Below are positions 1-64,000 of a stretch of 64,000 nucleotides of DNA, piece after piece; position 1 is the first letter of the stretch, and each line of letters starts with the position of its first letter. The notes under the pieces were generated by a model. It had not been told where the DNA came from, did no database searches, and saw only the letters and a program-made list of their open reading frames with translations. The translations under genes and the position numbers were made by a program. Where the stretch lies: positions 558,001 through 622,000 of the forward strand of contig JALMLS010000255.1 of NCBI GenBank assembly GCA_038496445.1, written 5' to 3'. The DNA comes from Trichosphaerium sp. ATCC 40318 (Eukaryota; Protista; Tubulinea).

Positions 1-2129
1 CTTGAACAGTCGGCGTACAGAAGACACACCTGTTTCTATTTTCATTTCTATCTTCTGTCTGGCGTCTTCTTCAGTCCTTGAAGCCATAAGCGCCATATCA
101 CTAGCTAACCATCGCCTTATTTCCCCTATCCGCTTTGAAGTAAAGTCCTACTTTTATCAGAAAAGACATTGTGTTTTTTTGTTAATTACCTTGAACAAAA
201 GCTCCGCAAATCGTATTATAGTACTGCTATGTCGCCGTAATATTATGAAAGCTGAACCACATAACTCCTTAAACCTCTCCCAATTAGCAGAACCAAGACC
301 TGTAACCATATCTAAAAAAATAACTGTAAACAAACTTCAAGACCACCATCGTTGGTTTTTTTACAGACAAAACGAAAACTGACTTACCTGGATGTATAGC
401 AAATCTAGGCGCATCATAACCACGTGTGGTTCTATTAAAATTATGCCCAAAATCAATATGAAATAGAGTTGATGTGTCCTTAAAGAATAAAGGTTAAAAC
501 AAGGTCAGGTTTTGTGAGTACATACTTTTTTGATTAATATATTATCTTGATGTCTATCTCGTATTCCTAATACATAAGCAGATACATACGAACCCGCAGA
601 AGACGCCAAAAAATTATCAATGTCTGCAGGCTTTAATGTTTTTAATGTCGACCAATCAAACTTTGCAATTGATACACTATTTCTTACAAACTCTACAAAC
701 CCAGCAGAAGCGCTATAAAAAAAAAACAAGTCAAACAAAAAAAAAAAAAAGCAAATTTCTTCAGCGGAGAAAATAATTACATCACGTTATAGTCACGTGA
801 CTAGCACATGGATGAAAAAACTGACGAAATATTTTAATTTTTAGAATCGTTATTGTACCTCGTAGGTATAACCTTATACTGTCTTATGTAAGGTTTTAAC
901 TTCAAGCTAGAATTAGCCCATAGTTGATTCACAATATAATTAAGAACTTGAATAAGTAAGTCTTCTCTCAAATCCGCTCCAGTCTTATAAATAGCGCGTG
1001 TCACGTGATTTGTTTGATATCTTAATACAACAGTTAATTAACATCAAAAAACAAAGCAAGCAAAGGAAAAACAATACAAGTCTTTCAAAAAAAAAAAAAG
1101 TGTACCTCATTTTAAGAAGTGCAGGCTTGCTCGCACTCGTAAAAATTCTATCAACATATATCTCATCTACTTTCCTTGCTGAGAAGCAGTCTACAAAAGG
1201 GACCTTAATCTGTAGTGTTTCACCTTCTACTAGAGAAGAAAGGTAGCAATCTGTGACCTTTTTAACATTTTCAAGGCCGTCTGAAACAAGCCATGTTAAA
1301 TTTTCATCAACAAACCCATAAGAAGCTTGTTTTAACCTGTAAAAATAACCACCAATAAGTACGCTGCACGAACTATCTGTAGAGTGGTTTTAAAATCATA
1401 CCAAAACGCTAGAGATCCCAATATGGGTGCTTTGTTTACACGAATTGATATTGCCAAGAGTGCGTCTGTACGTGCTTCATCATGGACCAATTGTGACTCC
1501 AAGATCTTGGCAATAAGTGGCATATACCAGTACACTAGTATATACAGTTATGATCTGTTTTGTACGATTTACAGGCTTTTTTTTCAAATTTTTAAAAACT
1601 GAGTAGATCGAGTCGCTTACGTTGTAGATCGGTCATTTTGGCAATGTCTCGAGGATCTAGAGCGTCAATAGCGTTAGCGTACCAAATACGTCACGAAAAG
1701 CAAGCGTTTTTTTTGATTCCGGTTCAAGTTTGATTGTTCAATTAAGCGCCGTACGCACCGAGTACATCGTTATTGAGTTTTGAAAGGAATAGCAAGTCGT
1801 TTAATTTTTTTTTTTTCTTCTTTTCGCGGGGTACTGTCGCTTCGTAGCCACAAACGAGAACTCCTTTTGTTAATTGTGCTAATGCCTATAAAAATTGGAT
1901 TAAATTAGGCTAAACAATATTCCATGCGTAATAAAGGCGTTGGGCCCAATAAGCGCGGAATACCGGGTTAACTTACACGTTTAGCATTTTGTTGAAGACT
2001 TGGATTATCTGACGCTGTTAGCCCGATGAGCGTCTCTATTGAGATGGGAATATTAGGGTTATGGTTATCTTGCTGTGCTTCTGTTGTTGAGGAGTCAACT
2101 AACGCTTCAGCTTCGTCGCTTGCGTCCAT
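1..2129 (-). CDS. Phosphatidylinositol 3-/4-kinase family protein (multi-exon; runs off the left edge)
   Basis: Minus-strand exons encode SAGSYVSAYVLGIRDRHQDNILIK and LFHIDFGH (PI3K catalytic and DFG motifs) and YMPLIAKILE (PIK helical-like). ATG at 2129 (MDASDEAE). Confidence 0.85.
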
Positions 2130-2476
2130 GATGTTACTCTGAATACAACAAAACGACCCACAAGCTTCTGTGAAGGGAACGCTAGTATAACGTTATAATT
2201 CGATCGAGTGCTCCTGTAAGTCGCAAATAACAGAATATAATCTATTACAGTGTTTCTGTAGCGCTTGATTGCTTCAAACCGATTTTAATCTAATTTCCTG
2301 TCAACACTTTTCGCGAAATCGTTTAATTTCCAAAAACGCGACACACAGCGGAACTGGTTGCTTGTTCCTGAACTTTGACGAAACCAGTACCCTCCATTCA
2401 TACGTCAGTATTTGGTAAAAGGGCTAGCGTTTAGTTTACTCATTGTTTAAGCTTAGAAGTTGAGAAATCGCGTGGT

Positions 2477-4986
2477 ATGGCTAAAAGAGACTCAAGCGAC
2501 TTTATAGAGCGAAGATATTCGCTTGCTTATCCGGATGAATCTACAGCGTTCTTAGGGACTGTCCAATCGCCCGGAAACGATGAAAAAGATGATGAAGACG
2601 CTACAGTAGGGTGGATAGGCTCGCTGGTGTATATTGTAAATCAGATTGTCGGTATAGGCTTGTTATCGATGCCAAAAGTAAACCAACAGTGTAAGAAGCG
2701 TTTTCGAGCCAATAACTATTTCATTTTGTGATTTACGCGTTCTAGCCGGATGGATCGTTGCGAATCTCTCTAATTTGTTTTTCGGGACTGCGGCAACAAT
2801 TGCCTCACTATTTTTATGCGAAGCAATGGCTCTAGTGCCAGGTAATGCTAAATATAAAAAAAAGTATGTTACTGAAAATAACAAAATTTCAAAAAAAAAA
2901 ATCTAATTGTCTTCTTTTTAGGATGGAGATGATAGATCTTGTTCTTCATTATTACCCATCTAAGGTTAGTAAACTATTTATTCATAAAATGAATTATTAC
3001 TAACATACTTACAGTGGACATACTATGTCTTTCAATTTTTCATAAACTTGACAATATTTATTATGAACATTGCAACAATTAACGTGACAGCTCAAGTGAG
3101 TCTCCTTTTTTTAATTTCTTTTTATTGTTTCTTTTTGGAGCAATTGTTTAGTCACGTGATTTTTGTCAGAGAACCGTTTTTTACTAACATCGGAAACGGG
3201 CATTAGATAGCTTCTTTGGGTTTTGTTTTCATAAAACTTTCATGTTGGAGTTATTTCCTCATGCTGGTTTTAAAACAATACTTTATGATGACATTAATAC
3301 TACTATATATGGTGGTGATGATATCAAGATAGTAATAACGCTCGGGTATCTTGTACTTATAGTAAGTTACTCGAATTTAAAAAAGTAGAACAATTCCTGT
3401 CACTTCTTTTTTTTATTGGTTCCTCTTTTTGACTCTTTTTTAGTGTCTTGGTATCCCAGCTACATTAATGGGTGTTAAGAAGAACGTAATTGTTCAATAT
3501 TTTTCTGTTGGTTTATTAGTCATCTTTACAGGAGTGTTTATTTGGACGTTTGATAGCATTGGATTAGGCAAGATTTTTACTTTTAAAAAAAAACCAAAAG
3601 TTTGTCAGTATCCCGCCTCTTTAGATTAACATTGTACTCAGAAACTAAGAACATAGAGCCACTAGGTTCATCTATTGCTCAGTATTCAAGTGCGTATGTA
3701 TTTGCATGGGCGTTTAGCGTTGTGGTATGATTTTGAAGCGTTTAAGAAGATTATGTATTTTTATTTTATCTAACTTTAAGTAACAAAATTAGATTCCGTC
3801 TTGGGTAAACAAGAAGAAAAAGAATGTCAGCGTACCTGTAGTTGTAATATCTGGTACTATGTTTGCTTACTTTGTGTACGTGTTTTGATACAACTAGGTT
3901 TTTTAATTATCTTTGTACTCTGTGTTGCTCAAAATCTCATTTTTATTTCAGCTACACGATATTTGGTATTCTAGGAGCAATGGCGTATTATAAACTTGAA
4001 GGAGATAATGTCTTTTTAAAAATGACAGACGGAACATCTCCAAAAGTGACAAGAATATTCGTTTACATCTTCGCATTGACAACAGTTGCTACAAGTACGT
4101 TACGCTTCATGTTATTTTCAAGTCAAACTTTCGTAACATTGCCTATTAGGTATACCAATATACAGTATTGCTATTGCAGACAATTTAAGCCAACCCACAC
4201 GTGACGATAGAGGCATCTCTAGAATGCATGCCTTTTTCTGGGGTGTACGTATTAAACTATCTATTTTACATCTGCACAACATTGTATGGTAGCTGTAATA
4301 CCCATACATTGATTAAATACCTTAAATGAGGAGTGCGATATATCCATGTTATTGCGAACGGGACAACTCTTTCCTAGTCCAATTTTTCTTTCTTTTTCAG
4401 TATTGAACTGACTTCTTTTTTCTTTGAAGGGTATTTTACCGTGGATGCTTGGGTTTATATTTTCCCAAAAAGCTCTTTTTGGATCACTCTTAGTATGGTC
4501 TTCTTTGATCCTACTTAGTAGCATCAACTTTTTACTTCCATTTGTTCTTTACTACAAAGCACGTTCAGCACAAATATTAAGGGTAAGATTTTTATTTATT
4601 TTTCAATATTACTTGACACCTACTGCAAAACCAAACTGCTACATGATTTGTTATGTTTCACTACCTTTTTGAAAGTTATTGATGTTCGCTTTCCAGCACT
4701 ACACTTTCGTGCAGAGTACCACGGCAATTTTCATTGATAGTTGTTTTTGATACTACTTTTTTTTTTGTTCAAAAATACAAAGTTTCTTTCATGTTGCTAA
4801 CGTATTGCTTTCTAGGATGGAGAGTTTAGAGTGCTCGGAGAATTTACCGTATTTCCAAAGTTTTTACGCGTTGCTTGGAAGCCAATAATTATACTTATAA
4901 TAATTAACTTGGTGGCTATTATTTGTAGTCAAATCTTTGTAGATTTGTATTATTTGATTTTTCAGCACAAAAACGTGCTCTCATAG
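2477..4986 (+). CDS. Amino acid transporter (Aa_trans/AAAP family), multi-exon
   Basis: N-terminal SLVYIVNQIVGIGLLSMPK motif and many hydrophobic exons. Stop TAG at about 4984-4986. Confidence 0.8.
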
Positions 4987-5174
4987 AGATGCACCATCAT
5001 AAATAAAAAACCTACATTTGTACCTCTGTAATGAAAGACTGAGTGATAATCATTAAGTGCAAAAAGTCTTTTTGAGGAAGGAGACAAAGATCTAAAAAAA
5101 GCAATCAGCTTTGACTTTCTTTTACTGTTTTTTCTTTTAACAATAATTTAAAATACACAAAAGAGGTAGCCGTT

Positions 5175-6881
5175 ATGGAGAAGGACTCGATAGTGCCTAT
5201 AGGCACTGATGAAACAATGGCTTGGCACATTGCAAACAATGAGGTGTGAATTGCGCTAGTATTAGATTGTAGCTCACCAACGCATCCCAGGTCAGCAATA
5301 TACGCGGAATGTCACCTCAATTACTCCAATCGTCACCAAACTTCGATGTGGAAGTAGACGACACTATGTGGGACTTTAACCCAGAGGAAACACTGTACCA
5401 GGAGGTATTTGAGCGAAACAATAAATTTTAACGTTAAATGACCCTAATACATCACTCAGGACCCTACTAAGAAGATAGTAGTGCGTGAGAAGGTAATCAA
5501 AAAACAACCAGAAGAGAAACAACAAAATAATCTTGAAAGCGAAATCTCAGTTGACGTATGCTATCATGATCCACCCATAGACGTATCTGATGACATGGGA
5601 CTGTTCACAATGTTGCCTAACGAGGTGTTCGAAATGATTTACATACGCTTATCTGTAGGCGCAATAATACACTTGACACGCGTCAGTAGGTACGTATGAG
5701 CGACTAGACAGCAATATGTGCTTTTAATAACGCAAAGTTACTAATATATCCCAAAAGGGCGTTTAATAGAATAGCCGTTCGTGAGGACTTGTGGGAGAAG
5801 TTTTATATTGATCTGATAACGAATAATAAAGTTGCTTGGAGTTACTTGTGTCATACAACGAAAAAAGGCAAGATACTTAAAGCTGAGAGGTGGATAGCGA
5901 GTTATGTTTATGGTACACTTCTTTCTTGATGCATGAACGGTTTTTTTTTTGGATATTTTCTACTTTTTTTTTTTCTTACTTTGTTTGCTTTGTAGTGCAG
6001 AAGGCCCTTGTACGACCTGTTATTAAAGTAAAAAAGGGGTTTTATTACTGGCAGTCAACATCTGGGACTCTATTAAATAGTACTAAGCGTTGTGCAGTTT
6101 CTTTTGATGGAAGACAAGTACGATGTTCTTTTAGTTTTTTTTTTTATTAACAAGTTATCAGATACGGCCTAAGTATGGTTGTGATATGTCTATATACTTG
6201 TGGAGTGATGCATCACAAACATTGAAGTATGTTATCTTTATTGAAGCTTTTATTTTTTAACTTTACAACCGATAGACGTGCCAATATTCCCAGAGTAGTA
6301 AAGTGGAATTCTCACATGAGCACAATTAACTGTTAAGTGATAGATACAAATAAGTCGTTTAAATGCTTACACTTCCTCTTTAGCAAATGGTAGACATACA
6401 AGGTATAGAATAGCTGCGTCGGATCCGCAACATGTTACTATCATCAATAGTGGATGGGTATGGTAGCATAATTTATCACATTTTTGTAATGAAACAAAAA
6501 ATTTGCCGTGACTAATTTATGTTTTTAGGTTAAAGGTTTTATGCCTTGGCCGTTGATTTTGTGGGTAATTTGTTTCGATTCGAATTGGTAGATGTTATGA
6601 GTTTAAAGAAAACCATATGTTCACTCGAGCTTCATTGGGTTGTTAAATACAAAGTGCTGGCATCAAATTCCATTTGAACCATAATTCTGAAAGCTTTAGT
6701 AGCGAATATTGGGTTTATTTTTACCTGTAGACGGTAGTACTGTGCGGCCATGGATACATGATTCTTCGATTTTCAATGCAGGACTGAAAACGTTAATCTG
6801 TTTAAATATTTCTGGAGGAAGAGTACAGCAAGGAGGTAGTCTTATGAGGGTCAATACTACAAAATGAAAGTTCCTAACTAA
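5175..6881 (+). CDS. F-box protein, multi-exon
   Basis: LFTMLPNEVFEMIYIRLSVGAIIHLTRVS|RAFNRIAVREDLWEKFY is a typical F-box. The C-terminal domain is not recognised. Confidence 0.7.
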
Positions 6882-7803
6882 ATTTTTCCAAAGCGGACTG
6901 TGGGACTCTGAATGGAGTCAATCTACATTTCCAATACCCACATCAAGCTTGAGTGGCCTAACACGCCTAGTGCGGAATAGCATTAGGTGTAATAAACCAG
7001 CGCAAGACAAAAATACACGTGCGATCGCCACTTTATTGTTACCGAACCAAACAACCGCCTCAACAAAAGTACGTCATACATCAGTTAAAGTATTGAGAGT
7101 GGTTCCCTACTTTGAAACAAACCGTTCAGCGTTAGTAATGTCCACCAAAGCAAAAGGTACGTCCTGCAATGTTTGTTCGTGTGCTCAGAAACAACAAAAA
7201 AAAACTAAGAAACTTCACGTATATTTATCAACTTTGCATAATGTACTCGTTGGAGCAATAAGCGAGCTTTCTATTGTTATTCTTGCAGTTCCACGCGCTC
7301 AAAAAACTCGGGTGAAGTAGCTTTTTTCCTACAATGTTGGATCAAGTGAGATTGAACAAGCTGCAAAGAAGACATTTCTGGTTGTCGCCGAAACTTAATT
7401 TTTACTGAGAAGTGTCATAGTTGTGAGCAACCCACAAACTTGCATTTATACATCAAATTAAGCGTAAAGCATACACTATCTTTTTCTGTGGTTCAGACTT
7501 TGATGCCAAAAAAAAAGTCACCAAGTCTACCCAAATACTTCAACATTGTTTCAAAACACTCTAGCTTTATCGCTTTCTCAATATTATTGATTCTCTTGTC
7601 GATATCAATTTCAGTAGGTTCTGTAATATTTCCGGACTCACTTTTCTATTATTAAACAACTTGTGCTTGCTTATGAATTGTAAAGAACAATAATGATGTG
7701 ACTTTCTATTCTAGACTAAAAGCTGAAAAACTGTCAGTTTTCTGTTGTGAATTGTTGTTAGTTTTCGGCCCTGGTTCAAACAGAAAATAGCGAACATCTC
7801 CAA

Positions 7804-10632
7804 ATGGCCACACCACTGTCTCCTTTCTCTCCTCTTTCGCCAATGGCACCTTTAGGGCCTATGGCTCCGGTAGCTCCTTTCGTTCCTATGGTGCCAACCA
7901 TGCCTACATCCCCTGGAAGAATTACCAGCTATACAGTTGTGGTAGTGCTTGGCGCGCTAGCAGCTCTATTTACGGTACTACTCAGTCATTTTTCTCAAAA
8001 TCTGTCTACGCACAAAAAAAGCAAGCAATAAAAAATACTAACTTACGTCTTTTTGTTTAGGCTTACGGTATTGGTGCTAATGACGTACGTTTTTTTGCTA
8101 TGTGACCATCATTTTTTTTTGATTGTTTGAAAAACTCGTTTCACAAAAAAAGTACCCAAGTCTTATATACCCTCTAGGTTGCAAATGCTGTACGTGACTG
8201 ACGCTTATGCGTGAATTACACTTGTACGAAACTTATAGGCCTAGTTTGCGACTTCTGTCGGCGCAAAAGTTCTTACGATGCGTCAAGCTATTGCAATAGC
8301 CTCTGTCTTTGAATTGGCTGGCGCTGTATTGCTTGGTTCTCATGTAACAGGTATTTCAAGGTTTTCTTTTTTATTGTCTTCACCTTTGAACGCACTCACG
8401 TGAGGTTTCATTGTAGATACTATCCGTAAAGGAATTGTCAATATCGATGTCTATCAAAACGACCCCGAAGCTCTCATGCTTGGTATGCTTTGCGCTTTGA
8501 TTGCTGCTGGTACTTGGCTTATTATTGCAACGTTCCTCAAGGTACTTCAACTTCGCTACAAAGTGCTTTTCGAAACGTTAAAAAAAATCAGTTTTCGGGT
8601 TTTTCCCGCGTAGATTTTCTTCTCGTTTTTTTTTCGTTTTGCGTTCTCGTGTTTACGATTTTTTTTTCGAAACTAGGCTCCTGTATCGACAACACACAGT
8701 ATTGTTGGAGCTATTGTTGGCTTTTCCCTCGTATACTCTCCGTCTAAAGGAGTCGGTTGGAAGGACATTGGATTCGTTGCACTATCTTGGTTGACAAGTC
8801 CGGTATGCTTACAAAACCACTGTTTTTGAAGTTCTTACTTTATTTAGATAATTTCAGGAATACTGGCGGTTCTTTTATTTTGGACTATTCGCTATTTTAT
8901 TCTCCGTCATAAATATCCGGTCAAACGTGGTCTTTTCTTCTTACCTTTCTTGTATGGACTTATGATGCTTATACTTTGTTTCTTTATCATATACAAAGGT
9001 ACGTATAGATTGATTGCGTTATCAAGATGAGTGAAAAAAAACAAGCTTTTTTTCTGACTTTTTTTGTTAGGTAGTCCGGCTTTGAAGCTCAACAAGTTGT
9101 TTTCTTGGTGGCAAGCTGTTCTTATATCCATCGGTATTGGTATACTCACAGTAGTTATCATGCGCTTCTTGATATTGCCATACATTGAGAAGTGGATTAA
9201 AAAAGTAGAAAAAGGTACGATCGTTCTTTTTTTTCAATTTTTTTTCCCGGTATAGACTGTTCACTAACGTGTTATTTATAGAAAAGGAAGACGGATCATA
9301 CTACACAAAAGACAGAACTTTCTGGGATAAAGTATGGGGTAAATACCCACCAACGCTCGAGGATAAAAAGAAGGACGAAGAAGCAAAGAAGAAACTTGAA
9401 GAGAGCCAGAAAAAAAAGAACAAGACAAACAAAGACGATACTGTAGTAAACATGACTACAACGAAGAATAGTAGTGAATCTAAAGGAACAAGTACTGGCG
9501 CTAGTACAGATAATGCAGCTGATAATGACTCCGATATTGAGTCACAAATGGACGCTGGAGATGACGCCATTGTTGACGAGAGCTCCGAAGATGAAGATTC
9601 TGATGCTACAGAAGTAGATGAATCATCTGCAGATGAAGAAAGTGATCATGATGACAATGATGACGATGATGACAATGACGAGGCTGATGAAGAAAGCGAA
9701 AGCGATGATGATAGCAATGAACTTGAAACACAGTCAAACGATCAAATGAGTTCTACAAAGAAAGGAAAGAAAGGAAAGAAACAAAAAAAGAGAACAAAAG
9801 CACAGATTAGACGTGATAAAATCCATGAAGAGGCCGAGAAGTTTGATGAAGGTGCTGAACAGCTCTTCTCGTTTCTACAAATTTTCACTGCCACACTTGA
9901 TTCATTCGCACATGGAGCAAACGATGTACGTCCACCTCAAGCACTAAAGCCATATTTCACCATTTTTTTTTCTCACTTTTTTCTTTCTTTCAGGTTGCAA
10001 ACTCTATCGCACCTTTTGCTGCTATTTGGGCTATTTACACTTCTGGAGAAGTAACAGAGAAAGCAGATGTAGCTTGGTGGATACTTATTATGGGTGGTGT
10101 TGGTATTGTCATTGGTCTTGCAACACTTGGCTATAAAATTATTAAAGGTTCGTATATTCCTCTAGACGCTTAAAGCGTAGACTACCTTGCATTAAAAAAA
10201 AATCATAATTCGTATTCGAACCAACCATCTTTTGTGGAATGTTCATGTTATTAGTTCTTCCGCTTTTTTTACTTTCGTTTGACTTATTTGTTTCTTTAAG
10301 CCGTTGGTGATGAACTAGCTAAAGTCACTCCATCACGTGGTTTCACCATGGAAATTGGTCCTATTGTTACTGTTATTTTAGCTTCGCGCGTTGGTATGCC
10401 TGTATCTACAACACATTGTCAAGTACGCATTTGTCTATATTAAAAAGTAATTTTTTGTCTTACATTTTTTCTCCAGGTTGGCGCTGTTACAGCTGTTGGT
10501 TTGCTTGAAGGTGCAGGTGGAATAGATTGGCGTCTATTGGGTAAAATAGTTTTCTCATGGGTAGTAACATTGCCAGTTTCTGGCGGTATTTCTGCTGCTC
10601 TCTTTGCTATTATACGAGCAATCATAAAGTGA
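7804..10632 (+). CDS. Inorganic phosphate transporter (PiT/SLC20/PHO89 family) with a long acidic loop
   Basis: Two PiT signatures, AYGIGAND|VANA and DSFAHGAND|VANS, plus TPSRGF and PVSTTH motifs. Asp/Glu-rich insert at about 9480-9730. Confidence 0.93.
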
Positions 10633-11182
10633 TAATTGTAATTAAATAAATGTAGTTAAATATCTGTGTCGCATATTACAACCGTTGATAAAGTAGCTGC
10701 GCGTATAAAGAGACACGCTGTAATATTACGCTTACCTGAGAAACTTGAAAAATAGACTGAGCTACGGCTGTTTTGTTGCAACACTCGCTATTGAAATAGG
10801 TGTTCCTTTTTCACTCTGGTGTCCCTTGTTGCAACGCCAATTTATATTACGCAGTAGCAGCATTGAGTACTTACTGTAGGTGATGTAAGAATGACAATCA
10901 AGTGGAAATAAGGGTTCTATACCAAGCTCTACGGCTGACAAACCAACAGTCTCAGTATCTTCACGTGATTAAAAAGCTTACTCAACTTGTTGTAATTAAA
11001 AAAACTCCCATACTCTTATTTTTCTAAAGCGTTTGGTGTCACGTGCAAGTACTTTACTAAAAAAACCTGTTGTAGCAAAAATTGATATCGCTTTCGTTTT
11101 GTTTTGGGTTGTACTAGGTGATTCACAATACTTCAAGATCAAAAACTGCTTATCGCAAGTTTATTAAGCATCAAAAGTATAT

Positions 11183-12128
11183 ATGGAACTACCTCAAATC
11201 AAAGTAGTATGCGTAGGTGATGGAGCTGTTGGTACACGTTTTACCAAAAAATAATTGATTTTTTTATTATAATTACCGCCCTCGCTGTTCTCTTTTTAAT
11301 GCTTACCATGATCGATAGGTAAAACGTGTTTATTATTGGCTTGTAAAGGATCTGCTTTTAATGAGCAATATGTTCCTACAGGTAAGCATATTTGGCGTAT
11401 AGACGACGATATATAAGTTTGTTTAATAGCGAAATCTCACTTTTTCTTTAGTATTCGAAAATTATATTATTAAAGTAACTGTTGGACCTACTATCGTTGA
11501 ATTATCATTATGGGATACTGTACCTTACCTTCTACAACAAAAAAAATTTTCGTTTCAAAAAAATGCCACGTGCTTTTTTATTTGTGTTGGTAATTGTCTT
11601 ATTCGAATACGTTTAGGCAGGACAAGAGGAATACGATCGATTACGCCCTCTTCAATACCCAAATACAAATGTAGTTTTGATTTGTTTTGCTCTTGATTCA
11701 GCAGTTTCTTTTGAGCATATACGCTCTAAAGTACGAACGCACGTGCGTTAGTGTATCTATTTTGATTTTTTTTTTTACTTTAGTGGTACCCTGAGATTGC
11801 CCATTATTGCAAGGAAGTCCCTATTATACTTGTTGGCACAAAGAGTGACTTGGCTCAGCGCGCTGTTGCGCCCTCTGACGGTAAGAAGGGCTTTCAACTG
11901 TGATATTTCGAGAACTTTATTTTTGTTGTTTTTTTTTGCTAGTTTGCGCTAAAAGATGTTACAGCGGAGAGTCTTCGTGGAGAGATAGGCGCTGTGAGAT
12001 ATATAGAAACATCAGCAAAACTATTTGTACAGACAGAAGAGATAAAACAAGCTGCAGCGAAGGCAGTGTTAACACATTTAAACCAAGATGGTCCTAGAAG
12101 GAAGAAAAAAAGATGTGTTATACTCTAG
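11183..12128 (+). CDS. Rho/Rac-family small GTPase
   Basis: [54 protein letters not shown], polybasic tail and CAAX box (CVIL*). Confidence 0.95.
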
Positions 12129-12626
12129 ACAAAAAGAAAAAAAAAGAAATAGAATGCTCAGGATTCCCAAAGATTCTGCACAAGTAGCGATAATGAGGAA
12201 GCCCTTCTTTTTTTTTTTTTTTGTTCGAGCCCAAAGAAAGGTTGTATTTTTGACGTCCAAAAACAAAGAAGACGATATAGCTAATGTAATTAAAGAGACT
12301 GCATTTATATGCTCGATATGTGTGATATATTATTTATGTTTACTTACGTTTGTTTGAGATGAGGAAGGAAAACAAGTAATCAACTTTGGAAGTTACAATT
12401 TTTTTTTTGTCGGATTTTAGGTTTGATTGATTCCTTACCATTTAGATTCGTTATACTTTTCATGGTGGTATGTGAGTTATAGCGTAAGGGTGGATTTTTT
12501 TATTTTAATTAAGTGGTTTTACCCTTCAATGAACACATCAAGCACTAACTAATTTTATTTACTTTTCTTCTCCTTAAAAATGCACCAAATGGTGATGAAA
12601 TATTGATGATACGGGTGTTACGGTAA

Positions 12627-15600
12627 TCATAGCAACGATGCCTCACGTGAGGATAGTGAGACTGTTGGTTTGTCTGACGTAGAGCTTGGTATAGAACCCT
12701 TATTTCCACTTGATTGTCCAGATTTGGTAGGTGCAGTAGTTTGCTTAGCCATACAAATACACAATCTGGTCTTGTGAAGAAAGAATGCGTTGACAGTGAT
12801 TGCTGAACATAACAATTAGTGAGGAACTATGAGTAAGAGCGTACCTGAACCAAGAATAATAAACACAGATACAAGAAAGAACCTTGTGAATCTATTGATA
12901 TCTGTTGCAGCGAGAACAACACTCAATACTGAAAAGAAAAATACGTTGTAAACTGCGAAAAAGATGATTTGTGACTCATTGAATCTCTTGATTGGTATTG
13001 TCCGTATCCTGAATGCATAGATACTACACACCAATAACAAAATAGCCTGTGTTTACAAGCGTTAATAAACAGTGCTCGTATTATGTAGAGAAATAATGCA
13101 AAGGACTTACGTTGGAGGCACCAATGATGTACATCATAATTAGAAAAGCTGTGTCGTAATTACATGCGTTGTAGTTTTGGAAAACTCTGATTGGATCCAC
13201 AACGACTATCTCGCTCTCAAAATGTCCAAGGCCTGTCTGATAACTTATTTTAGTACGTATATGAAAACAACATTACGTACTAGTACTGCAAGAAGAATAA
13301 GATGACATACAACAAGACTAGCAACCCATAAGAAAACCATCTTGTCAGAAATCCTGATTATTTCTGTTGTTTTCATGTGATACAATCTATCAAGACGAAG
13401 TGTCTTTCCAAGCAACGGCCTTTGTTGCAGTGAGTATAATTTAGCATTTGTTTAGTGTTGTTCACTTACCCAAAAAGAAGAATGAATCCGAGATCTAACA
13501 CCCAAATACACAAAACGCAAGTAACTTTTGAGTTGATATTTGGCATTAGAGTGAACACTGATAGATACAACAATGAGCTTCCAAGTAACATCACACCCAT
13601 AAATAGTGGTGACGACGCCTTGAGGTACAATAAGAAATAGTAGAAGATAGATATTCGTACTTTGACATCTCTGTTGTTCAAATTGAGAGGAAGAAATATT
13701 GCCCATCCAATGTTCACACATAATAACAGCACTACAATGATTGTCACAAATATCTCAGTCCAGTGACCTTAATGATACGTTAGGGGATTTTTATCAACAA
13801 AAAACCGAGCCTAGGTACGGAGATCGTACCATATTGTGGGTCGAAGACACGCTCATGCCATTTGGGCATTGGATAGATCAAGTCTGCTTGTTTCGTTGTT
13901 GGTGGTCCTTAGTAAACAAAGTTAAGATGCTAAAGCATAAAGCAAGCGTACCAATGAGAATGAATTTACCCTTTTCTTGTAGTTGAAGATGCAACCAATC
14001 TCTACAAAGGCCGTTGTCAATAAATTAATCACGTGATTCAAAATTTTATCAGTATCATTTGTCATGCCTTTGTTGAGCAGCATTTCCATTCCACGAGTAT
14101 ATTCCGCCAATTGAATCAATCTTTTGACGTATTATATTCTGATACAGGATGTCTGCGAGCTAAAAAAAACAAATCAATCACGTTTTTCTCCTTTTGCGTG
14201 ACGTACAATGTCTCCTCCACAGTTGTTTGTATTGCTTGAGACGAGTTCCAGTCTTGAGGCATTATTTACCTAGAAGCACGCCTTTAGATATATTGCACGT
14301 GATCGTGTCTTGTTTCTTTTAGTACTTTGAGGGTGTTTCCGTCGTTAATAGCTGTTTTAATAGCAGCGTTCAAAGCAGAAAGCCAAGGAGAAAATGGAAT
14401 AGCTTCACCTGCAAACTCAGCGCCATACCTTTCTCGATACCCTTGTTGTATGTTTGTAGTGTTACCAAAGTATTTCGTTGGAGGAAACGTCATATCGTCC
14501 CAGAACTATAATACATTTAGAAGGACCAAAAAGTTGTTACTGTGAAAGGTTGTACATCGATGCTTGCAGTAACATACTGCCAAAGGTCTTGATCAAATAC
14601 TGTGTTTCTATTGTGCGGAGACATTGATATACCGATATATCGTGGTGTATAATCAAGTTGACGCAATGTATTCATCATAGCACCAACAGAATCTGGAATT
14701 GTAACACAAAATAACCTAGGGACTGGGTTGGTATGTGACGAAAACAGTAAAGCACGTTTTTGAATCCATCAATAAATGGTGTGTATAAAATTAATGTATA
14801 CTTGCGTACCATGCATCAGCGTCATCTTCTTTGGCAAGTACTGCCGTTTGCGATATGTTGGCAAGCAGGTCATCTGTAAAGTTTGTATATGGTTTAGTTG
14901 TGAACTCAAAGATGTTCCCGCTTGTTATAGTATATTCAGATTTGACGCTGAACCCTTGAAGTCTAAGTTCATCTCTGAATAAGCTACTCTTACACCTTGA
15001 GAAAAGTAAGAAAACTAGCGAGTCGGAGTTTCAGAAAACTCGGAATTATAATTTTTGTACCTTTGAGTAACACCATTTTCAGCCTCATCTTCAGCTTCTG
15101 TTGTAATGATTGTTATCGTTTTGGCTCCAACAACGCGAAGAGAAGGTAACGTAGCAAAAAATATAGTTGATGGCGACAATCCAACAGATAGACAGCAGGT
15201 GTGGCCAGCAGACTGCTCATTAAATAAATTACTGATGGACACTACAATGGAGTTGAGTACAACAACAAAAATGAATTAAATATTGATTGACTCACACATC
15301 AAACGATTGTTCGCGTTCATCAACGGTATTATAGGCGGGGCACGGGTTGTTACACTGGGAGATAAGAAGAACGATATTGAAGGGTCGTTCAAGGCTTCAC
15401 GGTAAAGCTCCTCAGCGTACGTTTTGTTTAGGAAATCGTTTACAATCCTACAAAGCCGAATTGTTATTTTTGTTTGTCACGTGATTAATCGACTCACTTC
15501 ATCCTAAGTTTAATTTTCTCGCCGTCTATTATCAAAGGATCATCGCTTTCAACCAATAAATCGCCCAAATGATCTACAGACTGACTATAGATAACATTAA

Positions 15601-15893
15601 GAATTACTTTTAGTAAAACTAGAACTTTTTTTTTTTTTTGATTTTTAACGAAAACACAAACTACCAATTTCGTACCTAATAGAGTCTATGAATCCATCTA
15701 AAGCCGGTGGCCAAGATGATACGAGAACTTGAAATAAAGCGTCAAAAATTTCGAAAGAGAAAAAACGACTCCGTAACGAGAAGCCAATTCCGTAATACGC
15801 ACGTGACGTAATGTTTCTATATCCACGTGTCGACGGTAAAGTCGCAAAAATTATGACGAAAGTGAGAAATAAACTGCCTCTAGGCGTAAACAT
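12627..15893 (-). CDS. Class C (GABA-B-like) GPCR with a periplasmic-binding-protein-type ectodomain
   Basis: Signal-like N-terminus, ectodomain exons, and 7TM exons with SSPLFMGVMLLG, CIWVLDLGFILLFG, GKTLRL and FNESQIIFFAVYN (7tm_3 motifs). Confidence 0.85.
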
Positions 15894-16740
15894 TATCACA
15901 AGATATTGACTTTGTCGGAGTTGTATCGTTTTTGGGTATTGTTTTCAAAACTACGTGTAGAGTTTTAGATGCGGCAAGATATTTCCGGGTCGTTTTTTTG
16001 TTCACAATTGAATAAGTCAAAATTTTTCATTGAGAGCAAAACCTGTCACAACCAAAAAGGTGTTGTATTCGGAAAAACACAACAATAGAGTAATTAAAGA
16101 AACGAGAGGCTACACACTTTTTTTCTTATGAGGTCACTGCTGAGAAACGAAGGAAGATATAGCTTGTAACTATTGTTTTTATACAAGTATTAGTAGGTAC
16201 ATAGCTGACAGATATCGACTTGTCAGGATTGACGTAGATGAACCTCTGACAGCCACGTGAAGAGGGGAAAATCGTACAGCGAGCATAGTTAAACTTGTAG
16301 CTTTTTTGTTACTGTAATATCTTAAACGAAAGCGAATTTCGAAATTGAGTTTCCACTAATTTAGTAGTCGCAATAAGTCAACTCTTTTGTTCTTAGTTTC
16401 TAACCAATTTTTCAGCTCAGGAACGCTTTTCACTTGAAAACATCTGCGATGGTCTTTATGGGCTATGTCTACTACAATTATACTGTACAGTATGTTTCTA
16501 AAGAAACGTTAAATGCAATTCCTCGAAACGTTGTTTATACTGTTGTAACATGTCACATATTGATGTTTACGTCCACCTCCCATACACCTTTTTTAACTTC
16601 TATAACGTTCCGAATAGGGTTTACCTCGATAAGCGTTAATTGTTTGAACAAGATCACTTACCACAATATTTTCTACACGTGATTAAATACGCTATAAAAC
16701 TTACATGTAACATTACTCTGCTAGTGATACAAGCTACAAA

Positions 16741-17057
16741 GGCTCACCAATCATGTAAACGGAGGATGCTAGCCCCTCCTCTAAAATACGTACCCAGTGC
16801 GTATTTTAGCGTGCTTGGTGTCTAAACCGAGTCAGCCCTGACATTGTCAGTGCCAATAACCGCTATTTGGGGACGCTGGCTTCAGAGTGCTTGTATTACT
16901 ACGATGACTATTGGTTTAGCCGGCGTGAAATCAAAGGGTAGCTCATCCCTTACACCTGACAATGAAGAGGGTGCACGTAAACTGGCTGATAGTCCAAGGC
17001 CAAGCACTGAGCCGTTGAGCGGAGTTGCTGGCCTAGTCTCGTTGGTGTTTTTTTTTT
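16741..17057 (+). ncRNA. Candidate structured ncRNA (about 310 nt), family unknown
   Basis: GC-richer island. Terminal CACCAA/TTGGTG stem and internal stems (GGAGG/CCTCC, CTAAAATACG/CGTATTTTAG, CATTGTCAG/CTGACAATG, AAGGG/CCCTT, AGGCC/GGCCT). Followed by a T run of about 10 nt; TATAAAA upstream at about 16693. Confidence 0.5.
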
Positions 17058-17175
17058 GTTAATGTACTAATTCTCTTTCGAGGTAACGCGTATAACCACT
17101 CTATAACAACAGCCTACCAGATAAAACTAGGTGTGATATCGCCAAGACAACTTTAAGTTTATTGTGTTGATACAA

Positions 17176-20114
17176 TTAATAGTCGCCATAGGTTGATTTA
17201 ATATTACAGTTGATGCCATCATTCCAGTGCTTGTATTCAGGAGTGTAGTATAAAAATACACTTGAGGCGTCACCAGTGTAAGAACCTTCTCCATCCGCCT
17301 ATGTGACATGATTAGGCCAAAAGTACATAAACAGTTTATCAATGATAGAAAGTGTACCTTGACTTCAATGTGAAGATCTACTTTCTGGTTTGGATCCATG
17401 CCACGCCAATATAGCATAACGTTTGAATACCTTATCTCGAAGAAATCTATGATTTCACGTGATACAAGATCCTATTATCAATATCTTAGGAGGCACGTAT
17501 TTAGATGAAAAGGTACCTGTAGTTTCTCTTTGTTAGGTTCAAGGCCACCTGGAAGGCAAATGATCGCCAAGACCATTGGCAAATCGTTTGTTGTTTTGTT
17601 TTTAATTGATACTGCAATCTCACTTGTCTCGTCTTCCTTGAGCTCCTCTGATTTTAGTGCAGACTTCATTAATAGTGGACACTCTTCCGAAGAAGGGTTT
17701 TGAGATGTCAGGTAGGTCAAGTGAAAGGTGTACGGCAAACTCTCCATTGCTCCAAGAGTAATTTTGAACTCATGATCACCACTTGTAAGTGTTTTGGCAA
17801 CTTCAGAGAAATCTATAAATAACTGCATCAGAAACGAGTAAAACAAATAGGTCCTTACCAATATCTACGCATCTTAGATCATTTGGAGTCACCATTGTAA
17901 TGATTTCAGTTTCACCTATAGTCTGGAGAGAAAAAAGTCAGGTAAGCGTTTGTTGCAACACAATTTAGCATATCGTACAGCTACAACTTTTAGCTTGTCT
18001 GTTTGGTTACTATGAGGCATCTTTAAAGATATAGTGAATATAGCACGTAGTGCTTGGATAGTTGCTTGAGGTGTAGCCCAAGAACCATTTGATATTTGAG
18101 ATATAAGGTACTTGGCAGCAGCACCAATATTTGGCATATATTTGCGAGGATTATCGCGCATCCACGCTGTCATTGCAAGACCAGTAGTTTCAATATCAAG
18201 AGAACTTCCACTAGACCTTACAATAGATGAAGTGCTTCCTTCCACTTTACCATCTAAACCACAAATACATGAGTTAAAATAAGAAAAAAAAGAGAAAATT
18301 ACCTTTGGATTGTTTGGAAGCGAGAAAATCAGCTGCTTCACTAGCACCAGTCTTGTTGTTTGTATTCACAAAAGTCATATACATACAGGCCCATACATAT
18401 GAGTTTGTATTACTAGATAACTTGCTATGTTGGCATTGAAGTTCTTTATCCAAACCATCAAGAACACCAACCTCAGTAAGCCCATACAAACAATACGCTA
18501 ACAACCCACTTAGAATAGAAAGAGAAAGCTGGCCTACCATCATTTACGTCTTTTTCAGGAGCTACATAGTTATAACGTCCACTACAGCTTTGAAATCCTC
18601 CTTCACCATCTCTACGACTCAACAACCATTCCTTGGCGCGATCCATAAGAGCTTTATCAACTAAATCGTGTTAGCGTAACAGCTCTTTATATACCAACTA
18701 AGCTGTACCTTCTACTGTTTTGCCAATATCGCTCAGTAACATTAACCCATATGCTGTCAAAGACTCATGAGCAGGTGAACCACCATACCTACAACAATGA
18801 ATAAAGTCACAGCTGATTGCAAAAAACGAAAAAACCCCAACTTCAGCTCTGGCAGTGCCACGGCTCAGTCTTGTATAGCCAGTTTAGTACCATTCAAATC
18901 CTGATGTGTTCTCTGTTTCAAAATCAACAAGCTTCCGGTATCCAACCCTCAGTTTTTCGTGTATGTCAGAAATAAACTCTGTATCTGCACTCTTAGGATT
19001 TTCTTTCAAGAAAATAGCAGTCAAAGCATTTGGATATAAAGTAGATGCAAAATGTTCAAATGACCCACAATGAATATGCGCCATTCCCTTGATTGCATTT
19101 TGGAAAGTGGCCATCAAGCTGGGTTGTAAAGACACGCGTATTTTCACTGTATTAGGCACTACAGAAAATAAGTAAGCTGAAAAGCCCATCCAACTTCCAA
19201 AAAAGAAGACAAAAGTGACGTACCAAGATCAGGTGATATAGTAAATGTATGAGTTCCTGTATCTCGCTTGTTAATTACACCACTTCCAAAGTACTCAACA
19301 GGGAATCCCTTAGCGAAACCATTGAGTAAACACAACCACAATCTAACCTCACCTTGCCAGGCTTCCTGGCACTGAGAGCCAGGTCTTGCTCCACATTTAG
19401 TTCCTTGTAAATCAAAGGTGTCTCAGATGTTCCTGTCGTAACCACGAAGTATGCTACATTATCCACACTAACTGTAGGATTCAATTGAGACCTCAAAGAC
19501 TCTGGAACAATATCTAGAGATCTACCAACAAGTTTTCCGTTTAAAGTCCTGTAAGACAATCATTAACACTTGTTACAAGCTAGTGAGCGTACCAAAACAC
19601 TGTGCCATCAGCTTCAATACCACAACCTACTATCGAACCCTCGCTGAACCTTTGACCCATCTTCGTTTCTGCTTTGTTAAAGAAGAAGTCCCCAGTATCG
19701 CCATGATAAGCCCATGAACTATGATTGGCGTTTAGGAGCCTTTGTTGATTATATCAAATAAAACTGTACTTTTCATAGTGTCCTGGTCTATCACTTGTTA
19801 GTGATATATCGTTTGTAGCGTATCCAATGGCGCAACAGCTAAAAAAAGACTCAATATTTCAGCCTAGTTGATGTATAAGCTTGTATTACCCTTCTCCGTC
19901 ACCCCCTACGCGTAGAAACTTGATATGCACTTCGTAGTACGTAATGGGCGTGTTACATAGTTGAAATACCTTAGGCGCCTAATTAGCCGGATAATACCAC
20001 AATAAGACGATTGTGTACTTGATCTACGCCAGCGTCTCCAAATACAGAAGCGAAAACAACTGATCCATTATCCAGGTCGTTAATAGAACAAGCTTGGCTA
20101 TTTCTCGTTGACAT
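17176..20114 (-). CDS. SPRY domain fused to alpha-2-macroglobulin/TEP C-terminal region (thioester domain and receptor-binding-like domain)
   Basis: SPRY: YYEVHI..CAIGY..SWAYHGDTG..GSIVGCG..TLNG..LNPTV. TED: GSFEHFASTLYPN, GFEWYGGSPAHESLTAYGL, IETTGLA, GSWATPQATIQAL. C-terminus: MVLAIICLPGGLEP and LYYTPE. Confidence 0.85.
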
Positions 20115-20443
20115 GGTGTTATCAGAAGACCTCAAAATAGGTAAAAGCTCCATTCAAGCAAATTCAATGTTACGTTCTGTGATGGAATTACACGATGGCT
20201 GAACACTCTTCAAAACCAAAACCCTACTAAGGCTTCCTATTGGAAACAAACTGGTTGCACGTGAAGTGTCAGTATTACGACAAAAACAATTCACTGAACT
20301 AATTTAAAGACAATTCCGAAATAAAAAAGCAGTTTTATTATATGTTTATGCTGCATTATTGCATAACAGTGTTCACATGTACCCAAGATAAAGTGGTGGT
20401 TTGCTGCAGCAAGCAAATGCAAGCTAACAGTCTAAGTTCTTTC

Positions 20444-22519
20444 TCACATCAAGTCACCCACAACTTGTACGTCTATGACTTCTCCATTGACATAAATACG
20501 CTTTATGTGTTTACGTCCGCTTTCATGCCACTGTGTTGATTCACCGTTGAGTACACCATCAATGTAATTGAATTGACATTGGATTTTACCATTTTGATGC
20601 CATTGCTGGTAGTATCCGTCTTTATACCCATCAATACACGTGTAATTTTCGTCTAGCGCTCCGTTCTCATACCATGTCTCAACAGTACCATTTGATTTTC
20701 CGTTCTTGTACATACACCGTAACTTGAGCTGTCCGTTGTTGTACCACTGTCTATACTTATTGGTCATCTTTCCATTGGTGTACACGCATTCTATTTCGAT
20801 TTGTCCAGCTTCATACCATTGTCTAAACCTTCCGTTCATCTTGCCGTTGACGTACATGCACTCTGTTTTAAGTTGTCCGTTTAAGTACCACTCTTCAAAC
20901 AAACCATTGATGTTGCTATTAAGGTACAAACATCTCTTTTTGAGTGTTCCATTTTCATACCACTCCTGAGACTTTCCATTGCCAGTATTATAATGTGCCT
21001 TTAGGTGGCCATTGTAGTACCATCTCATGACCTCGCCAACCTCAACGCCATCAACATGGTAAGAAAGCTCTCTCATTTGCCCGTTCTCATACCATTCTAT
21101 ACAGTCACCATTCTTCATTCCATCCATTCTGTGAAAGTGTAGTTCAAGCTTCCCATTTTCATACCACATCTTATGCTCACCTTCTTCGTTACCATCTTTA
21201 AAGAAGCAAAGCTCTTTGACTGTTCCATCAGCGTACATATACGAATACGCTCCATCCAACTTGTCATCCTTGTAAATACACTGTTCCTCAAGTGTTCCGT
21301 CTTCATACCACCTTTTGGCAACGCCATTTTTTTTACCATGCTTGTAAATAGCACTTTCTTGGATTCTTCCATTATCATACCATCTCCTGCACTCTCCTTC
21401 AAACTTGTCGTTATAGCTTATATAGAAATGTCGCTTTTTTCCATTCTCAAACCACGTTTTCCGGAGGCCATGCACATTACCGTCCTTGTAAACACATTGT
21501 TCCTTTCTTTCTCCGTTCAGATGCCACTCTTTGTACTCTCCATTTTTTTCACCAGCAATGTAATAGCCCTCTATTTCAGGAGCTCTATCGTTATACCACA
21601 AAGTACAGTGACCGTTTCGTTTGCCGTCAACCCACATGCTTGTTTCTCTAAGTGCGCCATCTTTACACCACCTCTTCATCTCACCTTCTTTGATACCATC
21701 GCTGTAACAGCATTGCACTTTGACTTGTCCGTCTTCATACCATTTTATACACTTGCCCGTCTTATTACCCTTCTCGTAAGTGCACCGTTTTTTGCATTGT
21801 CCGTTCTTATACCACTCTTTGTAGTCGCCATGTCTTTGATTTTCAACATAAGCACAATCAAGTTCACATTGTCCGCTCTGATACCACTTTTTAGCCTTCC
21901 CGTTTTGTTTGCCGTCAGCCCACAAACTGTATTCTTCAGGCTTTCCATTCTGAAACCATTTCTTACACTCTCCATATAGCTTGTTGTCAATGCTTGTGTA
22001 ATCAAGCCGTGGTTTTCCATTACCATACCACCTCTTGCACATTCCGTGTATCTTGCCTGCTTTGAACATGGACTGCTCTTTCGTTACTCCATTCTTGTAC
22101 CACTCGGAACACTCTCCGTTCTTCTTGTCATCTTTGTAAATGCGATGTTCCGCAAGTTGTCCATTCTCATGCCACTTTTTATATTCACCGTTCTTCTTGT
22201 TGTCAATGAAATAACAGTGCACATCGAGTTTGCCGTTCTCGCGCCATTGTTTAAAAACACCATTCTTCTTTCCATCAATCAACAAATACTTAGAACGTAT
22301 ATTGCCACTGTTGTACCAGACCGTCCACATTCCGTGCTTATCAAGGTTTTCATTGTAGTGCGTGCTGATTGCAGCTCGCTTAGATAGCGTATGAAACTTC
22401 TTAAAAGTTTCGTCATTGAAAGAGCACAAATAACGTTGAATATCTCTTGGCAGGTCTAGTAACTCTGTGGGAGGAGCAATGACAATAGGTTGGTATTGTC
22501 CAGGCTTGTTTGTAGTCAT
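20444..22519 (-). CDS. Intronless F-box-like + MORN-variant (YwqK-like) repeat protein, 691 aa
   Basis: Single ORF. N-terminal LLDLPRDIQRYL, then roughly 25 repeats of about 24 aa (GxxxxWYxNGxxxxxxxYxxGKxx). Confidence 0.9.
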   Translation of the reverse strand: MTTNKPGQYQPIVIAPPTELLDLPRDIQRYLCSFNDETFKKFHTLSKRAAISTHYNENLDKHGMWTVWYNSGNIRSKYLLIDGKKNGVFKQWRENGKLDVHCYFIDNKKNGEYKKWHENGQLAEHRIYKDDKKNGECSEWYKNGVTKEQSMFKAGKIHGMCKRWYGNGKPRLDYTSIDNKLYGECKKWFQNGKPEEYSLWADGKQNGKAKKWYQSGQCELDCAYVENQRHGDYKEWYKNGQCKKRCTYEKGNKTGKCIKWYEDGQVKVQCCYSDGIKEGEMKRWCKDGALRETSMWVDGKRNGHCTLWYNDRAPEIEGYYIAGEKNGEYKEWHLNGERKEQCVYKDGNVHGLRKTWFENGKKRHFYISYNDKFEGECRRWYDNGRIQESAIYKHGKKNGVAKRWYEDGTLEEQCIYKDDKLDGAYSYMYADGTVKELCFFKDGNEEGEHKMWYENGKLELHFHRMDGMKNGDCIEWYENGQMRELSYHVDGVEVGEVMRWYYNGHLKAHYNTGNGKSQEWYENGTLKKRCLYLNSNINGLFEEWYLNGQLKTECMYVNGKMNGRFRQWYEAGQIEIECVYTNGKMTNKYRQWYNNGQLKLRCMYKNGKSNGTVETWYENGALDENYTCIDGYKDGYYQQWHQNGKIQCQFNYIDGVLNGESTQWHESGRKHIKRIYVNGEVIDVQVVGDLM

Positions 22520-23068
22520 TATTGGTACTGTTGTCTAAAAAGTACGTCAAAAAAAAGCTGTTCAGTGAAAAAGAAGACAAGAACAAATGAAAACGGGTTG
22601 ATTGATAGTGCTGAATTTCAATATTGATTTAAAGTTGATGTTAATTGTTTTTCGTGCACTTGTGTTGTCTGATGTGTATACTTGAAGTCCAGAAACCTTT
22701 TTGCGAGCTCTTTCAAGAGCAATACACTAAACCACTTGACGTACGTTGTTTTGTTATAATAGTAGAGTTAAACGGTGATTCGTCAAGTATCACCAGCTGT
22801 TGCACAAGTAGTTTGGTATCTGGAAATTAAAAATCACTCAACAAAATCCTTTAAGTAAGTACTGTCACTTAACCGCACAAAAAAACAGTGAAAACATTCC
22901 CCCGCAAGTTTCCTTTGGTACTGCTAGTATAATGGTAGAGTCTCATTGACAGCGTACTGTTCAAATTGGCCCTGGGATCAATAATAATAGTTTGGGAAAT
23001 TGTTTATTTTTCAAATTTTTTTTATCTTTACTGACTTTATGTGCTTTCTTTTTTATTTGTACAACTTA

Positions 23069-24449
23069 TTATTTGTATCTATTATATCCTCCTTGTTTCC
23101 TTGCTGGAGCCGATATCTTCTTCAATGGGTGCATTTTAAGCCCAATCATTTCCAAATACTTCGTTGTTTGAGGTTGAACTTTAAAAACATATTCTTTGCC
23201 TTCACCGCCATCTCCACCAGTTGTCTTTGGTCTGACAGTCATAACAAAAGGCTCAGTGATAGCATAAGTACCTTTTTTCGCCAGAACATTCTCTTTCACC
23301 CACCTAGAGTTTTCCTCAAGAAGGGCTTTCTTCAATTGTTTTGGGAATCTTGGATTTGCATTTTCACGCAAAGGAAACAGCTTGTGCGTAGCACGTACAA
23401 TGGATAACCACTCTTCGTCATAATGTAATACCTTAGGTAAATTTGGTACCGAAGGATATACTTGAATAACCTTACAGAAGCGTCGGTTAGGTACAGGCTT
23501 ATCAAGCGCCAAAAATTTTGTTTCTTTGACAGGTTCATCATCATTTGATTTGGGTGTTTGCCTTTGCCCTTTTCTACCCCTTACAGGTCTCTTTGTATGC
23601 TTCACTGTAGCTTCAAAGTGAACATGCATATGACCAGAACACCATCACGTTGGTTTAAGGTCTTTTAAGAGTTTCAGGTACCCACGAAATCCAAGAGCGT
23701 CTTGTTTGTTTGCATCTTTTTCAAACCATGGTTTTGTACGAAATAGCTTCTCAGCGTCACCGTAGGTGAAGATACTACCCGGCCAGTCGTGTGACATTAT
23801 AATATCAAGATGACCACGTACTTGAGACAGCTTAAAAAGCTCATACTGCCGAACATGGAAAGCGCTTTTTTTTTCTGCAAAAGTGTACGGTGGAAGCTCA
23901 AAATGGCCTTTCTGGAAGTCGTAACCCTTCCAAATACCGCTAAACCCTCCAATACGCACTCCTCCAAAGTTTAGAACGCCTGAATAGCCCATGAAATAAA
24001 TATTAGGCGCAGCGTATCCTCCATAGTAGATTTCGCGCAAGTGGTTGCTTGCCTAGCGAAAGTAAGCATTTGTGATGATTTTGGACGCTTTTTAACGTAC
24101 TTCATGGTTGCCACCGATAAAAACAGTTGGAATAGGCGCTACAAGTTCTCCGTTGTAGTATTTGTAGAAATCTTTAAAGATGTGGTATTTTGCTGGTCCT
24201 GAAAGACATTCTAGGTCGTAATCGCATCGAACAGCCTCAAAATCGCCACAACAAAGGACGAGATCAACTTTGTAATCATTTTGCTAATTACTTGTTGTAA
24301 GGTAAAGGTAACATGCTTATATGCGTTCAAACCTCCTCATAGTGCTTAACTTGCTCGTATATTCTATCTAACTGTCCATGAGAACAGCCAATAACAGCAA
24401 TATTGAGTGGTTCTGCTTTGGTTTCTTTTTCTTCCTCTTTAGGTTCCAT
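23069..24449 (-). CDS. DBR1: RNA lariat debranching enzyme, with an in-frame TGA at 23645-23647
   Basis: [28 protein letters not shown]|[64 protein letters not shown]. Two introns in the 5' part. Confidence 0.93.
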
Positions 24450-24579
24450 CGCAGCAGTTATTTGAGTAATTGAAACGAACGTCAATGCTACCATTCACCG
24501 AAGCAATTTACTTCGTCATCACCATTACCTAAATTTTCTTGTTTTCTGAACTCAAGCACAACACCGTGTATCCTTTCTT

Positions 24580-24830
24580 TGTCGTGTGCCACTATGACTC
24601 TTGCAACATACAAATGGAAGATCCAGATTTACGAAGAAAGGCATTTGAGTCTGGATCTTTGCTGTGGGCAGTGCAACATTTACTAAGCTCTGCTTCTCTG
24701 GACTATTTATTGTGTCCTTTCTATGGTGTAAAAGAAGCACCTTTGCCCCACGTGTTTGTTTACAACTTAACTTTATTATGGTCATCTCTTGAATGGTAAC
24801 AAAACAATTTGAGGCACGAGAAAATTCATG
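24580..24830 (+). ncRNA. Candidate structured RNA upstream of and antisense to DBR1
   Basis: 14-bp stem AAGATCCAGATTTA/TGAGTCTGGATCTT containing two G-U pairs, plus GTGGGCA/TGCCCCAC, TGCTTCT/AGAAGCA, GGAC/GTCC and ATGAC/GTCAT stems. Confidence 0.35.
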
Positions 24831-25217
24831 TGTTTTAATCTTGCTTACATAGCTTTTTTCAATTTTTAAAAATGAACTACTCAGCCAACACTTTATTGTT
24901 CTTTGGCTCACCATTATCGTAAAGCATATCATGCCAACCTAAAAGTAGTTAAAGGATGTAAATACGACACTAATGGAAACAGACTAAGCAAAGGCTTCAA
25001 CATGTCAAAAAGAATACATGGCTTGATTTGAAATCAATGGACAAGTTACGTAAATAGGTCGTATCTATTGCCTCGCTTAAATGATATCATCCTGCACGGA
25101 CTCAAATTGAATTTCTACTTGGTATTGTATTCTTACATGCGTGCGTTCGATGACGCGAAAGAGAAACGAAGGAAGAGTTATTGACTTCTTTTTTTTTGTA
25201 CAATTTGTTTTTTAAAA

Positions 25218-28200
25218 TTACGTTGTGTATGATAGCTGGTTTTTAAGTCTATGTGCTCGCTGGAGTTGAAAATTTTTCATTTGTTTCTTTATACTCTGTA
25301 GCCATGACTATATTATAAAGTCAGTTGATGTCATTAATAATAAAGAGAGGCGTGATTTCGAAAAAAAGTGAATTTGTTAGTTTTATACCTCTTTTGAGTC
25401 GTTTGACTCGCATTGTATAAGCATTGTAGAGCTTGACGTTAGTTCCATTATTTCGAATAAATTTACAGCAGATTTATCTATAAATTACTATGTCAGTTGA
25501 AAACCATAAAAAAGAAAAGTTGTAATCTCTAATTAACGAACCTTCTTTATCTGCACAGTTCACTACAGATATCTCTTTTAACATCCATTTCTTTTTCCAC
25601 ATGTATTTTTTGTTAAATTGCTATCGTGCGTATTAGTACAACCATTAATGGACAACGAAACGAGGAAAAAAATAAGAATAATTTTGCTTCATTGTTGTGT
25701 TTTTTTTGTTGCCTAAGCAGGAACTGTCGTGAAGATGAAAAAATTAATTTGTGTTATAAGTACGTTACGAAGCATCTTCTTTGAGCTTGGAATGAGTTTT
25801 CTCTTTGTTAGAACCAACAACATATCAGTAAATAAATACACTCGAATTTTTTTAAGTTTCTGCTCCAATACTTCACTCTGTTTTAATCATTTTTAGCATA
25901 CGTCTACCACATAACACTCAAAAGATTTTATATCCAAAAAAATATACACATACCGCATCACCCTCTTTTATCAACCTTCGGTTTCTTTGAACCAAATTAA
26001 GCTCTGATCCGTTATAAATGTTTAGTTGAAGATCTGCTAATTTTTTCATGCAAATCTCTGAGAAACTCTCCGCTTGTTCATTAACCTTATCAATAAATCT
26101 ATTCATAGTTTGTAAGTTAGCAAATGATAATATTATAGCTTATATCACATGTTTCAAAAACGCACGTGACAGCCTCGTCGATGAGTTTAATTGCTCTTCC
26201 AAGATTTGTATGTTCAGAATGAGATTGAGTAGTGTGTTGATGGAGTTGCTAAAAATCGATAAGCCTTTTGATGTTTAAAACTAATTGCGTTTATTATACC
26301 CGTAGTAGTAAGCTATATCTACCTATAACATAAATGCAGTTAGATTTTTTTCGAAGCATAATACATAATTACTAGTAAAACGCAAAGGGAAAACAAAACA
26401 AAACAATTGAAATCACTATTTTGTTAGCAAACAAGAAGCTTTTTTCTAATGCGTACATATTCGTTGTATCGGCTTTATAAGCATTGCTGAAAATTCCAGG
26501 TTTTTACATGCCGGATCTTGGAGGAAAGTCTAGAAAACACAAGGCATCAGACATGTTGTTTTGGCATAACATTAACTTACCGTCATGTATGTTTTAAATT
26601 CTCTGTTGCTCTGATACAAACTATCCGCCATTGCTTTTGATAATGTCTTCATACTACAATACTCTGTGTATACTTTCAAATAACCAGCCTACAAACAGAA
26701 TGCTTAGAGAAAGAGAAGAAAAAAACTACAAAAAAAACTAAACATACAAAATCAGAAAAAATGTCACCAACAACCATATACGCAAGTGACTTTACTGGTC
26801 CCCATTTCATGGCTGCTTCTTCATGTCTCATATTCAAAGGTTGGTATAGATGTACATTATTCGTGCGGGCAATAGCCTTCATGTTACACGTTAGCATAAG
26901 CCAGTCTCGAAGAAGAAAAGGTTAAAGATTACAAACCTTTATATTTCCAAACAACACTCTATGTTCTTCTTTAGATACAATACCTTGCTCAAGCATAGGG
27001 TTCATGAATAGCTGTATTAAAGTTATGTCCAAAAATCGTAAAAAATATTATTTTCAAAAAACCACGTGCGTCAATGAGTGTATTCAGGTCATCTTTGTAG
27101 TCGCTTTCTGTTTTCATAATTTCTGCCATTATATTCCCTTCAAAAATATTAATCTGTGATGCGGTTACAAGTATTTACCTCTCTTGGCGCTGTGGTGTGG
27201 TAAAGCAGGTGAATTCTGATCATTTGCACCATCCATAAGTTTAGATACGTGCTGTAAAGAAAGAGAAGTTAAAAACAATTGAAAAACTGATTCCGCTTTT
27301 TCGAAAGAAAAAAAAAACACAAAACAACACAAAAATCACGCTTTCTTTCGGAAGTAATTTTACGAAATGATTCATTGTGTTGTTTAGAAATTATTTCATA
27401 TAATAGTGTACCATTGATTGTGCGCGTTTATGATTTTTTCCAAATCCGGTTGACAAATTTCGATTAAGGTTAACAGGTGGAGTGGACTCAACAAAACCGA
27501 TTCTTGTTCTTCTATCATAAAGAGATGACTCTGATGCTGATTTTTCATGTTCTCTCGTCTTAAATGGAGTAGGTGGAGATGAAGGCGGTGTATATTTCGG
27601 CGGTGAAGAGTGTAGAGAAGTTCCTAAACGTCTGTTCACTTTTGGCTTGGGAGGGACTTTAGGTGGAGGACTTGGTTTACTCCTCCTCAGAATTCTATTT
27701 GGAGGAGCAGGTGTTGAGACTGCACGCTTTCCTCTCAGCTTTCTACAATAAATTAAGAAAATGTATTGAACACAAAAGGAAGTAAGTACAGTCGAAGCGT
27801 AATGAAAAATACATAAAAAAAATCGAGTGAACTTCACGTGTTGTTTTTACTGCAAATAAACCTTGTGGGGTCGCATAGATTTTTTTTTTAAGTGTTCCTA
27901 AGGCAAACACACAATCTTACACGTAGAAATATTTATGTGTTCAAATCAGATCACTCTTATAAGATTCAATTTCGTGGCTCTGAATTTTTGTTCTTTTTGG
28001 TTTTTTTTTTTGAAAATCACGTGATCTTACCTTGTTGCTGGAGAAAGACGATGTATTGGCGGTTGTTTTGGTTTCGGTGGATCAATTAAAGGCTTTTTCG
28101 GCGCATGGCCGTTTTCATGGTGCTCCGACAATGATGTCCCAGGGTTTAATTGCTTAAGTAATGAAGCTACATCACTACGGAGCTCCGAAAGAACGCGTGA

Positions 28201-28345
28201 TGTTGTCGTTTTATAATCCTCAAATTCTTTCTTTAATGCTATCAATTGGCTTTGGTTGTCTTGTATCACCTACATAAAAATACTGCGTTGAGGATATGAA
28301 TTGGGCAATTAAGAACATAAAAACAAAAAAGATGTGTTGCCATCC
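25218..28345 (-). CDS. RhoGEF (DH-PH) with N-terminal coiled coil and Pro-rich region; start uncertain
   Basis: EIMKTESDYKDDL (DH start), RYSLLLRQLHQHT..H..L..AI (DH end), RRLIKEG and YLFTDMLLV (PH), SWLQSI near the stop. Confidence 0.85.
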
Positions 28346-29033
28346 TTCTAGTTGTAGTTAATTGTTATGTACCGAAAAATTTGATTCTGGCGTCGCAAAG
28401 GCTTTGTACATTATGCTTAATACTCACGTTTCTCCAACAGGTATTGTAAAATCCCCCAAAAAATACGTAAGCTGTACAGTATACTACCTGTTCTCTTTTG
28501 TTTTAATAAAGTAAAAAGCAATAGTGCTTATCTAATGGTAGAGATTAATCACTTTGAAAAAAAAAAAAAAACCCAAAAATTCTCACGTGCGAAAGAAATT
28601 TCGTTGACACTCTTACTTGTTACGTTACATCAATTTGTATCAAACAATGGTATAAGACTATGACAAGCAAGCTAATAAAGAAAAGTAGCAACTTAGTAAC
28701 GCGATTACACGATGCCAAACGTCAGAAAGTTGATAACGAGGTAGTGGCTATCGACAAAACAAGGCATCGTCAACATACGTATGCTACGTAGGTATAGCGC
28801 ACAAGCCGAAATCAACCAAGCCCTCACAAGACAAAGCACGATATCAAAAACCTGCGTAGCGCTTTTTTCTATTTACTCGCGTAGACGCTCCAAGTAACTC
28901 ATACTTCGGAGAAAGGCGTATGGGACACTTTTAATCGACGAAGTCAATTGTTGTCAATAACGATAATAAACAAAAGCCGGCTTTACGTACCTTGCATTAA
29001 CTCCTGCATGATAGCGTAGTTCCGACTGTCTGA

Positions 29034-30774
29034 ATGTGTAAGAATACACCGTATTTAGCAAATTCTAACGTATTTAGCTCTACGGAGAAGTAACACTAAG
29101 AAGAAGACTATACATTCCTTTGTAAAGACTCACGTAGATTTAAAAAACGCATCGTACGCCTTTATTTGCGAAAACGCAAGCCGCTTTTTGTTTTTTTGAT
29201 TATTATGCACAAAACACAATACTAACGGTTTTATAAGGTCTGATATTGATTATGGATACCATCAAGTGTTTCATCCAGGGAAGCCAGACGCCGGTGAAGA
29301 CACCTTTTTCATTAACGCCCAATATAGAGCTATAGCTGTGTTTGATGGTACGTATAACGTTATTTTTAATATTTAAACCTCTTGTTTCTCCATTTTGCAA
29401 TCAATTTGACTGTTTTGCTTTTAAAACCACGGTACAATCTCCGTGATGTTATACAATACCCAAGCGATACCGTTTGGAGGTTATATACAAACTCGACGCT
29501 AATACAAAGCGTACCCGGCCAAAAATACATTGAGCCACTTAATTTTATTTGTATATTCTCTTTATACGGACAACGATCAAATTTACTCTCGTTGATACCT
29601 CTAATTCAATCAAAGAGTTGTAGTTCCTTCTTTTTTTTGAAATATCTGTTGTTTCTCCTTGTATTATCACTAAAACACCTCTAGGTATTGGTGAATGGCG
29701 TAGGCGTGGTATAGACGCAAGAGCTTACCCTCTAAAGCTATGTGATACAGCGCTAGAAGCTGTTCAAGATAATGAGCGTGATCCACTTGAAATAATGTCT
29801 ATTGCTTGCAATGGGAGTAAAGGTATCGATGGTACAAGTACTGCATGTGTTGGCGTATTCGAAGGAAATGAGTTCAAGGCAGCAAACTTGGGTGATTCTG
29901 CTTTTGTCGTTATTCGTGATTTTTCACTTCATTTGCGATCAAAGTCTCAACAGGTACTTACTTAGACACCTTTTTGCCCACGGCCAAGATTTTCCTTTGT
30001 TTTCACAGAAACACGTCAACGTTCCTTTTGGGATTTTTGGCAGTTCCTTTTTTCGTAATTTCGTATTTATACACGTGTGAGGTGTCATCACTGATTTTGC
30101 TCGTTTTTACAAAAAAATCAGAATATTACAAAAATCATTTGCTACAACGCGTGTGGACGTCTTAATTTTGCTCAAGTTTTGCCTACATTTTGTTGCAAAA
30201 CTTCAGGATTTTATTTTGGAAGTAACTAGTTCCTAGTCGTCACTTTAGTGTTTTTTTGACTCATTTTTTTTGTTTTAGATTAAGTTTAATGTACCGTATC
30301 AAATGGGTAGCACATCTAATATTGTACCGTGGGAAAAAGCGGATACGTATAAGACAACAATAGAAATTGGTGATGTTATCGTTATGGGTAGTGACGGCCT
30401 TTTTGATAACTTGTTTATTGAGGATATAATCAAAGTCATAAAAAAAGTGCGTCAGATATCCACAGAATTAACTTTGCTTCACGGCCTCATTTGATGACCT
30501 TTCAATTTATTGATACTATTGGTATTCTATCTAACAATGGTTTTTGTAGAATTGGGATAGCTCAGCGCAGAAAATGTCAAAAGCAATGGGCCATAAAGCG
30601 TTTGTAAAGTCTAAAAACAGAAAAATCAAGACACCTTTTTCAGAAGAAGCAAAAGCTAGCGAATATGATTGGCCTGGTGGTGGTAAGATGGATGATATTA
30701 CATTAGTGATTGCACGTGTAAAATCGTTACCACCAGCACCAGATATGACACGTTCACCATCATTAGACCTGTAA
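29034..30774 (+). CDS. PP2C-family phosphatase, PTC7-like
   Basis: GEDTFF, AVFDG|IGEW, GTSTAC, ANLGDS, FNVPYQM, GSDGLFDNL, TPFS, GGKMDDITL. Confidence 0.92.
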
Positions 30775-31089
30775 AAAGGAAGAAAAAAAAGGATTTCAAA
30801 AAAAAAAAGAAAAAAAACCGAAAAAAACCTTTTTTTTGTATCATTAATAAATTATATGAAGAACTAATAACACTCCTGTTGCTGCCCACTCGGCGTTTTT
30901 TAAAACTGAAGAACAACATTCCAGAAGGTGTTGCACTAAGAAATCTTCAGCTGTCGTATATGCAAAGAGTATAAAACCATTTATTGCTTTTTACTGAGAA
31001 AATGACATTTTTAGACAATTTACACGTCTTAGTCCCCATTTACGTAAGAGCAATGGATATCACCAAAAGGTAAAACTCAATTATATTAC

Positions 31090-34000
31090 TCAGTTCACAA
31101 GATGGGTTCTGAGATAATTTGTAATGTAAGTGAGGTAATGTTTTTTTGCACCTAAAAAAACAAGTATTAGCAAAAAAAAACAAATAAGGGAAGACTCGCT
31201 ATCTCGAGTAGTAAGGGATTACAATACTTAAATAACATACCAAATTTAGCTAGTGCATGTGCTCTGTTCGCATAGTATACAGAATCATACTGAACACCAG
31301 CAGCTACCAAAGAGACATTCAATTGCGCCGAGTTTTGGAAATGTACATTATCATCACCAGTACCATGTATCACCAAAAGCTTTGTCTTGATGTTCGATAC
31401 CTTATCTAATATAGAGCTATCGTTATATCCATCAAGATTTTGTGAAGGTGTGAGCATAAAACGTTCAGTATAAGCAGTATCTAATGATTCAGTATCAGCA
31501 ACATTGGATAACACAAAAACCACTAGTTGTACCATAGTAACGCCAATCTGTAACTGGTGCTACTGATACACCAACACGGAATGTTTCAGATCCTTCAGGA
31601 ACAATAAGACATGCTAGAGTAAGCAATCCACCAAAACTATGGCCTCTGATAGCCATACGATTTGCATCAATCTCTTTTCTTTGACCAATCAATTTAGCAG
31701 CTGCTATTTGATCAAGAGCTTCTTTGACACCCAGTTTAAGACTAATCACTTTGTTAATCATATCTTGTTTTTTGGCCTTGTGAGGTTATAAACGTACTAT
31801 GTCTCTTGCATGAATTTAATGCCTCTACCACCAGTACCAATATTGTCAATTATAGCAACAACTATGTTAAGCGTAGTTGAGAGATAATCATCATATCCAA
31901 GACCATAGCACGTGTTCACACGTTGAGAATCAGGTCCACCATAACTAGGAGAAAGCGATTAATTATAGAAGAGTCATGCTATGGTGTTTATTTTTTTTAA
32001 AAAGAGACGCACGGTGATAGTAAGAGAGGGTATTCTGATTCTTTTGTTTTGTCAAAACCAGGAGGATAAAGGAACTTGACGTTAAGTGTATGTCCATTCA
32101 CTTCAATCGTAGTTATCTCAGAAGAAGGTAACTCAAAGCCTTGAATAAGAGATTAATAAATAAAAAACCCTCATGACTCATTACTAAGCAATCAAAAAAA
32201 ATCACGTGTCTGAAAAAGATTTTGTTACCTTCTAACTTTTTAGCAAGTTCTGCATTGTCTTCAAGGACATGCTCAAACGAATAATCTTTTGTAGATTTTA
32301 TCACTTGACGTGGTACATTAGGTCCACTATAAGTTAGTATATAGTACAGACCAACAGGTGAGAAGTTTACACGGTAGTAAGCTAAAAGAAAAATCAGGCA
32401 AGAAAATTCAACAGATCTAAAAAGTTTCTTGTACCTTTATCTCCGTCAACATTTGAGAGTGATACACGCTTAACTTCAAGAGTATCAATGTTTACAATAC
32501 ATACATGATTCTCAACAGATGAAGCATGAGTACTTGTGAAGTACATCTCCTTGGATTCCGGAATGTATTTCAGGATATCGCGGATATCCCAATCACCTTT
32601 TTGGTAAGTTAAAGTTGCTTTTCTTGAAAAGTTATACCTTCAGTAAGGAATTTAACAAATCCAGACTCTCTGTTATATAGTGCTATATGTAGGTGGCCGT
32701 TATTATCTCCCATTGACACAAACCGATCACAATCAAGCCAGATTGGTTCACTCTTTAAAAAAGAACAGTTAAAATAACTGATGGACATAATAATGAATTT
32801 AGTGGCTTACTCCAAGAGCCCACCCAGTCTTGGCTTTCCAAGTGAGAACATTACTTATTGTAGCGCCTTTAGTAGCATCGGCAACAATTAACCTTTCTTC
32901 AGTTTGATCTCTATTGCGAACACTACAAAGACATAAATAAATAACTTGAAGAACAAAAGTTTAGGCAAGCTTACCTTATGCCAAGGTACTGAGACTTTGA
33001 GTCAGGAACCCACGTAATGGCATACAACCACCTATTAGATTCTTCTTCAAATGGAATAACCTTTACAAGAACTATTAAACAAACACTGAAAATAATATTT
33101 AGCAATAAACCTTACCATATCATTTGTTGTTTTATCTTTAAGATCGTAAACCTTGACCTGAACAAGAGGGTTTGGTGTACCGACCTTAGGGTAAGGAATG
33201 ACCATTTGGGAAGGATAAAGGTTATCCTTAGGATCATGATATACTGGTATGGATATACGTTGTACAAGCTTAACAAAATGTTGTCAGTTGCAATGCCTAA
33301 TTCAATTATCACTTTTTTTACGTACACGTTCATCAGAGCGCTTGTATGCTATTTTTGTTCCCTCTGGGGACCACCATAATGCAACAGGACTACTAGTTAC
33401 ATCTTCTTCGTATACCCAAGTTTGTACACCATTATAGATTTCATTAATGACACCGTCAGTAGTAACTGTTACTGGATCACATTGAGGCACAATGCTTCTG
33501 TAGTAAATATTGTTATCCTTCACATACGCCTACAACCAATGTTAAATATCTCTTAAGTGATTAGCCATATATAACGCATACAATAGAGTGTCCTACAGGA
33601 TTCCATACGGCATTTTGAACCTTATCAGTACCAGACAAAGCAAAAGTTTCCCTTTTAGTTTTTTTTTGTTAATATTATTTCAAAACCAGAAGACTTACTT
33701 TGTGGCAATGTTGTACACCACATAAACAGCTTTAAAAGAGTGTCTCCATATCTAGAAAGTAGTGTAAGTCACGTGACTATCATTAACACGCTATATATAG
33801 TGCACCTTTTCACGCTTTGTAGCGAAGAGGACATGAGATTGGTCAGGAGAAAACCAGTAAGAAAAATACTTGACTTGTTCTCCGTTCTAAGTAGAAATTA
33901 GTTGTCAGAGCTGGATTAGGCACTATTGGCGCGTGTTGACGCCATAGAATGATGATTGAAGAGTTTCAAAAAGCGGTTTGTTGAATGGGAAACACAAAAA

Positions 34001-34272
34001 TAGGAGATTGTACCAGTTTAATGTCTGATTTGTTAAATAGAGGTGTTTTATCGCCAGTTTTTGGATCTAGAGAGCTTACTATGCCAGTTTTGTCATCGGC
34101 TGTAGAAAGAGTGCCTAAGAGCTATTAATAATATTTTGACGCGTAATATACCATTTGGAAGCCATTTGGTAGTCGTAGACTCAGGAGAGAGCGTGCGATC
34201 AAACATGTTTTCAAAGCTAAACTGTTTGCGTTCAGCAGTCTCACTCGCTGGTGCTTTAGATGTTTCAGCCAT
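31090..34272 (-). CDS. Dipeptidyl peptidase IV family (S9B) peptidase
   Basis: WVYEEDV, ALWWSPEG, YPKVGTPNP, YGGPDSQ, catalytic GHSFGG, APVTDWRYY, HGTGDDNVHFQNS, RAHAL. Confidence 0.92.
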
Positions 34273-34452
34273 GATTCCTACTATTTAATGCTAAACGAAC
34301 TTCGAAAGTTGTGAAAAACTTCAAAGTCGCCTAAAGTCAGTTTAAACTCAACTACATTTGTACAATGAATGTGAGTGTACACCACGATACTTTCTAAGGA
34401 CAACTAAGTGACTAGTGAAGTTATTTATTTTCAAGAGGCAAGCTTGTTATTT

Positions 34453-35418
<966 letters not shown>

Positions 35419-35858
35419 TGTGTTTGCCTGGAAATGAACTTAAGCAGTTTAAGTTTACTGACTTGTAAAACAGTTGGTAACGGCGGGATTGCAGCAACTT
35501 CTCCTCAACGCATTCTTTTTTACGCACAACAGTACGTGGAAACTACTCTAAATAAAATTTTCGATGACATGTGAACCATGACCTTCGTCTTGGTATCCTT
35601 GGAGCGTTTAGCGTGTTTGGCGGGTCATTTGGTAATTTTTGTTGTAACGAACAAGTAATTCCAAGTAACAGCTCTACAATATGTTTTATCTGCTTTTACA
35701 ACACAAACGCTACCATGTCTCACCACTCCATTTGAATTTTCGAAGCGAATTCGGTTCGATACCCGCTAAATGAGTGTTTGTATTCTTTCTAAAGCACTAA
35801 AGAACTATTTTGTGATGTTCATTCGCTCATTCTGCCATTAGATTAAAAAGTGACATTA

Positions 35859-37543
35859 ATGACGACAAGAAAGTTTGACGAGCTATGCTGCGAACATCAA
35901 GGATCCCGTAAACGCTTCAAGGTACTATCATTCTCTTCTACAAAAAGCTCACGCGAAAAACAGAAAGAGCCAGTTCAATCGACCCCACAGCATATTAAAG
36001 TACTTCCACCGCCTATAGAATCACTATGGTAATTACTTAAACCGAATTCAGGACGTTTATCCTGTTTTCCTTCCCAATCCCAAAACTAAGATTCTGACCC
36101 ATTCCGTAGCCTTAACCCTCGTTACTTGGGGACAACAAAGCCTACTAGAGCTAAAATAAGATACAGAAGAACTCTTTATGATGATATCTTATTTGTTGAA
36201 GCGTGTGGTCAGTGTAGATTCTTTAGTCTCAAAAAACAAGGCACGTGAATATAAGGCGGAAATTCGGTTGGGTTTTCCTCTTGTTTTGTGAATATTCAAA
36301 AAAAAGTTGGTGTTTACTGTTGACTTTGTACTTATTTTAAGACGTTAGGGTTGGGAACTATGTTTCTAAAAAGTTTCTCTAATCGTGGTATGGGTAAGGT
36401 TGTTGCATTCCCATCATCGATAGTGACTACCATCACGGATAGTTTCATCGAGACTTGGGACTTTAGGTACGCTTTTTTCTTCGCTTTTTTTCTTCAACAC
36501 TTGAGCTCATTTTTTTTCATGCAGGGGCTCTAAACCCGTCCAGTTGATGGATAGAACTCTAGTGCCTCAAGGGAACAAACCTCAATGGCCTATTTTCGCT
36601 GATACTATTGGAACTGATCTCCTTGTTGTTGTCTTCGATCATCTCATTATTGTTTATTCTATCAGCGCACTTCGGATTGTTGCACAAAAAGTAGTATCTG
36701 CCAAGATCGAAAATGTCATTCAAGCAGGACCAGCAAGCTTTATAGGCTTAACAGATGGTGGCCTTGCTTTTTACTGGATGTTTAATAAGAACAGTATGAT
36801 TTTGAAGCAACAAGGTGTTCGTCTTCAACGTGGACATGCAGCTCATATAAATCCAAATATTACAACTTTCTTAAGCGGTGGACACTTGGTCTGTACGTAC
36901 AATTTCTCGTCTCGTTTTTTGTTTTAAGTGCCGTGCACGACTGTATTATCTGGTTTTACTTATCGTTTATTGTTAGGCGCATGGACACAGAAGCATTCGA
37001 GGGTGTCTGATGATAATGTTGGGATTTGGAATCTTAACGGAAAATTGTTGGCGAATTTACAAGTTAGTCGTGTTGTTACTTGCTTGAGGGATAAAACTGC
37101 ACATGTACAATATCTACATGGTCTTAAAGATGGACGTGTTGCTATTGGAAACTCAAGGAGTGAGCTTATGTTATGGAATCCGAGAACAAACAAAAAACAT
37201 ATTATTTGTCAAGGTGAGTTTTTTTTCTTTTTTTGCGGAAAGTCTCTTCTGTAGACCTTCTGCTCTCTATCGTTTTTGGTGTCTTACATTTTTAATAGGT
37301 GTACAAGAACCTTATTGCGAGCTACCAAGCGGTCATTTGGTTGTATGTGGTCAAGATGCTCCAGAATTGCTGTTTGTCGACTTGTCATCTAGAACAGTTT
37401 TGGGTCGTATTCATAATGCTATGCTTCGTGATGTCACTTCTCTGGACTACCTACAGCACCTTAATAAGATACTTGTAGGACATAAGCATAGTACTAGTAT
37501 ATGGGAACCTTATGCAGAAGTACCAATCAACTCAAGTTGCTAA
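35859..37543 (+). CDS. Hypothetical protein, probable divergent WD40/beta-propeller
   Basis: Spliced exons with VGIWN, LKDGRVAIG..LMLWN, LPSGHLVVCG and TSIWE segments. Confidence 0.55.
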
Positions 37544-37917
37544 GCAACAACATTGTTGGGAATGGAACATAGTATTAATTTTTGGCCACGTGGAAAAACA
37601 TTTTTGTAAAACACTGTAAATAAACATAGAATATCTCAGTATTCCTTAGACTTCCGTATCACTAAAATGTACATACAGTTCAGTTCTCACGTGAAAATGT
37701 AACGCTGTAAAAGCTTGATGTACATCAATACAATTTTTTCTTGTTTATTGGTTGTAAAACGCACGTGTTTAAACGAACCCACGTATTTCAGGGTTTTACA
37801 TAAAACCACAATAAAAAAAGCTGTTACACTTTGTGCATTAAAAACGCAATACTTGTTCTTTCTAGTGTAAGGAGAGACGTCTCTTTGCAACCAAAACTTG
37901 CTTGACAATCATTTGTA

Positions 37918-38330
37918 GAGCCTTCCAGAGGAATACAGGAAGCGCTTAAGTAGAAGCCTTCTTCAGTCCTGTACAACCTACTAGACAAATCTGGAAGATG
38001 TTCTAATGAATCGGGTTGGTGACAACAATGGTCGTTGCCAGGTTGTCTTCCCGAAGGGGTAGAGAGCGTCCGTCACCAACAAGATCTTTGAAGCTGCGGT
38101 TTTAAGGAACTTCGGAGCAGCTACTGAGCAGCTACGAACTCCTTTTTTTTTTCAAAGTGACGGTTTTATCAGACGTACGGGCAAGATCATGCATAGCCTT
38201 TTAGTAGTTACTAGCGTCCTAGCGATGATTTTTGGTAAGTAGCCCGCGTCATGTACGTCCGCCTTGTACCAGAAACTGTGAGATTTTGGAAGCGTTTGTT
38301 TGGTACTTGCTAGAACCAGGCTGTAAGCTT
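37918..38330 (+). ncRNA. Candidate structured ncRNA(s)
   Basis: Nested stems CTTCCAGA/TCTGGAAG, TACAGGA/TCCTGTA, GTTGGTGAC/GTCACCAAC and AGCTGC/GCAGCT; a T run at about 38143-38152; then GACGTAC/GTACGTC, CGGGC/GCCCG and GTACCAGA/TTTGGTAC. Confidence 0.45.
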
Positions 38331-38897
38331 TGACACATGTAGCACAGAATACAAATAATTCATATTAGAATACTAGTTAGAAATTGCCCTGAACTGTTTT
38401 ATGGGTTCAACTGACAACACTGTGTAAGGGTACAAAGGTTGGGTATATGGAAACTAAGTATTTAAGTAATGTAGTTAAGTACAGAGCGTTACACACTGAG
38501 CTATGAAATACAAGTTCAAAGGTACCATTTTTTTAGTTCTCTACTACATACATGCTGTGTCTAATTTAAAATGTATTTTGTTGGGACTGGAGTCATTGTG
38601 GAGAGCTTTGCAAACCGAATTGCTATTTCGAAAGAAATATTGATCTTCATTGTAACTCGTTTAATGACGTTTTTTCGGACCGTTTAAGATAACATATTGT
38701 AAACGCTCTAAAGGACAAACGTATTACGACGGAGGTGATGGCTGTAGGTTCGGTTTACATTTCAGAGAAGCCGGAATGTATTCCCGAGGACAAGAATACT
38801 AAAAGAAAAAACCGCTCGGCTTACCTTCCTTTTTTAGAAACAGTTCCGCCCTGCTGACTTGGCATCACTTGATCATTATCTCAATTCTATACCTCCA

Positions 38898-39809
38898 ATG
38901 GCTACTATTCACTACCTTTTCTATCCGCTCCATGTCGTATTGCTCACATTGGTGCTCTTGCTACTGGTACTGACGTAACTCTCAAGGTACTCATCAAAAA
39001 CATGAACAACTTGGTTGCTGATAAAGTATCTGTTAGCCTGTAGATTTGCTCAACGGTGAGCACAAACAAGAAGCTTATTTGAAAATAAACCCAAAACACC
39101 AAGTACCATCTGTAACCGAAGGAGATGTTGTTGTGCGCGACTCAAGTGCTATTCTCAGGTACCACTTTTGAACACATTATTTCTCCGCAAGAACAAAAAA
39201 ACACAAGCCGCTTATACCCAAAATAGGTATTTTAGCATTCAAAATCCATCACCTGTTTACCCTATAAACAACGCAGTAGCACTTGCTCCAGTACGTTTAC
39301 AAACTTTTATGAATTGATTAAAACGCAATATCACGTTTTGTGAAAAGACAACTAAAGCAGTTTTTTATTTTAGATTGACTCTGCCTACGAATCTATTCGC
39401 AGTGATATCTTCAACACTTGCAACAAGTTTGCTGTTGAGAATTGCTTCGTTTCAAAGGTGTATAAGCAAAGAGAGACATGTCCTAAAAAACTGAAAGAGA
39501 TCACCGATAAACTACAAGCTGAGGTATTTAACACTCTTTTTTTTTTTGCTGAGTTCCTTGTATTTGCTTACCTCTGAATAGCTAGCATTCTACGAGAAGA
39601 ACTACTTCAAGAACTCACGTTTCTTGGTGGGAGACTCTGTATCCATGGCTGACTATGCGTTGTGCGTTTCTCTCGCTCAAGCTACTGGTACTGGATACAA
39701 GGACGCGCTTCCTAAAAAGATTGCTTCTTTGTTCAAAAGAGTTAAGAAAGACCCTGTGTACAAAGAAGCACACGCAGCTTTCTTCGAGTTCGCTGCCACT
39801 ATGGAATAA
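38898..39809 (+). CDS. Glutathione S-transferase
   Basis: YLFLSAPCRIA, GEHKQEAYLKINPKHQVPSV, DSSAILRY, FLVGDSVSMADY. Confidence 0.9.
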
Positions 39810-39994
39810 TAAACAGTACAATAATGTAGTTTGTTAATAAACGAATTCCAACTGTAGCAAGTGTGTTTCAAGTCTTTAAGTCTTTACTTTTCTTAAAGGC
39901 AAAGGGTGTATTTTTTATCTTACATTCACTGTTTCGACACAGCTCCGAATCCTTGTTACTAATACAATGTTTATTTACAATTTTTTTCTACTGT

Positions 39995-41865
39995 TTATGA
40001 AAATAGCGACATAGAGCGTCGTGCAAGAAGCCTAAAACAAATCAAAATTGTAAAAAAGGTTGAACGGTTTACTGTTGATAGGATTTCTTTTGCGACCAAG
40101 TTAGTGATGTATTACTTAAATCTAATGTAGGATGTAATAAATCCAATACTTTAGGATAGTATGGTAGTAATCCACCTCCACCAAGGCATCGAATTTGCCA
40201 TTTAGAAACAGAACACCTAAATCAGTTTTAAGCTATTTTTGTTGGAGCTTAGAAAAGAAGAACAAGCAACTGTTTTATAGCTGAGTTACGTACCATGATT
40301 GTAGCTCACTAATGTTTAATTCATTTGCTATCTTATTCAGAAAATTTAATTGGTTACTCTGTTTAGACCAGTAGCCGTAAGTGACACGTGATCCTTGTTT
40401 TCTACATAAAAAAATTAAGCCGATGGCAACTTCTCCTTTGTTTCGTTTATTGATTTAAACACGCACACAACAGGCCATATGAGATTTGGATACATTGATT
40501 TCATCGCTTTTGGAATGACATAATTGTACCTAGTGATGATGAGTATAAGTATGTATAGAGTATAAAGAGGAACAAGTTGGTAAAAAAAAAGAAATGTAAA
40601 AAAAAGTTGGGATCTCACTTTGCAAGGATTGGAGCGCCACCACATTTCTCTATTTGCTTATGTGATATTGTAAACCAATCACTGAGTAATTTTACATTTA
40701 ATTTAAATCCAATCTCTTCGAATTTCTCGCGTTGGTTATTCACACTATTCCAAAATGATTGAGGAACTTTTTTGAACTTCCAAGCAACCCAAGAAAATAA
40801 AGGGTAGCATGCTCTCAGCATCAAAAACCCTGAAGACTTGTACCTTAGGAGAACAATTAACCGCCATGGCTACTTATAATGATATTATCTCGTACTTGCT
40901 TAGTATACCAGACCCACCGTGATTGTGTAAAGTAGCATTTGATACTCTGTACCACTCGCTGTGAGATTTTAAGTTCAATTTTTCTCCGATCTCATCTAAT
41001 TTATCTCTTTGGTTTTTTAAACTGTTCCAGTGATCCATAGGCACATTTCTAAGCAAATAAAAAGGTAAACATTGACTCCAAGGTTGAAATAACCGCTGAC
41101 TCCCAATTGTTTTCGAACAACCTTCAAATTCCAAAAAAAACACGTGATTTTTATGGTCTTCGTTAAACGATCAAATTTATGTTCACGAAACGTTATTGGA
41201 GGAAATGAATGTCAGTTGAGTGTCAGTTTGGTCGTGTCAAGAAAGTGGAAAAAAATGAGATAATATTAGCATGCTGCGTACTGAAATTTGCTAGGTTGCC
41301 AAGGATACTTTGGAAAGACTGCTTTCAAAGTTTTGTAGAGCGAACGTCCATGCCTTCGATAATGCATCAGTTTAGCATCATACTACTGAAGAACGTACCG
41401 CTCTAGCACCATAGCAGAGCCAAGAGATTCAAAGTTTTCAAAGCTTACGGTGTACCATCCATCTAGCGTTTTAATTCCCATACGCTTACCAACTGCGTTT
41501 AAAGCCGCAATTTCATTGCGAACACTAAGCCAATAGCCGTTTGGAGATTTCCTAAACGATCTAATTACAAAAAAGCGATAACAGCCTGTAACGTACTTTA
41601 ATCGCTTTTTCGTTGCGTGTTTGGTGCGTTCGAAGGGTTGAAAACGAGAAGTTAGTGTTTTGACGTGTGTACTGTCAGCAAGTTAGTACAATTGTTGTAT
41701 ACAGAGTGTCTCGATGGTAATTACGCACATGGTAGCTTTTGGTGTCGCTTTTTGATTGTTTTTGTTAACAGCACCAGTCAAATGGATTTCAACGCATCGG
41801 GGTGTAGTATTAAATGCTACTGAATCGATTTTACATCCCGTTGATGCTATTCGTATTGGACGCAT
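39995..41865 (-). CDS. Tandem-repeat protein (W..NQR..D.IG.KL....DW......GG..L..Y repeats); function unknown, boundaries approximate
   Basis: At least four repeat units, e.g. HWNSLKNQRDKLDEIGEKLNLKSHSEWYRVSNATLHNHGGSGILSKY and FWNSVNNQREKFEEIGFKLNVKLLSDWFTISHKQIEKCGGAPILAK. Confidence 0.65.
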
Positions 41866-42012
41866 TAGTACAAGGCGGGTAACACGTTTGTTGTTGCGCC
41901 CACCTGTTTCATTTCTCGTTGTAACGTGACTGCACAAGACCACAATAAATTCTTGGCGTTAAACTACAAAACTGTTGTTTCTTTGATCACTCACGTACTT
42001 TTTGACCGTAAA

Positions 42013-43425
42013 ATGTCTACAGGGTTTCAGAATGAAGATCAGGTAATTTTACGCCTCCCAGAGGGCTTGGCGAGCCAATTACGTAAAATGATAAGATCTG
42101 GCGGTTCTTCTAATGGCATTGAGTTATCCATGGACAGTACGGGTTGATTAGCTACACAATTGAACTAAATTTTGAAAGGTAAACGTGAGGGTGTCTTTAC
42201 AATGAATGGCACAGAGCATGAGGTTACTCTAGTGGACTTACCATGTATAATTGAGACGCAAAAGACTCTAGACAATAGAACGTACTATAAGAGTGGTAGC
42301 ATATCCCAGGTACATACAATGGGTTGAATGCTCGTATAACAAGGTAAAAAGATGTTACTCGTACAAAATGAAGAAGGATGGGAGCAACAATGGAATGATC
42401 GTTACGAGGTTGACTCTGGACTCACTCCGCCAACGAGAAACATAAGAAGGCGTAAATTTAAACACATCGAAAAAATGAAGCGGGAAGAGGTTCAACCAAC
42501 AGAAAACGAGCTAATTAAGCGTATAAGAGGTAAACACAACCAAGAAAAACCAGAACTAGTGGAGGATTTCCTTCAAAAACATGAGCACTGCTCGCTTTTG
42601 GAATTTTGATGTGATAGCTTTTATGTCACTTAACACGGTCTGTTCTAGGCGAAAGCAGCGGTAATGGTGCTGAGAATGTAGAACTTGTGTCTGTAGATGC
42701 TATTAAAGATATAGTGAAGAAAAAGGATAAGAACACAATCGTTACAGTGCGTAATACGCCTAAAGGCGAAAAAACAAAAAGTACGTCCACGTGGAATTTG
42801 TAAAATTTTTTGTTCTTCTTCTTTCCTTGGAATCTATTTTAACTGTATTGTAGCTGGCATTACTATTGTTGATGAAACAAAAATGGCTGATGAACAAGAA
42901 GCTGCTCAAGCGGCAGCAAGTACGCCAGAAAACTTCATAAAAAAAGACTATTGCTTACCCTGTCAGATATGCCTAATTTATTCGATCAAAGTGGAACACA
43001 AACTCCAGCAAGTCCAGGCGCCGTTGCTATGTCTCCACCACATGTTTTGAAGCCTGGAAAACCAAGTACGCTACAAACAAACAACACAATTTTGTTTTTT
43101 AGCTTTAGCCAGTTTTTGTTGATCCCACTTCTTTAGGCTACGAAAGTAACCCAGCATATTTGGATTTGCGACAAAGGCGCCTTAAATTAGAAGGTACAAT
43201 ACGTGAATTGATGCGTAAGCGTCAAGGTCTAGAGAGTAACCTGCAGAAAGAACAAAATCCAATGATGAAGGTATCTTAAAAATAATTGTTTTTTCAAAAG
43301 ACTAAATCTTGTAGAACCGCATCCAACAAGACATTAACCAAGTAAATAATATTATGGCTGTGAATCAAACGGAGAATAATACAGTTAAAGAACAAATGAA
43401 GCGTATAGCAGATGCACATGCATAA
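42013..43425 (+). CDS. TAF7: TFIID subunit 7
   Basis: EDQVILRLP, LVDLPCIIETQKTLD..YYKSGSISQML, SGLTPPTRNIRRRKF, C-terminal coiled coil with NPMMK. Confidence 0.92.
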
Positions 43426-43714
43426 ACATAACAAAAAACTGAGGAATTAAAAAAACTGTATTGGAGTATCGCAATCGATCTGTTGCTGTAAGTTTATCCT
43501 TGCTCAAACAAAAAAAATATCAAATAAAATTGTACATAGTTGTAAGATTATAACTCGTTTATACGCATTTCTTTTGTACAAACAAGTGACATTTTGACAC
43601 ATGTTATTCAATGAACAATAACGACCAAACATAGTGCAGATGTCAAAAAAAAACAAAGCAGTGCGTTGCCGATTTATAGGTTAGTTACAAGAATATACAT
43701 ACAGAGCCTCGATG

Positions 43715-44486
43715 TTACTCAGCAGAGAATGCCAAGACTTGTAAACATCCCTCAATATATTCATCTAGAGTCACCTAAACGAAGATAAGAAAATGCAATC
43801 CAAAAGGGTACCGATAAATAACGGAGCATTTAACAAATCATGTTCTGTATCTTTCAAAAAATTACCTTTCCATCGTCATTAGCGTCAAGTTCCTTTAAAT
43901 ACTCTTCTGCGCCAGTTTGCTAAACCCATAAATTAAACTAAAGCAAACCAACGGAAAACCAGAGTTATTAATAGTGGCGTTTGTCTAGGTTAGTTTATTG
44001 CGCGTACGTCAAGTCTTTGGAAAGCTTTTTTCATTTCTGTTAGAGTTACAACGCCATCTTTGTTTTTGTCAAGGAAATTGAAGTCATCAAGGAAGCGTCT
44101 CTTTACAAGATCTGTAAATTCTTCAAGATCAATCCTAGTGCAATTTAACGGTCTGTAAAAACTCAAATGATATTTTGGAAGCGAAATATGATCTTTTTAT
44201 CGATTTTGCGTACTGTCCGTCGTCGTTTGCGTCGATTTGTTTGATTCCCTTTAAAATTTCTCCTCGTGACAATTTAAGCACTGCCTAGCACTCTTTGAGC
44301 GTGGATTATGTTATTTGCGTGGTTTTAAACGTTTTTAGCTCATTTGTGTATGTTTGGTTAACAAAATGGTACTTCTAGTTCTGTTAGGCTCAGTTTTCCA
44401 TCACCGTTTGAATCCAGTTTATCGAAGACTTTTTTTATCATTGCCTCCTTTTTCTTGTCTATCTTTCCTCCTGCCTTGTTGCCCAT
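43715..44486 (-). CDS. N-myristoylated EF-hand calcium-binding protein
   Basis: MGNK N-terminus. EF loops DSNGDGKLS, DANDDG, DKNKDGVVTLTE and DANDDG. Confidence 0.85.
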
Positions 44487-44973
44487 GTTGTCACAAACCA
44501 AATTATGGTTTTTCTCGGAGTAATGACACGAATTGACCAGTTTTTATTAAGGTCCGATTTGTAACACTACAACCAACTCTGCTGTGGGTCAACAACGAAG
44601 ATATACCGGTTTTAACTTTTTTTTTAACTTTCAGTGATGACGTTAACACCCTTTGCCAAATGAGGACAAGGCGACTGACTACTTCTTTACTCATTGTGTT
44701 TATGACAGTTAACTTAATGTAATTGTGTTCCATCAAGGTTACAAAGTGACATTTTACGTTGAAGTTTACAATGGTTGACCGATTTTAGGATATCACGAGA
44801 TCTGACATGCTTCTCGTTGAGCGATTGTATTCATTTTGTAAAGGCCTGGGTGGGGAGCGTTACGAGAAAGAAAATAAAGCGCTGACTGACGCTTGTACGC
44901 TTTGAAAGTTTTAAAAATTGGCGGCTAACCAATTCCAGTTCAAATATGCGACTATGGATGTCCTGGAGAGCGT

Positions 44974-47900
44974 ATGGCGTTACGTGTTCGAAAAGTCAAT
45001 ACAAATGCCACAAGAGAGGTACATGAATCTTACGCCTAGGAATGGTACTGTAGTGTTGTGGTAACAGTATACAGGATTTCGTGTTGAGAAATCTAACCGA
45101 TCTTCGAGAGGGTATCTCGTATTGCACTGAAATAGGTACTCGCGTACACAGAGGTGCTAGTCAGATATTTCTTGGCGGTACGGGTTGAAATTAGAGTCTC
45201 GAAGGCGTAATCGCTTTACTTAGGTGGTTTTATAACTGTTGCGCTACCTAACTCAGGTTTGACGTATCAACTGGTTAGTTTTCGCACGTGAGTGTAAATA
45301 CGAAGTGCTAACGTCAAATCTATCTATAGAAAGGATCATTACACGTCCCAGTACTAAAGAAGGCTATACAACTATTCCTCAAAAACGAAACGGTTACAAA
45401 GAATACACCAATGATTTTTTTCGATAAATCAAAGAGATTCACGTTCTTCGTTAGTGACTTACGTAATCTATCATTGGTACGTAACAACCAACTTTGGTCT
45501 ATGTATTTTCATATACAACATGCACCCAATAATGGGAGAGGCTCTTTTTAAATAACAAGTTGAACCAAACAATGCAATCCACAAGAAAACCAAGTTTTGT
45601 CAAAACTTGTATTTTGTGTTTTTTTAGTTTTTCGTTGGTCGATGATTTTGTCCATGTGCTTACTCGGATTGTTGTTAGAATATTGCGTATTATAATCAAG
45701 ATGAAACTATTGAACTATACCGTCAAAATAAAGGAGATATCATTGACTTTAAATTTGGACATAAGCTCAAGGATTCATCAACAATTATTCCAAGAAACGT
45801 ACTTAGTCAAATTAAACAAGACGAAAATGCTCCACCAAATGCAGTTACAGATAAAATCAAATATGATAAAGATAAGACTACGATCACATATATTGATGTC
45901 GCCAAGCGGCGTAACGAAAAAGTTGTACTACTCAGTGCACTGCTCAAAAAAACTCCTATGGTTTTGCCTGGTTAGCTTTTTTGTTGAGCATCTTATTGAC
46001 TGTTTTATAGCGCCAGAGCCTATGAATATAGTATCTAATTCTGCTGGAAAAAAGAGAAAACGGTATGTACCATGAATATTGTTTGCGCATCGTTATGTTA
46101 AGGCTATACTTTCTTACTTTCTTTTTAGCATAGCAACACCGTTACAAGCGTCCCCACCACCACCTCCACCTCTACCTCCACGACCTCCGTTGGTGCCTAT
46201 AGCTCCACCACTACCTGAGAGAATAGGGCCGCCACCACCACCAATTATGGGACCGCCACCAATGGCACTGGGGTCTTCTAGAGTAAAGTTAAGGAAAACC
46301 AAGGCAAGAATAACGATTTTCTTTTATGTCTAACATGCCATTAGAGTACCAAAAATTTTCATTGGTCTGCTGTGCCCAAGACACAGTTACCTCAATCTAG
46401 ATGGTTTAAGCGTGAAGGAACAAAGTCTGTACCGACACTAGCGATTCTTGACGAGCAAGAAATACAAGCTATTTTCGCTAAATCGCCTGACAAGGCTGGT
46501 GCGCTTTTTTTTTGTTTTCTTTTTTTTTCTCATTTTACAGTTTACGTGTTTCCTCGTGTTTCATAGTCTTTCTTACGTCTTGTTTTGTGTTACAGCACGT
46601 GAGAAATCCAGGAAGAAAAAGAGTAATATCACTACATTAACTAGAGCTAAGAAGCGTAAGTTGTCGTTGCTACCAAACAAACGTGCACAAACAGTTTCAA
46701 TCATGTTGCTCAACTTTCGTGGGGTTCTGTTTGATGATATTAAAACAAGCTTAATGTTATTGGAAGATACTTGTAATGAAGAACAGTTAATCAACTTAAA
46801 ACGTATATTCCCTTTGACAGAACAAGAGGTATAAGAAAAGATATTTACTTGTTTTATTTGGTTCTGACGTAGTTTTTTAGATGAGGGTGTTTAGTAAGTT
46901 TAATGGTGTTGCATCTGATCTTGGTAACCCTGATCGTTTTTTCCTGACAGTATGTTTATTATTAGAGTCTGTTGTGGTATTAACGCTTGTTTGGTAGATG
47001 CATGATGTCCCAGATCTTGAGTTTAGAATAGATATGTTGTTGCTTAAGTGTGAAGCTCCAACGCTTATGAACGAGTTGTCACAGGTACCCATTTATTATT
47101 TAGTCTGGTTCTGTGTATTGGATGCATTTAATAATATTTTAGTCTCTTACAATCGTACAAAGCGCATCTCGAGAGCTTAGGTCCTCTAAACTATTTGAAG
47201 AAGTTTTTGATGTAAGTTCATTTCTTTTGTGATAATGTCTTATTCTATTAGCTCATTTATGAAATGGGCACTGTTCTCAATAGAGGCTCGTTTTTGGGAA
47301 GAACCACTGGCATTCGATTGGATACTTTATTGCAGGTACAGTAAAACAGAATTTATGATTTTATTAACTGTTCCCAGTTGACAACAATAAAATCACGAAA
47401 ACATGGTATAGACTTGCTTGATTATGTGGTAAATGTGACTTCAAAGAAAAAGCCAGAATTGATAAACTTCTATAACGAGTTGTCGAGTGTAGAACAGGCA
47501 GCCCAAGGTAAGAGGAGAGTACAATCTCGTTCGTCTTTATTTTTTAAAACACCATCTCTGACACGCCTTTTTAGTGTCATTGCAGGCCACAAAGAATAGT
47601 GTATCACAGTTAAACACACGCCTTTCTTTACTAGAAAATAAATTAGAGCAAGCACGTGGGTCTGACGACAGTTTGAAAGGCTTTGATGCACTGATAGTAT
47701 CCTGGAGTATTTTCTTAAATCTTTCTTATTTTTTTGTTTATAGTAGAATTATCCTTAACCATCTGTAACAGCCATTCCATAGCCGATGTAAAAAAGAATT
47801 AGATGTACTGAACGACGCCCTTAAAACTGCTACAGAGGAGTTTGAGGAGACCTCAAAGTATTATGGTGAAGATCCGTCAAAAATGACATCTTTAAAATTA

Positions 47901-48039
47901 TTTGGGACAGTTGACAAGTTTATCAACGTTTTTAAGGTATGTCTGTTGATATCTATATTATTGAGATGGATGGTATTTTCTTAATTTTAACATGCTATTA
48001 CAGGTTGCTGTGGAACGGTACAACACAAAACCAAAATAA
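44974..48039 (+). CDS. Formin (FH1-FH2); start approximate
   Basis: Poly-Pro FH1 at 46150-46262. FH2 motifs KNFHWSAV, LLPNKRAQTVSIML, LGNPDRFF, GIRLDTL, LLDYVV and YYGED. Confidence 0.9.
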
Positions 48040-48225
48040 AATTTGAGTGAGTTTTTGGTATTCAAAGGATATTGCCGTGAGGTACAAAACACAAGTGTAA
48101 ATAAAGATGGACAAATATTATGTACTAAAGTGGTATTGGTTGTATCAGTGTAGGAGCTGTGGTTTAAAATAAGTGACGTAAATCGGACAAATGAGCTTAA
48201 TTAAGTTTCATTATGTTTACTAAAT

Positions 48226-50173
48226 CTAAACAAATTTGCGAAAGGATTCGGATTGCTTTTCACAGCTCGCTAACTGAGATAAGTAAACAATAAACTTAGA
48301 AAAAGCGTACAATAAGACCTTCAAAACCTTGCCACGTGCCAATGACCATAGCAACAACACCAAGAGCAATAACAAGAGTATGCAGAACACATCTAAAAAT
48401 AGATATATTCTTTGAAGCAATCTTCCAGTGAAACAAGACTGGGAATATCTACCATCAAGTTAAAACACTGTATTCATAATTTTCACTCTTACAAACAATC
48501 CAGGTACTCCAAAAGTTGCAGTTAGTAATGACATAAGAGGCAGAAAATACGGTAACTAAATAAGAGCGTCAGGCATCAATTTTTATAAGTCGACGAAGCA
48601 AGGAATATTCTTTCGTACGCCAAGTCCTACAATGACGAATAATATCATCAATATAACACGTGTCATGCCTCTCTTATAAAACGTATTGCTCAACCCTGTT
48701 TGATGCTCAAGCTACAAAGAACTTAAGTGAGTAGCACTATACAAGCGGGTAAAACAAAATTATACTTACAAACGAAGCCAAAGCTGTCATGAAAATTGGA
48801 AAAGCTGACATTAAGTGAACCACAAGCAAACCATTACATATATCAACAACAACCTAGTAACAAGGTTAACAAAGTGTGTTTGATGTAACCTGTTTCAACA
48901 GTCAAAAAAATAAAACCTTGTATTTGGAGAACATCTTAATACTATCAAGTAAGTTATCAACATGCGGTGAATTCAAGTTATGTCCGTAAGTGAAGTAACC
49001 TATTGCTGCAACCGGGAAGTACATAACTAAAATATATGTTAACAAAAAATTAGAAATAAAAAAACCCGCACGTGATACAGTTGTAAAGCCAACAATTACA
49101 GTCATATCCCAATCTTTCTTGTCTTTTAATTCTACCCAATAATTTGGAAACTAGATGATCATGAACAGTACTGTCATGTTGTATCTACATACCACTGGGA
49201 TTGATCCATAGGCAAATAGAAATATATTAAATCCTATAGCAATAGTATCCCATTTAACTGGATCATGGTACATACCATTCTCCCTCGATGTAATAAAATA
49301 ATCATCCGAAGTATAAAATATCATAGGTAATATAATACTGACGATTGCAACGACTATATCCATGTTAGATGCCGACCACATACTTCAACTATACCCATAG
49401 TAGATCCAGAAGCTAAATAGCTACCATAGAAGTCAAAAGAGCTTTATACAATAGTGTACCTTGTCCATTTGACTTCACCAAATGTTTGTGTCAATACAAT
49501 AACAGGTGTCAAAAGTATACCAGCAAGAAGAGTCCAAAAGCCATCTGGAACTGTAGGTACAATACTATGCATAAGATCACCTATTACTTAATCAATAAAC
49601 AATACATTAGAACCATTTAGGTGCCTGTCAACACAAGGAATATGATACCAACGCCGCCAAGCGTCACATAAACAGTAATCCACGTGAGTAATTTTCCCGT
49701 GAAACCGAATGCGTATTGACCAATATCACCGTACCTAAATACCATTTGGTTCAGCTCTAGGACTAAGTACGACTAGTACTTGCTCTCTAAGAGGTGCTCC
49801 TTCCATAACCATAATCTCCATTGTGTCACCAAGGCTCATACCAGCGTACGTCGTAACAACGACGACAACAAACAACATGACAATACCAACCCATCCAGAG
49901 CTATCTACAGCCGCGGGTAACCCAAGCTAACAGTACTTTAAAGAGTATACCCGAAATAACTCTTGTCGTACAAGTCCAGCGCCAGCAGTGGCGCCTACGA
50001 TCAAGCTACTAGTAGAAAACCTAATCAAGTTAGAGCGAGAGCCAGCTAGACTGCTTTTCGTTTAATAGAGCGTACCATGCGTTTTTACCTATTGTACCAG
50101 TATTGTAGCCTTCTATAGTCGGTATATCAGCTTGTATGCGTTCTTTAGTAGACACCGTTGACATTTCCAGCAT
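48226..50173 (-). CDS. Amino acid transporter (Aa_trans/AAAP family)
   Basis: IVGATAGAGL|LGLPAA, YGDIGQYAFG, FNIFLFAYG, VAAIGYFTYG and multiple TM exons. Confidence 0.85.
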
Positions 50174-50283
50174 ATTTTTCTACGCATGTCACGTGCTTTG
50201 ACTTTTTTTTGCCATAATGACCAAAAACAAAAACAGGCTTGTTTATACAACTTACATGCCTGTAGAATAATAAGGCTACCCAT

Positions 50284-50724
50284 ATGACGTTAGAGATGTA
50301 TTTACTGATCTATGGCTGTATTATAATACTGACCATTACAGCATACCTTACCTGTACTATAGAGCCATGGTTTAAATTAAAACATGAAGATTGCTATCTG
50401 TTGCATCTTCCAGTTGAGATTCAGCTCGATATTATTGATCTAGACTCATCCACGTATTTAAATTTTATATGGCCATTACTTTCAAAGCAGACAGCGATGG
50501 TGACGAGATTTGATAGTAGCATGAAGAAGCATGGGAAATGGCAGAGAAGAACAATAGATAACCACCTTGTTTGGCAGGAATATTGGAAACATGGTAAACA
50601 ACACGGATACTGCAAACGTTGGCACCGCAATGGCAGGTTACAGGAGCAACGTGATTATATCAATGGCATAATGGTAGAGCACAAAAATTGGAATGATAAG
50701 GGACAGTTATGGTTTAAGTACTAG
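50284..50724 (+). CDS. Intronless small F-box-like + MORN-variant repeat protein with N-terminal hydrophobic helix
   Basis: LLHLPVEIQLDI..LSK..KHGKW..YWKHGKQHGYCKRWHRNGRL aligns with the N-terminus and repeats of the 20444-22519 protein. Confidence 0.75.
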   Translation: MTLEMYLLIYGCIIILTITAYLTCTIEPWFKLKHEDCYLLHLPVEIQLDIIDLDSSTYLNFIWPLLSKQTAMVTRFDSSMKKHGKWQRRTIDNHLVWQEYWKHGKQHGYCKRWHRNGRLQEQRDYINGIMVEHKNWNDKGQLWFKY

Positions 50725-50839
50725 TACTTTGATGCTATTTGCGACTGAGAGAAGACAAGCCTCGTACATGAGATGGGGTTTTTGAATGTGATTTGTAACC
50801 GGCGTGTTAACCACAAACATATTTCGCTTAGGTGTTACT

Positions 50840-53800
50840 TTAGTTCTTATTTTTACTCCTTTTTCTCTTGTTTATCCTTTTCATACTCTTTATCAAGTAC
50901 TTTTTGAGCCAATACACACTTATCAGTGTTGTTCTGCTTCTCGGGAATAGTAAACTCGTGATCCATGTACCACCTAAACAAATCAACTGTAAGCAATAAA
51001 ACAAAGCAAAGACCGAATTGTACATTTGTTTAATATGCTCAGAAACGTCATTAGCTGTGTCTTTCAAGACAACAATATCGCGTAGCGTTTGTCCTTTATG
51101 AGGAACATCTGAAAGGATATCCAAGAATGACTCTGTAGTAGATGGTTTGTCAATCACAATCTTTTCAATGAATGACAAAGGTACAAATGAAGGCAAGTGC
51201 ACTTCGATTTGAGTGTGGCCGTTTGTGTTTAGATAAGCCTCAATTATATCGTGAGCTGTTGGGTTTTTAATAATAGGATGAGGTTCAGAATATTTATCAG
51301 GTGATACTTTGTCGCCCAGCATTAGTTTCATTGAGCATTCAATATCCATTGCTAGAACTTCCTTCCATTTCTCTTCTGAAACGTGTAACAAGTCTCTATG
51401 ATTTAAGAAAACAGCCTTCGCAACAGTTTATTGAGGTGGAACAACAACAAAGTTCGTACCTCTGCCTTTTGACTTCTTTGTATAGTGTCATCCTATTTGA
51501 TACATTTAGCTTAAAGTCTATATGTATTCTACAACGGACCTTAGTAGACCAAGGTCTTCTGTTACTAAGAATGGATGGAGTGTAGTAGTAAATACTCGAC
51601 ATTGGAGACATGTTGCAATCCAAGTGCTTCAAAATTTCTATGCAAAGTGTCACACTTTATACATCAAAGAAAAATTAGCAACATGTTACCTTCGTTTAGA
51701 ACGATGTGTATCGGACCGTATTTGTCAAAATTGTTGGAGCCATGTGTAGCAAATACGTGCTTGTTTGTACCCATTGTCTTGTCTTTTATATTACCAAATC
51801 CAGGCGTTCTTGCTGTGAGATCTGATAAATATTTTTCACCAATCTCTTCTGAAATATCTGAAAACTAATAAGAAGCACTTAACCAGAAACCGTGTACCCC
51901 CAAGAAGCGGTATGTAAGATTCTGTTTGTAGCATTTCAACTACTTCCTTTTGAAATCTAAATAAGGTAGTTATATAAGAGAAGTAAGTTGTTCGGAGCGC
52001 TTTTCCGCGAATGTATAATTTGAGAATAAAACATAGTTTCAGTCAAAATAAATCACGTGTTGATAAGAAAATGTGTTAATTTGGCCAAGTTTACTCTACG
52101 TTCTTGTACTCATACCTTTTCTGTTTACCTGCAACATCTTCACTGATTTGCGAGAAGCGGCCAGATCGCAAAAGAACCATAAGGACACAGTAAACAACGT
52201 ACTTTACAACAAGTTTGTAGCGCTTTTTCTTTTTATCTTTAGACAATTTTTCTTTTGGAGTGTGGAGGGATAATAGTTTACTGATTTTGTGACTATTAGT
52301 AACACGCCTCCATATGTATTTTTTAGGATGTGTAGCAAATCTTTCTGAAAGCAAATCAAATCGGGATCTGAAACCACCTACAAAAAATATAAAGCTTGTG
52401 TGATTTACAGTTTCCTCACCAGAGTTGATGATCCTGATAAAAGTGGATACTGTACATCTATGAACCGGCTTACATTTCTCAAGGAATGATATTATCTCTT
52501 TATTATAACTAATTGCATAGTTGCCTAAGTGTTAAGTAACTTTAGGCATTTATCTGACAAATAGATTAAAATGGTCGTACCATTTTTTTCAATAAAGCGG
52601 AGTATTCTTCTCTTTAACGATTCTGTATTCTCACTAAAGTTGATACCATAATTTAAACCTCTGACACCACAGCCATCTTTTCTCATGTACACGTTTAGTT
52701 AAAAATGATTTCGGATTTTTTGTGGTTTTTTTTTTTTGGATACCTTTCGCTTTTATACTTGGTGTTTGTATTTCGAAGACAGAGCATCTCTGTTCAAGGG
52801 CTTTCTTGAACACTTTATATGCAGTATTGTCAAACAATACAATACGAACATGTGATAAATTAAATCCATTTTTTGATGAAAGACCAAATATAGCATTAAA
52901 CATAAATCTAGCAACAACCTCAACTGGCCATGAGCTCTCTCCAGTTCCTTGAATCAATTTAGTTAGTTCCCGTATTCTAATGGCTGACCTATTGCTGGAA
53001 AAGACACTGAGTTAAATTCTGCATCCATGCAAGCATGTAACACTTTTGATATCTGTTTGCGAAATGCTAAGTTCTGGTAGACTTCTGGATTATATTTTGG
53101 AGCAAACGCATGAACTATAGCTTCCACTCCTTGTGCTGCAAGGTTTCCACTCGGCGTTATAATACAACCTTATCAGAATTAAACAAGTAAATAGGCTAAT
53201 AATGTTACCTCCACTCTTCAAAGGACCGTTTTCAGTCACATGTACATCACACAGCGGTTGTATTCCAGCCTTGAAAACAAAGTAGTTTTAGAACAGTTGA
53301 AGAAACACTATACCTTTGATACAATCGCTTTCGCAGAACCTCCTTTATTTTTCATATGTGAGTCGCAAGGGCTCACTATTACCTCAGAGCTCTCTGCTGA
53401 GATGTCACCAACAACAAGCTCCACTTTGAGAAATAAGAGAGGGAGTAACAACAAAATTGATTTGTACCAGTAACCCCGTTCTTTGTTCCACCAATTGATT
53501 TTGTGATATTCAACGGCCATCTCCGGATGTGCCATGCATACAAAAGGGCAATTGAATGTGATTTCTGTGTTGCAATGAATCGTATCTTTCCAACAGACGA
53601 CTCATCAACTGTACTGAACACCTAAATTGAGTTAATATTAGTAAAAAAACCTGTTCTCACCTCCGTTAGTGCAAGAGCAAATGCTTTGCTTTCTTCGCTA
53701 GAACCACAACGTAACGGTATGCCAAGACTACACATTTGGAAAGACGAAGCTAGCTTCCATATATCCAAAAGTACTTCCTCTAGTTGCCTGCAATATCAAC

Positions 53801-54271
53801 GTGTTAAAAGAGAATTTTTTTTTCAATTTCACGTGCTTTCCTTCCGCTGGATTGTAAATTAAAAACCTTTCACAAGAATAACCATCCGCTGCACAAGACA
53901 CAATGCTTCTATTTTCAAGTGCTTCAAGTGCTTTTTTAATGGATCTAGGTTTTATAAGCCCACGTGATCAAAAAATAATCACGTCATAATTTTTTCTGGC
54001 GTTTTCAGAGGACGTACGAAATACAAGGATAACAGTCTTCAGCGTGTTCCCTCGTTTGTTGTTTGTTGTATTCGGTCAATAACCCTTCAGCATCATGTTT
54101 TGTGATAACAAGAGCTTCTACTCCTGTATTTTTAAGTCCCCCACATGAATAAACTTGAAGGCGAATGCCTTCCTTAGTAGTGTGGTTTGCTAGCGGCTTT
54201 CCATTGTAATTAACACCAACTAGTACTGGATCTACTTTTGTATCTTCTTCGGTACTGGGTCTATTTCCCAT
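50840..54271 (-). CDS. Myristoylated macrodomain protein with an uncharacterised C-terminal domain
   Basis: MGNRPST start. Macro motifs VGDIS, GGSAKAI, ITPSGNL, IVHAFAP, SVSFPAI|GTG and VRIVLFD. A preceding degenerate macro-like segment (SLGIPL, IRFI). Confidence 0.8.
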
Positions 54272-54847
54272 CTAGAGATATTAAATACTTGTTTAGTTAT
54301 AAAAGTCACCGCATTTCTCAGATTAATTTTTGTTCTGTCAAACTGGTTAAAGTCTTTGTCTCAGAATAGTTTTCTTGTTGAAGACCTTACTAGAATGAAA
54401 GACTTTCGTTCTTACTACGTAATATAAGAAGCCATAAAGTAGATTCCAAACGGCCCAATTGAAATGTAACTGAGGTGAAAGACGCCTCAATAATTCCCTA
54501 CAGTGTATTGGCCACTACTCTTAAATAAGTAAGAAAGTCTTACTTGTTGAAACGCTTTATTGGTGAAACCGTAACCGAATAGCTGAAAGGCTCTATTTGT
54601 GTTGTTTATTATATTGCAAAAACAGGTGGCGAAACAATTTATTACGTGCTAGTGACATGATGTGCTTCAAAACCCACTAAGAATAAATCGGGAATAACCT
54701 TTATCCTTCACTGGGCGCTGCATAGCTTACCATTGTTCAATAGCGTATTAGTCTGTTTTAGGAATAAGTAATAACCACGTAATAAAACCTAAAAAAGTGG
54801 CTTAGATTGCCTAACTTGACAACAAACAGTTCTAAACAGTTGAAATC

Positions 54848-57211
54848 ATGGCACAAGTAAAGTCTAGGCAGAAAGTCCAGGTTATGAAGACTCTAGACGT
54901 TCGTAGTAACCTTTAATTTTTATATGCTTCAAAAGCGCGTTTTAACGTTGTTTGCATAGGATGTAGTCGAAAAACCGGAACCAAACGTTAATACGAGGTA
55001 TTCAACAATTCATGTTGTTACAAAAGGCTCCACAGGCACGCTATAACGTCAAAACGGCGTCGGAATACAAAATTAGCCGTTTTATAGTCTTGCATTCACT
55101 TTAATCGAACATGGCATCAAAACAGCGTTAAGCGCCTTTTTGAGAGATTTCCGTTGTTAAAACTACGTTATACTAACCCAAGAGACTAGGCGAAATACGT
55201 CTTGCAAAGGATTTACTCACATACAGAAAAGTAGCCATCAAAAGTATAGCTATGACTAGAAAACACAACGGTGAAATAGAGGGCGAAAGGTATACGCTGT
55301 TTGTTATAAGTCAAATGAGAAAAAACCGATTTCCGTTCAATTTAGTTCAACAATTCTAATTTGTCCTAAAACGTACTAACTATAGTAATTAGTCAGCTAG
55401 TCATTGAATTAGACATATTAAAGCAGTGTAAAACGTGTCCGTACATTATAGAATACTTGAATAGCTATATTGTTGGTGACGACCTTTGTATTGTACTGGA
55501 GTGGATGAATTTGGTGCGTTTAAAACTATACCTTATTAGGAAAACGCATTAAAACTGAATTCGGTCGTTACGCGTAGTGTAAAAACCAAAGAAATGATTT
55601 GACTTGTTTTTTTTTTCTTTGATTATTTTCGTTCTTCGTTGACTTGTTTCTTTAGTACTCTCTAGCTAAAGTTCTAGAACAAAGTAAAAAGCTTAGTATT
55701 AAAATATCACAAGAGCCTACGATTGCTTATGTTTGTGAATGTGTACGTGAACTTTAAAACTTCCTTTATTTTTTTTTTTGGATTTTTTTTACCTAAAAGT
55801 TAATTGTTTTCCCCCTTGTAGATCATGATGGCTTTACATTTCTTGCACGACCTTGGAAGAATTCATAGAGATGTGAAGAGTGATAATGTACTTATTAATA
55901 GTGAAGGACGTATCAAAATAAGTACGATAAGAGTGATTAATAATAATTTTGTGTTAATGTACATAAATTTAGCTGATTTTGGCGGTTCGGCTGAGTACAC
56001 ACTCTCTCGTAAGTTTAGAGATACAATGGCCGGTACTCCGTATTGGATGGCACCAGAGGTAATAAGAAAGTGGTAAGAATTTCCTCTAATATCATTTCTA
56101 TAGGTATGCTCTGGGCTTGAGTACACACGCAAAATTGATATTTGGAGTTTGGGTTGTACTACAAAAGAAGTTGCTGAAGGTCAGCCTCCTTTTATACAAC
56201 TTCATCCAGAGGATGCTTTAAAGCAAATTAGTGAAAGTACGATACATTTAAAAACAGTTGAACAATTAACGACAAGACTCTTTTGTTAATGATATTTTTA
56301 GAGGGCGTTAAGTCTTTAGAAGAACCTGAGAGATGGTCCTTTGAATTCCGTGAATTTTTAGACTTATGTCTTCATAATGATCCGGACAAGAGACCAGAGA
56401 TATCTGAACTTCTAGAGGTACGTCCATAAATGAGAATTAAAGCAAACCTTAAAACTTGTATTCTGATTGATTTTTAATGTTTCCTTAGCATCCGTTCATC
56501 AAGTTTGCTTGCAGACAGGAGGATTTTGTAAAACTATTATTACCTATTCCACGAGAAGAAAATCACGTTCCACCTGTTTCTGTTGGACCTATAAGTCCAA
56601 CAAGTGGTAAACGTGTTACACCCATATATTTAAAGAACGGCTCTGGATATAATAGCGTGATACACGCTAATCCAATACAAGAGAATTCTCGGGATGGTTC
56701 AGGTTCAAGACGTAGGCCACGCCCTGTACGTCCTAGAAAGACCGGGTTTGTACCTATGGGATCATTGTCTGAGGAAGGACAAGGTACAGGAAGAGCAACA
56801 AATACATTCTCTCCTTTTCAACCGATAAGTGAGGAACGTGAAGGTATGCTTTGTTTTTTTGGATTGTATTTTGTGTGTATGCTTAATGTCAATATTAGGC
56901 GCAAGTGCTAGAATGAATGTTATGGAAAAGTTAAAGAAGAAACGTGTTGGTGGCCCACGGCGTTCTGCACGAGGTGTTCCTCGAAGTACGTTTTGTTAAC
57001 TCAACTTTTGTGTCATTTTTTTTTGCTAAATGACTTCTTATTAGCTCCACCAAGAGAACATCGTGAGAGATCAGAACCAAAAGAAAGGCGCAGTGGTATA
57101 CAGATTGGACAACGTGGTCAACAGAGCAATAATAGTCAATATAGAGTTGAATCAAATAGAACATCAACATCACCATCTTCAAAACGTGGTACTCAGGACT
57201 ACACACTATAA
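54848..57211 (+). CDS. STE20/PAK-like Ser/Thr kinase; 3' end uncertain
   Basis: VAIK, HRDVKSDNVL, ADFG, AGTPYWMAPE, DIWSLG, AEGQPP, HPF and a low-complexity tail. Confidence 0.92.
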
Positions 57212-57593
57212 GAATCCATAGAACCCTTGAAGAACGGAGGTTCTATTTCAGGTAGGCTTTCATAAACATTATTACCATACTAACACGTGGTTATAGAGAT
57301 GTTATTCATCGATTTTGGAGTAAAAAAGCGTTAAGATTGTTTCTCAGAAAACAAAGTAAAATAGGTCGTTCATTTGCGGCATAAAATGAACAAACGGTGT
57401 ACGAGAGTATCTTTTTTTGTAGAAAAAAAGGACGTACGCTGTGTTGTAATTGTAGAATAAAAATGCGCAACATATCTGTTGTGGCTTTCAAATAAAGAAA
57501 ATACAAAAGTTCATGTGTTGATTTTTATTACTTGTGAGTGTCATGTTTTGTTTTAGCTTGGCATGGCTGGTGGAATAAAAAGAGCTCTGTTTT

Positions 57594-59143
57594 TTAGACT
57601 ACGTTGAAGGTATAATTCTTGCCATAATTGGAATCCCAGTACGTTTTAATAGGTGTTGAGTTGAAGAACCACAACTTAAAAATAAAGGTTAAGCCCGAAT
57701 TGATTCATTGTAAAAAAAAGGTATGAGACTATTTTCTGTACCTCTATTTTTACAGTTGATTTTGGTATCACCACTGGTTTCGTGTAATACGATGTTTCAC
57801 GAGGTGGGCCTTCTCCTAGACAAAATTGAGATGAAACAGATTAAAACTATTTTTTTGCTATTACGTACCTATTTTGTTCCAGTGGAAGATGTCAAGTTGC
57901 TTAGATATTATACTCCCATTAGAAAGAATCAAATTACAACCAGCAAATATATTAACAATATGACCACCTTTATATTGATCAACTTGCGGTAAGCGCTTCC
58001 TAAAAACAGTATCAGTAAAATTCCAAGTTTTTTTTAATCAAACCTGCAAAACTTGATGATAAACGTGTCACCTCTGTATAAACGAACCATATTAATACCT
58101 TACTTCTTTCTGTACTTATTATATCCGTACTTTTTTAGGTCTTTCGTTGCCCTATGTGTCCAATATTGCGTAAAAATCAACATTGATGAATAATAAGGTC
58201 TTGCTTCTTCTGCTTTTATCTCAATAAGTCCTAAAAGATCGTTTTAGTACACGTTTATGTCACGTGATATAAATAATTGTTTTGATAATCACGTGATTAC
58301 CTGGAAACAAAAAGAGAGATGCACAAATGGGATCATCGTTTCTGTATATATTCCTGAGGTGCGCTGTTACTTCATCTCTTGTAAGTGTTCCGGTATGTTT
58401 GAAATCAAGTAATTCAAATCTTTTCTCAGCTTCTGCTTGGTCTACGCCAAAAACTGTTTGCTGAGCACAAAATTCAGTCTTATTGATACATCCAGAGTTA
58501 TCTACATCAAGGCCATTGATGACAATATCAGTGTAATCGCGTCCGACATAACTAAGTCATAGTAAAAAAGTGAGTTACAAAAAAAAAAAGTTCTCAGTCA
58601 CAAGAGCTTATCAACCGTGTTACATATTTTAACGTACGTGTTAAAGAAATGATCATCTAAGAAGACTTTATGAGTTGCAGGCTCATACCTTAGCACCAGT
58701 TAGAAAGACGAATAAAAACAAAACAGAAAAAAAGATTTTCTTTGTCACATTTTGTTGTTGTGATTCTGTCGTTACTTACTCTTCCCACGTGACGATATTA
58801 TCACCGTTCTTATCAGCAATACCTTGTAATGGTTCCCAATAAGAAAGCCAAGTGTTTTTTATTTGCTCAACCTTCTTTTCGCTTTTAACGCCCAATCTCT
58901 GTTTTAAACGATGTATTAGAATATAATTAAACGTTTTAAACTGTTTTCAAGTGACGTTACCGTTGTAATGCGTTTTGCCATTTGTAAATAATCATTCTTT
59001 GATAAATAGCCTATATAGATGATGTTAGGCCTCATTTCATTAACGTTCTTTGGTGTACCGTTATTATCTGTATCTAAAAAGTTAAATATCTTTCTAGCAC
59101 GTTGTAGTTGCCACTCTGCCGGTGATACTGGAGGGGAAGCCAT
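57594..59143 (-). CDS. EF-hand protein (SCP/aequorin-like) with a C-terminal putative carbohydrate-binding module
   Basis: RARKIFNFLDTDNNG|YLSKNDY, ADKNGDNIVTWEE, LDVDNSGCINKTEF, LDFKHTGTLTRDE. C-terminal LWFFN..YWDSNYGKNYTF. Confidence 0.75.
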
Positions 59144-59506
59144 TTTTAGAGGTACAGCACAATGTAAATGACTTTGAGACGCACAATATTGACAAGTTAA
59201 GCCAGTTTTTTCCGTTGAGCTTAAAATGCCCCGTCACGAAACATGACGTGTCATTATCAAACGGAATGAAAAAAATCAGCTTTAATGTGAATAGCCACTA
59301 TTGCTGTCTTTATTGTATGTTATCACATTAGTAACGTATGTGCGAAGACTACATTTGTGATCCACAACGTGAGTGTGTACTTACTCAAATGAGGCCCGTT
59401 CAATGGATTAATTTCTCACGTGATTTAATCAAGCCATACCGTCAATTTCCTACAAGTACACGATTTTCGGACCGCTCAACTCCGTTAAGTTTGATTGTTT
59501 AACTTA

Positions 59507-62500
59507 ATGAAGGTGCTTTTTTTAGGTTTCTTTTTGGATTAACGATTTCTGGAGCAGCTTGCATTATGCCTGGCGTAGTACTACGTACTGTGTTATCGGA
59601 GTTAATTGATTAAACCAACTGATCTTTTTGTAGGGATAGTATTCATTATAGCACTGTTTAATATCACATTAATTGATGCTGTGAGAGATGGCAATAAAAT
59701 TGTAGTCGGCTTGAGTTACACCAATTTCAGCTCAATCCCATTAATGGTACGAGCTTAAAATGATACTTAAATCCAACTATAATAAATAACGCCTTGTTTG
59801 GTAGAATATATTCGGCGTTGGTCAGTACAGAGGTATCGAACTTTGGAAAGAAACAGTAAATGCAAGAGGTGGACTATTAGTAAACGGGAAAAACTACTCT
59901 GTAAGTCCTAAATGAGTGATTGTCTACAAGGAGTAATTAATTAATACGAAGATTGAACTCGAAGCATTACAGGATGCCAGAACTTATAATACTACAGTAC
60001 CAAACTACAAACTATTAATGGCTGATTCAACTATTGATTTTTTATTTGGTACTCAATCAACATTAGAGCTCTAATGACCAACACGTGACTAGGCCCAGTT
60101 GGTTCAGCTCTAAGCGTAGCAGTTGCAAAGGAAGTAACAGAACCGGCAAAGCGATTATTGCTAGCTATTTCTGCACCAACGAATGAGATTAATGAAGGTC
60201 ATGAATATGCCTTTAGTGGCGCTCCTTTAGGCGATAGGTACGAACTAGTATTTTATGTGTAGTCAAAACCCTTAGGCTCGGGCACGTGACGATGCCTTTT
60301 CTGAGATCTCACAAAGTTAAAACTATTACTTATATAATCATGGACGAAGATGATGGTCCTGGATGCCGAGGCTTTACGGAACTAGTACGCGAATCAAACA
60401 TACTATTTGAACTTTTTAAGTTTTGTTCAGGCTCTTGAAAACGGTGTGAAGACGATTAACATCTTTACAACCGAACCTCCCGATTCGATAAACAACTTGC
60501 ATTTAAATAACTGGACAAGGGTGGTAAACGTGCGTACTCCTAGATTCAAAAAGTAAAAACAAATTGACTTTCAATCAAGAGAGCCATAGAAATAAATGCA
60601 GATGTTTTGTTTGTCTGTGGAGCTCAAAATTTAGATAGCCGCAGATGGATAATGGAAAGATTTAAAGAAATGAACTGGGTTCCAAAAGCCCTCATAGCAA
60701 TTCCTATTGTGGGTTGGGAGAGCATTAGTCCTGAGCTAACTAGATTTGTTTCCGGCACTAAATCAGTATGGAAGAATTCGCTCATGAGTATATACTAACG
60801 ATTCTACAGAACAGTGCCAAGTCAAGGCGAAGAGGTGATTTTTTTGGAACAACAGGCGACTATATTGATAGGTTAACAGAAGCTTATCCAGCACCACACC
60901 CAATAGGGGTTCAGTTTTCTACTTTAGCAACAGCAACAGCTCTCATTCTGGAGAATGCAATTGTGGTAAGCGCTACGTCTGTTAATTGTTGTTTAAATTA
61001 TAGAAAGGAAGCTAACAGTCTTGATAATGACAACGTTACATTTGCTATAAAGCTGACTGATTTGAATACATACATTGGTAGAGTAAGTTACAAAATGTTG
61101 TTTTTTTGGTTACCTTAACTTTGCAAAGCTCCGATTTTCGTCAACCAATGGTCAGCTTAATGAAGGCAGTTTTGTACAGTACATAGACACGGAGGAGGTT
61201 GTTGGACCTCTTCTCAGTGCTTCGCATGGCTTCGTGTATCCGATGCCAACGTGGGAAGAAAGAGTATTCGGAGGCGTTTTTGGTGAGTTTCTTTTCGTGC
61301 ATTGCTCTGTTTAGTTTATTGTTCAACAGGAGACTCAATATACGAAATTATAGTACTAGTGATAGTGGCTATTGCATTTATTCTAACCGCAATATTCGGT
61401 TTACACATAATTTTGAATAGGAATGAGTACAAGAGTACGAGTGTTTTCTGGTTTTTTTCTTACTGTTGTTTTGTAGGCTCGTCTCCCGTTTTCGTTATCG
61501 GTATCCTAGTAGGAGCTATTTTTATATACATTAGCACTCTGTTTAACACACCCAACAATGCTGAAACATTTGCTTGTCATATGCAGAACTGGTTTTTATT
61601 TGTAGGCGTTCACATAATGTTTGGGTACCAGCCAGTTTTTTTAATAAAGAATAGTACTAAACAAGCTGTTAGGTGCTTGTTTGCAAAATCATGGAGGGTT
61701 TACCGAATTTTCAGGGTGTCTAAGACACTTCATACTATAGCTATTTCTGATTGGCAAGTTCTTGGATGGGCTGGAGCGTTTTGTTTCGTCAGTTGTGTAT
61801 CTTCTTTTTTTTTTTTTATATTGTACCCAACATATTCTGTTGTGTTCTCCTTGACAAATAGATCATGTGCATAGTTTTTAGCGCTATTATGAAACCATCC
61901 GAAATACATATCGTTGATCCTTACAGGGTATCAAAGAACCATTACGAATGTACACTATCTACAGCTTCCAGAGTGGTACTTGATATTCAGTATATATCTT
62001 TAGTACGTTATGATTCAGCTTTCACGTGTTCTAAATTGCATAGTTGCTTGTTATGGTAATTGGAACAGTTACAGCTGTATTAATAAGGAAAGTTCCTCAG
62101 CGAGTGTTTTGTGAGAAAAAGGTAAGGTTTATCCGTTTACTTAGAAGTTTCCAAACATTTGTTTAGGTTATTTGCTATTCAATCTATAACATGACGCTCT
62201 TCATGTCAATAGCGGTCCTAGCAAAGTTCTCAATGGATGAAGATAGTGTAAGAGAACAGAAATACTTGATTCACTCTCTTTGTGTAATAGCAAGTGCAGG
62301 TACAATCAAAGAAACCAAAGGAGCCTACAAGTAATAACTAACCATGATTGTTTGTTTTTTAGGCTTCAGTGTCGCTGCAATAGCTATATTATCAAAGCGT
62401 ATAACTGGAACTCCTGAGTCTCTAAGCACACCAAGTATAGACAATCAAATAAGTCAAATGGAATCGAAGAATCTTACACAACTTGAGACCCAACTAGAAT

Positions 62501-62532
62501 TTTTACAGAAGGAGTTAGCAAAAATAAAATAA
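59507..62532 (+). CDS. Class C (GABA-B-like) GPCR with a periplasmic-binding-protein-type ectodomain
   Basis: Signal-like start. Ectodomain with NARGGLLVNGK and DFLF|GPVGS. 7TM with SSPVF, CHMQNWF, LFAKSWRVYRIF and IVDPYR. C-terminal coiled coil. Confidence 0.88.
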
Positions 62533-62915
62533 AATCAAAAGACGCCATTATAACACATTAATAAACCACTGTTTCTTTGTATACGTTTTCTCAACTTAAA
62601 TGAAACATTGCTCTAACTGGGCCTTTGTGAGGAAAACAATACGCAATCAAAAACTGCACAACTGTGTTTTTGTGTTGTCATCAAAAATGACACTTAAGAA
62701 CGCGTCTAAACTACAATTTATGTTTCCGGACAAGTCCGAAGGATAAACAGTTTTTCCCGAATACCTAATCTCCTGACATTTAGTTGTTTCGATTCCCTTA
62801 TTTAGTTAACACTGTAGTGAAGCCAAGTATTGAGCCCGATCTGGCCATTGACGATGTCATGTGATTGATTTTATAGTGCTAAAAAAAATACTATTTTTAA
62901 AGAAACATCTTGTCT

Positions 62916-64000
62916 ATGCCGCATCTACCGGTTTTATTTACACTAATAGCACTCTTGGGTGCCGTTTGCGGTACACTACGATATTTATCTCCTACAGGTA
63001 CAAAACCAAGACTCATATTACGTCGAATGACTCTTTTTTACAGGCGCTGATACTGGGGCGTGTACAGACGAAAACGTGCCATGCAGTTCTCTCGATTACG
63101 CGTTATTTTCTGCTTCGTCGCCGGGAGACGTGTTAATAATGGCGTCTGGAACCTATACAGGCACGTTTTTTACATTCTTGAGTCCAAAAAAACCAGAAAG
63201 GGCAAATACCTAATTTCGATTTCCAGGACAATCAAACACGAATATACAATGGCAACAAGGCCTTTACGACATTGAGATTAGAGGTACGATTTCGTTAATT
63301 TATACGTCGGCTAGCATTTAATAATGTGTATAAAAGGTTCGATCACGGGAGAGACCGTGATAGACGGGGAGAACATTAATTTCATGTTTTTCGTACCTAG
63401 CTGTAGTTCACCTTTTGCGCCGTACACGCAGTTTCTCAAGTTCTCGTTCATTACATTTACACGTGGCGCATGTGTTCAAAACTATCTCGTAACAACCACT
63501 GTACGTAACTAATAATATCCGAAAATACTGTTTATTGATTTGAACTAACATTTTTGATTAGTCTAATGGAACTGAAACAGTGCGTTTTGCTCAGCGAGCT
63601 GAGCTTGAAATTTAAGTTTATAATTTTGTTTTAGCTTGAACGGGGAGCATCTGTACTATATGCAAACGAAGACTGTGGGATTTCATTTGAGCACGTGATT
63701 TAAAACGATAGAAATGCCGTTTGTCTGGAAAATAATTATTGTTTAGAGACTGTTCGTTCATATCAAACTCTTGCGGTGACGTTTCATATGAAGGCGAAGA
63801 AGCTTCGCTCTATGGTGTATTAAGTGTAGAGGATTCACATTTAAACCTCACAAGGTAAATATTGTCTCACCAGAGCGATTAACCGCTACGATATTTATCA
63901 TCAACGCATTTTGCTATGAAAACGTCCACATGCTTACTATATTGTAGAGTTACTTTCAGAGACAATAATGTGTTACCAGTATTTGGTCGTGGTGTACTTC
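62916..64000 (+). CDS. Secreted right-handed beta-helix (pectin-lyase-fold-like) protein, partial
   Basis: Signal peptide MPHLPVLFTLIALLGAVCG, then YLSPT|GADTGAC....PCSSLDYAL.....GDVLIMASGTYT|G and I.GS..GETVIDGE. Confidence 0.65.

Follow-up and report, generated by a model that had tools for sequence, protein, structure and literature searches.

A truncated SPRY-A2M gene without a thioester motif in Trichosphaerium, probably derived by deletion from full-length SPRY-SPRY-A2M genes

Introduction

Thioester proteins of alpha-2-macroglobulin (A2M) or complement type are, by textbook account, extracellular or periplasmic. A2M, A2ML1, CD109, TEP1 and C3 are secreted or GPI-anchored and are built from the domains MG1-MG8 together with a bait or anaphylatoxin region, and, with the exception of C5, such proteins carry a CGEQ thioester. 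Complement C5 and Drosophila Mcr/TEP6 have a thioester domain (TED) without the reactive Cys-Gln pair and fulfil non-covalent functions. The SPRY proteins SPRYD3 and RanBP9-RanBP10 combine their SPRY domain with LisH/CTLH or other modules and, to our knowledge, never with A2M-family domains.

Here we analyze a gene located in a 64,000-nt stretch of DNA (the window; G+C 35-40%, eukaryotic DNA, assembly size 70.3 Mb) of the amoeba Trichosphaerium sp. ATCC 40318, in which a SPRY domain precedes the C-terminal part of an A2M-family protein. The literature yielded no account of SPRY joined to A2M/TEP, nor of an intracellular protist A2M, in line with the sequence-only reading of this DNA, which knew of no characterisation of the architecture. 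What is new here, as judged from sequence, is a truncated, thioester-less derivative of SPRY-SPRY-A2M genes and its putative mode of origin.

Results

A predicted 15-exon gene on the minus strand

Open-frame pieces lying in three frames of the minus strand between 20114 and 17176 can be connected through GT-AG introns into one stop-free frame, so that a multi-exon open reading frame is found at exactly the positions where the sequence-only reading had placed a gene. The gene model is as follows:

17176..20114, minus strand: complete coding sequence, 15 exons for 729 aa, of the truncated SPRY-A2M gene (predicted splicing, hand-built model)
20114-20019, 19969-19890, 19838-19770, 19718-19593, 19548-19353, minus strand: exons 1-5
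19308-19224, 19158-18891, 18788-18709, 18660-18538, 18497-18303, minus strand: exons 6-10
18253-17979, 17922-17859, 17812-17517, 17471-17358, 17298-17176, minus strand: exons 11-15

Translation would start with the ATG at 20114 and end with the TAA at 17178-17176. The 14 introns of 40-102 nt are all of the GT-AG type, with 28/28 splice sites canonical, and the spliced frame has no internal stops. An intron 1 of 19 nt in the initial model was dropped, as comparison with the paralogues described below puts a 49-nt intron there (20018-19970, GTACAC donor, CCTAAG acceptor): in all three paralogues a 48-nt intron separates ...EQ from VFQLC..., and the window gene has its donor and acceptor at the matching places. 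The 49-nt intron sets the protein length at 729 aa. The neighbour upstream is a different gene. The 15-exon structure and its splicing are a predicted model throughout.

A single SPRY domain and no signal peptide

The first part of the gene corresponds to one feature:

19401..20114, minus strand: N-terminus without signal peptide and a single SPRY domain (aa 1-173) whose homologue in the paralogues is SPRY1

Exon 4 alone matched Pfam SPRY (PF00622) with 30.5 bits, above the gathering cut-off of 26.3 (E 4.2e-7). Among solved chains, the best match of the SPRY exon was SPRYD3 (2yyo, E 2e-4), with RanBP9/10 (5jia, 5ji7) matching weakly, so that the earlier label of a RanBPM-type SPRY is a fair one. 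The closest solved SPRYs of exon 4 are not TRIM proteins, and the gene model contains no RING, B-box, coiled coil or PRY extension of the kind found in TRIM-type B30.2 sensors. The 141 SPRY codons are collinear with SPRY1 of the paralogues, at 58-60% identity and a dN/dS of 0.12-0.24.

We found no hydrophobic N-terminus or transmembrane segment, with a maximum Kyte-Doolittle(19) value of 1.25 across the whole protein. The start M-S-T-R-x-S is common to the window protein and its three paralogues, and the in-frame extension of 13 codons upstream of the ATG is not signal-like, which upholds the view that the protein begins without a signal peptide. Judged from this absence, the truncated SPRY-A2M protein is presumably cytosolic.

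A CUB-TED-CUB-MG8 unit in the C-terminal half

Searches with single exons gave weak results, as Pfam TED_complement was marginal (E~0.1) and phmmer with the TED exon alone found no match in the PDB; recognition of the TED therefore needed the joined model or profiles. The joined C-terminal part (residues 200-739 of the initial model) gave alignments running over the entire ~530 C-terminal residues of 74 A2M-family proteins (local phmmer, best E 1.5e-97), and an Atlas feature search led from exon 11 to TED clusters. When a profile was made from the C-terminal part of the nearest relatives, the first match was human A2M, residues 897-1457 (E 4.5e-41), followed by A2ML1, CD109, TEP1 and C3, with E. 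coli YfhM reaching only 1e-4. Proteins of ~740 aa that have a TED at the same position (P0013, P0024, P0074 and others) were considered as counterparts and rejected, being A2M-TED-MG10 fragments without SPRY.

Domain limits were mapped by pairwise alignment onto the AlphaFold model of a Protostelium relative (P0094:238-779), with which aa 190-722 of the window protein are collinear at 34% identity, and are approximate:

19353..19391, minus strand: exon remnant of MG7 (A2M domain), 13 codons, EQDLALSARKPGK, against EDNIVRSVRIQPK in the paralogues and DDVARTVRVVPA in P0058, placed by sequence comparison
19124..19308, minus strand: first half of CUB, about aa 190-229 (approximate), mapped on the P0094 AlphaFold model
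18012..19117, minus strand: TED, alpha/alpha-toroid, aa 232-520 (approximate), exons 7-11 including introns
17706..17993, minus strand: second half of CUB, aa 527-588 (approximate), mapped on the P0094 AlphaFold model
17200..17675, minus strand: MG8 or receptor-binding-like beta domain, aa 599-722 (approximate), from the P0094 model

The equivalent unit of P0094 was modelled with a mean pLDDT of 87.1 and a pTM of 0.78, and runs as strands, 13 helices, strands and strands. Superposition on native A2ML1, A2M, C3 and CD109 gave TM values of 0.75-0.80 and on TEP1 of 0.68-0.70, compared to only ~0.45 for activated C3b and induced A2M. Over the MG8 region the relatives match Pfam A2M_recep and bMG10. 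Read indirectly, through the model of this relative, the C-terminal half of the window protein would thus be a CUB-TED-CUB-MG8 unit.

The sequence-only reading had described an A2M-like C-terminus consisting of the last MG domain, the TED and a receptor-binding-like end. The TED and the MG8 end were recovered, whereas the last MG domain is not present as a whole, since MG7 is reduced to its last 13 residues. Homology to the paralogues and outgroups begins at these residues, and no more than a 44-nt intron lies between exon 5 and exon 6, which bears out the earlier statement that the N-terminal MG domains and the bait are missing. The MG1-MG7 ring is accordingly absent, as is any bait region or anaphylatoxin domain from the window protein; in the paralogues this place is taken by a K/S/P-rich stretch.

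Full-length paralogues and a chimeric exon 5

Exon queries identified exactly three close paralogues in the genome, at C21:~246392-239004, C95:~132151-124698 and C95:~123955-116578, the two C95 copies being arranged in tandem. Their layout, all on one strand, is an M-S/G-T-R-Q-S start followed by SPRY, SPRY, MG2, A2M (MG7), TED and MG8. The MG2-type domain lies ~110 nt past SPRY2, and more open-reading exons come after it; the place of the A2M bait is occupied by a low-complexity stretch rich in K/S/P, and the TED motif is PCGCFEQ. One of the full-length copies, C95a, also looks damaged. In the two more distant A2M-family genes, on C6 and C33, the flanks that were examined contain no SPRY.

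All 14 intron positions of the window gene recur in the paralogues, with the same phase and exon length, and exon by exon the identity is 42-68%; between two of the full-length copies (C21 and C95b) the C-terminal part has a dN of 0.036. Relative to the paralogues, the SPRY has a dN of 0.32 and the C-terminal part one of 0.34, and dS is ~1.3 for both halves relative to C21 (for the SPRY relative to the C95 copies it is 2.5-2.6, near saturation). The two halves are thus equally diverged from the paralogues, which fits a single origin. A tree that includes 74 outgroups places the window gene as the sister of the full-length paralogues, with a support of 1.0.

The place where the two parts meet can be located within one exon:

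19392..19400, minus strand: putative deletion junction inside exon 5, placed by sequence comparison with the paralogues

In the paralogues the exon of SPRY1 closes with a splice donor (GAA C|GTGAGT) at the position matching 19400, exactly where the junction falls, and in the window gene the frame continues. Homology to SPRY1 extends to ...PLIYKE and is followed by three codons and then by the 13 codons of the MG7 remnant, which align gap-free with the final 13 codons of the paralogues' MG7 exon and with the outgroup P0058. In each case this strand stands immediately before the conserved GFP, and the intron that follows the remnant (19352-19309) has the same position and phase as in the paralogues. 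Exon 5 is thus chimeric and fits an in-frame genomic deletion of ~4.6 kb in a full-length SPRY-SPRY-A2M gene, a deletion that would have taken out SPRY2 together with the MG ring and the bait-like region and left very little of MG7. We consider the identity of the truncated gene and its origin by deletion to be highly probable. The free-standing fusion proposed by the sequence-only reading is to be replaced by such a deletion derivative, given the 14 shared introns, the chimeric exon 5 and the sister position to the full-length copies.

Because SPRY- and A2M-derived codons lie together within exon 5, the joining of the two halves is independent of any predicted splice, and the claim that both parts belong to one gene with a single open frame is borne out. 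This weighs directly on the possibility that the model is mis-joined and that a SPRY-only gene stands beside a separate, 5'-truncated A2M fragment. Such an arrangement could draw on the observation that retention of intron 5 would bring the SPRY frame to a stop after a further 26 codons. Against it, exon 5 holds the SPRY and the 13 MG7-derived codons in one open frame, intron 5 is at the paralogue intron position in the correct phase, the A2M part offers no in-frame ATG ahead of the TED, and SPRY followed by A2M on the same strand and in the same order is found in 3/3 paralogues, which makes a mis-join extremely unlikely.

Selective loss of the thioester motif

Alignment with the paralogue motif PCGCFEQ revealed a substitution at the heart of the TED:

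19052..19072, minus strand: disabled thioester motif H-C-G-S-F-E-H

The thioester Cys is replaced by Ser (codon 19063-19061) and the Gln by His (codon 19054-19052), so that GSFEH stands where the paralogues have GCFEQ. CFEQ is present in 157/163 retrieved relatives. The C-x-E-Q motif that would go with the thioester domain named in the sequence-only reading is therefore absent from the window protein. The loss of both Cys and Gln rules out that this protein tags targets covalently in the manner of complement, and in the absence of bait, MG ring and thioester, protease caging and covalent attachment would both be impossible.

We then considered the columns conserved in at least 90% of the 74 outgroups (n=49). 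The window protein keeps 39 of these and the full-length paralogues keep 41. Four losses are specific to the window protein, namely the P, C and Q of P-x-G-C-F-E-Q and one further Pro. This clustering in the thioester motif indicates that the reactive bond was lost selectively with the fold kept, rather than through the scattered decay of a pseudogene. With the thioester, MG ring, bait and secretion signal all absent, the window protein is best classed, on its sequence, as a derived A2M/TEP homologue and not as a thioester-containing protein.

Purifying selection on the truncated gene

For the C-terminal part, dN/dS relative to the paralogues is 0.27, compared to 0.12 between two full-length copies; these pairwise values are averages over both lineages, and the dS of ~1.3 is near saturation. 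At 35% nucleotide divergence from the paralogues, the 729 codons have no stop or frameshift, whereas neutral simulations starting from the C21 coding sequence gave 0/2000 stop-free outcomes, both at 35% divergence and at one third of it. The branch of the window gene is ~2.2x longer than those of the paralogues (0.57 vs 0.24-0.27). On this evidence, the truncated gene appears to be real, maintained and under purifying selection; the longer branch together with a dN/dS twice that of the paralogues could mean that constraint has been relaxed and not that a new function was gained.

The same data bear on the possibility that the gene is a functionless relic, i.e. a deletion-bearing allele of a trap gene duplicate whose frame has stayed open by chance. 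In favour of such a relic are the missing catalytic motif, the removal of two thirds of the protein, the longer branch with its higher dN/dS and the damaged appearance of the full-length copy C95a. It would, however, have to have diverged by 35% without a stop or frameshift and with every splice site canonical, an outcome that neutral simulation did not produce once even at one third of that divergence, and to have suffered its specific losses in the thioester motif rather than scattered over the protein. We therefore regard a relic as very unlikely. As the 540-aa C-terminal unit is under selection without its chemistry, it can be argued to have a binding role of its own.

Relatives outside this genome

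The nearest relatives from outside are signal-less or partial A2M-family proteins of Anaeramoeba, Physarum, Protostelium and Flabellula, together with proteins from Planctomycetota and metagenomes. No SPRY domain was found in any of the 163 retrieved relatives, with Pfam run on 19 of these. A profile of exon 7 searched against a large representative collection reached at best 67.7 bits, and no protein matched above ~50% identity, which means that close kin of this genome are missing from the collection and that an orthologue of the truncated form is beyond its reach; accordingly, within this collection none was found in other species.

Discussion

The analysis describes a gene in which selection appears to have kept a SPRY domain and a CUB-TED-MG8 unit after the remainder of an A2M-type trap was discarded. 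A scaffolding or recognition role is the most plausible for such a protein. As an overall explanation we favour, tentatively and with slightly less than even confidence, a maintained deletion derivative that acts non-covalently as an adaptor or regulator. The adaptor mechanism itself is conceivable rather than established and carries less confidence: the SPRY domain would bind a protein target non-covalently, the CUB-TED-MG8 unit would bind the partner that normally reads this unit in the full-length paralogues, and the protein would in this way serve as an adaptor or regulator of an intracellular SPRY-A2M trap system. We infer the location of the protein, its binding partners and the adaptor role from the predicted sequence.

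Alternatively, the protein could be a SPRY decoy or dominant-negative form that competes with the full-length traps for the SPRY ligand and damps trapping, with TED and MG8 serving as a stable carrier. The retention of SPRY1, collinear with that of the paralogues at 58-60% identity, would suit a decoy, as would the absence of all that trapping requires, i.e. the bait, the MG ring and the thioester. A pure SPRY decoy, however, would have no need for the 540-residue unit, yet this unit evolves with a dN/dS of 0.27 and keeps nearly all residues conserved in the family. Furthermore, the SPRY ligand may differ, as SPRY1 of the window gene has diverged by 40%, compared to ~94% identity in SPRY1 among the three full-length copies. 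A decoy is thus unlikely, and the superfluous C-terminal unit favours the non-covalent adaptor or regulator.

A broader and more speculative possibility, which we consider quite improbable at present, is that the amoeba has a multi-component intracellular complement-like system in which the mini-protein is a dedicated thioester-less second component. In such a system, the full-length signal-less SPRY-SPRY-A2M proteins would covalently trap or tag cytosolic targets, and the mini-protein would couple SPRY targets non-covalently to the machinery that reads TED and MG8, or would gate that machinery. The arrangement could be likened to that in animals, with C3 on one side and thioester-less relatives or regulators of it on the other.

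Irrespective of the mechanism, the signal-less, SPRY-fused protist family points to an additional, intracellular use of the trap fold. The locus can be viewed as a natural dissection, in which selection has kept SPRY and CUB-TED-MG8 and done away with ring, bait and reactive bond. That selection keeps TED and MG8 without a thioester implies a thioester-independent function of this unit, probably binding. For experimental work, the 729-aa protein offers a compact construct for a ligand search with both halves, and it can serve as an inherent negative control when covalent capture is assayed in the full-length paralogues. It is an open question whether complement-like systems were intracellular in origin (PMC5241319), and the truncated SPRY-A2M locus bears on it.

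Among known proteins, the window protein is closest to its own full-length paralogues, with which it shares the N-terminal start, SPRY1, the CUB-TED-CUB-MG8 unit, the introns and the lack of a signal peptide, whereas SPRY2, the MG domains, the K/S/P-rich stretch, MG7 and GCFEQ are found in the paralogues only. The protist A2M proteins, including those of Anaeramoeba ignava (KAJ5074214.1) and A. flamelloides (KAJ3432316.1) and the Physarum, Protostelium and Flabellula transcripts, belong with it to a clade with a TED of the GCFEQTSS type, and several of these relatives likewise lack a signal, with an MG... start and no hydrophobic N-terminus; they differ in that they are traps, either full-length or partial, whose CFEQ is intact and which have no SPRY. 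SPRYD3 and RanBP9-RanBP10 resemble the window protein as the best solved matches of its SPRY exon, which has no PRY/B30.2-TRIM context. The solved A2M/TEP structures used for comparison, i.e. human A2M (6tav/7von), A2ML1 (7q1y), CD109 (8s3o), Anopheles TEP1 (2pn5) and C3 (2a73), contain no SPRY, whereas the window protein lacks the MG1-MG8 set, the bait or anaphylatoxin region, CGEQ and secretion. C5, which was among the structure matches both in the profile search with the relatives and in the superposition of the P0094 model, and Mcr differ in keeping the full MG ring and in being secreted or membrane-bound, a comparison made through the C5 matches only. A further parallel is offered by C3d/C3dg, a TED freed from the MG ring that acts by having its own surface recognized non-covalently, and C3d chains were matched by the profile of the relatives. 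C3dg, however, is a proteolytic product that arises after covalent attachment, whereas the window protein would be truncated genetically, is devoid of attachment chemistry and comes with CUB, MG8 and an added SPRY.

N-terminus and upstream region of the window gene

An in-frame ATG lies upstream of the start of the truncated SPRY-A2M gene, and the same strand carries a further gene 330 nt upstream:

20153-20115 of the window, (-): in-frame upstream ATG, 13 codons 5' of the start, extension MELLPILRSSDNT
20444-22519 of the window, (-): intronless gene for a MORN-variant (YwqK-like) repeat protein, 691 aa

Initiation at this ATG could lengthen the window protein by 13 codons; the extension lacks conservation in the paralogues and does not resemble a signal sequence. 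Several protist relatives (P0002, P0011 and P0072) and the C21 paralogue (start in L024, G000:C21:~246392) begin with M-G-x-x-x-S/T and lack a signal peptide, the starts seen being MGQKPT, MGNEHS, MGQKHS and MGTRQS; these resemble N-myristoylation starts. In the window gene, as in the two C95 copies, the protein begins with MS. A hydrophobic N-terminus is present in about half of the full-length relatives, which are probably the bacterial ones.

Splice sites and exon order in the paralogues

GC replaces GT at two predicted donors of the C21 paralogue (exons 7 and 14; L017), and the matching donors in the window gene and the C95 copies are GT. From the sequence, the C21 introns after exons 7 and 14 are possibly of the GC-AG type.

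In C95a, one of the two tandem C95 paralogues, comparison with the window gene placed exon 8 between exons 7 and 9 on the opposite strand:

L016:6147-6224 (G000:C95:118146-118223): C95a exon 8, on the opposite strand, 77% identical to exon 8 of the window gene

Exon 9 of this copy has GG where the AG acceptor is expected. The anomaly at exons 8 and 9 reflects either a small inversion that breaks the C95a copy or a local assembly error.

The bait position in paralogues and relatives

At the bait-region position, the full-length paralogues have a Lys/Ser/Pro-rich low-complexity exon of 115-205 aa:

L017 (G000:C21:242413-241991): Lys/Ser/Pro-rich exon, C21
C95:128404-127790 and C95:120039-119692: equivalent exons, C95 copies

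Among the relatives, P0053, a Namystynia karyoxenos A2M-family transcript of 2216 aa, has an HSP70 domain inserted at this position (residues 933-1411, between A2M_BRD and A2M; Pfam E 2e-78). P0016 (Anaeramoeba ignava KAJ5074730.1, 1935 aa) belongs to the A2M family, bears the annotation 'polyubiquitin-like' and keeps the GCFEQ motif intact; in it, five ubiquitin repeats stand between the macroglobulin domains and the A2M domain, the usual site of the bait region.

Follow-up and report, generated by a model that had tools for sequence, protein, structure and literature searches.

An in-frame TGA in the catalytic domain of a DBR1 gene: probably a recent nonsense mutation rather than a recoding switch

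Structure of the DBR1 gene and of its transcript

The window analysed here is a single stretch of 64 kb of DNA, the minus strand of which carries, from 24449 to 23069, a gene that its sequence identifies as DBR1, encoding the RNA lariat debranching enzyme. The gene consists of three exons and is interrupted by a TGA codon in the third. Exon borders were read from the sequence and then checked against spliced RNA contigs of organism A, which come from three runs (X1-X3) of one sample and from which both introns are removed. A further contig, from organism B, provides a comparison at the TGA codon. The features of the locus are the following:

24450..24467, minus strand: 5' UTR, 18 nt; the cDNA 5' end is at 24467
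24333..24449, minus strand: exon 1, 39 codons, with the ATG at 24449..24447 and the GCSHG metal-binding motif
24284..24332, minus strand: intron 1, 49 nt, GT..AG; joint 24283/24333 in an X2 contig, CT..AC on the plus strand
24101..24283, minus strand: exon 2, 61 codons, with the GDFE and GGNHE motifs; 75% identical to Balamuthia DBR1
24053..24100, minus strand: intron 2, 48 nt, GT..AG; joint 24051/24100 (cut +1) in X1 and X2 contigs
23648..24052, minus strand: exon 3 before the stop, 135 codons, with the SHDWP motif; last residues LKDLKPT
23645..23647, minus strand: in-frame TGA, codon 236; unchanged in the X1-X3 RNA contigs, TGG (Trp) in organism B
23072..23644, minus strand: exon 3 after the stop, 191 codons, open and undamaged, with WCSGHMH (HxH motif) and the C-terminal domain
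23069..23071, minus strand: natural stop TAA, with a second TAA directly after it
23033..23068, minus strand: 3' UTR, 36 nt to the end of the RNA contig (X1 record 1 stops at 23033, which does not prove a poly(A) site)

The conceptual product comprises 235 residues, a stop, 191 further residues, and then TAA TAA. Exon 1 aligns with the N-terminus of Balamuthia DBR1, and one X2 contig (record 4) corresponds to 24333-24467 and is joined to exon 2 by splicing. Its loose end beyond 24467 is the reverse complement of an oligo tail that we take to be that of a template-switching (SMART-type) oligo. This tail puts the 5' terminus of the cDNA 18 nt upstream of the ATG, indicates that the runs are cDNA/RNA, and suggests that X1-X3 are low-input SMART-type transcriptomes.

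Identity of the gene and the residue at the TGA site

The pieces before and after the stop were searched separately, not as one read-through protein. The piece after the stop matches the DBR1 C-terminal domain of Pfam (PF05011; E 1.8e-26, 93.7 bits against a cut-off of 26) over profile positions 2-136 of 138, while the piece before it matches chains of the Entamoeba Dbr1 crystal structure (E about 1e-18). Five metallophosphoesterase motifs are intact in the translated exons, four before the stop (GCSHG, GDFE, GGNHE, and SHDWP) and one after it (GHMH). The gene shares with the Dbr1/DBR1 family the common motif set GCxHG (with Cys in motif I), GD, GNHE, SHDWP, and GHxH, together with PF05011. 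It cannot be read as one uninterrupted frame for full-length DBR1, as TGA stands at codon 236 in both DNA and RNA.

With the C-terminal piece as query, 1.84 billion representative proteins yielded 408 homologues at E<=0.001, none of them more than 45% identical to it; among solved structures, this piece alone matched none by sequence. The nearest named homologue is a protein of Balamuthia mandrillaris (KAL6069947.1, P0037), which suggests, from sequence similarity, an amoebozoan source for the gene. The N half (235 aa) is 65% identical to Balamuthia DBR1 over 222 aligned residues, and the C half about 30-35%. When the Balamuthia protein was used as a query against 5.8 billion proteins, no protein exceeded about 65% identity to the N half. 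The C-terminal half (23072-23644, minus strand) is unusually divergent, with at most about 37% identity to any retrieved homologue, and a basic insert of 12 residues follows immediately after the HxH motif.

The stop lies at 23647..23645, one codon before W-C-S-G-H-M-H: at 23630-23660 the minus strand reads ctt aaa cca acg TGA tgg tgt tct ggt cat atg cat, that is, LKPT, a stop, and WCSGHMH. The sequence, the motifs, and the PF05011 and Entamoeba Dbr1 matches all confirm the original prediction of an in-frame UGA at this place in DBR1. The same prediction held that the frame goes on for about 190 residues and that the stop precedes the HxH motif; both statements agree with the 191 open codons, which run to TAA and contain the PF05011 match, and with GHMH being read after the TGA.

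Exactly one column separates the two DBR1 pieces in our alignment (A1), where Balamuthia and one other homologue have W and the rest R or F. Across this site, the Balamuthia protein reads LKPTWWLSGHMH. Its local motif LKPT-W-W.SGHMH matches that of the gene studied here, the difference being that codon 236 is a stop here and Trp there. More broadly, all retrieved homologues have a sense residue at the site, and among 125 of them we counted Y in 58, W in 21, F in 14, R in 12, H in 8, and other residues in 12. W is thus the second commonest residue, at a position that is mostly aromatic and varies. The expectation that DBR1 orthologs carry an aromatic residue here holds as a tendency (Y, W, or F in 93 of the 125) but not as a strict rule, given the homologues with R, H, or other residues.

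The stop in RNA

The contigs of the three organism A runs jointly cover 23033-24467 without a single difference from the DNA and with both introns out, and TGA is present in contigs of every run; such contigs drop rare variants, so that minor alleles and low-level editing are invisible in them. DBR1 mRNA bearing the TGA is produced and correctly spliced in organism A, the depth of RNA contigs being no measure of expression. We considered a cryptic intron spanning the TGA and rejected it, since the RNA contigs are continuous there in three runs. The claim that no intron can remove the UGA is borne out by these same unspliced contigs.

The transcripts bear directly on the mundane alternative offered by the original prediction, namely an assembly or sequencing error with TGG as the true codon. 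A change of one base would remove the stop, and the relative described below has TGG. However, the organism A contigs are spliced cDNA and are hence independent of the DNA assembly, which excludes an assembly error: three RNA contig sets carry the TGA, with no mismatch, with both splice joints, and with the template-switch oligo tail. This explanation is refuted, and we leave it next to no probability.

RNA editing of UGA to UGG, of the A-to-I or another type, fares no better. The third base of the codon would have to change from A to G, but the contigs of the three runs have A there. High-level A-to-I editing is thereby excluded, and the proposed check of RNA at 23645 returned, in these contigs, TGA as in DNA, and no TGG. 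Moreover, ADAR-type mRNA editing is known as an animal trait, whereas the nearest homologue of the gene is amoebozoan. Editing is, in our view, scarcely credible.

A loss made harmless, either by a second intact DBR1 copy or by a minority TGG allele in a polyploid genome, would be compatible with a nonsense mutation at this locus. Contigs that drop rare variants could hide such an allele, and the DNA searched was this one window. Two observations weigh weakly on the other side: no diverged DBR1-like contig was found at 80% likeness in the three transcriptomes, and no paralogue-like protein closer than 65% identity was found in two protein collections. We regard a harmless loss of this kind as unlikely.

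The genetic code in the window

Reading UGA as Trp, either throughout the organism's genes or in certain contexts, would make all three of the listed differences between organisms A and B synonymous. Codon usage in the window argues against this. The neighbouring MORN gene, which has 691 codons, contains 28 TGG and no in-frame TGA, and it ends in TGA. DBR1 itself has 6 TGG for 1 TGA. Furthermore, the window contains 27 pairs of open frames (each of at least 40 codons) joined by a single TGA, and only in DBR1 do the two frames form one conserved protein; the other pairs, judged by eye, look non-coding or like exon-intron boundaries, and only a phosphate-transporter case (about 8401) was worked through. 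TAA and TAG connect long open stretches in the window as commonly as TGA does. Nor do ORFs gain more length when TGA is read as sense than when TAA or TAG is, a statistic that is uninformative in this intron-rich DNA. The original prediction had judged global reassignment unlikely. The 28 TGG and the TGA terminator of the MORN gene, and the unique status of DBR1 among TGA-joined frames, support that judgement, and we consider UGA as Trp very improbable.

The MORN gene (20444-22519, minus strand) is intronless and encodes 691 residues, nearly all of them in MORN-variant repeats (PF07661, E 1.6e-62). An ORF opposite it, at 21173-21979, is probably a by-product of repeat composition. As for the case worked through, the plus strand at 8245-8610 carries two exon-like stretches, presumably of a protein like PiT/PHO4-type phosphate transporters, and between them a short in-frame intron-like insert with a TGA. 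This insert provides an example of how in-frame TGAs arise from introns in the window.

A close relative with a tryptophan codon

A contig of organism B from another study (X4, 249 nt) covers 23506-23753 and differs from the window at 4 of 248 nt, being about 98% identical. Three of the four differences are listed, at 23561, 23645, and 23711. At 23645, organism B has C instead of T on the plus strand, which makes codon 236 TGG. The other two listed differences (AGG to AGA, Arg; GCA to GCG, Ala) are both synonymous. Since both organism B and the nearest named homologue have Trp at this site, TGG at codon 236 is likely to be the ancestral state, judging from these sequences, and TGA to be recent in the sequenced lineage. 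The original prediction had called for a check of relatives for the same UGA; the one closest at hand has TGG.

Search for recoding signals

The original prediction had favoured a regulated, site-specific recoding of the UGA, by readthrough, editing, or selenocysteine insertion, acting as a switch on lariat turnover. For selenocysteine, it had reported no clear SECIS in the 3' UTR. This absence is borne out: scanning 22300-24700 against Rfam at E<=10 yielded no SECIS, just a chance match to a bacterial sRNA, and none of the seven ATGA sites downstream of DBR1 lies in a SECIS-like hairpin. An Rfam scan of the whole window at gathering thresholds likewise gave no match, and ARAGORN found no tRNA in the window, hence no suppressor or Sec tRNA nearby. 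In addition, the transcript appears to end about 36 nt past the TAA, and the site is not a redox position. Homologues have Y, W, F, or R there and Cys in only 2 of 125. Selenocysteine insertion is the least credible of the explanations considered, with a probability close to nil.

Functional readthrough under selection deserves more attention. According to this explanation, UGA would be decoded at a useful rate, mainly as Trp, and the output of full-length DBR1 would be throttled or regulated. In its favour, the gene is otherwise intact and is expressed, the ancestral residue is Trp, and Trp-tRNA is known to read UGA as a near-cognate (PMC4748822). The case resembles programmed UGA readthrough, as in retroviral gag-pol, mammalian MDH1, and other UGA-CUAG genes, in that an in-frame UGA is followed by a conserved functional frame, and in DBR1 too a near-cognate Trp-tRNA could insert a fitting residue. 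However, the known correlates of such readthrough are lacking. The stop context is ACG UGA UGG, with U at +4, and the leaky contexts UGA-C, UGA-CUAG, and CARYYA are absent. In yeast, UGA readthrough decreases in the order UGA-C > A > G > U, which makes UGA-U the least leaky of the four contexts, and no preference for Trp-tRNA is seen at UGA-U (PMC4748822). Shuffled versions of the 108 nt from the stop are on average at least as stable (mean of -21.1 kcal/mol) as the sequence itself (minimum free energy of -20.6 kcal/mol, z = 0.15), so that no stimulatory structure is apparent. Finally, unlike in the programmed cases, the nearest relative does not share the stop.

We therefore consider selected readthrough unlikely, although it is the best placed of the alternatives to a nonsense mutation. 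We give similarly little weight to the proposal that the UGA has been retained as a throttle on DBR1, with lariat turnover in an intron-dense amoeba tied to termination efficiency through low UGA-to-Trp readthrough, or to the alternative that the organism lives as a natural DBR1 null. As for the regulated switch as originally conceived, it finds no support in the TGG of organism B, the A in RNA, the UGA-U context, or the sequence downstream, which lacks structure.

A probable recent nonsense mutation in DBR1

Our preferred explanation, which we hold to be probable, is a recent TGG-to-TGA substitution private to the sequenced lineage, leaving DBR1 null or strongly hypomorphic, with no regulated recoding switch. 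A single-base change of the Trp codon TGG would have cut the frame of this single DBR1 gene short at codon 236 and left the rest of the gene intact. That this change is recent is indicated by the other motifs, all intact, and by the 191 downstream codons, which remain open and PF05011-like. A null allele had been mentioned originally as one of the mundane alternatives, and it is the one that the evidence favours, given TGG in organism B, TGA in RNA, and the lack of recoding signals.

The premature stop is in the last exon, with no exon junction downstream, and junction-dependent nonsense-mediated decay would thus have nothing to act on. This may explain why DBR1 mRNA was readily assembled from three transcriptomes. 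Normal termination would yield a fragment of 235 residues that keeps four metal-binding motifs but ends before both HxH histidines and before any of the C-terminal domain. In yeast Dbr1, the HxH histidines His231 and His233 are essential in vivo and in vitro (PMC5113202). As both are lost here, the truncated protein would be inactive, and by this comparison the fragment should be catalytically dead. We also considered reinitiation at an ATG located six codons after the stop and rejected it: the product would start at the Met of H-M-H, without the first essential histidine, so that the two fragments together would not reconstitute an active site, and would not rescue activity. Any residual debranching would then come from rare, unprogrammed misreading of the UGA, in which a near-cognate Trp-tRNA would restore the ancestral residue. 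The allele may thus be leaky rather than fully null.

Loss of DBR1 is tolerated elsewhere. The gene has been disrupted repeatedly in yeast, and 293T cells survive DBR1 knockout, their growth being impaired as it is in S. pombe depleted of Dbr1 (PMC11139901). More generally, survival is possible after DBR1 loss, with poor growth and lariat accumulation (PMC5113202, PMC11139901). Since cells can live without DBR1, its natural loss in a cultured or clonal lineage is plausible by analogy. The allele described here compares with known loss-of-function alleles of DBR1 (yeast dbr1 deletion, 293T knockout, and human hypomorphic disease alleles) in that loss of the HxH motif abolishes activity. Unlike them, it would have arisen naturally, in a free-living and intron-rich microbial eukaryote.

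Several points speak against a null allele. A full null would be surprising, given the importance attributed to DBR1 in intron-rich eukaryotes. The gene shows no further decay, and the stop occupies the very codon at which misreading by Trp-tRNA would yield the wild-type protein again. Contigs might also conceal heterozygosity, a minority TGG allele, or low-level editing.

A recent nonsense allele would chiefly concern annotation: gene prediction in this genome will shorten DBR1 or miss it altogether, and comparative work might mistake the gene for a lost or a recoded one. The gene is interesting, but the kind of event that it shows is ordinary. Programmed recoding would be of more interest, but the evidence is against it. 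If the nonsense mutation is what we believe it to be, the strain is a naturally DBR1-deficient or strongly hypomorphic intron-rich eukaryote, for which the TGG-bearing relative serves as a built-in control, and the pair would be useful for studying lariat turnover and retrotransposon biology. A natural DBR1 null, if true, would provide a wild model of lariat accumulation.

Other transcripts and genes in the window

Upstream of DBR1, an X1 contig (1763 nt) lies on 25175-25309 and an X2 contig (1097 nt) on 25228-25309, and both continue into unlike sequence at 25309. The segment 25175-25309 probably belongs to a neighbouring gene, as an exon whose splicing partner lies beyond the stretch compared. 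At the edge of the window, the minus strand at 505-786 carries an exon encoding a catalytic loop of the PI3K/PI4K type (GIRDRHQDNILI).
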